A stretch of DNA of 63,736 nucleotides, counting the filler, from Hyphochytrium catenoides (Eukaryota; Protista; Hyphochytriomycota): the NCBI GenBank assembly GCA_900088475.1. It is 12 parts of 12 records of this genome, joined end to end, with 100 filler letters (N's around TTAATTAATTAA, not from the genome) between each part and the next. Parts side by side here need not be neighbours in the genome. Positions count along the whole stretch, not along the records: positions 54,516 to 56,418 come from FLMG01000653.1; 11 more parts are not named here. One strand, 5' to 3'. Below are positions 1-63,736 of this stretch, in pieces. Numbering within the stretch: position 1 is the stretch's first letter; the number at the start of each line of letters is the position of its first letter. The position numbers and the translations under genes were made by a program. The notes under the pieces were generated by a model, which had not been told where the DNA came from, searched no databases, and saw nothing but the letters and a program-made list of their open reading frames with translations.

Positions 1-592
1 TTCTGCAGTCAAGACAGTGTTACACCTCTTGCACTCCGAGTTTGCTCCTCCTCAAGCACACCTCAATGCCAGCCTAATGATTCAGCCAAAAAAAAAGGAA
101 TTGTCCACAATTTCTTAGAGACAGACTGGAAAGTAGTGGCCCAGACTTGGCCACAATGTACTGGGTCAGTGACAATAGGTCACAAGATCTCTCTAGAAGA
201 TCTCTCAGCGGTGTAGAAAAGTGTACTAGCTAAGGCCTATGTGGATGACTCCCCTAAGAACATGGCAGACCTAGGACGACATCTTTGCCGGCCCCCTCCC
301 TGCCTAAAGCGGAATCTTGACGCTGCAAATAGTTCCAGCTACTGGCTTCCCTGTGCTGGTTTTCGCGCTCTACATAATGGCACAAGTTTAGACTTTCTGA
401 TGTTCCAGGACTTTCGGCGGTGGTTGATCTACAGAAAGAATGAACAGGAAATTTTATGTCGAGTCCAAGCAACAACTTGGAAGTGCACCCTTATCTAATA
501 GCAGTCCTCTGTACAAATGTGTCATACTCCTTCTCGTATCGAAAGTTGACAATAGGATTCCAGCCAATGGAACTCTGTCGACGTGTCAACTG

Positions 593-1733
593 TCATAGGC
601 TCTGTGGAGAAGCGCTTGATAAGAGCAACTTCAAGTTCTCTATGAAGTCCTTCTCATCACCAGATAGACCATATACTTTAAGAGCAGCGAGAAGCCTAGC
701 GTCCATCTCCATGGCCCGCTTCTTTAGCTACAAAGCGCATTAGGCTAAGCCCGGCCGGCCATAGACATTGATGGTTCCTACCTCGCTCTTTTCGTTCTCC
801 TTCAGAAGCCCCTTCTCACTTAGGGAAGAGATGCGTGACAGTGCCTCGGTAAGTTCTATAGCAGGACATTCTTAGATTGCCTGTGGATGCAGTCGCAGGA
901 CTCGCAAAAGGACCCTTACCAGATAGCTCCCCGTTACCACCTGGTGATACTACTCGTACCGCTCTTAAAGGCTCAGAGGCTTCAATCTTGAGGTCAACAC
1001 CAGTACTCCCAAATCCTCCAGCTCCTCTATCAAAGCATATCATGAGACGCGGAAGCCATTTTCAGAGAAGAAGTGGTGTAAGCACCTTTTTGTTTCGGCT
1101 AGCTCCTCGACTTCTTGTACTTCAGCCATATAAATCTGCTCCAGGATGAGCTGAGCAACGCGATCGCCTTTTTTGACTGTAAAGATCCGAGCAAGTCAGC
1201 AGATGGAAGCTACAAAAACGACCAGCGGTAATTTTAACCTTCAAAGTCCTCTGCAGCGTGGTTGAACAGCACCACTCCAACATTACCCCTGTAATCAGCA
1301 TCTAGAAGCCATTGCGTTTGTCAGATAGCATTGTTCTTTTTGCCATTGGTGCAAACAAGCCAACTTACCAATAACACCAGCCCCTACGTCTATGTGCTTC
1401 TTCCATGCTAAGCCCGAACGAGGAGCTGCAGTATGACTTTAGCACAGAATCTTATGCATCATTTTGCTCTGAAGCTTCAACTTTCAACTCACCTACACGA
1501 CCATAACACCCAGGAGGGATTGCAATTGCTAAATCTGTCTTTACAAGTGCTTTGCCTCTGGCGGGAACTACTGTCTCCTCTGCACTATGAAGGAATCAAT
1601 ATGGCGGTGACATATCATATGTAGCTCTACTTTGCGTGTACCTAGCGAGATCGAATCCAGCAGCTAGAGCCGACCCTCTAACTGGGAGTACTGCGTTCTT
1701 GGAGAGTTTCTTAACTTGCAGGATGTGGTTCAT
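593..1733 (-). CDS. DUT: dUTP diphosphatase (dUTPase), multi-exon, with C-terminal extension
   Basis: Spliced at GT-AG introns: MNHILQVKKLSKNAVLPVRGSALAAGFDLAS / AEETVVPARGKALVKTDLAIAIPPGVMGRV / APRSGLAWKKHIDVGAGVI / DADYRGNVGVVLFNH / VKKGDRVAQLILE / RGAGGFGSTG. All five trimeric dUTPase motifs are present. Two more in-phase exons end at TGA 595-593. Confidence 0.93.
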
Positions 1734-2425
1734 TATGTCCGGCGCGGAGACAGCTGTACTATGATCAGAAAATTTTGGATGAACGAAGCTCTGTTGGAAG
1801 CTCTGGCGGATTGGAATGCTGGAAAGATCTCTGAGAAGCTTGCTTCACTCAGAGCTCAGAGCTTGATGGAGAGGAGGTAGGTCGAGATGTGGGAGGCTCA
1901 CAGAGTGAGAAGCAAAGGCCAGGACGTGCTTCTGATTGCTCTGATTCAGTGGAAAAATGGCGGGAAAGTGAGCAATCTTGGTTATCAATAAAAGTAGGTA
2001 TCTGATTCTACAGATGATTTACAGGGATTGACGGCTTTATTTCAAGCACAGGGTTTCCAGTGAATGTTTCCTTCAACCGCAAGATCATAGTGTCCTATTA
2101 GCAGTTTTTGAAACCTTTGCAGCTTCAACTTGGCTTTCGGCCACGTATCTTTCAGCGGAAAGTGGAGGAACATCTTCACATCTTCTTTCAGGTCTTTGAG
2201 CCAAGGCTGTCTGCCATCTCCAGCCTGTCTGTTGGAGGCAGTTTTGGCGGCAGCACTTGAAGGCCACAGCTGTCGCTCTCTTCAAGCTAACGCCTTCCCT
2301 CATCGTCAGTTTGCTTCTTGCTTCGTGGTGCAGTATCGCTCTTCTGACGTCGCTGCAAAGCCAAGTCCATATCCTCCCAGCGCAAATCCTGATAGAACCA
2401 GGCCAGCCAAGTTGGGACGCAGAAG

Positions 2426-3034
2426 ATGGTACTCGACAGCAGAGTTGAAGTTAGATTTCATGACAAGTACGGCTCCTACTCTCGGGGGTTGTTCGTCAAC
2501 GCCCCAGTGAAGAAGGGCGAGTGGCTGTGGAAGTACGATGCTGACAAGGGTGAAGAGTACCCCACGTGGTCAAAAGAACAGATACTTGCGACCCAGGACC
2601 CGAAGAAGAAGGAGCTCCTTCACGTTTACAGCTTCATGCTGGATGACGGGGTGTACTGTACTACCACTGAGCCAGAGAGCGATCCGTCATGGTACTTCAA
2701 CCACACTTGCGAGCCAACAGTGTGGCATACGGACGATTACACATTAGTTGCTGCTAGAGACCTCGAGCCAGGGGAGGAAATTGCCTACGACTATGGCTTT
2801 ACAGAGACGGAGGAATCCCTCCATGCTGGGATGGTGTGCATGTGCAAGTCCAGCCTCTGCCGAGGAAAGCTGCTCTTTGACCAATACAAAGACCCAGCAT
2901 GGCAGGCCATGTACGACGGTAAAGTGACAAGCTACATCCAAAGAAAAATAGATGAGCGCCGTTCTCAAGGATCAAAGCTGCTGAGTCCAGAACAAGAGGC
3001 TCAGAGCACACCGGCAGCTATCGGAGCTAATTAG
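2426..3034 (+). CDS. Single-domain SET + post-SET lysine methyltransferase, intronless
   Basis: RGLFVNAPVKKGE, YFNHTCEPT, AARDLEPGEEIAYDY and post-SET CMCKSSLCRG motifs in a 202-aa ORF. Confidence 0.9.
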   Translation: MVLDSRVEVRFHDKYGSYSRGLFVNAPVKKGEWLWKYDADKGEEYPTWSKEQILATQDPKKKELLHVYSFMLDDGVYCTTTEPESDPSWYFNHTCEPTVWHTDDYTLVAARDLEPGEEIAYDYGFTETEESLHAGMVCMCKSSLCRGKLLFDQYKDPAWQAMYDGKVTSYIQRKIDERRSQGSKLLSPEQEAQSTPAAIGAN

Positions 3035-3209
3035 TCTACATTGGCCCCTCGGGTTGACAGTATGGCATGCAAGCAATCTCTGTTAGTGTCACCGTAATCA
3101 ACGCATAATAATGTCTCAGCAAGTTAGCTGTGAACTTAGGCTATGACCTTAACATATGAAGGTAGCCAGTCCATCCTCTAGGGCCAGAACGAGGGGTGTT
3201 CGTGTAGGC

Positions 3210-5983
3210 CTACTTCGTCTTTTGTTTCTTCTTGTTTTGCCTTGAAGATGACTGGCCATCACGGTATCCTTCATCTGAGAAGGACTGGATTGAGTAGTCA
3301 TCAGCTACCTCGTCTTCGGTTTCAGAAGAGGTTTCCTAGGCAAACATTGTTAGATCTCAAGCGTGGATAACAGATCGCGCCATACAGTCACCTCCGCTCG
3401 CTGGGCTTTCCAAACAGTGGGAGGTCTGGGTGTTGGCTCTTTACGTTTGCTTGAAACGCTGCTTCGAGGGGTCCCCATTTCAGTAACCTCCTTGGCAGCC
3501 AAATGCGTAAGCATTTGCAGTTTGGAGAAGCGCTTGTCTCTGTGGGTGTCTTCTCTCCGGTTGGTCTTGTCGGTCCCTTTCGCAGAACTCTTCAACGAGG
3601 GACGAACTATAAGGCACGCATCGCTAAAGGGAAATCTTCTCATACTCACCTCTCTTCTGCGGACGGAGTTCCTGCTGATGGTGGTGCGCCGGTAACAGCG
3701 TACGTCGTTTTTGATTAGGGGGAGCATCAAGAATTTTGAGACAACTCCGATAACCAGTCAAGCACTGTGCGTTTGGTACTTCACTCATACCTTGAACCCT
3801 TGTTAGGGCTATTAGAGATCCTCTTCCCCGTCCTAGGAGCCTGATTAATCTTAGCAGCGCCAGAAAGGGTGTTACTGGCTCGCAGTCTGGGTACTGGGCT
3901 GGAACCCGTGGCCTCTGACAACTCCAGTTTCAGGAGTTCCAGTGCTGATGGCAAGCCGCATCGACTTGTAGGAAGTCCTCGAGGTGTCAAGGTCCACAGA
4001 CCCTAAAGTCATAGTTAGGAATGATCGCTACCCACATAATAGGTACATAATCTAGATGTCGCGTACATTGTCCGAGCCCTGGGGCCGGAAGAAGATGGCA
4101 TTGCCCTTTAAAACGTCAAGGATCTCTTCATTAAGATCTCGTTTTGCTTGTGTTCCTGAGAGATCTTCCAGATGGCTTCTGATGAAGGGCACGATCTCAT
4201 CCTCCAGTGAGAAGAAACGCTCCCCATGCTCGCCTTTTCGAAGCAGCAGATTGCACAAGACGATTCTTGTGATTGTAAGCCAGCTCTGGGTGTTTCTATG
4301 GAAAAACTCGGTGGGGTTGTCATTCAACGCCCTAACGTTACAGGGCGCACAACGAAAAGTGTATCCGATATCTCCAACCAGGAGCGGCTTCTCCAACCAG
4401 TCGATACACTCTGCAACCGAGACACAAAGACATGTGAGAAGAGGCAAAAGACAATAGGGATCCAGAGAAGTTTGTCGGCGATGCATACCGAAATGAAAGA
4501 GCTGGAGGCACCTCCCACACTTCAGCATTGGCTTAACACTCACGTCCTCGTCGGACTTGCCATGCCCACAGTAGCAATACACGTCCTGGTCGTTCTCAGT
4601 ATGATCTTCATTCCAGGTAAGGGACTATGGATTGCAGATTATAGGCCTCTCGATCAGATATTCATATGCCAAAATATTCTCCAGATGGTGAGAACTCACC
4701 GTGAGGTCGTAGGGAAGGACTTTCTTCGGCTTGGCTTTGATAAGCTGTTTTTCTCTCTCCCATTGATCACGTAGAGTCTCCCACTCATAGTGTACTTCAT
4801 CGTCATCATACTTCAGTTGCTTGGCAGACCAGAGCAGACTTTCCGCCTCCACCTCCTAAGGATGTATTACGTGATTGAAGATCAGTAGTCTGACACCCTG
4901 TATGTGAAGAATTGGACCAGCGTAGCCTCACCATATGCGATTCCTCGGCCTCTATCATTGCCTTCTCTTTTCTCTTGTCCTTTAGAGTCTTTTTGCCTTT
5001 CGCTCCACCTGCAGAACACAAAGAGCCGTCAGGAATGACTCATATGTTCCTTTATTGTTTGGAAACAGGCACTTGAAAAATAGCACCACACACTGTGGCA
5101 GATGCTCTCCCAATTCTTCTCCTCACCTGTTTTTTTCCCTGTTCCTTTGCTTTCCGCCTTCCTTTTCAACTCTGGGGTGGCCTTCTTCTTGCTTTTGGTT
5201 TTGACCACAGGACTATGTGACTTTGATTTTTTCTTACCCATGGAAGGGCCTTTTGCTTTAGGGGAAGGCACTTTTCGACCGGAGGTACCCTTGGCAGCGA
5301 GCCTGGTCTTTGCCTTTGGTGATAACGCGTTGCTCTCGGACAGCGGAGTCCGCTTGGGGCAGGTTCTTCTGTCGTGGGTCTTACTGCCACAAAGAGCACA
5401 AGTGCGTCCAGACTGAACAATGAGTCCTAACAAGATAGCAAGTGCAAGAGGCTTGGAATTAGAGCTCCGTTATGGACATTCTGAACAATATGACGAGGCG
5501 TGGAGGGAATTTATTTACCATTGGCATCAATTCGCGGCTGGGGACAGTTTCTCCGGTCATGGCCGCTCTCACGACAGTTCGTGCAGCGCCTTACATCATT
5601 CTCTACAGCTCTGTAACACAAAGCACGAAAGGTGCAAAACAGAGCTTGTCAGATCACGAAAAGGAAGGCTATGCTACGATACTAGAGTTTAGTAAGGAAG
5701 GGTGCGGGGATCAATGCAGGATAACTTACGGGAGAGACTTCTGGGAGTAGTCCACAACCCACTTTGCCATGCGAGCAACTAGCTTAGAGTTGTACTTGAT
5801 CTCGATGCTGCTCTTAATCTGTCTCATTTTGCCACTCGCTGGACCTGCTGGGGACGACAATAAGTGGTCTCCTTGTTTCCCGAGGGCGACTGGAGTCTTC
5901 ACCACCGGAGAGAAAGCTTCTAAGTGGTCCCCATCAGGGTCCGAAGGACAAGCCTTATTAGGTTTCGCAATGGGTGACGCCAT
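3210..5983 (-). CDS. Chromatin protein with two CCHC zinc knuckles and an ASH2/PCL-like PHD-winged-helix module (multi-exon)
   Basis: Exons encode CTNCRESGHDRRNC and CALCGSKTHDRRTC (CX2CX4HX4C), a Lys-rich linker, then YCYCG...MLKCGRCLQLFHF/ECI...YTFRCAPC...SWLTITRIVLCNL...FFSLEDEIVPFI, which parallels the ASH2L N-terminus. The 3' exon structure is approximate. Confidence 0.75.
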
Positions 5984-6049
5984 TTATTCCTAACGAAGCA
6001 GGAGAAGAGAAACATGGAGGTTAGCTGGGCACGGAGGGACTGTCAGAGT

Positions 6050-8550
6050 CTGCAAGGGCCACGAGCGATACATTTCATCCATCACCAGAAAAACAGCAGG
6101 CAGCAGAAGAAGAGAAAGAGTAGTGTTGCAGAAGAACTAGTGTTGCAGAACGAGTATCGCCTGGTGATTAGCCTATGTCATACAGATGGTAAAACTGATG
6201 CCGTCTTGCTGTCAGGAGGACTTACTTGCTCCACGAGGAGTGATGACGAAAAGCCTTGATTGGCAGAAGAGGCCACCCAGAAGAATCTTTCCCCCTGGAG
6301 CTCTTCGGTCGCAAACAAGAAGGGGCGTTTAGTTGATGGCTGTTGACAGTAGGGTGGTCGACGACGAGAGTGTTATAAGTACTATGTACTAGTCGGTTGA
6401 CTAGCGGCTAAGACACTTGATGACTTATGACCGCCGCTCGTGGCCTTTTACAGATCAAAGGCTCCCATAAACCCTTCTTAGTCTGAGCGACTGAATGATG
6501 GCCTGTCTCAATTTGCTTGACAAATGCTTTCTTTGAGTGAACTTTGCTGCTTCCGCAGCAGTTAAACAGGCGCACTAGTGACAAAGCACTTCCACACACG
6601 CAATAGCAGATGTGAGCAGTCACGTGGTACTGTAGTAGTACGGTAGAAAAGCACTATCACTAGAGAATGCAGTGAGTACGACTTTTGTACTCTCTGTACC
6701 TACCTGTAGGAAGTTCCAGAGGCTGTCCTCCCTCAAGCACATGTTCCTGGTCCACATAGTGTTTTTGAAGACACTAACATCCCAGTACATTTTCAAAAGC
6801 ACAAAAGTAGTATTGCCAGAGGTGTGCCCCACATAACACGTTTCTTCTGCAGATCGCCGGTGGCAGTAGTAATATCAAGAAGGTGCCATTACAAAGAATG
6901 AAAAAACTTCTCCCACGTGGTTCCAAAGCTGATGTATGGATTAGCTAGAACTAGAACTAAACCATCGAGTTCTACTATACCCAAACCCCTGGAATAGCTG
7001 TAGCCTTGAGGAACAACAGCTTTGACAGGCATGATCAAAGAACTACTGGCTGTTTCACTCCCTGTTCACACAACAACCATCCTGACTCGTATTGTACTGG
7101 GGCAGTTTTTGTACCAGTACCACCATAATATCGCATACTACTTGTACTACTACAACCACTAGTGCCACCCACGCCGCCGAGTAGGATGGGCAAATCTGCA
7201 GAACTATGGGTCATTGGGTCATCACACATCAAGTGACTGCTCTACCACGTCTCTCTTGTTTCCTACCCTATTTGTAAGACAGATTAGTTCTAGTTGTACA
7301 AGTCTCAAGAAATAAGCAAGCGTCTGCTGTCTGCTGCTGGTGCAGCGCACGCAGGCCACCGCAGCTCAACTAAACATTTACTGTTATAGGAGTAGGAGAA
7401 GAGGTCATCATCCCTACTTATCTTCAGTTAAAGTCTCACCACCAACGCCACCTATCAGTGCCTGATGGAACATCGTGTGGGACTTTCACATTTCTTGGCT
7501 ACATTGATCAACAACGGGGCAAGCTGACAGGCATTGCCTGGCAGCTAGTATACCAGTTTTCACAAGTCACAAGATCTATGCCACAAAGCTTCATCGTACT
7601 TGTACGACCACAACGCTGGCACTTACACGTGCTTCAGAGGCATTGGCTAGGGGAAGTTGGACAGATAGACCACATTCGTAGATCTTCTTTCTTCCCTCCC
7701 CCCACTTTCTCGCTTGTACCTTATTCTTCTTTCTCTCGTCTCTTATAACCCTCTAGGAACTAGGTACCATGAGCAGGACTCTTAACGACGGTGAAGGTAG
7801 CATTATTCTTCACTACTCACTTCACCAATTCAACGGTATCATCACAACTGTCAATCATAGCATTAGACCTTACTAAAGAAGGTATTCTACAACTTCCCAT
7901 TAGCAAGAACCTTCGCCTACTCTGTGCACTCACTTGAATAGTAGATCCTTACTCTTCTTACAGTGTCTGCTGCTGATGACAGAGGAGAACGCACTTATAG
8001 GGAGGACTAGTAGCCAACAATAAGGCTTGTTGCAATTATTATTACGGGTCTTCCTAGTAGTAGGGACACTTTCTTGTTGTAGTTAGTGGAGGACCTCTAT
8101 TATGGCATGGATTAGGTCTCTCTGCTCCCACCACCGCCTTCTACTTCTGCTCCTGCAGCTCCTTGCACTATGCAACTCGGGGTTACCCTCTTTTCCAAAG
8201 CCCTTGGCGTTTATCCAACAGCAGTGGTGTTGTCAGGGGACACCTGACTGGATGGCAACACGACTCTATGGTAGTGTAGTCTGCTTTGATGACTTACTAA
8301 ACAAGACTCTTGGCCAAGTTCAGATGGGCAAGATCACGGAGCGCTAGTGGCCTTCCTGCTCTACATCCTGAAGTAACCGAGCGGTCTACCTCTGGTTCTC
8401 GCTCAGTTCCGTTCGGGCCTATGGACATCTTCCGTGACATACATGGAAGCATTGTGTCGTAAACCGTCCTCTTCTACTGTCCGACGCCGCCACAGCTAGA
8501 GTACCCATCTGGCCGCCCACGACGGCAACGTTTGGCAGATTAAGGATAGG
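6050..8550. other. Decayed, unidentifiable insertion (probable mobile-element relic)
   Basis: About 2.5 kb between two host genes, with short stop-riddled Cys-rich frames on the minus strand and visibly frequent TAG/CTA/TAC/GTA. No family could be assigned. Confidence 0.3.
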
Positions 8551-8603
8551 ACAGAAACCTCCGTGTGTAAAAACGTTTTACGCCGGAACAGCTGGGCATC
8601 AGC

Positions 8604-10259
8604 TCAAACAGCACCTCCTGTTAGAAAGTCCTCAATTTCGTCTTGCGATATCTGAGAAAATGACTCTTCATCTACTAGCGGCAGACCCTTCAGCTTCAAC
8701 TTCAGATTATAACGATGCCATTGTGACCGAAAGTGCTCGCGATGTTCATTCTTGTCTCCAAAGCGACCCCCACATGTTGTACAAGTCAGTCCACCTCTCG
8801 CTACTTTGGGTGCAATCGTGGGAGAACGCTTGGTAGGCGACGCAGATGAAGATGTTGACAACGTTTTCCCAGCAGTCTGCAGTCTTTGAGAGTCAGTAGC
8901 GGTCCAGAAAAGAGATTGAGAAAGTCAATAAGGCTTGCAGACTAACCTCTTCCGTCACGACACTTGGCGAGCCATTGCCATCATCCCCTGCAATATGCTT
9001 CCTGTGAATGCAATTGAAAGTCCGGTACATGGTGATGTTCCACTTACTTTCTAGTTTCTTTGCTTTCCGTTCTTTGCGAAGCAGCTCGCTGTCAACATCA
9101 TCCTCGCCCTCACGTTGGACACTGAACTCCAGGATATCAAGCTTTCCTTGTCCTACACACTTCCTAAGTCATGCTTTTGGCCGTCACTATGTCGATTATT
9201 GCCCTCACCTCCGCTCTCTGACCTCACGATCTCCTCTACCTTCCGGTATGATCCAGGGTCTACGAGAAAGACTATTCGGAGAAGGCCACCGCTGGACTGA
9301 TGTCGGATATCTGCGTTTTGTTCTGCAAGCTGCTGCTTGATTCTTTCACACCCTACATTGAAGACAGTAACTGATAGGAAGTCCATGTACAACCCAGGTC
9401 TACAGGTAGAACCTGGATGTTCCGCCGGCAGCTCGACCGCCAGTTGCATCTTCGCTCTGGCAATAGGCATATGTCCCATCAGCGTCTTGATTACTTCTAG
9501 AGCCTGCAAGGGAATACTTTAGCTCTTACAAGGCATAATAGTAATGTAAGAATTTATACCTGTTGTTTTGCGCTACGGTTCTGCACGGGAGCGAAGTGAA
9601 TGTCCTTCATGGCCCGTTCTATCAAGCCCACCTTATCCGACAAAGGAAGGTTAGTTAGAGTTGCAGGTAGTAGGCAAAGAACAACGCATTGGGTACCGGA
9701 TAGGGCCGATTTGACTCAGGGTTGACTGTTTTCTCTGCCACAATAGTTGCAATATCTCGGTAAATGCTGGATGGAACCATTTAGACAGAAATACAAGGGG
9801 AAACTACGGTTACTCTTTACCTTTCTTGAGCTGTCTGTCTCTCCTTATCAGAGACCTGGAGTTCTCCTTGCTCCAGAATAATTTTGGAGACCGCCTCGTG
9901 GTCGTCTGTTCCGAAGACGTCAATCAGGTCTTTGGCGTTCGCTACCTTTCCCTGCTCCGCTACTCGTAAGTGGACCGTCTCACGAAGGACATAAGGGACG
10001 CTGTCACCTTGGAGACATTCGTAAAAACTCGATCTATCTGGAGAACTTCGCTGATGTCTGTTTCTACCCTATTGCGCCAGTTGACGATTTTGTTCCTATA
10101 GCAGGCGATCTCAAACCTCTTTCCTGATGGATTCAGTTGTAAGCCAGCGTCTTGATGCCACCGAGTTATCTCGAGAGAGTTACCTTTCTTCTTAAATTTG
10201 ACAATGGCGACATTGGTGAGTCGCACTTGAGTCACAGGCTGACCAATACGCTTCGACAT
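8604..10259 (-). CDS. SBDS: Ribosome maturation factor SBDS/Sdo1 with C-terminal C2H2 zinc finger (multi-exon)
   Basis: [16 protein letters not shown] / [11 protein letters not shown]...[33 protein letters not shown]...[19 protein letters not shown]; C-terminal CTTCGGRF...[15 protein letters not shown]. Confidence 0.95.
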
Positions 10260-10808
10260 GTTGGGCTTCTATGGCTTCTCCTACTGCTCGTCGCGCTCCA
10301 AAAGGACGAGCGACATAAACTATACTAAGCTAGCACGACAACAAACCACTAATGGTGGAGCTTCACGCGGCTACTTACAGAGAACCCCTTCCTTTGTTCT
10401 TATAGCACCGCCAATCAGGATATAACAAGAAGCCACCAACACACAGCGAGTGAGTGAACAGATGCCGCTCGTAGAGGAGCAAGCAGGCCGCAAGCACCAA
10501 ACAGGTGGAGATGACAGGAACAGAGCGCCAACACCTTTAGTGAACTTTCTGATCATTTGCAGCACGGTGTTGGGCTCTTCCACAGTTCGCAAACTTGACT
10601 GCGCCCTTCGTAGTCTATCACCAAGTCTTGTACTCGTAGGTCTTGAATGGAACTGTGGCGGTGTACTACCCTGTAGTTTGGATACAACACGCACAAAGTG
10701 CTCCCAAAGCTGTAACAAATACTGTAACGAGGTGTGTAGACTACTTGTACAAGTACATGTAGGAAAAAACTACGGAGTACTCATCACTACCAAAAGAATC
10801 AAAAGTGT

Positions 10809-10813
10809 AAAAA
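10809..10813 (-). terminator. Pol III terminator (T5) of the tRNA gene
   Basis: TTTTT lies 3 nt downstream of the discriminator base and is conserved in copy 2. Confidence 0.55.
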
Positions 10814-10816
10814 GAG

Positions 10817-10889
10817 CACCGTTGCGGGGGCTCGAACCCCGGACCACCAGCTTAAAAGGCTGGCGCTCTACCGACTGAGCTACACCGGT
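10817..10889 (-). tRNA. trnK-UUU: tRNA-Lys(UUU), 73 nt, one acceptor-stem mismatch
   Basis: ACCGGTG TA GCTC AGTCGGTA GAGC G CCAGC CT TTT AA GCTGG TGGTC CGGGG TTCGAGC CCCCG CAACGGT G folds into a cloverleaf with A and B boxes. Confidence 0.88.
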
Positions 10890-11824
10890 TTGCTCGATAC
10901 TGGAGGAAGTATCAATATAATATAAAGTGGAAATCCCAATATAGTTCAAGGGCTTTTTTCTGGGTACCTTTACTGGGTTTGTTGGGTGGGTTCGTACCGC
11001 GTAACAATATACTTCTAAAACAATTCACTTGCCGTCATAGCCCAATTATGGGCATTTAAAGAAGATCCTGGTCTCTGGCTTGATGCTGAGATCTGAACAT
11101 CAGCTTGGAGCTTGGAGGTGAGTTTCCTTCTTCCTATCTACGAGTTCTATTGTTGCTTCGTGGTCAAGGCCTGCTGGATCTGCTGCATCTGCTGAAGTTT
11201 AAGGCGATGTGAAGCATGCCAGTTCGATTTATACTTCAGAGCTCAATGCATCTCTCTCTAGCGGTGAGGCAGTCGTAGAAAGGAATAACGCCACCCAGCG
11301 AGCTTTGGATATCTTATGCTCTGGAGGAATCGGGCATTGGCCTACTGTCTGCCCTCCAGGAGCACAGGCTCAAATATCCTGCTTTACAGATCTCCGCGTT
11401 CGCCCATCTTTCGGCCGCTAGTATCAATCCATAGCATGACGGGGAAGCGTACCCGCTCAAGCGCTACCTCTAAAAGCGTATCACCTAAAACGTCAGATGG
11501 CACCGCCTTATCATCAAAGACTTCCAGAAGCAGAAGAACGCGTGGTCAAAGCAAGACCATGGATAAGGGGTCAGAAGGGCAAGGTACAAACTCATCATAA
11601 AGAAGAGAGGGAAAGGGGTATAGATATAGGGAGAGACCCACCGATAGTAATAGGGAGCTATGATAATTTTAGATCTGAGCCTTACGGAAGAGGAACAAAG
11701 TCATGAAAACTGAATCCTTATCATTGTTGGGTCTCTCTAAGGCAAGAGTAAGGTCGCAAGGGTTGCAGAAGAAGATCCTAAAACGCCGCACAAGCGATAC
11801 TGGCTTTTCAAAAGCGAACCGGAC

Positions 11825-11924
11825 NNNNNNNNNNNNNNNNNNNNNNNNNNNNNNNNNNNNNNNNNNNNTTAATTAATTAANNNNNNNNNNNNNNNNNNNN
11901 NNNNNNNNNNNNNNNNNNNNNNNN
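11825..11924. other. Artificial contig linker (Ns-TTAATTAATTAA-Ns); first of 11
   Basis: The same 100-nt six-frame-stop linker also occurs at 18703-18802, 27060-27159, 40406-40505, 50623-50722, 54416-54515, 56419-56518, 58195-58294, 59862-59961, 61146-61245 and 62327-62426. A plain N gap lies at about 47921-47979. Confidence 0.98.
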
Positions 11925-12055
11925 AAGCGAGAGAGACTTGATCAAGGAGTCATGAGAAGCGAGAGAGACTTGATCAAGGAGTCATGAAAAGCGAGAGAGA
12001 CACTGGGTCAAGGAGTCATGAGAAGCGAGAGAGACACTTGGCCAAGGAGTCATGA
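11925..12055. repeat. Tandem repeat, ~32-34 bp unit, ~4 copies
   Basis: Unit approximately GAAGCGAGAGAGACTTGATCAAGGAGTCATGA. Confidence 0.9.
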
Positions 12056-12848
12056 GAAGCGAAATAGAGATGGTCAATGGTCTCAGAGGAAGTGACTATA
12101 ATGACCTCATACCCTTATCCAACCAATTTAAAGGACTTGAGCTCGCCAACATACCTCAGCCAGCTCTCAAACTCCAGAACTTTAAGGATAACTCCTATAG
12201 AGCATTGCTTACAAGGCTGGGATCCTGACCTACACGTCAAAGAGTCAAGAGAAGCAAGAATGAGATGGTCAATAGTATCAGAAGACTAACTGTAGTGACC
12301 TCATACCCTTATCCAACCAATCAAAGGACTTCAGCTCGCCAACATACCTCAGCCAGCTCTCAAACTCCAGAACTCTAAGAATAACTCCTATAGAGCACTG
12401 CTTACAAGGCTGGGATCCTGACCTACACCTGAAAGGGTCATGAGAAGCAAGAATGAGATGGTCAATAGTCTCAGAAGACTAACTGTAGTGACCTCATACC
12501 CTTATCCAACCAATCAAAGGACTTCAGCTCGCCAACATACCTCCGCCAGCTCTCAACTCCAGAACTTTAAGGATAACTCCTATAGAGCACTGCTTACAAG
12601 GCTGGGATCCTGACCTACACCTGAAAGGGTCATGAGAAGCAAGAATGAGATGGTCAGTAGTCTCAGAAGACTAACTGTTGTGACCTCATACCCTTATCCA
12701 ACCAATCAAAGGACTTCAGCTCGCCAACATACCTCAGCCAGCTCTCAACTCCAGAACTCTAAGAATAACTCCTATAGAGCACTGCTTACAAGGCTGGGAT
12801 CCTGACCTACATCTGAAAGGGTCATGAGAAGCAAGAATGAGATGGTCA
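12056..12848. repeat. Tandem repeat, ~192-195 bp unit, 4 copies
   Basis: Units start at about 12056, 12251, 12444 and 12636 (GAAGC...GAGATGGTC); a partial fifth starts at 12828. Confidence 0.95.
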
Positions 12849-13680
12849 GAGGCCCCGGGAAATCATTTCAGTGACGCACACCATTGTCCGAGAGACGGGA
12901 CTACTGAGGTTATTTATGTATGCAGGGTAGTATACGATGGAGCTCAGCAAATCCACGAATAAAGGCATCGACTGAGTGGTACTTACATGATGCAGATATC
13001 ATCCTAGGATGGGCCAAATACTTGTCTAAATAAGCGATCAACAAGCGGTACTGAAGATATACTTCCCTCTATGCCGTGGGCCTCTCCATCGCTCCTGTCG
13101 TACCCTTGTGAAGAGAAACAGCTCTCACTTCGGAGTGTAAACGCCATCAACCATGGAAAAAGGATGATTCGTGAAACATAAATGTTTGTTCAGCTTAGGG
13201 TTACTTCTACCCTCACGACATCTAAGCCTTGTGTCTCGGATCAAGAAGAAGATTGTCTCTTTTGGTGGATGCTCTCAACAAGAGAGATCGAGAGCGAGAC
13301 AAGTGCTGTCGAAACGTTATATTATCGAACTTCCTTCAACGAAACTTCCTTTGCTGTAACACATGAGAATTGTTCGTTACTCTTAGAAAATGGCACCTGG
13401 AGGAGATCTGACGAGGTCGGCAATCTACAAATCCAAGCGGATTATTGGAAGCAATACAAAGAAGCTTGATGACCAGTGACAGAAGATTTCAGAGGATGTG
13501 CCGTCAATACATTTTTGAGACTGGCGGACTGCTTATCAAGGCGTAATCTTGCCTAGAACAGCCACTAGCCACCTGCTGCTAAGCGTACAACATAGAAGGT
13601 TTCAACTCGAAAGAGGCAACTGCGTTCTGGTGTTTGATTAACTGTTAATACCCATCATAAAGAAGCAGACACCTCTTTAG

Positions 13681-16600
13681 ATGATGATCGAAGAAGACGT
13701 GTATAGCAGTACCTCGTCTGATGACAGCATCCGAGGCCTACCTTTGTACACTGCTGGCGAGGAAGAAGAGCTACAAAAAGTTCCATCTGAAGGTGATGGG
13801 GACAAAAGAGACGACAAAAGCTGTGAAGTTGATTCTGGCGTTCAGCATCATCGGCGCGCAGCAACAATTTCTACGGCTATAGACAATAATGTTGGCCTTG
13901 ATGGAGTATCTTCTCGAGATGTCGATGACTCTCACGGGGAGGGAGCAGAGGAAAAAAGCCAACCCCAGCACATCGGTGAGTTGTCATAGGTACTCATCGG
14001 CGTTACTAGCCATCCTATGACTATTTATAGAAGGCACTAAGGCGCTTTTTAGAGGTGAGTGTCTACCGCTTCGATGGGCCTCCCAAAAAGTCTATCATGG
14101 CATCTTCGCTGCCACCTTCCTGTGCGCCTTGGAGAGATTTTCTTGGAGTACCGCCGGCTATTATACCACTGCAGCCATCAGGCAGAAATAGGATAGCTGA
14201 AGGCATTCTCGTAGACCAAGAGACCACCGGTAGGTTAGAAAGGACCCGGAACATTTATCATTCTGCTTGCATTAACGGTACACTCAAGAATGCAATTGAT
14301 CTTCTGGGGAATTTCGACTGATATCGTAACGCACAGAGGACGGACTTTCTATCGCGTGGATTAGATTGACAAGGGTTATAGGTGAAGGCTATAAACCCCA
14401 AGCGAGACATGTCCCTCCTCGCCTACTCCGTTTTCGCGAGGCCTCCCGGCTTAACCCTTTTCTCAAGTATGACACTAGAGGAGTCGACACGAATGAAGGC
14501 TTCATTCCTCTGATCCCAAGAGACTTAGGTACGGAGTTTTTGCTTGACGAGCTTCTTGCCGCCTAATTCTCATGTACTATCATCTCCCATTAGAGTTCGG
14601 CACTGTTTTCCCTTGGCCTGCGCGACATGTTGTCTTAAAGGCATCGTACGGCCGTCGAGAGATCTGGGGAGAAGATCAAGAATTTTCCATGGCACCCATC
14701 CCCTTATCAAACCGAAGCAAGCTAAAGATACCGGGTATCTCGGGCCATCACAGCTTGGGCTACTGCGAGCTTGTCGGCGAAGAAGGTTTATACGAAAATT
14801 CCTATCTACTTTGGAAAGGAGCTCTCCTAAAACTGTGCCTGTCATGTAGCTCTACAAACCCTCGCGGAGAATGACGAGCCCGTTGCGTTGCCGCCAGGAT
14901 GGATTTTTGTTCGCCTAACAAGAGATCCGGTCCCAGCCATGCAGGACTATGCTGCATATTACAAGGAAGTGATGGCGGGAAGCCCTGAAGGTTCTATCCC
15001 CCGAGAGATAAAGAAGCTTTTCGGGGGGGTTGACGGCAATCGTCTTGAAGGAGCGTCTAAAGGAGATATCTTACCGTGGAAGAAGGAAAAACTTCGTCCG
15101 AAGAAGACCGTTAAAGGCAGCAAGGGACGACCTAAGAAGGAAGAGGCTGAGGAGGAGGATGGCATTAACGCTGTATTACGTGCCTTTCGTTATCTCAACA
15201 AAGGATCCAACAAGGCCTACTATTCGCTGGTAAGCCAATTTTCTCGGAGTATCCCTAGGAAGGTACCCGACTAAACTAAGCCCGTCTATCAGTTACTTTA
15301 CAGTGATCCGGACATTGGCAAGGGTAGTACTTGCCTATACAGTGGCACTTGTCCAAGCATTGAGCTTGTCAAAGCGGTTACCCCTGTGTTGAATGTTCTG
15401 CGCGTTAATGGTCAATCCGCAGCCAAGCCCACAATTGCGGAGTTAGAGAATTTAACCGATATGGAGCTTAGTACTCTTCAGCTTTTATTGAATCCAGGTG
15501 TGCGGCCTGTAATAGGAGGAAGGAACGCCGTCATCCAGAAGATTTTCCGACGCTATGGAGAAGAATTTGATAAAACAACGAGGAGCTCGGGTCCAGATAG
15601 AGAGAGCACCGAAGGGGCCGCCGTAGGGTCCACACTATCTAGTGCTAACTCTTCTGAAGAGGCAGGAGGAGATCATCCTACACCTAGGGGCTCGGGCCAT
15701 CTTGAACGATGCAGGGATAATCATCAAGCCATAGAGGACTCTGATCGAGACTATCGCCCGGGACGAGCAGTAACACAGGATACTCCAAGGGTAATGGAAA
15801 AAGGAAGAGGTAGCAGAAAGGTGGACGCTGGTACGTCTCAAGCTCACAATAGCCTTTTTTTGTATATGTCATCCTTCGACACAACTGACTCGACATTTTA
15901 ATCCCCTTACCGTATAACTGCTACAGCTGCCTCTAATAGTTGCGTTAGCAAGAAGAGGGACGACAGTGCTGTAGAGGCGAGCAATGCCAATACTCGGCGA
16001 GTTAAAGCAAAAATTTCCGGCGATGCTGAACGCCGCACGCGGAAAACCAGGGCTCCAATTGGTGACTTGGTCATGTGTTTAGTCTTTCGTTATGTTCCAT
16101 GTTAACGCTTATGTTTATGTCATATGCAGCACCATCTGACAAGGATTGCAGACAGTGGCTCAAAAAGACCGGTGTCAAGGGCAACAATATTGTTTTACCG
16201 ATGTTCCTTGCCTCCTTCTTCCGGACGAGAGACGGCTCTGCTGGGACTAGGCCATTGGTAACCGGCTTTATACAGGGGCCGCTGAGAAATCAAAGAGTAA
16301 GTCCGCCGCCGTCGACATAAATATAATCACACTGGGCTAATTTTTCGCTCTACGCATGTGGTGAACGCTACAGACTCCAGTGCTTCTAGCGGTTTATAAC
16401 TTAGCGCATAAGTTCTATGGAGCCAACCACAGAAGCTTAGTTACTCTCACTTCTTCTAGGTTGTCCGGTGGGTAATGTTCACTCCCACGAAGCTCAATCC
16501 TATCTTCTCCTCTCTTCATCTGACTGACCAAGTAATCATCGACTTTCTCTGTCTGCAGCCAGCTATGCAGCCCCGAATACTCGGACCTTCTATAGTTGGT

Positions 16601-18259
16601 TGAGGGCGGACAAGAAGATCTTGGAGAAGTACCTGCGCGCTTTTGATGCGTGCATTTGCGCAGAGGCAAGAAGACTAGACCAGGTTTCCAAAGCAGCTAA
16701 GAGTGAAGAGTTGAACAATACGAACGAAGCAGAGACCGAGGAGAGGATTGAAACTCTAGAGAGAAACACGGAGACGGCCAAGCAGGAACTTCTACTCCAC
16801 CTGAAAAACACCAACCACCTACAGGCACTAGAACATGCTCGAGTCGTCTTAGTTGATGATGCATTCAATATCCCTGCTGGGCTCATATGGCTGTTAATGA
16901 GTATCGTCAAGCCGTCTCGGGAAGGTGAATGCAGTAGGATATTACTCTTTGGAGATCCAGCACAGGTGCGGCCGTACTAATATCTTTTTAGGATTCACAA
17001 AAGACTTGGCCAGGATGATGGTGCTGACATTTATTTTATAAGCTGAACTTTGCTGGGACATATCAATCTCTCGGAAACAATCTCCTCTTGCTAGAGCGAT
17101 GGTGCAAGGGTGATGAAAGTTGTGAACATATAGGCAGGGTTGTACTGGATGATGTAGTTCCCAAGGTGAGCAACTTCTTTTTCGTTACAAGCCTTCAAGC
17201 GTCCTTACTAAGCAACTCTGTGTGCTTCTGTCTTTATAGCGAAGTCCTGGATTACGGGGATTGCCGAGCACGCTGCTCAAATGCGCTAGAGAGAAGTCGA
17301 TTGACGCAATGCCTCCCAAACTGAGACAAGTTCTTTGTGACAAAATAGTCGTCTATGCTGCCGAGGGAAATCCTTTGCAGAGAGCTGGCGATGACCTCTG
17401 TAAACTTGCGGCTGTCCTGCAAAGACTGATTAAACCTTATGCGCATCCACATGATGACCCACCACCTATGATCCTTGCAGAAGCGTCCACAAAGGATATC
17501 ATTGAGACTCATCGCTCTCAGATGGTGACGCTTCCTGCAAGGGATACTCTGAATGTGATGGCCCTCAACATTCACACCGGCTCAAAAGCAGGTGAGGCCG
17601 CGATAACCCTGAACTCCATTGACTGGAGCTCAACCGTCATCGGACCCAATGACTTAAAGACTCGCATAGAGCTGGATACGTGCTTAGCAGAGACCAATTT
17701 GGTGTCTAAGCTTCAGCTACGGATTGGGGCGAGAGTAGTCTTCACCGTCAGAACTCTGGGAAAGGGTGTTGCAGCCGGCCTTCCCAAGGATATCGCAATT
17801 GGAACGTTCGCAACGGTCACAGGGATTGACGAGGTTAAAGGAGAACTTAGGGTTCTTCTAGATTCTTCACGTCTTAATGGCCAAGGACTCAGAACTGAAG
17901 TTGTGGTGCATAAGGTGCGAAAAGAGCCGTACTCCGCTCCGAGAGAGTTTCCAGGAGGCTGCAGCAGGACGCAGTACCCGGTGCAGTTGGGCTACAGTCT
18001 AACATATCTCCAGAGCAGCGGAATGAGGTTTAAACATGTACTTCTCTTCCTCAACAAACCAGAGAGGAGTGGATCTCTTGCCACGGCTCTGGACAGGGCT
18101 ACAGAGCCAGATGGCCTTAAGATTTTGCTAGCCATCGGTGCCGGTGATAGGTTAGATAAGGAAACCCAGCAGCTCGAGCACATGAAGTGGCTGATCCGAA
18201 ACGCTAATAGGCCCACAAGCGAGAGATTTCTGGACACTTTTTTTGATCGAGAGGTATAG
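13681..18259 (+). CDS. Large multi-exon protein with C-terminal PIF1-family helicase-like domain (ATPase motifs degenerate)
   Basis: Spliced in phase: FIQGPLRNQR/TPVLL (motif I position), LVTLTSSRLSA (Ia), TRTFYSWL (Ib), VVLVDDAFNI (II), ILLFGDPAQ/L (III), LQLRIGARVVFT, RTQYPVQLGYSLTYLQSSG (V), GSLATALDRAT (VI). The 5' end is uncertain; frames at 13182-13600 are interrupted. Confidence 0.75.
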
Positions 18260-18651
18260 CCTTAGCTCTGATTAGTCTAATCAATGTTGCACAAACTTTA
18301 GAAACAAAGGTGGTAGTCGTCTTGGTATATGTACATCCCGGCAATGTCGCCAAACTATCCTTTGGCATTAAGCTTTCTATTCTTGGTATATGTCATCAAG
18401 AAAGGAACACATCTCTGCAACAAGGAACTGCTTCAGGCTGCTTGAAGAAAGACGAAATCTGAGCGCTGAGTTTGAAGGTGGTTAGCGTAAAGCAGAGGGT
18501 TAGGCTTACCAAGAGCCTTCCTTATCCGCAAGATTCTCTGAGGGTTCTATACCGAACCTTGGTGTCGACTTGTGCCAGCCCATTAAAGCTTGGCATCATC
18601 ATCACCTATCAGTAGTAACGAGCAGAAACCGTCCCTGCTGGATTCGGCTTG

Positions 18652-18702
18652 TGATGATGTCCTCTTATTGCAAATAAGATCATTATCACTTGACAATATC
18701 CG
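18652..18702. repeat. Short hairpin repeat shared with 63607-63657
   Basis: TGAT(G/A)ATGTCCTCTTATTGC(A/C)AATAAGATCATTATCACTTGACAATATCCG; two substitutions between the copies. Confidence 0.9.
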
Positions 18703-19243
18703 NNNNNNNNNNNNNNNNNNNNNNNNNNNNNNNNNNNNNNNNNNNNTTAATTAATTAANNNNNNNNNNNNNNNNNNNNNNNNNNNNNNNNNNNNNNNNNN
18801 NNAGAGAGAGAGAGAGAGAGAACGAGAGAGAGGAAGCTTGATGCCCAAAGCCGTGCGGTGTCAGTGACCAAATCTTGGTATCTCCCCATAGTGATTCTTA
18901 TCCATCTAAAGCCATATTACTACTGAGGCTTTACTATATTCTGCCACAGCCAAAGCGAGAATTATTACTATGGGCAGGACCTTGCACCACCCTCCTCCGA
19001 AACGTCACAATCGCCAGAGCTCCCCTCGGAAGTGCGTGATGTACCTCTCTTTTTCTCTCTCCCTCTCTCTTCTCTCTCTCTGTCTCTCTCTCCTCTCTGT
19101 CTCTCTGTCTCTCTCTCTCTTTCTCTCCCTCCTTTTTTCTCTCTCTCTGCTCTCTCTCTTTACTCAGAGGAGATCTACTCTCTCGCTCTCGCTCTCGCTT
19201 CGTCTCTCTCTCTCTTAGCTTCCTCCTCTCATCATCTTCAATC

Positions 19244-22200
19244 TCACAGTGGCTGCAATGGGTAAGCTGCCTGTGCAGCGGTCCAGACCTGAGAGACAGA
19301 CCCTGAGAATCTGAGATATTTCCCCACCTCATCCTCTTCGTCCCCAAGCTTAAAGGCCTCTAGGTTCACCGAAAGCCGGCCATTTGTCCTCTTCGTCCAC
19401 CGATGAAGTGGAAGTAGGCTCTGCCACGGCTGATTACTCGCCAACGTACGGGCACTATCAGTGCTCCATCTGTGTATTAGCTATGTGAGTGAAAGCCCAT
19501 GTTTGTTCGTGCCTTGTTAGGTGGAATGAGTGCCAGTTCCTAGCGCGGCACTAGACGAGAAGAGGTGATATACAAGGAGCTGGTAGAGGTCAGGACATTG
19601 AGAAGAGGATGAAGGCTAGGTTTGTCCAAGCCTGGACGGAGATCAGCGGAATATTTTGGTGTCCAAAGAGAGAGAAGTTGAGGAACGAACCTTAAAGATA
19701 GTCGCTGCTCGAGCTCTATAGTCCTTCATCGTGGCGGCTGTGTAGCCGCAGCAGCGAAGAGTTTCACGTTCAACCCAATGTTAGATGTAGAAAGAGATAG
19801 AACAAAAAGAAAGGGACACAAAGACCCACAGAAGTTGAAGGCTCAGATGAACGAGGAGAGGCGGAAACTCATCCAAGTTGAAGTGTCACAGCTTGATTTC
19901 TGCCCCTGAAAAAGGAGGCCGAAAGTGGCACGAGGGTGATAGAACCATGAACTAGCGCTTTGCACTCCTACCTGCTGAGCTTCTCTTCTCCTGGAGCTTG
20001 TCCATCATCTTCTCCTTCGTCAAACCGCCTACGACAGTCATTGATCTCTCTCTCATCTCTCCAAGGCTGTTCTTCGTAGTAACCAATTGAAGCTTCTTTA
20101 GCATCATTGAGCTTCGCCTTGGTACCTCTGCCACAGACCAAGCCTTGCCAGTGCAATGCTGCTTCCCAGCCAATGGAAATAGGCGGTGGTAGACGTCTTC
20201 ACCACTAGAACTCTCCATCTATTAGAAGCGAGAGAAAAGGTTATCGGGTGTCAAAGGTACCTCGACAAGTTACAAGCTTTATAGAAAGATCCCCGTCGTC
20301 ATCAGTCAAGCCAAGAAGGGGAGAAAAAAAAGGAGGGAGAGAGTATATATTCGCAAAGGAGGAAAAGGAGTTCCTACAAAGTCTATCCGTATCTGGCTGT
20401 TTATGGTCAGGGAGGCGCCATGCAGTGCCTCCCCAATTTCTTCAGGACTCAGGTCGAGCCGCAGTTTCAGACATAGGCGATAGGCATCATAGACACCCCA
20501 TTTGGCGGTGGGATGCAGAGTTAACACGTCCTGGCAGGACAGATGAAATAAGACACAGATTGCATGGTGCGACCATAGTCACGAGAAGAGGGTGACAAGA
20601 GCTAAGCTGGTCAGGACTTGCTCGTGTCTTGTCAGGGAAGTTAAAGCGCAACAATCTGTAGACAACTATTGCCATATTGAAAAACAAGGAAAACCATCGT
20701 ATGGAGATAGAGAGTGAGGCGAAGAAGCGGAAACCCCTGCCGCTAGCCAGGTATCAGCATACCTGGAGATAGAGAGAGAGATCTTCGGGTGCTCCAGTCA
20801 AGAAGTGGGAGAAGTCCTTCAGCACTTGAATCTGCTGCACAAAGGTCTTGGGCTCAGTATACCTTGAACACGGAACAAGAGTACATGGAACAGATATAAG
20901 GTATTTAGTCCTGAGCAAGGTAGCAGCTGATTGCCGCCTCAAGACCCGAACACTCTTACTTCTCAAATGTCTCTTTGAGAATATGGATATCTCTCTCCAG
21001 CTTCTGCCCGGCGTCAGGACGCAGCTTATACTTGGTGAGGGAGTTAGAGTTTGCCCTGCAGCGATGACAAAGACGGCCCAAATCAGCAGAAGGAAGCGCC
21101 GAGACACGGAAAGAGGAGAGATAGTATGTTATACAAGCCAACACGGAAGTGGGGCCATAAACAAGTAGATCAGAACGGCTCATAAGAGAGCCAGACATTA
21201 TGTAGGGCCAAGTCATTGTCTACCTATAAATGCGAACCATCACCTTCACGTAGGAGACGACGACCTTGTCCATAGCGGTAGCCAAAAGGCGATGAAGATA
21301 AAGGGGAGAGAGCGAACCCACGGCGTTCCCTACACCTTCGTCGATCGCTGTCTCTATCTTCTGGCGAAAGGTGCAGTCCTCATTGTACCAAGACTCAACA
21401 AAGAGGCAAAGAGAGAGCGACTCTTCCAGGTGATGCAACAATTCTTCCGTCAGACACCTTAGAATCCTCAGTCCTTGAGACTGCAGCCCAGTTTGTAGGC
21501 TCGAAATCTGAGATTCTGAGGTATTAAAAAGAAAAAGAGGAGGTGAGTAGCCAACGAAGACGGACAGGGGAATTTTGGGCTTAGAGGTGATACTCGGTAC
21601 AATCGGACTAATCGTAGATCCTCTGCCGGTCAAACTCACTCCTCCCCTGCTATCCACCCAGGCCTGTCTTCATTGTCTTAGATAACGAGCAAGGACGAGA
21701 GCATGGACCATAAGCTCTTTTCCCTCTTCCTTGCAATGATCAGTTCCCGACTCCCATGTCTTAAGACCTTCTCTCTCTCTCTCTCTCTACCATCTGTCAT
21801 TCTCTCGACCCAGCTGTTCTTCGTTCTCCCTCTTCCTCGTTGTTCCTACCAGGAAGATTGGAAAAGCTGTCTAGCTTGACCATACAATCCGCAATGTCAT
21901 TCAATAAGGCGATCATCAGCTCGGCCCACTTCCGCGCCTTCTCTTCTCTTTCCACCCAGTCGGCTAGGTCCGAATAGAAGTTAAGAAAAGCCTCCAGACA
22001 AGCGGCAACAATCGCAGAGCTTAGAACATCACTACGCGCCTCCTGAGCCACCTCTACCTAGACACAGCGTTTGGCCGGATGAGGCGCGTCGGAAAAATGA
22101 AAGTGATGAACCGAATGGGAAAGAGGACTTCACGGTCAAAGGAAGAGCTAAGTGTACATGCGGACAGCTAGAACAACCACGAAGAGATGCTCTTAGAAGA

Positions 22201-24010
22201 TAGTCAGTCATAGTGAAACAAAGTACAAAGCCTTCAGCTGTACTAACCTGGGCCGTCAGCATAGCAAAGAGATCTATTGACCCTGGTGTCTGAAAAAGGT
22301 CCATGTTCTGGACGAAGATACCCTCCTTCTCTGCTTGGTCCACGTCCTTAGCCGGGCCCTGCAGCTTTTCCTTCAATCGAGTGGCGCCCTTAGTCAGCAG
22401 AGAAACAGCTGATCTCGCGTAGAGGTTCGCTACCCATTGCAGCTTCGTCTTGGCATGTTCGAGCCGAGCAGGCAAAAGCCGTGGAAGCTGATCTGGTCTC
22501 TCTCCTGGCACAGCTGGTGTTAGGGACAACATGGTGGGCTGAGAAGAGTGAGGAAGACCGGTGTAAGGGTCGTTCGTGGCTTGTGCTAGTTTCTTTTCCA
22601 TCTCTCTAAGATAGAGAGCGGTGATCATCGTTGGAAGGGAAGTTCGGCTGAGTAGAGAAGAACCTTCGGTTCCTCCATGATCTACCATCTCTATCGCCCT
22701 CTCCATCAGTGAGACATGACGCTGCAGCAGCCCGCCGACAACGAGAAGACTCTCTGGCGTCATACCCTGCAGCCTTTCAGGAGAGAAAAAGAGTAGGCCG
22801 AGTGCTGCGGAGACTTGATAGCTAAGATCATTCATAAGCATGAGTCTGTTCCGTCTCCCTGCATGATCCTGCAGCTCTGCAATAAGAGGGAGAAAGTCCT
22901 CTAGCATGTCCAAAAGATGAGAGCAGCAAGGCATCACTCTCTCCACACCCTCGGTATCACAATCCCTGAACACTCTGTCTAACAGTTCGAGGGTACTTCT
23001 TCCTCGTTCTTGCTCACTCAGGGAGCAAATCACCTCGAGAAGAGAGGGTTCTCTCTTGTCAAGGTCCTCTGTTTCTCCAAGGAAAGAATCTTTGGACGCC
23101 AGAGAGGGAGACCGAGAACCGCCTACAACGCTAACCGAGTTACTCGCTCCATTCTCCTCTTCGTGCTTTCCTCCTTCAAGAGTCCTGGCCAGCCGAATCT
23201 CTTTAATCCACTGCAGCGCTTGCTTCTCATCGGGCGCATAGAGAAAGAGGAGACGATCAGGGAAAGATAATTTGAAGCCTCCAAATCTATCAGTCGCCGT
23301 GACCCTCGTCTCATCGTCCAGTTTTCTTAGGTCCATCTTGCCCTGCGGTGGACCGACTCCTCCTTTCTCTGGATCATAGTACTGCAGGGACCTAAGGCAC
23401 AACGAGATATGGATAAGCAAAGAGCGCGACCAAAGCACGTGTAGACCAAGAGATGTGAAAGCCAAATCAGTGCAGCTTGTCAAAGAGCAGCAACAGTTGC
23501 GGAGCGTCAGAGACCAAGACCGAGCCTTCTTCACTCGATTGCTCACCTGCCACTGATCTTGAAGTACCTCTGCTGCCAGATCCCTATTCAAGGTAGAGAA
23601 AGAGACAAAAGTTGCAGCGGGCGAAAAGTGGGCGAAGCCCAAGGTAGAAAAGATTCAGGATTGTCAGGAGAGAGAAGGATGGAGAGAAGAGACGCAGAGA
23701 GGGGAGAAGAGAGAGAGAGAGAAAGAGAGAATAGAAAGAAGTGGAAGAGAGAGAGAGAGAGAGAGAGTCAGAAAGAAAGTCTGAGGTAACCAAGAAAGAG
23801 AGAGTGATGAAGGGGGCGGGAGAAGCGGAGAGCAGCGAGAAGAAGTGGACGAGGTGGGTAACACCTGAAGATGGCTAACTGGTGAGAGAGCGAGAGTAAG
23901 AGCGAGAGTGGTCGTCCGAGGAGTTTACCAGTCCGGGATCTCTTCTTAAGCAATCCCTCCATCGCTCAATCTACAGAGCTTACTGACAAACTAGGAGAAC
24001 CCGCGGCACC
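19244..24010 (-). CDS. PH-domain + Sec6/EXOC3-like helical protein (multi-exon; ends approximate)
   Basis: Spliced PH domain: EGLLKKRSRTG/IWQQRYFKISGR/SLQYYDPEK...GKMDL...LFLYAPDEKQALQWIKEI. Followed by Sec6-like segments FQTPGSIDLFAMLTAQV, ELMIALLNDIADC, LFVESWY, LHRLLATAMDKVVVSYVKVM, QKLERDIHILKETF. Confidence 0.62.
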
Positions 24011-24828
24011 CTGATACCATTCCCTAGATTGAGTTTGTACGTACGTAGTAGAGAGACAGAAAGAAAGAGAGAGAGAGACAGAGAGAGAGAGACAGAGAGA
24101 GAGAGAGAGGGAGAGAGAGAAAGGGAGAGAGAGAACGAAAGGGAGAGAGGCGATAAGAGGGATAGGTGGCGAAGCCAATGGGTGTTAGACGTCCTTTATC
24201 AAAGTGAAGGCAAGAGGGGCATCTTAGAGCGAAGGCGGTGGCAAAGGTTCCTCGTCTCTTCCCTAAGAAGACTTAGGAAGACTCTGCCGAGGATCTCAGC
24301 AAAGAGATGTTCATTCCTGCTCCCTCCCTGGCTTTCCCCTTCTGATCATCCTTCTCTGACTCCTTTCTCAAACACCTCCCTCTGTCTGTCTCTCTGTCTC
24401 TCTCTCTCACTCCACCTCTCCCTGTCCTCTCTTTTCTCCCTCTCTTTCTCTCTCCTGCTCTCTCGCCCTCGTCCTTCCCTTTGCTCTCACTCTCTCTGTC
24501 TCTCCCTCCCTCACTTTCTGTCTTTCCTTTTCTCTGTCTCTTCTCCCGCTTGTCTCTCTCTCTCTCTCCTCTCTTTCTCTCTCTCTCTCTCTAGTTCTCT
24601 CTCTACTTCCCAGTCATTCTCTCTTCTTTTCCAACGCTGACCTCCTCCTCCTCCTCCTTCCTTTCTCTTGTCCCTTCCCTGCACCTCGTACCTCTTCAGC
24701 TCTCCATCCAGCCGCTAACGGCCGAGGTGACCATAACGGACGTACAACTGTAAGGTTCTTCCTTCCTTTCTTCCTCTGCCTTCCTACCTCTAAAGGCTAG
24801 TGGCCGACCTGGGAAGGTAAGAGGAACA

Positions 24829-24879
<51 letters not shown>

Positions 24880-25567
24880 GAGACAGAGAGAGAGACAGAG
24901 ACCCACACAGAAAGAGAGAAAAAGGCAGTAAGTTTTTTTAGGGGAGAGAGAGGGAAGAGACAGATTAAAACGAGGAAGAGGCAGAGAGATGAGAAGAGAC
25001 ATGCACAGGTCGTAGATCGCAGAGAGGCAGAGAGGGTTGCTATCTCAACGCTGCAGCGCAGTCTTCCCATCACGCCTCACTCTGTGAGGAGAGAGAAGCA
25101 GCTGCGGAAGGGTCTTGCCTGCAAAGGAAGGAAGGAACTGCTGAGCACACACATCGTTTTGTGAAGCTCTCTCTCATGCTCTGCTAGGCATCACTCCGCC
25201 TCGTGGGCTCTGGCACCTCTTCATTCTCTGCCTCGTCCAGGAGTCCTAGCACCCTGCCAGGCTGCCGCTAGTGCCTCTCCTACCTATTCATGTCTTCTGT
25301 TGCCCCGTCAAGGGCAATCCAAGCAACAGGGAAACCTCGGTAAATTCACTATATTTCTTACTCTTTCTCTCTCTCTCATCTTAAAACTTCAAACTTCCTG
25401 CTCCTTTGCCCTTTCGCTCCGTCCAGCTCCCCATCAAACGCCTCTAACATCGCAGTTCCTTCTGCCGGGCTCTACACACATACTAAATGCCTCAACTTGA
25501 TAGCTATCTCACAGCTCAAGATTACCTTTCTCTGTCTCTCTCTCCCTCTGTGTGTGTGTGTCCAGCA

Positions 25568-27059
25568 TCGACCCCAGCGAATATGCAAAGCAGAGAGCTG
25601 CAAAAGTCCAGCACGCTAAGGATCTAAGGGAACAGCGCAAGTCAGGATTTATAGAGGCAGAGGAACCTGAAGCTCCTACCAAGCAAGTGTAAGGATCTAC
25701 ACATAAAGATATGCCCTCCTCTTGTGACCTCCCTTGGTCTTTATCGCCATTGGTCCTTTTGGGCGTCTCTCTCTCTCTCTCCTCTCTTTCTCTTCTCTCT
25801 TTCTCTCTGTGTGTCTCTTTCTGTCTCTGTCTCTTTCTCTGCTTCTACCTCGTTATCTATTAATCGTTTCCCTTCTATGTCCCGTGTCGCTGGCACGCAT
25901 ACGGGTTAGAAGAGCATTAGACCCGTGCACCCTGTGATGCATCCCTCGATCCCTCACTGTGCCCAATGTCTGGGCTGAATAGCTGCACCGTTTTCCCTCG
26001 CCATGTTCCTAATTTCACTGTTCATCCCATGCGCCTCACTCCCAGGGGACGTGCCGCCACTGGCACACGCCGTGAGGTTCAAGCTGCTCCTCCCGACACG
26101 CTCGACCAGTTTTACCAGTCCGAAGTTAGGAGACTGCCTACGCCTAGGAGGAACGAAGGACAGCAGCAGGTGACACAAAGGAGACAAAAGAAAAGGAGCT
26201 GCATACGATGAGTAGCATGATCTGAGTTCTCCTTCTGGCTTATTCTCTCTATCGCCTACCTTTATCCATGGCTTCTCATGTCCTTGCTGGTTACTGCCTT
26301 ATCCTTTCTACCATGAAACTTAATCTCCCTTGTTATCTCTGTCTCTCTCTTCCATTCTCTGTCTCTCTCTCTCTGATCGCTTGCTGTCCTTTCTTCTTCC
26401 GGCTCATTGTCGCGTCGCTGTGCAAAATTCTGGTCAGGAGTGTCTCTCGGGAGACCCAGGTAAGAACAGAATTTTCTGCCTTAAGGAGGTCTCCCAGCCC
26501 AACCTCCATAGTTCCTGCTCTATGATATAAAGCTGACACGCAATCCTGTTAATTTTGTTGCCCTTCCACACATTGCCTCCTGGTTAAAGGTCTTGATAGT
26601 TTAGCTCACGAGGTCAAGAGGAAGACCGGCTTCGACATCCCAGAGCAGCCCGCCAGCGCCCGCAGCCAGCGCTCCCAGACCTCTCAGCTCTCACAACATT
26701 CCCACTCTTCCCAAGCCAGCACCAGTGCTGCCGTTCAACCAGAAAGAGGCCAGCGTGGAAGAGTAGAACAACCGATAGGGAAGGATCTAAGAGTAAAAGG
26801 AAGAGAACAGCTCTCTGAATCCGATATGAATCCCCACCAAAAGGAATCGCTGCGTCTCCTCAAGAGTAAGATAGCTAACAGAAGAAGCAGTTCCAGAGGC
26901 AGTTTTGGCGCCTATCAGCCAGAGCTGGAAGGCAACAACGTCGAACAACCGGTTCGTCTATCAACAGAAAGTGTCCTCTTCTGCTAAAGTGTCTCTTCCG
27001 CCACCCCGACGCTCCCCACCTCCCCAGATCATCAAGCTTACTGTCTCTACCTTGCGCTC
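25568..27059 (+). CDS. Hypothetical multi-exon protein, truncated at contig end
   Basis: Coding-like exons IDPSEYAKQRAAKVQHAKDLREQRK and DMNPHQKESLRLLKSKIANRR, separated by CT-rich introns. Confidence 0.4.
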
Positions 27060-27250
27060 NNNNNNNNNNNNNNNNNNNNNNNNNNNNNNNNNNNNNNNNN
27101 NNNTTAATTAATTAANNNNNNNNNNNNNNNNNNNNNNNNNNNNNNNNNNNNNNNNNNNNTTTTCTTTGTCCCTGTAAATCTCTCGGCGGATTTCCAATTC
27201 TCAGTTTCTTCCCAGTAAAAGTACTGCCTGCCAGTTTTGATGTGATGATG

Positions 27251-27335
27251 TGATGAAAGCGATTTCGCGTGACCCGATGACCTAACTTACACCAGTACCT
27301 GATGATGAAAGCGATGGTGCGTGACCCGATGACCT
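27251..27335. repeat. Imperfect 33-bp direct repeat, 2 copies
   Basis: TGATGAAAGCGATnnnGCGTGACCCGATGACCT at 27251 and 27303. Confidence 0.8.
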
Positions 27336-27872
27336 GATGACTGCTCTGGAGGACTACGACTCCCTAGAACTCCAGCGGACAACCGCAATGCATGTCTCCT
27401 CCCTTTGTTCATAGACCCATTGACCTCATCATTCAAGTCTACTCGTAGTAGAAACACGAAAATCTCTTCGTGAGTATGAGTACAGACTTAGAGTGGTAGT
27501 TCTAATTGTTGACGTTGGCAGCTCCTTTGGTACTGTTGGGTGTTCCACTACTTGAGGTTCCATCAAAATGAAATTTTTTCCTTGTTCTGCTTCCCATCTT
27601 GAGGAGGACGGTGTAATACAAGCAAACCGATTCCCCCCCCTTCCCACATCACAGTCCGCCTCATTCGTAGTCGACTCCTCCTCGTCAGGTACTGGTACCC
27701 AAGCCCGTCATTGCTCAACTGCTGCAACTTAACTCAGCCAAGCTCGTTCCGCAACTTACACAGAGCCAGTACCTCGAGACTGGAGGACACGGAGTCCTCC
27801 ATCGACCTCACCTGGTACACAACAGTAGCAGGCCCGCAGTTGCTTAGAGACAGAGGTGGACTGACGGCTAAG

Positions 27873-28428
27873 ATGCCGAATTCTAGAGAAAGCAGCCACA
27901 GCGATGACGATGAACCGCTAGCAGCAAAGTATGTGAGACGCTAGGATAATAGTCTAGTGCATATTACCTTGGCCATCTGACTAGTTTTACGCATGTGTAC
28001 CAGGCGGCTAAAGGTATCTGTAGTAGCCAACGCCAAGGAGCAGGAGAAGAATAGAAGGACCAATCACAACGCTGTTGAAAAGCGGCGACAACGAAGAATC
28101 AAGGATGCCATCGCGCAGCTTGACCAGGTTCTGAAGGTGATACTAACCAATGCGGTCAACTTACTAGAGTATACCGGCTAACGTTCGCTAACTTTTCCTT
28201 TATAGAAGCACAAAGTTGTGACTAAGGGTGACAAAGCTTCAGTTCTCGAGGCAGCTGCTAACTTTATCGATGTAAGAATCTGTTCGTTACGTTATCCAGT
28301 TTTAGAGCCACCGCCTCTGACAGTCTCTTGTGCAGCAACTGAGAGTACAAATTCACGAGACGGAGGAGGAGAACAACCAGATGAAGGAGTGGATCAAGCA
28401 TAACGCGGGTGGGAAGGCCTACAACTAG
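27873..28428 (+). CDS. Small bHLH-ZIP transcription factor (Max/Mlx-like), 4 exons
   Basis: RRTNHNAVEKRRQRRIKDAIAQLDQVLK / KGDKASVLEAAANFID / QLRVQIHETEEENNQMK; GT-AG introns are in phase. Confidence 0.85.
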
Positions 28429-28567
28429 TGCAACGTTAAAAGTGCTTCTCTGTACCATACCGTTATCTGTATATTGAAGTAGGGTGAAGTCAACCAACTG
28501 GTGGCACGCGAGGGTTTCAATATAAGTTCCCTAGGCGGGAAGACAAAGGCAAGACAATAGAATAATG

Positions 28568-29530
28568 CTACATTTCGGAGTCCTTCAATGGTCTTCCTAA
28601 TAACCTCGTAAGCAGAGCTTTGTCCCTAAATGTATCTGGTTGAAGGAAGAAAGGCTTTCCTTTCACTTTAAAGTGAAGAAAGGGAACCTTGGATGTAGGA
28701 TGAGGCTCAACGTCGGACATCTTGAAAGACGTCCTTACAGGTAGAGTGAGTAGCGAGTAGGTCTCAGCAGTATAGGTCGGGTCACCATTCCCACCATCCT
28801 CCTGCTTTATCCAAAATTTGCTTACATATGGCCTGAAGACGACATGGAAAAAGATTGTCGTGGTAATGCCAAAGAACTATGGACTTGCGTTAGTTTGACG
28901 GCGAAAGCGGAGGAAGCGCGCCAGAGTGTTACTTACATAGAGAGTTCCACCAATCGCGTACTGTCAACGAAGAGGAATGGCATAACGTAAGACTCCAGTT
29001 GTAAGAAGTGTCAAAGGAGGCACTCGTACCAGGCCCTTTTGGGATACACCAGAGTCAAAAACCGTTGTAAGGATCGGCAGCCCCAGGACCGTGGTAACAG
29101 CCGAAACTATTGAAACGCGTTTTAGAGTTCTGATCTCTTTGGCGAATGGTGCCTCAAATATCAAGGCCCCGAGTTCATCTCCCTTTTCCTCGCTGCCGTC
29201 GTCCTGTAGGTGAGATTTATTACTCTATTATTAGGTCACTTGCTAAGACGCCGCAAAGGTTCTTACCCGTACAGGTTTAGCAGAAGAAAGTGGTTCCCGT
29301 TGTGGCACCACTGAGCGGTTAGCTGAGGAGTCTACCGAAAACGCTCGTATGGAGGCTCGAGAGAAGCTATACCCATCCGGCAAACGTAGTCTGTACGTCT
29401 TCAGTTTAGAATCAACTGTCCTCTGCGATAGGACAGGAGCTGATAGTGAGTTGCAACGCAAGGCGCTCGCTTTAAGCCACAGACACCGGTTGGCAGCGCG
29501 AGGAGCTGACATACTGATTGCAACCACCAT
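28568..29530 (-). CDS. TMEM70: TMEM70-like mitochondrial ATP synthase assembly factor (multi-exon)
   Basis: Arg/Ser-rich presequence-like N-terminus; IFEAPFAKEIRTLKRVSIVSA plus two TM helices, FGITTTIFFHVVFRPYV, AETYSLL, FKVKGKPFFL. Confidence 0.75.
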
Positions 29531-30350
29531 AGTTCGTCAGTTCCAGCAAATGATGGGTGCCAGAAAGAAGAAAGTTTAGAAAATTGTTGAGTGTCCGTTG
29601 ATGTACGGCATGAAAGCAGGAGCAGAATCAAGATGCTGATGATGCTCTCCACCAGCTCTTTCTCCTGTGTTTGTTCCACCAAGAAGGGAGAATGTTGGAT
29701 AAGAAAGGTGATGATGTGATGATGGACACGATTCCGTAAGGCCATGGCTTTTACTTGTAGGAGACCAACACACCAAATGCCTGGACCAAACTAACAGATT
29801 TTGTCTGCGCTAGTTTATATCTGATAATCAGTTAACATAACTGAAAAGATTTTTGAGATCCTTGCTAGACGGTAACCGCTAGCCTTGAAAGGTTGTGCAA
29901 TTGTGCCGGCCGCAGTAAAGAAGAAAGACCTCATGCACCATAGAGATTTGCCGTTGCTTGTTCTGTACAGCTCGTAGTCTACCCCGCAGGCCTTCAATCT
30001 CCGCTGCTTGTCTCAACTCGTCTTTCTTCCTTGGACCACAGCCGACCAAAGAAATACCACGGCACCGCTCCGCTCCTGGTTGTTCTCCGCCTAAGATCGG
30101 TCTGACATGAGGAAAGACCAGCTTCATTGAGCATAGACAGTCTTAACAGTGTACAAGAGCAGAAAAGGCCAATCATGACTATCTTACAGAAATGTGTGCG
30201 GCCCAAACCAAGACGCAGCCATAGAAAGCATGTCTGACCCTATTATGTGCCTTAGTGACCATTGAAGATCTTGAAAGAGTGGACTGATAGTTCGCCCCAT
30301 CTCCAACACTACATGGCGCTTAGTTTCACTTTCCCACAGCTCCCACCAGT

Positions 30351-33300
30351 ATGAGTCTTGAAGAAGAGACTCCACCTGTGCGGATACAGGTAGGAGGTAA
30401 CTCCACAATCCCACCCATGGACATCCCCTCGGTTGCTGCTAGCGACCAGGTTGTCTCAGCCCACCCCGCTGCATTAGTGGCACCGCTCCAGGCGGAAGTG
30501 GTCCCACCCCCTGGCACAGGTATCTCGTACAGCTTGTCGATGCTTTTCCCGGCACTGACTTCAGCTCCCAAATAGCCTCCAAACGCTCCGCCACGGAGAC
30601 GCCAAAGTTGACTCCGGCGGAGGAGGGGCGCGAAAGGCTGAATCCAGACGATTTCATCCTCCGCGATACCGAAGAATGCCTATACGAACTCCTCTTGAAG
30701 CTAGCTTCAAAAGACATTAAAGACTCTATGCAGGGGCGTACGCCTGTCAATGGCTCTGATCGTTGCGGCTACGGAACGTCGATGACAGCTCATTTCGAGG
30801 TAAAGTCTTTGACAGCAGACCAGCAATGAGAAAAGCAAGAACTAAGTAGTCATCGCAGCGATTACGACGAGCTTCACAAAATGTTCTGCGCGAGAAGGCA
30901 ACATATGAGCAGAAGATACTACTTGCTGAGGTCAGCTTTCCTAAATACATACTCCGATGGACATCTAGGCAACTAACTGCGTTGATAGAGCTCATCCAAA
31001 CTGCGTTACCGCGGAAAATGTGATAGCAGCACCCCAGAAACCAAGTCCACGTTAAGGACCGGCTGGGAGGTCGCTACGCAGCTTCTAAAACAAATTCGTA
31101 ATCAGTCTCCTGAAATGTTCACTTTAGCTCTGGAGATTATCAGGAAGAACCTATTGTGCTCCAGGCCACTTTCGTTCAGTGATAATGCGCAGGTTTCGAA
31201 GTCCGCCTTGGAGGCGATTGACAACTTCTGCGGGTTTCTGTCGGCGACAGCAGGCGCCCACCCCTCCCTTTCCATTAGCGCTGAAATTGTGTCTGTCCTC
31301 TCGGAACTATCCATCGCTCGAGCGTCATTACCCATATTACTATCAGCTATCTGCTGGTGTCTACAAGCTCCTTCGCAGGCAAACGTGAGTCCCAAAATAA
31401 GTATTGTCCTCTCTGCGAAAGGAAGAGAGCTAACGTTTACTTACTAGATCAATCTTGCGAGACCACTTGCAGCCTTAGCTTCGATATCTGAAAAGCAGCT
31501 GTACGGGGTTGGTTTGCCAATGGGAGAGCTCTATGCTTGTGGTCAAAACAGCTACGGCGAACTTAGTATCGGTGACGATGTTGAGAGGCATGCGCTGGCC
31601 AAGTCTCAACATTCCGGTAGTCATATTGTCCAGGTCACAGGCGGAAACGAGGTTGTCGCAGCGGTCACTGGCGATGGAACTTTGCTAACGTGTGGCCTCA
31701 ACAAGAGCGGACAGTGCGGTCAGGGACACTTCAGCGAGCGGGTAATAACTCTCACACCCGTTGTCGGCTTTGGGGATCAGAGAGTTGTTAAGGCTATAGC
31801 AGGCAATGGCTCAGAGCACATGTTTGCAATAACTAGTGAGGGAAAATTATATTCCTGGGGGTTCAACGATAGGGGTCAGCTAGGACAGGGTAGCGCCACC
31901 ACAAAACTTAGCACTCCGAAGCCCATTGAAGCCTTACGGCATAAGACGATTCTAGGCGGAGCGCTAAGCTATCATCACAGTGCTGTATTCACAGAATCAG
32001 GAGAGTTATTCACCTTCGGTAAGTCACCATCACACTGGATCCAAGAATCATGAACTTACGATGCTCTTTAGGTATGAACGACTGTGGGCAACTTGGCATT
32101 GACAGTACGCAGCATCAGGATCTTCCTCAGCTCGTGACCCTTCTTGGTGGGCAACAGGTCCAAGGAGCTGGTTGCGGGCTTTATCACACTGTGGTCTGCA
32201 CTGTTCGTGGAGAAGTCTATTCGTTTGGAAAGAATGACTATGGCCAGCTAGGGTTAGGGCACAACAAACATGTAAAGGTGCCTTGCGTGGTCCATCTGCC
32301 AAACAATGACAAGGCTATCTCCGTTAGTTGCGGATACTATCACACTATTATTGTGTGTGACAGTGGTAGCGTTTACTCCTTTGGTAGAAATGATTATGGA
32401 CAGCTCGGAATCGGAAACAAAGTCAACCAAAACGCCCCCCAGAAAGTCCAGTTGATGAATGATAACATAACCGCAGCAGCTTGTGGGTGTTATCACACTC
32501 TGCTCCTTGGAGGAACCAGCAAGGTCTTTGTCTTTGGGCGAAACAATAAGGGGCAGCTTGGGAATAGGTCGACCATGGATGCTCCAGCCCCCATTCCACT
32601 CACCCTTCGAGAAAGTATTGCCAAAAGGAAGATTCTTGGAGTTGCTGCAGGCTTCTATAGCTCATACGTTACGGTAGAGCATATAGGAGAAAACAGTCAG
32701 ACACAGCCCCTTCGGACTCTCTGTGGCCGCATAGATGTTGATCCATATGGGGAGGTGGAAGGTCTGAGCAACTTTGGCTCTGTCCATGCATCCGGTATCT
32801 CTCTAACTTCTGGCAAATGGTACTACGAGGTCGAGGTTGTTACCAGTGGGCTTATCCAGATTGGCTGGGCGGACGGTTACTTTCAAGCTAGCTCAGACCA
32901 GGGTGAAGGGGTAGGTGACCATCCGCATTCGTGGGCTTATGATGGGAATAGACAAAAGAGATGGAATCAGGGCGCGACATCTTACGGCGACCGTTGGGTC
33001 AACGGCGACGTTATTGGGTGCTACTTGGATTTGGAATCAGGAGATATGGCTTTTTCTCGTAATGGGACCAGCCTTGGTGTTGCTTTTGGCAATATCAGAT
33101 GCGATCCCGAGGATCTTAGATCAGGCTTATGGCCAGCGATCAGCTTAGAAAGGAATCAGCTCATTAGGATTAACTTAGGCCTTCGACCTTTTAGATATTG
33201 TTCCCTAAACGTAGGCTTCCGGTCAGTGCTTGAAGCCTTTGCCCAGCCAAGCTCAGTTGCAACGGTTGAGCCTGTGGAGGCTTCCGGTGATGTATCTCCT

Positions 33301-36300
33301 TTAGGCGACATTAGAGGCTATCGATCCGTGACTGTCGGCGACGATGTCTTCGTGGTTGGTGGGGATCTTCGAGGTAACGATGACCAATTCAACCCCACAA
33401 CTCAGACATGGGTATTCCGCCAAAGATTGGGGCTTTGGCAGCCGTGGGTCCCGCTTCCGGAGCCTGTGCGCCATCATCAACTTGTCGCGGTAGAAGACTA
33501 CCTCGTCGTCATTGGCGGAGAAAGTAGCGATGACTCCTCTTCTCGACACATGAAGATATGGAGATGCGATACGTCTGCTCAATCACTTCAAGAGGCTTCG
33601 TGGGAAGTGATCAAAACAAGGGGCAGTGCTGACAACACAGTCCCCAAGGGCAGAGCTCATCATGCTGTAGCAGTTATCACTGTCAAGCCGGTGGCGCAGA
33701 TATTTCTTTATGGAGGACGCTGCACGATGGATTGCTTTTTAGATGACAGTTGGTCCATCTCCATGAATGACTGGACTTGGTGCCAGCTACCAAATCCTAG
33801 TGCACCAAGTCCGGGGCCGAGGATGTCAAGCGGAGCCACAGCTGTTGGGGAGTGGGTCTACATCTTTGGTGGCCAGACCCCAACTATGGCAGCTCGAGCT
33901 GATCTTTGGCGCTATAATACGTTTGAGCAAGTCTGGCAGCTTTGTTATTCTGACCTGGGAATAAGAAGAGGAAATGAGGCCCTGGCAGCCTCCCATATGG
34001 CGATTCCGGCCGCAAGAGCGCGACACAGTCTTATTTCGGATAGTGCTAATCTTTGGTTGTTTGGGGGTACAGATCTATCTCGGCAACCGCTAAGTGATCT
34101 CTGGAGATACTCTCTCCTCTCGGAAAGATGGTCTAGAGTGAACCTCTCTATGCGTTCGGCGCCTTCGCAAGTTCAGGCAGTAGAATTCTCTTTCAAGGGT
34201 ACTCTGATGGCCTCCCTTGGTCCTCCTTGCCTCTTGAAAGGGGACTCCACAGAAGCCAGTCAGGGTTATGTGGCTCAGGCGACCCAGCTTTCCGTATTCA
34301 ATGGCCAGTTATGGAGGCTTCAAGGCATCAAGAGGAAGGTGAAGAACAAGGTGACGGGGTCTGGAGCCTCCTTTGTGGTAGACACTTCCGCCGATATGTC
34401 CTCCCAGTCAGTCCTAAGCTATTACGCAATCTATCTCAATGTCCCTACCATGATTTCTGGAGATTATGAGGTAGCCCTTGCCGCGACCACATCCAGTGCA
34501 CAGGGGGTGTCTGCTCTTCATGGCGGAATCTGCATGTTGGCTCATCTCGACCGATTGGCCTGTTCTTCCTTGTTGCCAAGCTCTACTGACCAACCTGTGC
34601 AGCCTTCAAACTGTGATTACCGGACCTTATGCATTTTCCCTAGCAGTGACACATTCGAATGCCTCCTGAGAATGATTTCGGGGCTGATGGAAAGGTTAGT
34701 GGGGCAAACAGGACACCATCTCTCTCAGGGGCAGAAACAAGAGTCAGGGCTTGACCTAAAGGTAATCTACCCTCTGCAAGCAACTCTACGCATTTTGAAG
34801 GTCAACCTCTTCGAAGTCCACAGAGCTAGCGTTCCCTTGGATACCTGTGGCCTGGCGTTGAGAGGCAAGGAAACGCTTTGTGGTAGACTACGCCAAGTTC
34901 TCTTTGAAGTGATTGAGAAAGTCAGCTCCTTGATCACGGCAAAGAATAAGGGCACGGAGGAAAACGCGCTACCTTTAGAGTTGGTTCTAGAGGAGGCCAT
35001 ATCAGCTGTCCATGTGGGCATTTCGGTCCTCTTCCCCACGGTCACTGAGCGCACCCTTTTATTGGTCGACCAAGTGAGAAGCTATATGCGAACATTTGAC
35101 ACAAAGTCTCAAACCACTCTGCAACCTTCGGCTAACACAAGTCATATCCTCCTCCCCTTTCTTCTGCCGAGCTATGTATCCAACGCCGAACTCTTTGCTA
35201 TCGTTTCAAGCCTCACAGGACCAGGCGGCAACGATTGTCTTGAATACTTGACAGCGCTTACTGATCTACTGCTTGACTTAGTCATCACAGACTACAGGAT
35301 GATTTGGGAGTTGCATCTCGTGAATTCTGCGGAAGAGCTGCTTAGGAATGTGGAAGCGAGTATTCCCGCTCAATGTCTGCAGCTTCTTCATCAAGCAGCC
35401 ATTGTTTGCGCGACCACTCATCACAACGAAGGAGGCGATGGGGAGGCAATAGCTTCGAGCTTTGCCCTTAGTTTTGCCGCCAAGGCTTTGCAATACTCTT
35501 CGCAGCTTCTCACTTTTATGCTGGAGAGTTTAAAGCCCTTTTGTGAAGATATTGGCAAAGCATACAGCACTCCGCGTCCTCGGCTTACATCTGCATTGGA
35601 GTTTCTTCGGTCCACGTTGTGCTGCAATCTCTTGTCTTCGATTCTCCAGAGTTTACCTCATTTTGCGGTAAAGGTATCAGTCCGCACTGGGAGTTTGATG
35701 GAGGAACTCTGGGTCCATACAGAGAGACTCCTAACGTTACTGAAGGACCTCCATTCACTCCACCCAACGGACTTTGTAGAGGAAGCCACGAAGGAGGAAG
35801 AGCAAAAAACAGATAGTAAACTGCCAAGTAGGTCTTTGCCTCAAAGCTGGGTTGTGGTTTCAAAGAGACTATCTGCCGTCATCTTTCCTGGGCCAGCGAA
35901 ACAGCCGATCTATGAGCTGACCTCGGTCTACTGTGCTCTGTGGCTGCATCTTCAAAGCACAAGATGCTCCTTGCAAGTACCTCGGGGTTACATGACCTCG
36001 AATTGCGGCCTAGGCGGCGCCTGGGAAAGCAACAATGGTAGAATGGTCGGCGTGGTCTTAAACGGGGATGTCAAAGCTGTACTTAGAGCTGATGTGCTGG
36101 TTGTGGGCGTGTTCTCGTCTTCCGCATTGGGAACAAATAATGATTGCCTCACAGCTGCAGATGTCCCGTACGACTCGGTAGACTTCAGTTACTCCTCGCT
36201 TGTGCTCTCTTCTCATCTCACGCCCGTGTCTACGAGGAAAGGTACGACCAATTCAATGGATTTGAGAACAGAAAATCAAGGACAACCCTCAAGGCCTGAG

Positions 36301-39300
36301 GGTCAACTACAGCCCACCAGTGCGTATAATTCAGAAAGGTCTTCGCTATCAATAAACACCCAACTGGTGTGCCTTTCTAGTGCTTTAGGATGGGATAACA
36401 GACTACCACTATCAGATAATGCTGGCTACGCTGCCAACTTGAGGAATAACGGTACTCATCGGGTTGTTACCTTCACGAGTACAAGCGACATCTCTCCCGT
36501 CTTGTGGCGAGATGAATTAGTAAAGACTCTCTCCTGGATAGGCGCTCAGTATGGACACGGCTTAACTCGTACTGCACCTCCCTCTGTGCTTGAAGTCAAA
36601 CACAAGAACTGGACGGATTTAGAACTGCTTCGAGGGGGCCTAATAATTGATGACTCGACCTCCTCGAAAGTCGTCATGGACGGCCCCCGTCTCCCACTAG
36701 AGCAGCTCATACTTTTGGAGAAAGACGGTAAATTCTTAATGGACAGATTGAAAGATGCCATGGAACAGGGTGTAGGGAGTTTGGAAGCACATCTCAGACC
36801 TAGCACGCCAAGGCTCCGAAGAGTAGATAGCATGGACAGGCTCCTTGAGAGGAATGGTAGCTTGAGGATGGTCGATAAAGCTGTCCGAGCAACTTTGGCA
36901 GCGCTGCTACGTCACAGCTACTGGCCCTATCTCCATCCTTTAATGGACGTTGCCAATGGAGCTCCTAGTGAGCGATTATTGCAGACATACAGCTTTGCGC
37001 TGCAGATAAGACATTGGATTGTGCAGGAGCAGCAGAAGCTGGCCGCCGGCAAGAGTCAGGTTGAGCTCATTGACCGCTCGGAAGACACAAAAAACAAAAA
37101 CTTCCAGTTGTACGAAGAAGTGTGTGATGGAGTGGTAAAACGAGCATCTCTTCTACTGCAACTTAGTCCAGCCTTCATTTCTAAACTTTTAGGCGCTCAA
37201 GCACCCTCACCGCCGGGTCCAGCTTTGAAAGAGAGTGCAGTTTCCGGCACTTTCACGGAGGAGATGGAGTATTATGACGAGAGGATACGGTCACAAGTAA
37301 TAAGCTTCCTTAAGGCTGCGAATTCGTCAGGGCCTACTAGGCTTCAACAAGGGCCTCTGTCTCTTCAGGAACACCTTAACCAAACGACTCTTTTTACTGA
37401 TGAGATCAAGAATGTATTGCAAATACAGTCTGAACGAGGCCGGGGCCGCGTCAGAGGCCTTGAAATCTTCACAAAGGCCCTTGAGCTTACAGAATATGTG
37501 CCAGCGTGTCGTCTTCATATATTGCCACTGTTAGGCTCCTCTTTCAGGGAACTCTCTGAGGGCACCGAGCACAAACCGACGACTGGGAGATCACGTATTT
37601 CACTACAACCAACTGCAAAACTTTCGTTCTTTCAGGATGTGGAGTTAGCCCCCAATGCCGTGAGGTAAGAATTGAGAACTTGAGCTTAGTATACTCTATT
37701 GAGAACTCGTCGTGCTAAGGCTGCATATTTCTTCCTTTCCTGAGAATGGGGTGTCCCTTCCTTCCCTCGGACTACATTAGTTGATCCTCCAGCACGCCAC
37801 ATCTTATCTTCTATCACCCTGCATTGTTGGCTTTTTGGTGTAAGCTAAGAAATACGTTACAGAGATATGATTCGTCAAGCTTTCTTCACCATCATGGGAA
37901 AGCTCGTCAAAGACGTAAGTGGGAGAATGAAGACCATGTATGGTTCTCTGGTGACATCGACCGACCCGAACTTCAGGGCAGCAGTGGTAACAGACTTCAA
38001 GGCTCTTGCGCAAGACTGTCTACTCTGTCTCGACGTCTGTGCTATGCCATTTTCAGCGGAAGATAGTGAGGATATTGATCGCTCTGGTCTCACTAGCCTA
38101 TTGGCGGAAACGGTAGAATGGTCAGGTTGGTTACCCCTCCTTACCGGAGTAGATTCTTCCCCCAAAACTCCGAGCTCCCGATCAAAGCAAGAAACCCCAA
38201 TTGGCGTCTGCCCGCTTATTCTGCCGATCGTTTCCCACACCTACTTTAAGCCATTTTGCTGCTCGGAATCTGTTGCAGTGGAGCACGGGGGGGGAGCTTG
38301 CCCCAGTCAAGGCGATAAGGGACAAGAGCTTGCTGGTTATAATGAATGTCTTGCAGTCCTAGCTGACTGGGATATAAAGGGCCGAAGCGTAACACGGTCC
38401 CCGAGCAAATCAGTAACCCTTAAGACTGGAGGTGTTGACCAAAGCCGGGAGGCATCTGCCCTTACTGATGTGCTGTCTCCGGGGGATATATCCGTCCGCA
38501 GGCCCCAAACAGTGCTCTCTACACAGTCGTTATTTCAAGGCCGGTGGTACTGGGAGGTAACAGAATCTTCAGGAATCAATGTTGCAGACCTTCAGGATTC
38601 AACCCGATTGGGTATTGGCTCTTACAAAGTAGATGTATATGAAGCATTTGGTAAAGGCTGCTACGGAATTCGGCAGGGATATGTTATTGTAGATGGAGTG
38701 AATATTCCTAATTCGAATGTCAAGTGGACTGCCAATCAGTCGCTGGGCTTTCTGCTGGACTGCGATGAGCGAACGCTCATGGTGTTCGCAGGAGCCACCA
38801 TTATGGCCACAATACCACTAAACAGTCGGGCCACAAGCGAGAGGCTCTCTAACCTTCAAAGTGGTTACGTAAGTGATGGACCCGAACCCTACTTTCCAGC
38901 TATATCCGTCGACACTGGAAGGGTAAAGGTTGAGTTCCCGCCGAATGTGCCCAACGCAGTCTCATCTCTGGCAGATAAGAGGCAGGAGCAGCTCAAGGCC
39001 TTTAGTGGTCAGTCCGTTGGCCTTCTTCCTTCTCAGTACGCCATCAGCGACCTGTTCTGGGACGCCAACCTGAAGGGTGGCAGTGTGATAGTCTTTGAGG
39101 ACGGCATTTCGGTCATGTTCCTTGAAGACGTTAGTGAGAGTGAGACAAGTAGCTCCATAGTAAGGACTTACAAGCCAATCGAGGGAAAGGTCTATTTTGA
39201 AGTTTCCCTCTTATCTTCAGCCGCAGAATCTTCACTCTCTCTGTTGTTTGGCGTGGTAAGTGGCGAGCAGTCCGCGTGGAAGCCTGAGATGAATTCATTC

Positions 39301-40405
39301 GTCGAAGTTCCCCTCCATAGCTGCGCTCTACGGCCTCCAACGTTGGGCGTCCTAGTGGACACTGAATGCATGCTCTTGACTGTATTCTATGACGGCAGAG
39401 TCTTTGCAGCCCAACCCATCAATAAAGTCACTCAAAGAGCTAAAGACAAGGTAAGGTACTCCTTTAACCCACCCAGGTCTAAATATACTGATGTCTTCAC
39501 GGGGTCGCAGATACCCCTCTTCGCAGCAGTCTCTTGCTCGTATGCTGGGTCCGTTATTCGGGCCAATTTTCACCCAACCAATGTACCGGAGAGCGTAGAG
39601 AGAACTTGCCTTCTTCCTCTTACTGTGCGACTGGAGGACTACCAGAACACAGAGTTCAACCATGAGGTTTACGGTGATTCTTTGCAGATGGCTATCGTCT
39701 CAGCGGATGGAGGAGAATTCAGTGGAGAGTACTCGTGTAGCAATATTCTTCAAGATGATGATAGCGTCTATAGCACCACAGCGGGCACCAACGCCAACAT
39801 TGTTTTGCGCCACGCAAATGACACGCCCTTCTGTCTTACCTCTGTCATTGTCCGGGGCCCTGGAGCAGGCTACACCGCTCCCGTTGGACATGTGGCTGTA
39901 TTTGTGACTAGTGATGTTCCCGATGAGAAAGCGTTAGCACAGTACGACAACCTTCTGCCTGAAGAGTTCCTCTCGCTACCATATCCTACTGATGACAGCA
40001 ATGTTCTGCGCGACACTAACCAACCGGTGTTATTCTTTTGCCTAAACGGCGGTGGAGGAACTGCTGCCATGCGATCACTTCGACGACCGCTAATTGGCAG
40101 GTATGTGACCATTAAGCTAATTAGACCCCAAGAAGGTGCGAATATCGATGTTGGCTACGTCGGGTGCCGCGGCTATTATGACTTGAAGCAGGGTCCAGCA
40201 TACTCCACCGCTCTCCATGCTGGTGCAGCTTGTAGTGAGTGCTTCATTACCAACATTGAGGGAGTTCGATACCGCAGCGTGTCTGGTACCCAAGACTGTA
40301 GCCTCTGCCCAACCTGCTACGACAATGAGAGAGGAAATTTGCATGAAAAGTTCGTTCCTCTTGTATCCTCGGAAGAAATGGCCTTGACCTCCTCTTTGAC
40401 CCTGG
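30351..40405 (+). CDS. Giant HERC-like protein (RCC1 repeats, SPRY x3, Kelch propeller, ZZ finger); 3' truncated, probable E3 ubiquitin ligase
   Basis: RCC1 repeats (GEVYSFGKNDYGQLGLG, VSCGYYHT), SPRY (GKWYYEVEV...IQIGW...SWAYDG), Kelch (PKGRAHH, YIFGG, LWLFGG), two further SPRY domains, ZZ (ACSEC...GVRY...LCPTCY). No HECT domain is seen before the contig break. Confidence 0.85.
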
Positions 40406-40505
40406 NNNNNNNNNNNNNNNNNNNNNNNNNNNNNNNNNNNNNNNNNNNNTTAATTAATTAANNNNNNNNNNNNNNNNNNNNNNNNNNNNNNNNNNNNNNN
40501 NNNNN

Positions 40506-40896
40506 GCAAAAGGCCAGTTCAGCGTGAAGTAGATGAAGATGCATGCCAACTGAGGCAAGGGAGAGAGACAAAAAGATGGAAGATGGAAGACAAAGAGAGA
40601 GCGAGAGAAAGAGAGAGAGAGCAAAGCAAAGGGAGAGAGAGACAGAGGAAGGAGAGAGGAGAGCACACCTGTGGATAAAGCTCTGAACCGATCGGGACTT
40701 TATCAGAGCTTCCGGAGAGACTGCAGATCTGCGGCTGGCTTTCTTGAATGAAGGGAGAAAGCAAGGCAATGGAGACCGGGGGGAAGAGAGAGACAGAGAG
40801 AATGACCTTTTATGGCGGTGATGAAGGACTGTGACGGCAAGTAGTCAACGGTAGGACGGCGCTGATGACGGGATAATAGGAAGTAAAAGCCAAGAC

Positions 40897-40947
<51 letters not shown>

Positions 40948-41320
40948 GAAGAGAGAGGATGTGTCATAACAAGTGGACGTGGGAATGAAGAAGGCTCTGA
41001 CAGAGAGACAGAGAAAAGAGAACATAGGAAGGAGAGAGAGGAAAAGAGAGAGAGAGAGAGAGAGAGATTAAACAGACCGAAAGAGAGAGAGAGAAAGAGG
41101 GAGAGAGAAAAGGGAGCAGGTAGTCAGCGTCAGTGGTCAACAAAGCATGACAGCCCCAAACCCGTCAAAAGCCGCTAACCCCCAGTCTAATGGCTCTCAA
41201 CTGATCTCTAAGCAACACTACGACTAACATAACCTATGGAAATAAGAGGCTCGCACTTGCGTCATGGAGGAGCCATGACGTGAGTTTGACGAGACGGAAA
41301 AGAGATGGAAGAGAGAGAAA

Positions 41321-41369
<49 letters not shown>

Positions 41370-42557
41370 CAGAGACAGATGAATAGGAGAGAACGACTAG
41401 GAAATGAGGGAGAGGGCGGAGAGAGGAGAGAAGAAGGCATTTTCTCACTCATTCCCCCCTGCCACTTGGCGCCAGGATATTCCACGGAGGTAAGCAAATG
41501 TGCGCTGGCCATGGAAGAGTAAAGAGAGAGAAGAGAGGCAGCAGGACCTAGAGATAGGTCTCTCTCTCGCTCTTTGTCCTTTTATAATGCTCACAAATGC
41601 TTTATAACAAGCGTGTCCTCTCTTTCTGTCCACATTCGTCTTCCCTACCAGCGGCAGGCTCGTGATCTAGTGTAGGGAGAGAGAGAGAGAGTCGTCAAAT
41701 GCATGCAAGCCAAGGAAGACACGGGCGCGGAAGACAGTTGAGTCTCTCTCTCGAAGTCTGAAAGCAGGCACTCACTTCTTCCGCGTCAGTGTCTTTCTTG
41801 CCTGGAGCTAGATCAGGAGGAGGCTGTCGGACTATCTGACTATCTCCTCTACGATGAGGGTTAGCTGATATCGTCTGTCTCTCTCTCTTTGTCTCTCTCT
41901 CTCTCTCGCTCTCTCTTTTTCTCTCTCTCATGAGATATGATGGAAAGAGCCGCGTCATGGGCATGCATGGCAGACAGCTGCCAGTCCCTGACGCTCGGTG
42001 AGGGGCATCAAGCTCTCTCTCTCTCTCTGTCAATTTCTCTCACTTTCTCTGTCACACACTCTCCCTCTCTCTCTCCCTCTCCACCTCTCTCTCTCTCTCT
42101 GTTCCTCGCTCCCACCATCTCTGTCTCTCTCCTCTCATTCCTCAGAATTGAAGCTAAGAGGTGTGCACCTACCTTCTCTGTATCAGCATTACATGCTATC
42201 TCATGTCCACACAGCTGAGAGCCCTTGGTTTGAACTTTCTCTCTCTCTCTCCCTCTCTCTCTCTCTCTCTGGGGCAGCATAGGGTCTTTGCCTATTGATC
42301 AAGAGTCTCTCTTGCTCCTGTTGCTCTGCCTAATTACGTCTCTGGTTTCCCGTGGCGTGTAAGAGGAAAAAGAGAGCGAGGAAAAAGAGAGAGAGAAAAA
42401 GAGACAGAAAGAAAGAACAAACTAAATTGTTCATTAAGCTTTACAAGAGCTATAGAAACATAGTTACAAGCCATGTACATCAGAGAGAGAGAGATGGGGA
42501 GAGGGAGAGAGAGGAGAGAGAGAGAGAGAGAGAGTGAGAGAGAGAGAGAGAGTGAGA

Positions 42558-42599
<42 letters not shown>

Positions 42600-43627
42600 C
42601 AGACTCTGCTATAACATCCAGCCCTCGTCACCCTGGGGAAGCCTAATTTTCTCTTCTCTCTCTTCTTTCTTCCCTCCTCCTCCTCCTCCTCCTACCCAGC
42701 CATCGTCTGAGGAAGGAAGAATCATACGACGGGGAGCATGAGCTCTTCCTCTCTCTTCCGAAGAGAGAGACGGGGAAAGAGAGAGAGAGGAAGACGCTTC
42801 TGTCTTTGAGGTGAAACAGATCTCACAACTCTTTCCAGAATTCTCAGTGAAGAGACAGACCGAGCAGCGCCACGTCTCTCCTGAACCGCTCTCTCTCCCT
42901 TCTCCTCCTTGATGGAGGAGAGGAACTTGAGGCAGACCCAGCTAAAAAGAGAAAAGTAAGAGGAAGAGAGAGAGAGAGAGAGAGGTTATTAGTGTCATTG
43001 TATAAATAAAGAAGATAAAGAAGCAGGAGTCGAAGATGACAATAGAATGGAAGCGAACCAAGAGGCGTAAGCGCGCTGGTCTTTCTTTGTCTCTCTCCCC
43101 TTTCTCTTTGTCTCTCTCTGTCTCCACTATCTCTTTGTCCTTTCCATCTCTTTCTCTCTCTCTCTTCCTCTCTCCGATCTGTACAACTAACCTGAACAGC
43201 GGGAAGTGCCTGTGGAGCTTCAAAGTCTTTCAAGAGAGAGAGAAGAGAACGATAGTTCACCTGTGCGGCGGCTCCTCTCTCTCTCCCTGCATAGAGCTCT
43301 GCCAAGGCCTGGAGAATTGCGTCGGGAATGCGACATCCTGCTGGGCGGGAGAGCGGAGGATAGCAACAGAGAGAGAGAGCAATAAAAGAGAGAGAGAGAC
43401 AGAGAGAGAGGAGAGTGAGCATAAGTCTTAGTATTACTGAGGAAACAGTATCAGAGAGAGAGAGAGACATAAGGGAGACTAAGCAAACCCGGTATACATT
43501 ACAGGTAGCACCCACAGCAGGAAGAGACAGAAAGAGAGAAGGATACATCATAGAGAAAAAGGAAAACATAAGAAAGAAGAGGAAGGAAGAAAGAGAGCGA
43601 GCGCGCGACACACACACACACACACAC

Positions 43628-43672
<45 letters not shown>

Positions 43673-44468
43673 ACCGTACCCATTTGACTAAGTGCTTCCC
43701 TAAGTTCTAGACGAGAGAGAGAGCCAGTGCCCTGAGAGTCGAAGGCGCTAAAAAACTCTTCGGGACGGAGACCCTGGCGCCTCAGCTGCTGCAGCTGAAG
43801 AGCCACAGATTGGCTTAAAAAAGAGAGAGAGAGAAAGGGAGAGAGAGAGAGAAATAAAGGGAAGGAGTACGGAGGAAAGAGGAAACAGTGGGGGAGAGAG
43901 AGATGGAGTAAGCAGAGTTAATCATGAGAAAGAAAGAGGAAGACTGTTAGGGTTCGATGTCGGAGGGCAGGAGAGGACGCAAGCGAAATGTTCGACGCCA
44001 GGAAAGAGAGAGCGTTAAGAACGAAGGAGAGAGAGAGAGACGCCGCAGAGAAGTCAGGTTCGACTTTTGCCCAGGCAGAGAAAAAGTGGTAGGGAGTGGG
44101 GATATACTAGGGCAAGGAGGATAAACCCAAGAAAAAAAGAGAGAGAGACAAAACCCAAAGACACACGGTAGGGAGAGACTATGGGAGAGAAAGAGAGAAA
44201 GAGAGAGAAAAAGAGAAACCGCAAGAAGAGAAGTGACAGGACGTACAGAGTGGCCTTGTCGAGCATGACAGAGGTTGAGAAAGAAACATAGTCAAACTGC
44301 TGTGGATCCTTCCCCTGAGAGAGTAAGAGAATAGATGAGATTGTCAGTTGACGATGAAGAAAAGAGAGACGCAAGGAGAAAATCATAGAGAGAGAAAAAG
44401 AAGAAGATAGAATGGAGAGGGAGAGAGAGAAAGAGGAGAGTATGAAAGCAGAAAAGATGAAACGAGAA

Positions 44469-44515
<47 letters not shown>

Positions 44516-44806
44516 AGCACAAAGGACCTGAAAGAGCGCTTTAATATGCTCTAACTCTGTCCTCTCCAGAGGAATCTTGTCGAAAAGAACGGCTGCCTCG
44601 AGTTCTTCCCAAAGGATAAAGCCCGTTCTATTGGGATCGTAGCTGAACAGCAGAGAAAGGAGCGGGGAGAGAGAGAGTGTGTGTGAAAAAGGGAAAGAGA
44701 AGAAGAGAAAGAGAGAGAAAAAGAGAGAGAGAAGAGAGAGAGAGAGAGTGAGAAAGAGAGGGAGAGAAAGAGAGTGAGAAAGAGAAAGAGAAGAGAGAGA
44801 GAGAGG

Positions 44807-44856
<50 letters not shown>

Positions 44857-45873
44857 AGAGAGAGAAGAGAAACGCTATCATATAGGAAGAGAGAGGGGAT
44901 TGAGGTGCGCGGGAGGAGAGAGAGAAAAACACTTAGGGACGAGAAAGAAGCAGACGAAGGGAAGAGAAAGAGAGGAAAGACAGACCAGGCAGCAAAGAAC
45001 CTACTAAGAAGAGAAAGAGAGAGGGCCTTACCGCTCTAGGAGCTGTCTCGGGGTCATGCTCTTCCCTCTGTGAAGCTCAAAGAATTTTCTCAGTTTCCCC
45101 CGTAATTTTGCGTCTATACGCTCCTCTAAAGAAGAGAGGTGGCGCCATACTGAATGGAGAGAATTAGAGAGAGAGACACAGAGAGAGAGAGAGAGAGAGA
45201 GAGTCAGAGGTCGTGGAAAATGGAGGTGAAAGGGAGAAAGAAATGACAGAGAGAGAGAGTAACGGAAGAGTGAGAGAGAGTGTCTATGAGTGCGGGAAGA
45301 CAACGAGTGACAAGGGCAGTCGCTTGCCGTTCGATCGATCGGCGAGAAGTATTCCCAGGCAGGGAAGAGAGAGAGAGAGAGAGAGGAATAAGAGGGAAGA
45401 GGAATACAGATAGGGTTACGGAGAAGACAAATGGAGAGACATCGAGAACAAAGAAGAAGAGCCAAAAAGAGTGGAAGAGAGAAAGAAAGAGAGAGAAAGG
45501 AAGAGAGAGGCTCTCAGTCGCACCTGCGTCTCCAACTGCGCTTCTGTTCGCTGAAGGGAGAGAAGCTGAAGGAGAGAGAGGGGAGGCCCTCTTGAAGTAA
45601 CTCTCTCTCCCATAAGAAAAAGCGGAAGCTTGTGCCCAAGGCGAAGGCTCTTGAGGAGAATGAACTGCAAAGAAACAAAGGATGAAGGAGACACAGAAGA
45701 AGAGAGACTGGAAGCGTGAGAGATGTGCAAGAGAGAAGAGAGAAGAGAGAAACACTAAAGAGAAGAGTAGTAGAGAGAGCCCTGAAAGTGACATCTGTCT
45801 ACATGAGGAAAAGGACCAAGAGGAAAGCGTGAAAGAACATAAAACACTAAAGGAGAATGACAGAGGGAGGGAG

Positions 45874-45909
<36 letters not shown>

Positions 45910-46504
45910 CAGAGAGACGGGGTTTCTCCCAACCTTTTATTGGCGCCTGGAAAGCTGGCATCCGTGACAAGAAGGAGGGAGGAGGAGACCACAGCTGGGG
46001 AGCAGGGGAGGGAGAAAAGAGAGAGGGAGAGCCAACTGCAGCAACCTACGTTAGTGACATCTCTCTCCACCTTTCTTCTCTCTCCATCTCTCTCTCTCTC
46101 TTCTTCCTCTTTCTCATCACTCTCTTGCTTCGTTTACTCGTTTTGATCTTCTTCCGCCATCCTTCCTTATCCCTAAGTTCTCTGTTTCTCTCTCGCTCTC
46201 GCTCTCTCCTCGTCTTCCCTGGCCACCTCCCCTTGATCACAGATGCTTCTTCCTTTGCTGAGTCCTTTTATGCTTCTCTCTCTCTCTCTCTCTCTTCATA
46301 TCTTTTCTCTCTCCCGCTTTCTGCTCTGTCCACTTCATTGACAACTTACCGAGTGGCTGTCCGGCGAGAGGGATGACAGGAGCTGGCGGTGCTCTGGCTG
46401 GTCGGAGAAGAGAAGGAGGTGTCCCTGGCTGAGGAAACATGGTCGGGGACACAACGGGACTCTAAGCGGAACAAAAATCGAGAGAGAGACAGTCAGTCAA
46501 TCGC

Positions 46505-46536
<32 letters not shown>

Positions 46537-46614
46537 CAAGGAGGGACGGAATAGAAGGGACGAAGAGAGAGAGAGTCAGAGGAGAGAGACAGAGGAAGAG
46601 AGAGAGACAGAGGA

Positions 46615-46653
<39 letters not shown>

Positions 46654-47316
46654 GAGAGAGAGAAGAGGGGAGGGAATGAAAGATTGAGTGAGTCCAATGG
46701 CAATTGCTTAGCAAGGGAAACGACTGAGGTCGCCTAAGTGGCAACCAAAGAAGTGGCCAAGAAAAAAGAGAGATAAAAAGAGAGCAAGAGAGAGAGAGAG
46801 AGGGAGCACGAGAGAGAGAGAGGAGCGAGATATGACAAAGAGAGAGAGAGCAGCGAGAGATGGCAAAGAGAGAGACAGGAAGCACAAAGAGAGAGAGAGA
46901 GAGGAAAGGGAGAGCAAAGAAGAAAGACAATTGCGTATGTTTACCATTGGTCCTGACTGTTGAAGCGCTACGAGCGGATCCGTGAAGACTGTTTTCAATA
47001 ACTGGACATAGTTTACATTCTTCCTTTCTTCTTTCTCTCCCGCTTTTCTCTCTCTCCCGGCGCTTGCTCTCGCCAAAACCTCAGCCGCTCTCTCCAGCTC
47101 TTCTTGCTTTAACGGGCACCGGAGAAGAGAGAGAGAGCGTACAAAGTCTTCTCTCCCCACAAACCCTTTCCCTTCAGGGTCGAAATGACGGAAAACCCGA
47201 GAGACTTCTCCCAAAGAAAACGCTTTCAAAGAGGCAATCAACGTGTTCACCAGGCCGAGAGTCCGCGGGGAAGGAGGAGAGGAAGAGCTTGAAGGAAAGA
47301 GAGCTTTAACGATAGG

Positions 47317-47352
<36 letters not shown>

Positions 47353-49140
47353 GCAAGAGAGAGAGAGAGCAAGGGAGAGAGAGAGGGCAAGGGAGAGAGA
47401 ATAGCAGGTGAGAGGCGTATGTTTGGTTAGAAGCCGGGAAGAGAAATGAGTGGTGAGCGAGGAGAGAGAGAGTAGAAAAGGTAGAGCGAGAGAGAGACCA
47501 AATTATATAGAGACGGACAAAAGATAGGAAGAGAGAGGGAGAGAAAGAGACTAAAAGAGAAAGGGAAAGAGAGAGATGCAAAAAGAAAGAGAGAGCTGTC
47601 CACATTTCGCAATGCATTAGAATGCAAAAGACAGAGGAACCGAGGGAGAAAAAGACAGAGAGAAAAAGAATATGTCGTTCTCCTGGAAATACGGTCATTC
47701 TCTTACCTGCTGCTAAAGCTTTCGTTAGCTTTCGATAGTCTACGATAGGATCCTCGTCCTCTTCATCTTTTTCTTTCCCTCTCTCTCCCTTCTTTCCCTT
47801 CGCAGGCACTCTTAGAATATCATTCAGATCGTCAATATCGTCACGACCCAGCGGCAGACCTTGAGTAGTGAACGGACAAATTTCAAATGTAGGGAGGGGG
47901 AGAGAGAGAGAGAGAGAGAGNNNNNNNNNNNNNNNNNNNNNNNNNNNNNNNNNNNNNNNNNNNNNNNNNNNNNNNNNNNAGAGAGAGAGAGAGACAGAGA
48001 CAGTGCGTAGGTAAGAGAGAAAGCGAGAGAGAAGTTAGCTTACACACTCTAAGAACGACATAGCATTGTCACGGATAGGGAACAGGGACATAGGACGGAA
48101 AAGAGAGACAGAGAGAGGCCCAAAAGAAAGAGAGATAAGGCGGAAGAGACACCCAGACAGAGAGAGAGAAAGAGAGAGAGTGAGAATGGGAGAGAAAGAA
48201 CTCGAGAGAAAGAGCAGCGGTTACCTGATTTCCTGAAGATTTTCTGAATATGTGAAGCTCTCACTCTTCCCTCAGGCTCTTCATCCTCTAGCCACTTCAG
48301 TAATTCTCTCTTCTCTGCCTTGCTGTCACACTCTCTCTCTATCACCTTGACCACCTTCCCTATCTCTCTTCTCTCTCTCTCCTCTCTCTCCTCTTCCTGT
48401 TTTGACTTGCCCGATTGTCGCCAACTTTTACTCTCTTCCTTCTCTTTTCTCCAACTCTTCTCTCCTTCTTCAGTTCTTTTTCTCCAGGGCTTCCTTTTGC
48501 CGGTCGTCTCTCTCTCTCTCTCCCCTTCGTCTTTCTCTCCCTCACTCTCTCCACTTTCTTCCTCTTTAAATGTCGCCTGCTTTGTCTCTCGGAACATCTC
48601 TCGAATTTGAACCATGGAACCTTTCTTTTTGTCTGTGATGCACCAAGAGTTGAAGAGCGAGAAGATTGAGAACGAGAGAGAGAGAGAGTGTGTGAGAGAG
48701 AGAGAGAGAGAGATGAAAAGCGAGGCATAGACGATGTATCTGTGGATTTTGTGTCTGAGAGAGATGAGAGAGACAGAGAGAGAGAGAGAGGAAGAGAGCG
48801 AAAGAACCGAGAGACAGAATAGAAGAGAAGTTGGGCTTCATGGTCCCAGGAACGGATAGAAGGCTAGGGCAAGAGTGAGCGGAAAGAGGGTATGGAAAGA
48901 TGCATCGGGAGCACAGACAGGGAGAGAGAGGGAGAGAGAAAAAGAGGGAGGAGAACGCGAGAGAGAGAGAAGAAAAGGGAGAGATAATGGCTTTGACTAA
49001 CCTTGCCTAGCGTACGCGCTCTTCAATTCCTTTACCAGCTTATCGGAGAGTCCAAAGGATTGTAAGGAAGATTCAAAGCTATCGCTTATCATCTCGTCAC
49101 TCTCTGCGTCTGTGAGAGAGGAAGATAGGTTGTCAGATGA

Positions 49141-49193
<53 letters not shown>

Positions 49194-49212
49194 CAGAGCG
49201 AGACAGCGAGAC

Positions 49213-49266
<54 letters not shown>

Positions 49267-49723
49267 AACAAGATATATGGAGAAATAAGGATGTAATGGA
49301 TCATTTAAAAGGAAGAGAGAGAGAGAGTGCGCACATGCGCCGGGGCGCAAGACAGGGGGAGGTGGCTGGTAGACAAAGGAGTCTGGAAAAGAAAGAAAGA
49401 GATAAGAAAGATAGAAAGAGGAGAGGCAAAGAGAGAGAAAGACGAAAGATAAAGAGAGAGACGAGAGAGAGAAAAAGAGGAAAAGAAATGATGGGAGAAG
49501 CGTACCACAAAGTTTGAGAAGTCTCTTCTTCAGCGCCGGTAGATCTTTCCCTAGCTTCCCCAAAGCTTTGACTAACTTCTGAGCCACCGCGCGGCGCTGC
49601 TCCTGACGTTCTACAGCGAGTCCAAAGAAGAGAGAGAGAGAGAGACACGGCTCGCGTGAGAGGATGATTAGGAGCATGAGAGAGAGAGAGAGACACGGCT
49701 CGCGTGAGAGGATGATTAGGAGC

Positions 49724-49763
<40 letters not shown>

Positions 49764-50622
49764 AAGAGGGTACCTTTCTTGGAAAGGCCCTGCAGGAGGA
49801 CCTTGTCTGCATCTAGTACAAACGCACAGAATTCCTTATAGTCCACCTGAAAAAGTTGAAGAGAGAGAAAAGTAAGAGAGAGAGAGAGGCAGCGAACGGA
49901 CAGGGAAGCATATATAGACCGAGAGAAGAAAGAGAGAAGGGAGAGTGACCGGGAGAAGAAATAGAGAGAAGGGAGAGTGACAGAAGTAAGAGAGAGAAAG
50001 AGGGAAAGAGAGCGAGAGAAGGAGGCAGAGAGAGGGAGGAAGAGAAAGAGAGAGGGAAGGAAAGTTTAGACGGGAAAATGGTTATTTATCTAGCTTCTGC
50101 TTCCTGAGTCTCCCTTCCCCTCTTCTCTCTTCCCCTATGGTCTCTCTCTCACTGTGTTTCTGTCTCCTTACCTCGCCATCCTCGTCCTTATCGAAGAGAG
50201 AGAAGAGAGAATACATGTCTGCAGGAGAGAGAGAGTCTCCTACTCCTAACAGCTCGAAGGCCAGGCCAAGCTCCTTCACGGACAGAGAACCATCTCCGTT
50301 CTTATCAAACAGTGAGAAAGTCTGAAGAGATGTGGGAACAAATGAGGGAGAGAAGAGAGAAAGTAAAGGGGCAAAGCAGACAGAGGGAGAGAGAGAAAGT
50401 GTGAGAGAGACTAAAAGCGAGGAGAGGCATGGTTATGTGCATGGAGAGAGAGGGGGAACAAGGGAGAGAGAAAGGCGGAGAGAGACGGTATTAACTGTTC
50501 CACGGCCTTCTGGTGCAAAAGAGGAAGAGGAGGACAAAAGAAGATGGCACGGGGGAAGAGAGACCGGTAGGGAGAAGCGAAGTGAGAAGGAAACGGACGA
50601 TAGCAAGAAAGAGAGAGAGAGA
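40506..50622. repeat. (GA)n/(CT)n microsatellite-saturated intronic sequence
   Basis: Many GA dinucleotide runs; also present in 18803-27059, 51300-53340 and 61540-62250. Confidence 0.95.
42844..50325 (-). CDS. Large multi-EF-hand calcium-binding protein (many exons, 5' truncated)
   Basis: Exons FSLFDKNGDGSLSVKEL, FSLFDKDEDGE/VDYKEF, FRHFDPEGKGFVGREDF, YDPNRTGFILWEEL and FSAFDSQGTGSLSRLEL, embedded in (CT)n introns. Confidence 0.75.
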
Positions 50623-50722
50623 NNNNNNNNNNNNNNNNNNNNNNNNNNNNNNNNNNNNNNNNNNNNTTAATTAATTAANNNNNNNNNNNNNNNNNNNNNN
50701 NNNNNNNNNNNNNNNNNNNNNN

Positions 50723-50772
50723 CAGAGAGAACAACTCTGTGCTAATCAACTCTAGACGGAATCTAGGTAACA
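50723..50772 (+). mobile_element. Possible 3' end of a solo LTR related to the Copia LTR at 53680
   Basis: GAGAACAACTCTGTGCTA resembles GAGAACATCTCTGTGCTA in that LTR and the segment ends in ...TAACA. Confidence 0.3.
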
Positions 50773-53679
50773 GCATTAGCCTGACTTAATGTTAAGACGA
50801 TCTTGTAGACCCTAGGGGCTACAGACGCCAATAACCCGTTAGTGATCCTCAAAGCACCAGCGGTGAAAGGAACGAGGGCTGAATGTACTGTACTGTAAGA
50901 GTAGGGCCAGCTAGGACAGCAATCAAGGCTAAGCAATATAAAGCAAGAAGAGAAAGCGAAGCTCAAGGGGGCGGTCGGATGTAGGAAAGGCTTACAAGAA
51001 AGCGAAGAATGGTGAGCCATTCATTAGGACAAGGAAGGGTAGCCAAGAGGGCGAAATGAAGGAGATGGGATCCTGCCTGAATGAACCAATACATACGGAG
51101 AAGAGCCGAGTAAGAGTGAGCCAAGGCGGAGATCAAGCTAAGAGAACCACCCAGAGGGTGCAGACACGGAAGACAACAAAAAGAGGAAGTGTTACAACCC
51201 TAAGAAGTAAGGCAAGTGGGACATGGAGGGCCTATCCAGAACAAGTGAAACATGCAACAGCATACAGATTACCTATCAACCCCCAAGCGATAGAGACACC
51301 AAGGGAGATTGAACTTAGAGGCACCAAGAAGATATCACCAGGAGGAGTGCAGGATTAAGAGGGAGCAAATGAAAGAAGGAGTTGTGGAGTGCACTGAAGG
51401 AGAAAAAAAACATATATCTCTCTCTATATGTTTAGATGGACAGAGAGAGAGAGAGAGGCATCTTAAGAAAGAGAGGCACCTGGAGAGACCTGCTGAGGCG
51501 GAAAGCGATGATGGTATAACTAAGTTAAGGAGTGTAGAAAGCGAAAAGGAGGGGGCACTGAGGAAAGACGAAAGTCCGGGAAGAGATGGGAGCCAAGGAA
51601 AGGAGAAAGGAAAGAGCGAGAAAGAGAGAAAGGCAGACACACGACAAAACGAGAGAGAGTGTCATGGTGAAGGCGATGGGAGACGAGTCAACCTGAGAAG
51701 AGAAATCTTTTACTCTCCTCCTCTACACCTTCACTCTACCTGATCAATTTCGCAGGGAGCGCAACCCAACTCTGACATGAATCTCGTGCTTGGCTCTATG
51801 TCAACCTATCATAAAGAAGACAGAGCTGAGTTAGGAAGAGTATGTGCGATGCCATTTTGGCGATGCCATTTTAAAAGTGGTTGGGAGAGTAGCAGCGAGA
51901 GGGAGAGGATAGAGGAAGGTTCATGACTGAGGAGGGAAAAGGTCGGAGACATTACGAGGAGGGAGAGAGCGTGCAAAGAAGAATAAAGGAGGAAAAATAA
52001 AGCGAGAAAACGAGGAGAAAAGAAAGTGAGGGAGATTTTAACTGCTGAGAGAGAGAAAGAGAGAGAGAATCAGAAGACAGGAAGAGAGACAGACACACTG
52101 GAGAAAGGAGGGAGTGAAGAGAAACCTGACGACCTTTAGCAGAGGTAGATATTGATGATGTCTGGAGCTCTGTCTAGATGTACATGTAACAAAGGAACTT
52201 GATGATGATTATGTGTCAATTGATTCAGTGACTGTGTCTCTCTTAGTGCTCTGCCTGTCAATCTGCGAACAGCGACAGAAAATAACTAGGGAGAAGGGGA
52301 AAGAGAAGCAAGAAGAAGGCCTGCCGCAGGAGGAATGAGTAAGAAGAAAGGCAGTCATGGTGAAGATAAGAAGAGAGAAAGAGGAAAAGACCCAGCACTA
52401 GATAGGGAAGAGGCCAGGTGAGACCGGAAAGGGAAGGCAGAGGGCCAATTTGAAGAGGAAAGGGAGATATAGAGCGACACAATAAGGAGAAGAGAAAGAG
52501 AGTCAAAGTAAGAAAGCAAGGCGGAACAGAAAGAGAGGAGGCAAATATGGAGAAAAACAGACTGATGGATCCATATAAAGGAGCTTAGTCTTGAGAAGTT
52601 GTTGCAGACTTTACTCTAGATTCCCTCTTTGCTGCGCCCTTCACTTCCGCTGTCAACGAGAACAGCAAACTTGGCGGTGGCTCGAGCCTAGCCGGCCACC
52701 TGGAACCTGTGACTGCCTAAGATGATGAAATCTCAGAATGGGAGGCACTCGTGGGGGGATTGTCGCGAGATTGCATCGTAGGAAAGGCACGCAGCACTCC
52801 CTACTATTAAGCCACATGTATTGCATCCCTCTCGCTTTAGCTCTCGACTGGTATCCGCGGTCTGATGTGATCTCTTCTGTTTCCCACAGGTAGTCCTGAC
52901 CTGAATATTTGTGCAGGAAAAAGGCTTACTCAGCTTTCTCCTCAGCACCTCGGCGGCGGCATACGAAAACAGCTGCTAAAGCCATGATGCGACACTGCCG
53001 ATTGTACAAAGATAGAACCTCGTTGAGGATAGTTTGGAAAGCGCTAAAGCAAGTGAGACCGGGACAAAAGTTGTGGAAAAAGGAGCGGAAAGAGGGAAAG
53101 GGAAGAGAGGAGAGCTTTAGAAGAGAGAGATACAAGAAGCGCAAGATGGAGAAGAGAGAAGAGTAGCAGCTACGAGGGTGGAGAAATCATAGAACAGAGA
53201 CGTTTATACAAACAGATAAGACAACAATGGATTTTGTGAGACTCAGAAGAATGATGAGCAAGAGACAAATAGAGAGAAACTTAGGAAGAGCATAGAAGAA
53301 GGGGCACAGAGGGATAAAAGAGAGAGAGACGAATACAGACGACGTAGATCATCAGCAAGAGAGTGTTCATCGTGTCGCTTTGATACAAATCGTCCTCAAA
53401 GACTTGCCCCTCCTGTAGGTTACTTATACGCCTGCAGAGGTTAGGGGATGGGTCATCTCCTTGTAACGGACGAGGGACGAAGACGCTGCCTATCCAACCT
53501 GGGTTGTCATAGTCAAGAGAGGTTAAGATGTACTCTACCCGCCCATGCAGTTGTGACTACACGACTCAGTGATAGAAAGGGTTAGGCTAACCTTTCTTCT
53601 TTGCATGTTGAGGTCCTACCCGGACTCTTACTCTCTCGAGGCAATGATGCCAACAGTCATGGAGATGAGTGTAGGACTG

Positions 53680-54415
53680 TGTTAGCAGAGATAGCTTAGC
53701 GATAATCTCTCTAACAGAGCTCAGTTGAGAAAACGCAATCTATCGTGCAAGTGCTCTTTCCATAGCAGTGACTAACGAGAACATCTCTGTGCTACTCCAG
53801 CCCAAGACTCCACTCTGTTCTCTATATCAATAAAGGTTCTGGACCCACTGAACTTGCAGGAGCTAGTCACTGAAACACTGAAACATGGCTGCGCAAACGA
53901 CCATGGAGCATACCTTGCCAACCGCGAGCATTCCCAAGCTTACCGGATCAAACTTCCGCATCTGGAGGGAGCTGGTTATGCTCGCGCTGAAGCAGAGGAA
54001 GCTGTGGACTGTAGTCTGTGATGACGGAGACCGCGAACAACCTCCATCAACGACGAAGGAGACAGCAAAAGAGCTGGCCGACTGGAGGCGAACAAGTGAT
54101 GCAGCGCAGGGCGTCATTCTCTCCACCCTTACCCCTGAAATCTTCTCTGATGTTATCGGAGTAAAGACAGCGCCCGAGGTATGAGATATACTCAAGCAAG
54201 AGTATGGGAAACTTCGCCCAGCAGAAGCAATGAGGATCAGAGACGATCTTCAGAACATCAAGAAGCGCAAGGACGAGACCATCCATCAGTACATTGCCCG
54301 AGCTAAAGGAATGATGCGCGAGCTTTTAGATGGCGAAGAGAAGATTGATGAAAGCACGGTGGTGAACTACGTCATCCGGGGGCTTCCGGAGGAGTACAGG
54401 CTCATCACCAAGGTT
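53680..54415 (+). mobile_element. Ty1/Copia LTR retrotransposon, 5' part (LTR, PBS, gag)
   Basis: Putative LTR TGTTAG...TATCAATA (53680-53832), PBS-like GGTTCTGGACCCA (53835-53847), then gag. Confidence 0.85.
53885..54415 (+). pseudogene. gag: Copia gag (UBN2-type) with in-frame stop
   Basis: IPKLTGSNFRIW...LKQRKLWTVV...TAPEV*DILKQEY...ETIHQYIARAK...VIRGLPEEY; TGA at 54182-54184 where Trp is conserved. Confidence 0.85.
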
Positions 54416-54515
54416 NNNNNNNNNNNNNNNNNNNNNNNNNNNNNNNNNNNNNNNNNNNNTTAATTAATTAANNNNNNNNNNNNNNNNNNNNNNNNNNNNN
54501 NNNNNNNNNNNNNNN

Positions 54516-56418
54516 TCAGCAAACATTGAGTTCCGGATACGGTAAGTTACTAGCTCACCAGCCCGAGCAGGTTGACCTGAAGTCAGATGTATAAGCGCTA
54601 ATAAAAGTTTTGTTGCCTCCTCCGCCTTCTTTAGGAACTCTTGAGCGCCAGTTTTGTTGATTAGCAAGCCTTGTTGAGCACTACTCCCACTAGAAGCATC
54701 TGCTAATGACATTGCCAAACAGCCAGCAGCAGTGTGGCCACTTTTGGCCAAGCTACACACCTTCTTGATAAAGGCGGCAGGATCCCACCGGTTCCGAGCA
54801 TCGGTGAGAAACAGTATCCCCCATTGTACTCCTGTCGGTTGTCCAACCAGCCAGTAAATGGAATAGGACTTGGCTTACAACTGATATTGAGAAGAAGGTC
54901 GTGATGGATAACCTTGTGGCAAGCTTTCAGGATCGATTTCACTAATCCGCGTAGTCCGTCTAGAGTCACTCTCTGTCCATTTACCATCAGCGCATCAAAG
55001 ACTGGCTCTCTCCTCGCGTAGGGCTCCAACCAAGTGATGTTCGGTAGACGAGGGGCTTGAAAGCAGTAGCTGCTGGCCAACCGCATCAGATTTATTAGAT
55101 GAGAAAATGGAGTGTTGGGTCCCAGTCTTAGATAACGTAACACATCTAGGTCATGACGCTCTGGCATGTCAACCCCTAGGGTTATTTTAAGGCCAATTGC
55201 ACAGCGTGCAACATATTGCAGCATGGCGATAAGCGGCGTAACTCGATGTATCCGTGCAAAGCTAAAGTCGTTGGAAGAGTGGTTAGAGCGCTCAAGGGTA
55301 CAGAAGAGTAAGAACTGCACCACGGGGAAGGACTCTGGTCTGCTCCTCAGCTCTGCCTCCACAGCGAAAGAAGCGAACAGCAACTTGTGCACCTTGGTGG
55401 CTAGAGACTCTAATTCATCTTCAGACCTCAGCCCATCCCACAATTGACTAGCCAAAGGTTCCAGAACTCTTATATGGCTTAGACTGAAGCCGCTTCTGAT
55501 TCTGGAGTGAGTGTCGTCGTCGTCGACGAGCAAGAGAACACGCAGTATAAAGGAGATCAGTCTAATCCCTGTCCGCATGTATTTTCTTTTTGAACTCTCT
55601 TCCTGTAAAAGCCGAAATGGCTCGACATTGAGCTCAGAGGGAGAGGTGGAGTTTATATGCTGTCTCAGGAGGTAGTTCCTACCAATTGCAGTTTCCGACG
55701 TCCTGAAAAAGAGCTCAAAGGCTTCACTCAACCTTAAGAGCTCTTCTGGATCCCCTTGTTGGACATCAGGAGTACTGCAAGCCCAAAGTAGGCTTGGAAA
55801 ACTCTTATCTTGTACCAGGACAATCCACTCTGACGCTGCGTGGAGGAAATCCGACGTTAATCGTTGCTCTACATTACTAGTTATGAGAGGAGGTTCATCC
55901 CTATTAAGGAAGTTGCTGCACTCTGGTCCGCTACTTATAACCGCCTTCAGCACACCATTGACGAGTTGGGAGTTAATGGTCGATGGAGTAGTATCATGCG
56001 GGGGCCTCACGCTATGGGAACCATCTGCTACAACTTCATAGTACTTTGTCCTGTTGCCCCTCCTGACCGTCTGAATTTGGCAAGGCTCAGGGGGGGTGAA
56101 GGATCCTCCCCCGTTCTGGATGGGCACATGCGCATATGGGAGAGCATTGTCTTACGCTGGACTGAATAGTGACATCTCCCTGAGTTGTGGCAGGCGGTGC
56201 AGCGCCATCCAGCGTAAACTGGAAGGCCAAGGATAGGCGCAATGGGCTGCAAAGAGTGAGACAGTCTCGGTATTAGCTTCAGCTCAGGCGTCCTGTTACA
56301 AAGATGGTGTGACAGTGAAGTCGAACTCTACTGCGATGCAAGCTTCGCGGACTTGATTGAAGTGTTCTAGGGTAAGTGGAGCTTGTCCCTTGCAATCACG
56401 GACATGCTTTCTGAGGGC
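54516..56418 (-). mobile_element. DUF3505 + 'GQPAR' element resembling fungal telomere-linked RecQ helicase-like proteins; frameshifted, both ends truncated
   Basis: ALRKHVRDC...PILGLPVYAGWRCTAC...TMLSHMR...CQIQT...KYYEV (DUF3505-like), FRLLQEESSKRKY, VTPLIAMLQYVAR, TPFSHLINL, LLALIHLTSGQPARAGELVTYRIRN. Frame changes near 56300, 56095 and 54760. Confidence 0.72.
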
Positions 56419-56518
56419 NNNNNNNNNNNNNNNNNNNNNNNNNNNNNNNNNNNNNNNNNNNNTTAATTAATTAANNNNNNNNNNNNNNNNNNNNNNNNNN
56501 NNNNNNNNNNNNNNNNNN

Positions 56519-56890
56519 CTGCAACCCCTCGAAAGGTGTACAGCTAGCTACAAACCGATGCCAGTATAATAAAGTAGAGGAAGGCAGGTGTACATCATGT
56601 ACATTGCTGCCCCGCGGTAGAAGGGTTGTAAGACAGGCTTCCGCTCTGCAACCCCTCGAAAGGTGTACAGCTAGCTACAGCCTAATACCGATACAATACA
56701 GTGGAGCAAGGCAAGTGTACATCATGTACGTTGGTGTCCGGCGGTAGAAGGGTTGTAAGACAGGCTTCCGCTCTGCGACCCCCATACCGCTGCTGACAGA
56801 AACCGCTTACTAGAGGAACACAAGACACAATGTGGACGTTGGCTACCCCGTCGCCACAGGGTTAAAAGACAGACTTCCGGTAGGCAACCC
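56519..56890. repeat. 127-bp tandem repeat with conserved hairpin
   Basis: Units start at 56519, 56646 and 56773; shared core GGGTTGTAAGACAGGCTTCCGCTCTGC(A/G)ACCCC; diverged copy at about 56858-56890. Confidence 0.85.
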
Positions 56891-58294
56891 GACCCTCCAA
56901 GTTTTGGCTGGCTGCAGCTAGAGGTCTAAGATTTAGGTTTTAGGGTCTTAGGGGGGGTCAACCCAAATATACTAACATTATATGTAGTATAGTATAGATC
57001 CTTGTCCCACAGCGTCTACTTTTATTTAGGTTTAGGACTCCTTGTCAGCGTACCTAAACTTACAGGCTTGCAGCCTGGAAGGGTACCCAATCGCCTAAGC
57101 CCGGGTTTTGTTCCTGCGACCCCTTCCCATACTTGTAATAGTAAAGATCAATTCAAGATCGGGAGGTCGTAGGGTCGCCGTACGATATTAGCGGAGCAAT
57201 GGGTAGTGGAAGTCAATTCACTCCTGCATAGTTATGGGTTCAGTAGTTGCGTTACTGCCACTTTCCTCCGGCGGCCGCTAACGCCATTTTTCGGGTACGT
57301 GGCACTATCCTCTTCCGGGGTGCCTGACATGTCAGGGTCGTTCCCATCGAGACTTTTTTTTGGTACGAGTAGCACGAGGTAGCATGCTACCAAATTGAGC
57401 TGGTAACTTCAATAATGTAGCATGCTACCATATCATGCGGACATTTGGGAATGACGATACTTCCCATGAAATATAGCAATTATTTCGTATTTTTCGCTTC
57501 AGCCTTGTAGGTCTCTAAATAAATGTCAGGCTCACATACCCCAAGCTTCTTCCGCCTTGGCACCAATTATTATGCGAGAGCAGGTGCTTCTGTCCTCTAG
57601 TTCGCCAGTTTGCTTTTTGCCATCTCTGTGAAAGGAGGTTCGCATTCAAGAAGGTTGTGAAGCACAAAAAGACCATGAAGGCAAGCCAGAAAAAGAGGAG
57701 GCCATAGGCGGCATCATTAGAAGAATGTGAAGAGCTTTTCCTTCCTCTTGCCGTCATCTTCCTTTCTCTCCTCACAGCGCCCTTAAAGAACAAAGAAAGC
57801 CAAAGAGCTCATCCCCCGATGACGACTTCGGCTGATCATGTTCTTGATGATGCAGCAGCAGCTACAAATGGAGGAGGAGGACGGACGATCGACGAGCAGG
57901 AAGAAGAGTTTTCTGACGACGCCTCATTGTTTAGGCTGCAAAAGCGAAGGAGAGAGAAGCGAAGACGAGAAGAAGAGGAGGAGGAGGAAGAAGAAGAGTT
58001 TTTGATTCTCTGTGTAAGGAATGGGACTGTGGTCTAAGGGAAAAATCTATTAATGAACGAAAATGATTAGTAGTAGCGGCACTCTGATAAGCCTAACCAA
58101 GAGGCCTTTCCTTATACCCTTTCCCGTCCTACGCAGACTTCCTCCTGTTGAGGATCAAACTTTTCTCTCACGTTCCTTCATCTGACTCTTTGTGNNNNNN
58201 NNNNNNNNNNNNNNNNNNNNNNNNNNNNNNNNNNNNNNTTAATTAATTAANNNNNNNNNNNNNNNNNNNNNNNNNNNNNNNNNNNNNNNNNNNN

Positions 58295-58645
58295 AAATCT
58301 CCAGTCTAGAAAATGAGAGCCCATCTCTACAATGAGCCGTACCGCTCCTTTTGTCCGCATAGACCCCGTACCCAAAGCATCGTACAGGGTTTGCTTCTTA
58401 TCGTGGAGCTTCACTCCTGCGGCATGCTCCTTGAGCCACGCCCAGCTTACAAGAGAAACCTCCGCTCCTGTATCCACTTCAGCCCGTGCAAGCGCCCCTT
58501 GCACCCTAACCTCCACTATTGTCGCCCGCAGTTGCACTGTGGGCTCAACGCTCACTTCCGCCCTTTTGGAGGGCGAAAGACTCGTGACTAGTTGATCCTG
58601 GGAGGCGCCAGCCGTCACGACTGCTCCGCCTCCCTCCCGTTTCCC
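58295..58645 (-). CDS. pol: Start of Pol: retroviral-type aspartic protease in the -1 frame (truncated)
   Basis: VEVRVQGALARAEVDTGAEVSLVS (DTGA motif). Confidence 0.88.
58582..58645 (-). promoter_or_regulatory. Programmed -1 ribosomal frameshift signal (slippery heptamer + pseudoknot)
   Basis: G GGA AAC in the Gag frame, then stem GGGAGGCG/CGCCTCCC whose loop TCGTGAC pairs with downstream GTCACGA. Confidence 0.85.
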
Positions 58646-59853
58646 TCCGAGACGTGCTTGACGCTAGGTCCCGTCTGCTTTGGACAATCAGACTTGAAAT
58701 GTCCCTTGTTATGGCAGATGAAGCACTCCACTTCACTCAGCGGCGTATTCCGGTCAGCCTTAGGCACGGGTGGCCTCCCCACGCCCTCCTTCGGCTTGTC
58801 CGGGACCTTCTGCTTCTTCTTCCCGGTGGGCCTATCCGGTCTTTGGTTGCGAGGGTTCTTCGCGCACTTCGCCCACCTGTGACCGTTCGACCGACAGGTC
58901 CTGCAAGAGAACTGCTTCTCCTGGCTCGGCCGCTGCTTTGATCCGTCGGCTTCACCGCTGAACGCCTCCCGCCACAACGACCTCATCTTTACTGCCAAAT
59001 CCTCAAACGCTGGCCTAGTTAGCGCATTGTCCAGACGACTGTCCAGCAATATCCTCAAGGCCCGCTCCCTCGGGTGTCCCGTCACCCCGTCCACGAGCAT
59101 GCGTGCCATCCTCGAAAAGGTCAGCGCTCCTTCGTGACCATAGTAACGGCGTGTTTCCCGTCGCAGGTCATTCAGTAGTCCTTCTCGTCTGTTAACGTAA
59201 TCAAGCCAGTCTATCTCCCGACCTCTGCTTGGGGCCTTCTGGGACCGCAGCTCTTCTCTTAGCTGCTCCATAGGATCCACCGCCCCGTGAGCAATGGCAT
59301 CTCCATCTAATCGTCTCCGCAGGGCCCGCTGGAGGCCATCATACGTCCTGCGGTCTGAAGGGGTCAACAGCGTTAGCACATGGCGGTACTGTTTTCCGAT
59401 GGACTCTTCCAGTGCCATGACACGCTGTGAGTCTGGCCAGCGCCGTGTAACCACCTCCAAGTCCCGGAGATGGTGCCGGAACGATTGATGCCCCTCAAAG
59501 ATCGGTAATCGCTCGCGGTCCCGCGCGGAGATTGTCCCTAACCCTGAATCTCGCCGGGAGAGGTCTTCTCCTCCATCTTCACTCTCGCCCGCGGAGCCTG
59601 CACTCCTTCTTTCTTCTAGTGGGTCCATCCCACCCTCGAACTCCTCACGTTCACTGTCTGACGACACCAACTGGTCCAGAAGTCGACGTGTCACCTGTCT
59701 TTCAGTGCCACGCGGCGCACTGCGTGGGGTCCTGTTCCCCCGGCGCCATGGTCCATTAACACCGCGTGATCGCACCCTTGGCTCAGTTTCCGCTGGCCGG
59801 TGGGAGCTCGTTCGCTCCCTGTCCCTGTTGGCACTCATTCGCGCCCGTGGCAC
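58615..59853 (-). CDS. gag: Ty3/gypsy-like Gag with two CCHC zinc knuckles
   Basis: LPIFEG, TYDGLQRALRRR, CRTCRSNGHRWAKC and CFICHNKGHFKSDC; ends in EGNGR...; uninterrupted 412-aa frame. Confidence 0.88.
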   Translation of the reverse strand: MPRARMSANRDRERTSSHRPAETEPRVRSRGVNGPWRRGNRTPRSAPRGTERQVTRRLLDQLVSSDSEREEFEGGMDPLEERRSAGSAGESEDGGEDLSRRDSGLGTISARDRERLPIFEGHQSFRHHLRDLEVVTRRWPDSQRVMALEESIGKQYRHVLTLLTPSDRRTYDGLQRALRRRLDGDAIAHGAVDPMEQLREELRSQKAPSRGREIDWLDYVNRREGLLNDLRRETRRYYGHEGALTFSRMARMLVDGVTGHPRERALRILLDSRLDNALTRPAFEDLAVKMRSLWREAFSGEADGSKQRPSQEKQFSCRTCRSNGHRWAKCAKNPRNQRPDRPTGKKKQKVPDKPKEGVGRPPVPKADRNTPLSEVECFICHNKGHFKSDCPKQTGPSVKHVSEGNGREAEQS

Positions 59854-60000
59854 AGTTCCTGNNNNNNNNNNNNNNNNNNNNNNNNNNNNNNNNNNNNNNN
59901 NNNNNTTAATTAATTAANNNNNNNNNNNNNNNNNNNNNNNNNNNNNNNNNNNNNNNNNNNNGGTCTTTCGGAGAAAATAGGTCATTATTGACCAGATCAG

Positions 60001-61145
60001 CCTGTAGTCTGAATACAACACGCACAAAGTGCTCACAAAGCTGTAACAAATACTGTAACGAGGTGTGTAAAGGCCCTCCTAGACGTATAGACCAGGAGAA
60101 AAGTACGGAGTACTCATCACTACCAAAGAATCAAAAGTGTAAAAAGAGCACCGCTGCGGGGGCTCGAACCCCGGACCACCAGCTTAAAAGGCTGGCGCTC
60201 TACCGACTGAGCTACACCGGTTTGCTCGATACTGGAGGGAGTATCAATAGGATATAAATGTGAAAATCCCAATATAGTTCAAGGCTTTTTTCTGGGTACC
60301 TTTACTGGGTTTATTGGGTGGGTTCGTATTTCGTAATGGCGAGAACAAATTCACTTACCTTCATAGCCCAATTATGGGTATTAATGGAAGATCCTGGTCT
60401 CTGGCTTGATGCTCAGGTTCTGAAGATCAGCTTGGAGTTGGGTTTCCTTCTTCCTATCTACGAGTTCTATTGTTGCTTCTTGGTCAAGGCCTCCTGAATC
60501 TGCTGCATCTGCTGAATGAAGTTAAGGCGGTGTGAAGCATGCCAGTTCGATTTATACTTCAGAGCTCAATGCATCTCTCTAGCGGTGAGGCAGTCGTAGA
60601 AAGGAATAACGCCACCCAGCGAGCTTTGGATATCTTATGCTCTGGAGGAATCGGGCTTTGGTCTACTGGCTGCCCTCCAGAAGCACAGGCTCAAATATCC
60701 TGCTTTACAGATCTCCGCGTTCGCCCATCTTTCGGCCGCCAATATCACTTCATAGCATGACGGGGAAGCGTACCCGCTCAAGCGCTACCTCTAACAGCGT
60801 ATCACCTAAAACGGCAGATGGCACCGCCTTATCATCAAAGACTTCCAGAAGCAGAAGAACGCGTGGTCAAAGCAAGACGATGGATAAGGGGTCAGAAGGG
60901 CAAGGTACAAACTCATCATAAAGAAGAGAGGGAAAGGGGTTTAGATATAGGGAGAGACGCACCGATAGTAATAGGAAGCTATGATAATCTTAGATCTGAG
61001 CCTTACGGAAGAGGAACAAAGTCATGAAATTTGAATCCTTATCATTGTTGGGTCTCTCTAAGGCAAGAGTAAGGTCGCAAGGGTTGCAGAAGAAGATCCC
61101 AAAACGCCGCACAAGCGATACTGGCTTTTCAAAAGCGAACCGGAC
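60001..61145. repeat. Dispersed repeat carrying tRNA-Lys, copy 2
   Basis: Matches 10670-11824 along its length. Confidence 0.92.
60149..60221 (-). tRNA. trnK-UUU: tRNA-Lys(UUU), second copy
   Basis: Identical to 10817-10889 except G instead of A at position 68. Confidence 0.88.
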
Positions 61146-61679
61146 NNNNNNNNNNNNNNNNNNNNNNNNNNNNNNNNNNNNNNNNNNNNTTAATTAATTA
61201 ANNNNNNNNNNNNNNNNNNNNNNNNNNNNNNNNNNNNNNNNNNNNCTCTCTCTCCCTGTCTCTCTCCCTCTCTCATTTCGCGTTTGCCGAGGTTCCCGGC
61301 AAAAAAATGCTTCTATATATACGGTCCACCATCTCCTATCTGTCTGGTGGTGGCCAGTGCAGCTCCTATCTGCCGTCTATCCTGGGCCTTCACTTACATT
61401 GTTATGGTGCAGGTACTCTAGGCCGAGGATCTAGCAGTGAGACAGAAGCAGTCGAGACGTCGTTAGATTTACTTTTGAAGCAAGGGGAAGCCGAAAAGTG
61501 AGGAGAGGATGGCTGTCAACGAACTTTTCAAGTGAGTTTTGACAACAAACGGCCACATGAGAGGAGAGAGAGAGAAAGAGAGAGAGAGAAAGAGAGAAAG
61601 AGAGAAAGAGAGAAAGAGAGAAGAGAGAAAGAGAGAAAGAGAGAAAGAAAAGACAGAGACACACAGAGAGAGAGAATAT

Positions 61680-62326
61680 ACCAGTTGACGAAAATATCGC
61701 TTCGCATCTTGCTCTGACAGGGGCTTCAGCTTCCTGCTCATACCCATAAGAGCATGTTAGGATTCATTGGATCAGAAGGCAAGACACAGCGAGGGGTTTT
61801 CAAGTGGAAGGCCATACAGGGGATGGAAAGGGCAGAGAGAGTGAGAAGGCTTATATAAGAAGGAAGAAAGGAGCGCGAGCATAGCGTGAGAGGATATGTG
61901 GCAGGCCAAGGCAAACAGAAAAGTTCTTGAAAAGTAAAGCAAAGGCCCTACAGGCGACTATCCGGCATGACAGGACCGCCCTCGACGAGCTCAGAGACCA
62001 TGTAGAGGTTGTCGTACTCTGCCCGGAGAGAAGATTGAGGTGAGAGGCGCTGATGCTCGTCGTGCTCAAAAGACAGGTGGGGAAGAGCTAGAGACCGAGA
62101 AGAAGCACAGACAAAGCAAAGGAGACATCTAGCACTCTTCTCGATATACATTAGATGATTAGATGGAAACGAAGAGAGAGCAGCACAGAAAGGACAACTA
62201 TTAAAAGAGAATGATAAGAACAAGGACGAAGAGAAGAGGAGAGAGGCCCCTACGTCTTACCCTCATCGTCAATCACTTCGTGGAGCACAAGGCAGTGCGG
62301 ATGAATGACCTTCTTCCATATCGCGA
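61680..62326 (-). CDS. Ser/Thr kinase fragment, CaMKK-like (internal exons)
   Basis: IAIWKKVIHPHCLVLHEVIDDE / EYDNLYMVSELVEGGPVM / KPLSEQDAKRYFRQLV. Confidence 0.75.
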
Positions 62327-62426
62327 NNNNNNNNNNNNNNNNNNNNNNNNNNNNNNNNNNNNNNNNNNNNTTAATTAATTAANNNNNNNNNNNNNNNNNN
62401 NNNNNNNNNNNNNNNNNNNNNNNNNN

Positions 62427-63125
62427 CGCCATCAATGGCAGATATCAACAAAAGAAGTTCAGCGGCTGGAGCAGGTACTTGCATTGAAGAAGGAAGTAGA
62501 TTGTTTCGCGGAGGAGTGAAATGCAGTTCATTCCCTTCATTTTTCATGGCACACTACCCGGAACTCTGCTGGAAGAGATGGGCTCTCACAGAGCTGGAGG
62601 GAACGTCTGTGCTGGTGGGCACCGCCTTTTCCTTTGATCAATTGGACCCTAGAAAAGATCAAACAAGACGGAGCTCAGGGCATCATCGTCTGCCCCGAAT
62701 GGCCAAGTGCAATATGGTGGCCAGTGCTGCTGGAGCTTAGTGACAATAGAGCGTCCGTCGGAACCCAATGCGTCACATGGCACGAATTACATCCACAATT
62801 ACCAAGCAACGCTGCTGTCCCAACATCATGGCCTCTCATCGCCTGCAGGATTGGCGACAACAAGAAAATTCGCACAGCTCATGAGCAAGATCCAGTCCAG
62901 GAGACTCATATAGCCACCATGCCGCGGAGCACAGCCAACGCTAGCAATAGAGGCCAACAGGACAGCAGCAACAACACTAATCACGAGGGGCGGCTGAGAC
63001 ACATCAGTCATGACCCCAGCCTCATCACGAGTCTTATTGCCGACGGACCACCATCAGACAGAAAGATCAACCCAACAACACAAAGGACAAAGAAGGGAGA
63101 CCCCTTCTCATCAGCAGGATTATAA
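62427..63125 (+). mobile_element. DIRS-like retrotransposon fragment: methyltransferase-like domain at end of pol
   Basis: HQWQIS...EVDCFAEE*NAV...GRDGLSQSW...WWAPPFPLINWTLEKIKQDGAQGIIVCPEWPSAIWWPVL; in-frame TGA at 62517-62519. Confidence 0.8.
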
Positions 63126-63606
63126 GGACAAGTAGCAGCCACCGAAGATCAGGACAGCAACAACAAAAGGAAAGGAGAGCCATCTTGGTAGCAACATCAT
63201 TTGTTGGACCAACCAAGCTTGAAATTCACACTGGACGTCATCGCCACGTTTCCACAATGTCAACCACCGAGGCTGGACCTGCGATTGCGATGCTGCCGCC
63301 AAAGAGTATTGTTATTTTGACCAACCGCTTGGTCATACGAGCAGCTGTTCTTCATCTATGATCACCATCATCATCATCGTCTCATCTTCCACCAATTTTC
63401 TTTTTAGTTGCACTTTATCACTCAATTTTCCTTTCCCTTCTTACACTTCTTCTTGCTGCTGGACCTGCAACCTCCCTTCAGCATCGCTAGCAACAACGAT
63501 GTTATTCAATTCCTAACACCACCTCTTCGCCCTCTTGTTCCAGGTGGGCGAGGGCGGGGTTGAAGCTGTCAAGCCGAGACGCAGAGGAAAGCAGACGTTG
63601 TCTTCA

Positions 63607-63734
63607 TGATAATGTCCTCTTATTGCCAATAAGATCATTATCACTTGACAATATCCGTCATTCAATCGTATCAAATCTGTTATTTGATAGATTGGATGAC
63701 TGTCTGAGAGAGGGAAATCTCCTCTCTCTCTCAG
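63607..63734. repeat. Three consecutive hairpins; the first is shared with 18652-18702
   Basis: Inverted repeats at 63607-63644, 63657-63700 and 63704-63734. Confidence 0.75.
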
Positions 63735-63736
63735 TT

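What the first reader, a model, noticed from the sequence alone, without database searches (positions are those of the whole stretch)
54516..56418. Fungal-type DUF3505-'GQPARxxE' (putative tyrosine recombinase/RecQ) element in an apparently non-fungal genome
Seen: a zinc-binding DUF3505-like N-terminus, a long helical region and LLALIHLTSGQPARAGEL...RN, with about three frameshifts and no evident introns. Known: this motif series characterises multicopy fungal proteins usually annotated as telomere-linked or RecQ helicases, where a RecQ domain follows. Inference: G..R..E resembles the first catalytic-Arg box of tyrosine recombinases, so these may be a poorly described class of YR+helicase DNA transposons. 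Presence in a stramenopile-like host would imply a wider range or cross-kingdom transfer. The downstream YR and helicase parts are beyond the contig end, so they are predicted, not seen.
Basis: partly seen in the sequence, partly recalled or inferred. Interest (0 to 1): 0.75.

Follow-up and report, generated by a model that had tools for sequence, protein, structure and literature searches.

The report
Telomere-linked helicase gene fragment with recombinase box
This 1.9-kb piece is the front part of a frame-disrupted "telomere-linked helicase" (TLH) gene, a known multicopy family of fungal chromosome ends. Its full-length relatives turn out to carry a complete tyrosine-recombinase domain just before the helicase, which I found described in no paper I could search.

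Summary
On the minus strand, three reading frames together match one protein family in the right order. The parts are an OrsD/DUF3505-type zinc finger, a roughly 430-codon helical region, and the box LLALIHLTSGQPARAGELVTYRIRN, which runs to the piece's edge. Two one-base frame changes are confirmed and a third is only probable. There are no introns at the two confirmed sites.

The relatives are 1200-1957 aa proteins built as OrsD, then this middle region, then about 250 aa, then a RecQ helicase. Two of them sit next to (TTAGGG)n. All named ones are Agaricomycete fungi, and one is annotated "tlh2". This is the known TLH family, also reported in a choanoflagellate.

The region after the box folds as a tyrosine-recombinase/topoisomerase-IB catalytic domain (XerA Z 10.3; the top 29 structural hits all have that fold). 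Arg, Lys, Arg, His and Tyr are conserved. No paper I could search links the "TLH domain" to recombinases.

Transposition, a non-fungal host and cross-kingdom transfer cannot be tested from this piece. The locus is a new member of a known family, and the recombinase reading is the interesting part.

The parts
56299..56418 (-). 40-codon open stretch in frame 0 at the piece's edge. It contains LRKHVRDC, possibly the end of the first C2H2 finger. Unverified.
   Evidence: Translation. No Pfam hit. The family profile gives E 0.36 with no real alignment.
56130..56243 (-). Second C2H2-like zinc finger, the C-terminal half of an OrsD/DUF3505 domain, in frame 1.
   Evidence: PF12013 E 6.5e-5, 23.8 bits (cut-off 26.6), model positions 75-110 of 114. 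Family profile E 1.1e-6.
56088..56130 (-). Interval that must hold the frame 1 to frame 0 change. It contains a G5 run (56112-56108) and a C7 run (56096-56090).
   Evidence: Profile positions 111 and 126 flank it. That is 14 codons for 15 profile positions, so no intron fits.
54805..56088 (-). Family-specific middle region in frame 0, mostly alpha-helical. It is part of the 474-codon ORF 56127-54706.
   Evidence: Family profile positions 126-523, E 9e-52. phmmer against 1.84 billion proteins gave 26 hits, best E 6e-12. AF2 pLDDT 75, pTM 0.67.
55048..55740 (-). Possible expanded core-binding (N-terminal) domain of a tyrosine recombinase, ORF residues about 130-360. Weak lead only.
   Evidence: In the wide VIA structure search, 8 of the top 9 hits are N-terminal domains of tyrosine recombinases or Ndc10 (chain residues about 1-110). 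Z is only 4.5-5.8, within the helical background. Foldseek shows nothing.
54812..54813 (-). Frame 0 to frame 2 change. Two bases stand where one codon is expected, between the Tyr codon (ends at 54814) and the Phe codon (starts at 54811) of the conserved GY[S/C]F motif.
   Evidence: Y48 and F50 are invariant in alignment A2.
54518..54811 (-). Frame 2 stretch from the FLTDARN motif to the piece's edge. It covers the end of the middle region and the start of the recombinase-like 'TLH domain'.
   Evidence: Family profile positions 555-607, E 7e-15. Collinear matches to 16 relatives.
54530..54604 (-). Box I of the tyrosine-recombinase-like domain, LLALIHLTSGQPARAGELVTYRIRN. The first catalytic Arg is inside GQPAR (54577-54563). 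The rest of the domain lies beyond the piece's edge.
   Evidence: G, P, R, E and N are invariant in 18 of 18 relatives. hhalign pairs this Arg and Glu with R173 and E176 of Cre, but the match is not significant.

Best explanation
The piece is the 5' portion (about 630 codons) of a TLH-type gene: zinc finger, helical region, tyrosine-recombinase-like domain, then RecQ helicase. It is cut by the contig edge about 15 residues after the first catalytic arginine.

This copy carries at least two one-base frame disruptions. It is therefore either a young pseudogene copy or an intact gene with assembly indel errors.

Shown:
- The piece belongs to the family, in the right order.
- Full-length relatives end in a RecQ helicase.
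- Some relatives sit next to TTAGGG telomere repeats.
- The ~250 aa before the helicase have a tyrosine-recombinase catalytic fold with Arg-Lys-Arg-His-Tyr conserved across members that share only ~25% identity.

Inferred mechanism:
- The zinc fingers and the helical (possibly core-binding-like) region bind DNA.
- The recombinase domain cuts and rejoins DNA through a 3'-phosphotyrosine link.
- The RecQ motor unwinds or branch-migrates the substrate.
- Together these would let this multicopy subtelomeric gene recombine and spread between chromosome ends as a selfish element.
For: - Collinear three-frame match to a profile of 10 full-length relatives: E 2.8e-5, 9e-52 and 2.4e-13.
- 26 relatives by exhaustive HMMER, best E 6e-12.
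- Pfam on 12 long relatives: 11 hit OrsD (6 of them above the gathering score) and 10 have DEAD plus Helicase_C. Nothing is annotated in the ~750 aa between OrsD and DEAD.
- The helicase is RecQ: RECQL5 9e-61, BLM 1e-55.
- Telomere repeats lie next to relatives in L001 and L005.
- Named relatives are Marasmius, Leucoagaricus ('ATP-dependent DNA helicase tlh2'), Leucocoprinus and Coprinopsis.
- Recombinase motifs are conserved: Arg I 18/18, Lys 18/18, Arg II 14/15, His 14/14, Tyr 14/14.
- PF00589 hits one relative nearly full length, E 2.5e-4.
- AF2 pTM 0.80. In the wide VIA search the top 29 hits all have the tyrosine-recombinase/topoisomerase-IB fold, best Z 10.3 with rmsd 3.1 over 159 aa. 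Foldseek's top 22 are all such enzymes.
- The literature describes TLH genes as multicopy and subtelomeric. In Botrytis cinerea one strain has 14 copies and two others have none (10.1101/2022.03.07.483234).
Against: - Only box I of the recombinase domain lies in the window. The other catalytic boxes, the helicase and any telomere are beyond the edge.
- Sequence-level support for the recombinase is sub-threshold. PF00589 scored 21.3 bits against a cut-off of 27.1, in 1 of 5 sub-regions. The family profile found nothing among PDB sequences. hhalign against lambda Int and Cre was not significant. Foldseek E-values were only 0.035-1.
- The His of the canonical HxxR box is not conserved.
- No activity has been shown for any TLH protein.
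- Spread of such genes among chromosome ends can also be explained by ordinary subtelomeric recombination.
- This copy is frame-disrupted.
Confidence: 0.8

Rival explanations
1. The recombinase-like domain is a non-catalytic DNA-binding module. On this view TLH proteins are host telomere-maintenance helicases and not enzymes of a mobile element. Ndc10 of the yeast kinetochore and the Crypton-derived domain of QRICH1/ZMYM proteins are precedents.
For: Ndc10 (Z 5.6-5.8) and QRICH1 (Z 5.1) appear among the structural matches, which shows the fold can be domesticated. The HxxR histidine is not conserved. The published view is that TLH proteins serve telomere maintenance.
Against: The nucleophile Tyr, both Arg, the hairpin Lys and the His are kept in nearly all members despite ~21-25% pairwise identity. 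That is the pattern expected of an active site. Copy number also varies between strains from 0 to 14, which is unlike an essential host gene.
Confidence: 0.25
2. The contig comes from a fungus, either a contaminant or because the genome is itself fungal. In that case there is no unusual host range and no cross-kingdom transfer.
For: Every relative with a taxon name is an Agaricomycete. The nearest ESM Atlas clusters of the domain are from Ascomycota and Basidiomycota. The contig is short, multicopy-type and has no host gene on it.
Against: Nothing in 1.84 billion representatives is closer than 34% identity over a partial match. In a tree the sequence is a separate deep branch with no well-supported sister, so it is not from a well-sampled fungus. 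TLH genes are already known in a choanoflagellate, so a non-fungal host is not excluded. The host cannot be assessed from this piece.
Confidence: 0.4
3. The frame changes are assembly or sequencing indel errors, and the gene is intact in the organism.
For: There is no stop codon in any of the frames used over 1.9 kb. Each confirmed change is a single-base offset. One lies in an interval with G5 and C7 runs.
Against: The frame 0 to frame 2 change is at TGTTTC, not at a long homopolymer. The region upstream of 56330 has stops in frame 1 and no profile support in frame 0. Truncated and mutated TLH paralogues are common.
Confidence: 0.35
4. The G..R..E resemblance to recombinases is a chance motif match.
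For: hhalign against Cre and lambda Int is not significant. The family profile finds no PDB sequence.
Against: The full ordered motif set, the near-full-length PF00589 match and a clear fold match all agree.
Confidence: 0.03

Closest known systems
Telomere-linked RecQ-like helicases (TLH): S. pombe Tlh1/Tlh2, Magnaporthe oryzae TLH1, Ustilago UTASa, Metarhizium, Fusarium oxysporum, Botrytis BcTLH, Monosiga brevicollis
   Same: The architecture is the same: two N-terminal C2H2 motifs, then a conserved block before the helicase, then RecQ. Relatives are telomere-adjacent and multicopy. One relative is annotated tlh2.
   Different: The window holds only the N-terminal part and is frame-disrupted. 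It shares only 21-27% identity with any relative, and its host is unknown. I could not align it directly with the canonical ascomycete TLH proteins because no reference sequence was available to the tools.
Prokaryotic and phage tyrosine recombinases (XerA/XerC/XerD/XerH, Cre, lambda Int; Pfam PF00589)
   Same: The catalytic-domain fold matches (Z 8.4-10.3). The motifs come in the same order: G.P.R..E, a beta-hairpin K, an R-H box, and H-S..T....Y.
   Different: The PF00589 score is below the curated cut-off. The HxxR His is not conserved. The domain is fused to zinc fingers upstream and a RecQ helicase downstream. No recombination sites are known.
Crypton DNA transposons and Starship 'captain' (DUF3435) recombinases of fungi
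   Same: They are eukaryotic, largely fungal, tyrosine-recombinase genes in multicopy or mobile DNA.
   Different: No Pfam hit to DUF3435 or to the Crypton-derived DUF3504 at E up to 10. Cryptons and Starship captains, from my own knowledge, carry no RecQ helicase and are not telomere-linked. Termini and target sites are unknown here.
Ndc10 (CBF3) and QRICH1/ZMYM Crypton-derived domains
   Same: They share the fold in a eukaryotic chromosomal protein (Z 5.1-5.8).
   Different: From my own knowledge, those domains have lost the catalytic residues. The TLH family keeps them.

Membership tests
Telomere-linked helicase (TLH) family | N-terminal pair of C2H2-type zinc motifs (OrsD/DUF3505) | tested here: inconclusive
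   The second finger is present (PF12013 E 6.5e-5, but 23.8 bits is below the 26.6 cut-off; family profile E 1.1e-6). The first finger lies at or beyond the piece's edge and is unsupported.
Telomere-linked helicase (TLH) family | Family-specific region between the zinc fingers and the helicase, in the right order | tested here: met
   Profile E 9e-52 for the middle region and 2.4e-13 for box I, in the correct order across three frames. phmmer best E 6e-12.
Telomere-linked helicase (TLH) family | C-terminal RecQ-type helicase domain | not testable with these tools
   It lies beyond the piece's edge. It is present in 10 of 12 long relatives.
Telomere-linked helicase (TLH) family | Position next to telomere repeats, multicopy | not testable with these tools
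   The piece is intragenic and holds no telomere repeats. Relatives in L001 and L005 do abut (TTAGGG)n.
Tyrosine recombinase superfamily (applied to the TLH domain) | Catalytic-domain fold | tested here: met
   Tested on relative P0001, residues 558-918. AF2 pTM 0.80. XerA Z 10.3, rmsd 3.1, 159 aa; the top 29 hits share the fold, and the next hits have Z about 4.
Tyrosine recombinase superfamily (applied to the TLH domain) | Catalytic residues Arg-Lys-His-Arg-His/Trp-Tyr in order | tested here: met
   Arg I 18/18, Lys 18/18, Arg II 14/15, His 14/14, Tyr 14/14. The HxxR His is the one residue not conserved. In the window only Arg I is present; the others lie beyond the edge.
Tyrosine recombinase superfamily (applied to the TLH domain) | Pfam PF00589 at its gathering score | tested here: not met
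   1 of 5 sub-regions hits: 21.3 bits against a cut-off of 27.1, E 2.5e-4, model positions 22-170 of 172. This is a divergent lineage, not a curated member.
Tyrosine recombinase superfamily (applied to the TLH domain) | DNA cleavage and rejoining through a 3'-phosphotyrosine | not testable with these tools
   This needs biochemistry.
Tyrosine-recombinase DNA transposon (Crypton-like) | Defined termini, target sites, and empty or occupied sites | not testable with these tools
   A 1.9-kb intragenic piece and short metagenomic contigs only.
Starship captain (DUF3435) / Crypton-derived DUF3504 | Match to the family's Pfam model | tested here: not met
   No such hit at E up to 10 in five sub-regions, or at E up to 0.01 in 12 whole proteins.

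The most novel reading that the evidence does not exclude
The conserved 'TLH domain' of telomere-linked helicases is a working tyrosine recombinase. TLH genes, this copy included, would then encode a recombinase-plus-RecQ machine that moves or copies itself between chromosome ends. That would make them a distinct class of telomere-targeting DNA element, one that may also occur outside fungi.
Probability: 0.4. Interest if true: 0.8.

Novelty: new member of a known kind. Interest (0 to 1): 0.6.

Why it matters
TLH genes have been catalogued at fungal chromosome ends since the late 1990s. As of a 2024 preprint, they still have an unexplained conserved 'TLH domain'.

If that domain is a tyrosine recombinase with an intact active site, the role of these genes becomes directly testable: covalent-complex assays, a Tyr-to-Phe mutant, and recombination at telomere-proximal sites. 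It would also recast TLH genes as a possible selfish recombinase-helicase element rather than a telomere-maintenance factor.

It would further explain their presence/absence differences between strains and their role in subtelomere reshuffling in plant-pathogenic fungi.

For this window alone the result is modest: one more, damaged, very divergent copy whose host is unknown.

Tried and rejected
- **Word-index protein search with the 474-aa ORF:** nothing in the 260-830 aa range. With P0011 residues 590-900 it found only 4 proteins, because the family is too divergent for shared 5-mers.
- **Exact-protein look-up of the ORF:** not on record.
- **ESM Atlas on the ORF:** only generic helical-repeat look-alikes such as Nup192 and RICTOR, with low recognition. 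Not used.
- **Family profile A2 against PDB sequences:** no hit at E up to 10.
- **hhalign of A2 against lambda Int and P1 Cre:** not significant. The Cre alignment does pair box I with Cre R173/E176.
- **Foldseek of the window ORF model:** unrelated helical proteins.
- **Intron hypothesis for the first frame change:** a 53-nt GT...AG stretch with a CTAAT branch-like site starts at about 56298, but removing it gives the wrong frame. The alternatives need a poor donor or a 34-nt intron. Rejected as unsupported.
- **Introns at the other two changes:** excluded, because profile positions are continuous across them.
- **Tree of the middle region:** star-like, and the window has no supported sister, so it is uninformative about the host.
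- **Rehmeyer et al. 2009 (the definition of the TLH domain):** not held. The equation of the TLH domain with the recombinase-like domain therefore rests on position and size as described.
- **Joining the three frames into one protein for the tools:** not done.

Full report
**What is in the piece**

The piece 54516-56418 has an even GC of about 0.49. It codes only on the minus strand. I built a profile from the N-terminal ~600 residues of ten full-length relatives. That profile matches three reading frames of the piece in the correct order:
- frame 1, 56378-56130: profile positions 36-111, E 2.8e-5
- frame 0, 56088-54805: positions 126-523, E 9e-52
- frame 2, 54679-54527: positions 557-607, E 2.4e-13

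This is therefore one gene read through frame changes, not three chance ORFs.

The frame 1 part contains a C2H2-like finger that matches the C-terminal half of Pfam OrsD (formerly DUF3505). E is 6.5e-5 and the score 23.8 bits, below the 26.6 cut-off.

The frame 0 part belongs to a 474-codon ORF with no Pfam or NCBIfam match.

The frame 2 part ends at the piece's edge with LLALIHLTSGQPARAGELVTYRIRN (54604-54530). It contains all five residues (G, P, R, E, N) that are invariant in 18 relatives.

**Frame changes**

- The frame 1 to frame 0 change lies within 56130-56088: 14 codons for 15 profile positions, so no intron fits. That interval contains a G5 and a C7 run.
- The frame 0 to frame 2 change is pinned to 54813-54812. 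Two bases stand between the Tyr and Phe codons of the invariant GY[S/C]F motif.
- A third change near 56300 is only probable. The upstream 40-codon open stretch in frame 0 has no profile support (E 0.36). An intron-like 53-nt GT...AG stretch there gives the wrong frame.

The frames used contain no stop codon. The copy is either recently inactivated or intact with assembly indels, and this cannot be decided without reads.

**What family it is**

The word-index search found nothing. The exhaustive HMMER search of 1.84 billion representatives found 26 proteins: best E 6e-12, 25-34% identity.

Twelve of the relatives are 1193-1957 aa long. Eleven of them hit OrsD, six above the gathering score. 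Ten carry DEAD plus Helicase_C about 750 aa further on, with nothing annotated in between. The helicase is RecQ-type: RECQL5 9e-61, BLM 1e-55, E. coli RecQ 1e-52.

The window's frame 2 piece matches the same proteins 60-100 residues after the end of the middle-region match.

Two relatives are telomere-linked. In L001 the gene runs into (TTAGGG)n. In L005 the repeats lie 6.9 kb downstream at the contig end.

Where a source names the organism, it is an Agaricomycete: Marasmius, Leucoagaricus, Leucocoprinus or Coprinopsis. One protein is called 'ATP-dependent DNA helicase tlh2'. The best hits to the window come from unlabelled metagenome or read-archive assemblies.

[quoted passage not shown] That family is described as two C2H2 motifs, a ~250-residue 'TLH domain' of unknown function just upstream of the helicase, and RecQ motifs. 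It is reported in several fungi and in the choanoflagellate Monosiga brevicollis (10.1101/2024.02.27.582403). In Botrytis cinerea it has 14 copies in one strain and none in two others (10.1101/2022.03.07.483234). DUF3505-plus-DEAD proteins near Fusarium subtelomeres are also on record (10.1101/2023.02.05.527183).

**Is the box a recombinase box?**

In an alignment of the region after the box, the relatives show the ordered motif set of tyrosine recombinases:
- G.P.R..E
- a beta-hairpin with Y.K(T/G)R...G..R.IPRFLP
- YRH.A.AF
- QA.HS..TA...YA

Conservation is Arg I 18/18, Lys 18/18, Arg II 14/15, His 14/14 and Tyr 14/14. Only the His of HxxR is not kept.

One sub-region (P0011) hits PF00589 Phage_integrase over model positions 22-170 of 172. 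E is 2.5e-4 and the score 21.3 bits, below the 27.1 cut-off. Four others do not hit.

AlphaFold2 on P0001 residues 558-918, with an 18-sequence alignment, gave pLDDT 76.8 and pTM 0.80. Foldseek's top 22 PDB matches are all tyrosine recombinases or relatives, but with weak E-values of 0.035-1.

The search that does not depend on Foldseek covered 48,161 chains. Its top hits were XerA (Z 10.3, rmsd 3.1 over 159 residues), Cre (9.2), XerH (8.9), XerD (8.4), topoisomerase IB (7.8), then Tn1549 Int, IntI, Flp, Ndc10, SSV1 and lambda Int. The top 29 all share this fold, and unrelated chains begin at Z about 4.

Sequence-only tests were negative. The profile found nothing among PDB sequences. hhalign against lambda Int and Cre was not significant, although the Cre alignment pairs box I with Cre R173/E176.

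I conclude that the TLH-type proteins carry a divergent but complete tyrosine-recombinase catalytic domain, and that the window holds its first box only.

The ESM Atlas places this domain among unnamed fungal clusters from Ascomycota and Basidiomycota. PF00589 is the only named family in the list, at a low score. This agrees with the domain being unannotated in databases.

**The window's own ORF**

Its AF2 model (pLDDT 75, pTM 0.67) is helical. In the wide structural search, 8 of the top 9 hits are the N-terminal core-binding domains of tyrosine recombinases or Ndc10. But Z is only 4.5-5.8, inside the background for helical models, and Foldseek gives nothing. This is a lead, not a result.

**Mechanism**

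Shown:
- the domain order
- the fold
- the conserved active-site residues
- RecQ identity
- telomere adjacency of relatives

Inferred:
- The protein binds DNA through the fingers and the helical domain.
- It cleaves and rejoins DNA through a phosphotyrosine.
- It uses the RecQ motor on the resulting joint molecules.
- In this way it recombines or spreads among chromosome ends.

The main rival is a domesticated, non-catalytic DNA-binding domain, as in Ndc10. The conserved active site at ~21-25% overall identity argues against it.

**Host and transfer**

This piece cannot show what organism it comes from. It is 21-27% identical to every relative, which equals the family's own median pairwise identity. 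It forms a separate deep branch with no supported sister. That does not look like contamination from a well-sampled fungus, but it does not exclude a fungal origin either. A non-fungal host would not be unprecedented, given Monosiga.

**Literature**

Nine full-text searches found no paper that links TLH proteins or the TLH domain to tyrosine recombinases or integrases. The founding TLH-domain paper is not held. Novelty of the recombinase reading is therefore likely but not proven.

**Verdict**

The recombinase reading is right. 'Poorly described class' should read 'TLH family'. The transposon and cross-kingdom claims are untested.
- The locus is a new, damaged, divergent member of a known family.
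- The recombinase identity of the TLH domain is the point worth following up.

The three frames were never joined into one protein for any tool; the pieces were searched apart.

Noticed in passing
L001:10001-11852: A relative (P0002) continues after an apparent ~50-nt intron-like interruption in the beta-hairpin region. It then runs through boxes II and III (EYRQIATAF ... LQAGHVGRTVEKSYAV) and is cut off about 50 residues after the catalytic Tyr, directly by (TTAGGG)n. This is a TLH copy truncated before the helicase and capped by a telomere.
   Followed up: partly
L005:571-4923 and 11853-11966: A full-length relative (P0019, 1450 aa) reads toward a (TTAGGG)n contig end 6.9 kb away. Only tiny ORFs are called in between.
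   Followed up: no
P0013 / P0031 (NCBI MGH7974641.1, MGH7955087.1): Two family members are deposited as MAG proteins of '[bacterium]' and '[Gloeomargaritales cyanobacterium]'. Given the zinc finger, recombinase-like and RecQ architecture and the fungal relatives, these look like eukaryotic contigs mis-binned into bacterial MAGs.
   Followed up: no
P0018 (KXN84688.1, Leucoagaricus 'tlh2'): This named member keeps box I and the hairpin Lys but lacks recognisable boxes II and III in the alignment. It is either a gene-model error (missed intron) or a degenerate copy.
   Followed up: no
L003, L004, L006: In these metagenomic contigs the TLH-type gene lies within 0.1-2.8 kb of a contig end, as expected for a repeated subtelomeric gene that breaks assemblies. 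No telomere repeats are present there.
   Followed up: partly
window 56245-56297 (minus strand): A 53-nt GT...AG stretch with a CTAAT branch-like site and a pyrimidine tract looks like a small fungal-type intron, but removing it gives the wrong reading frame for the zinc finger.
   Followed up: partly
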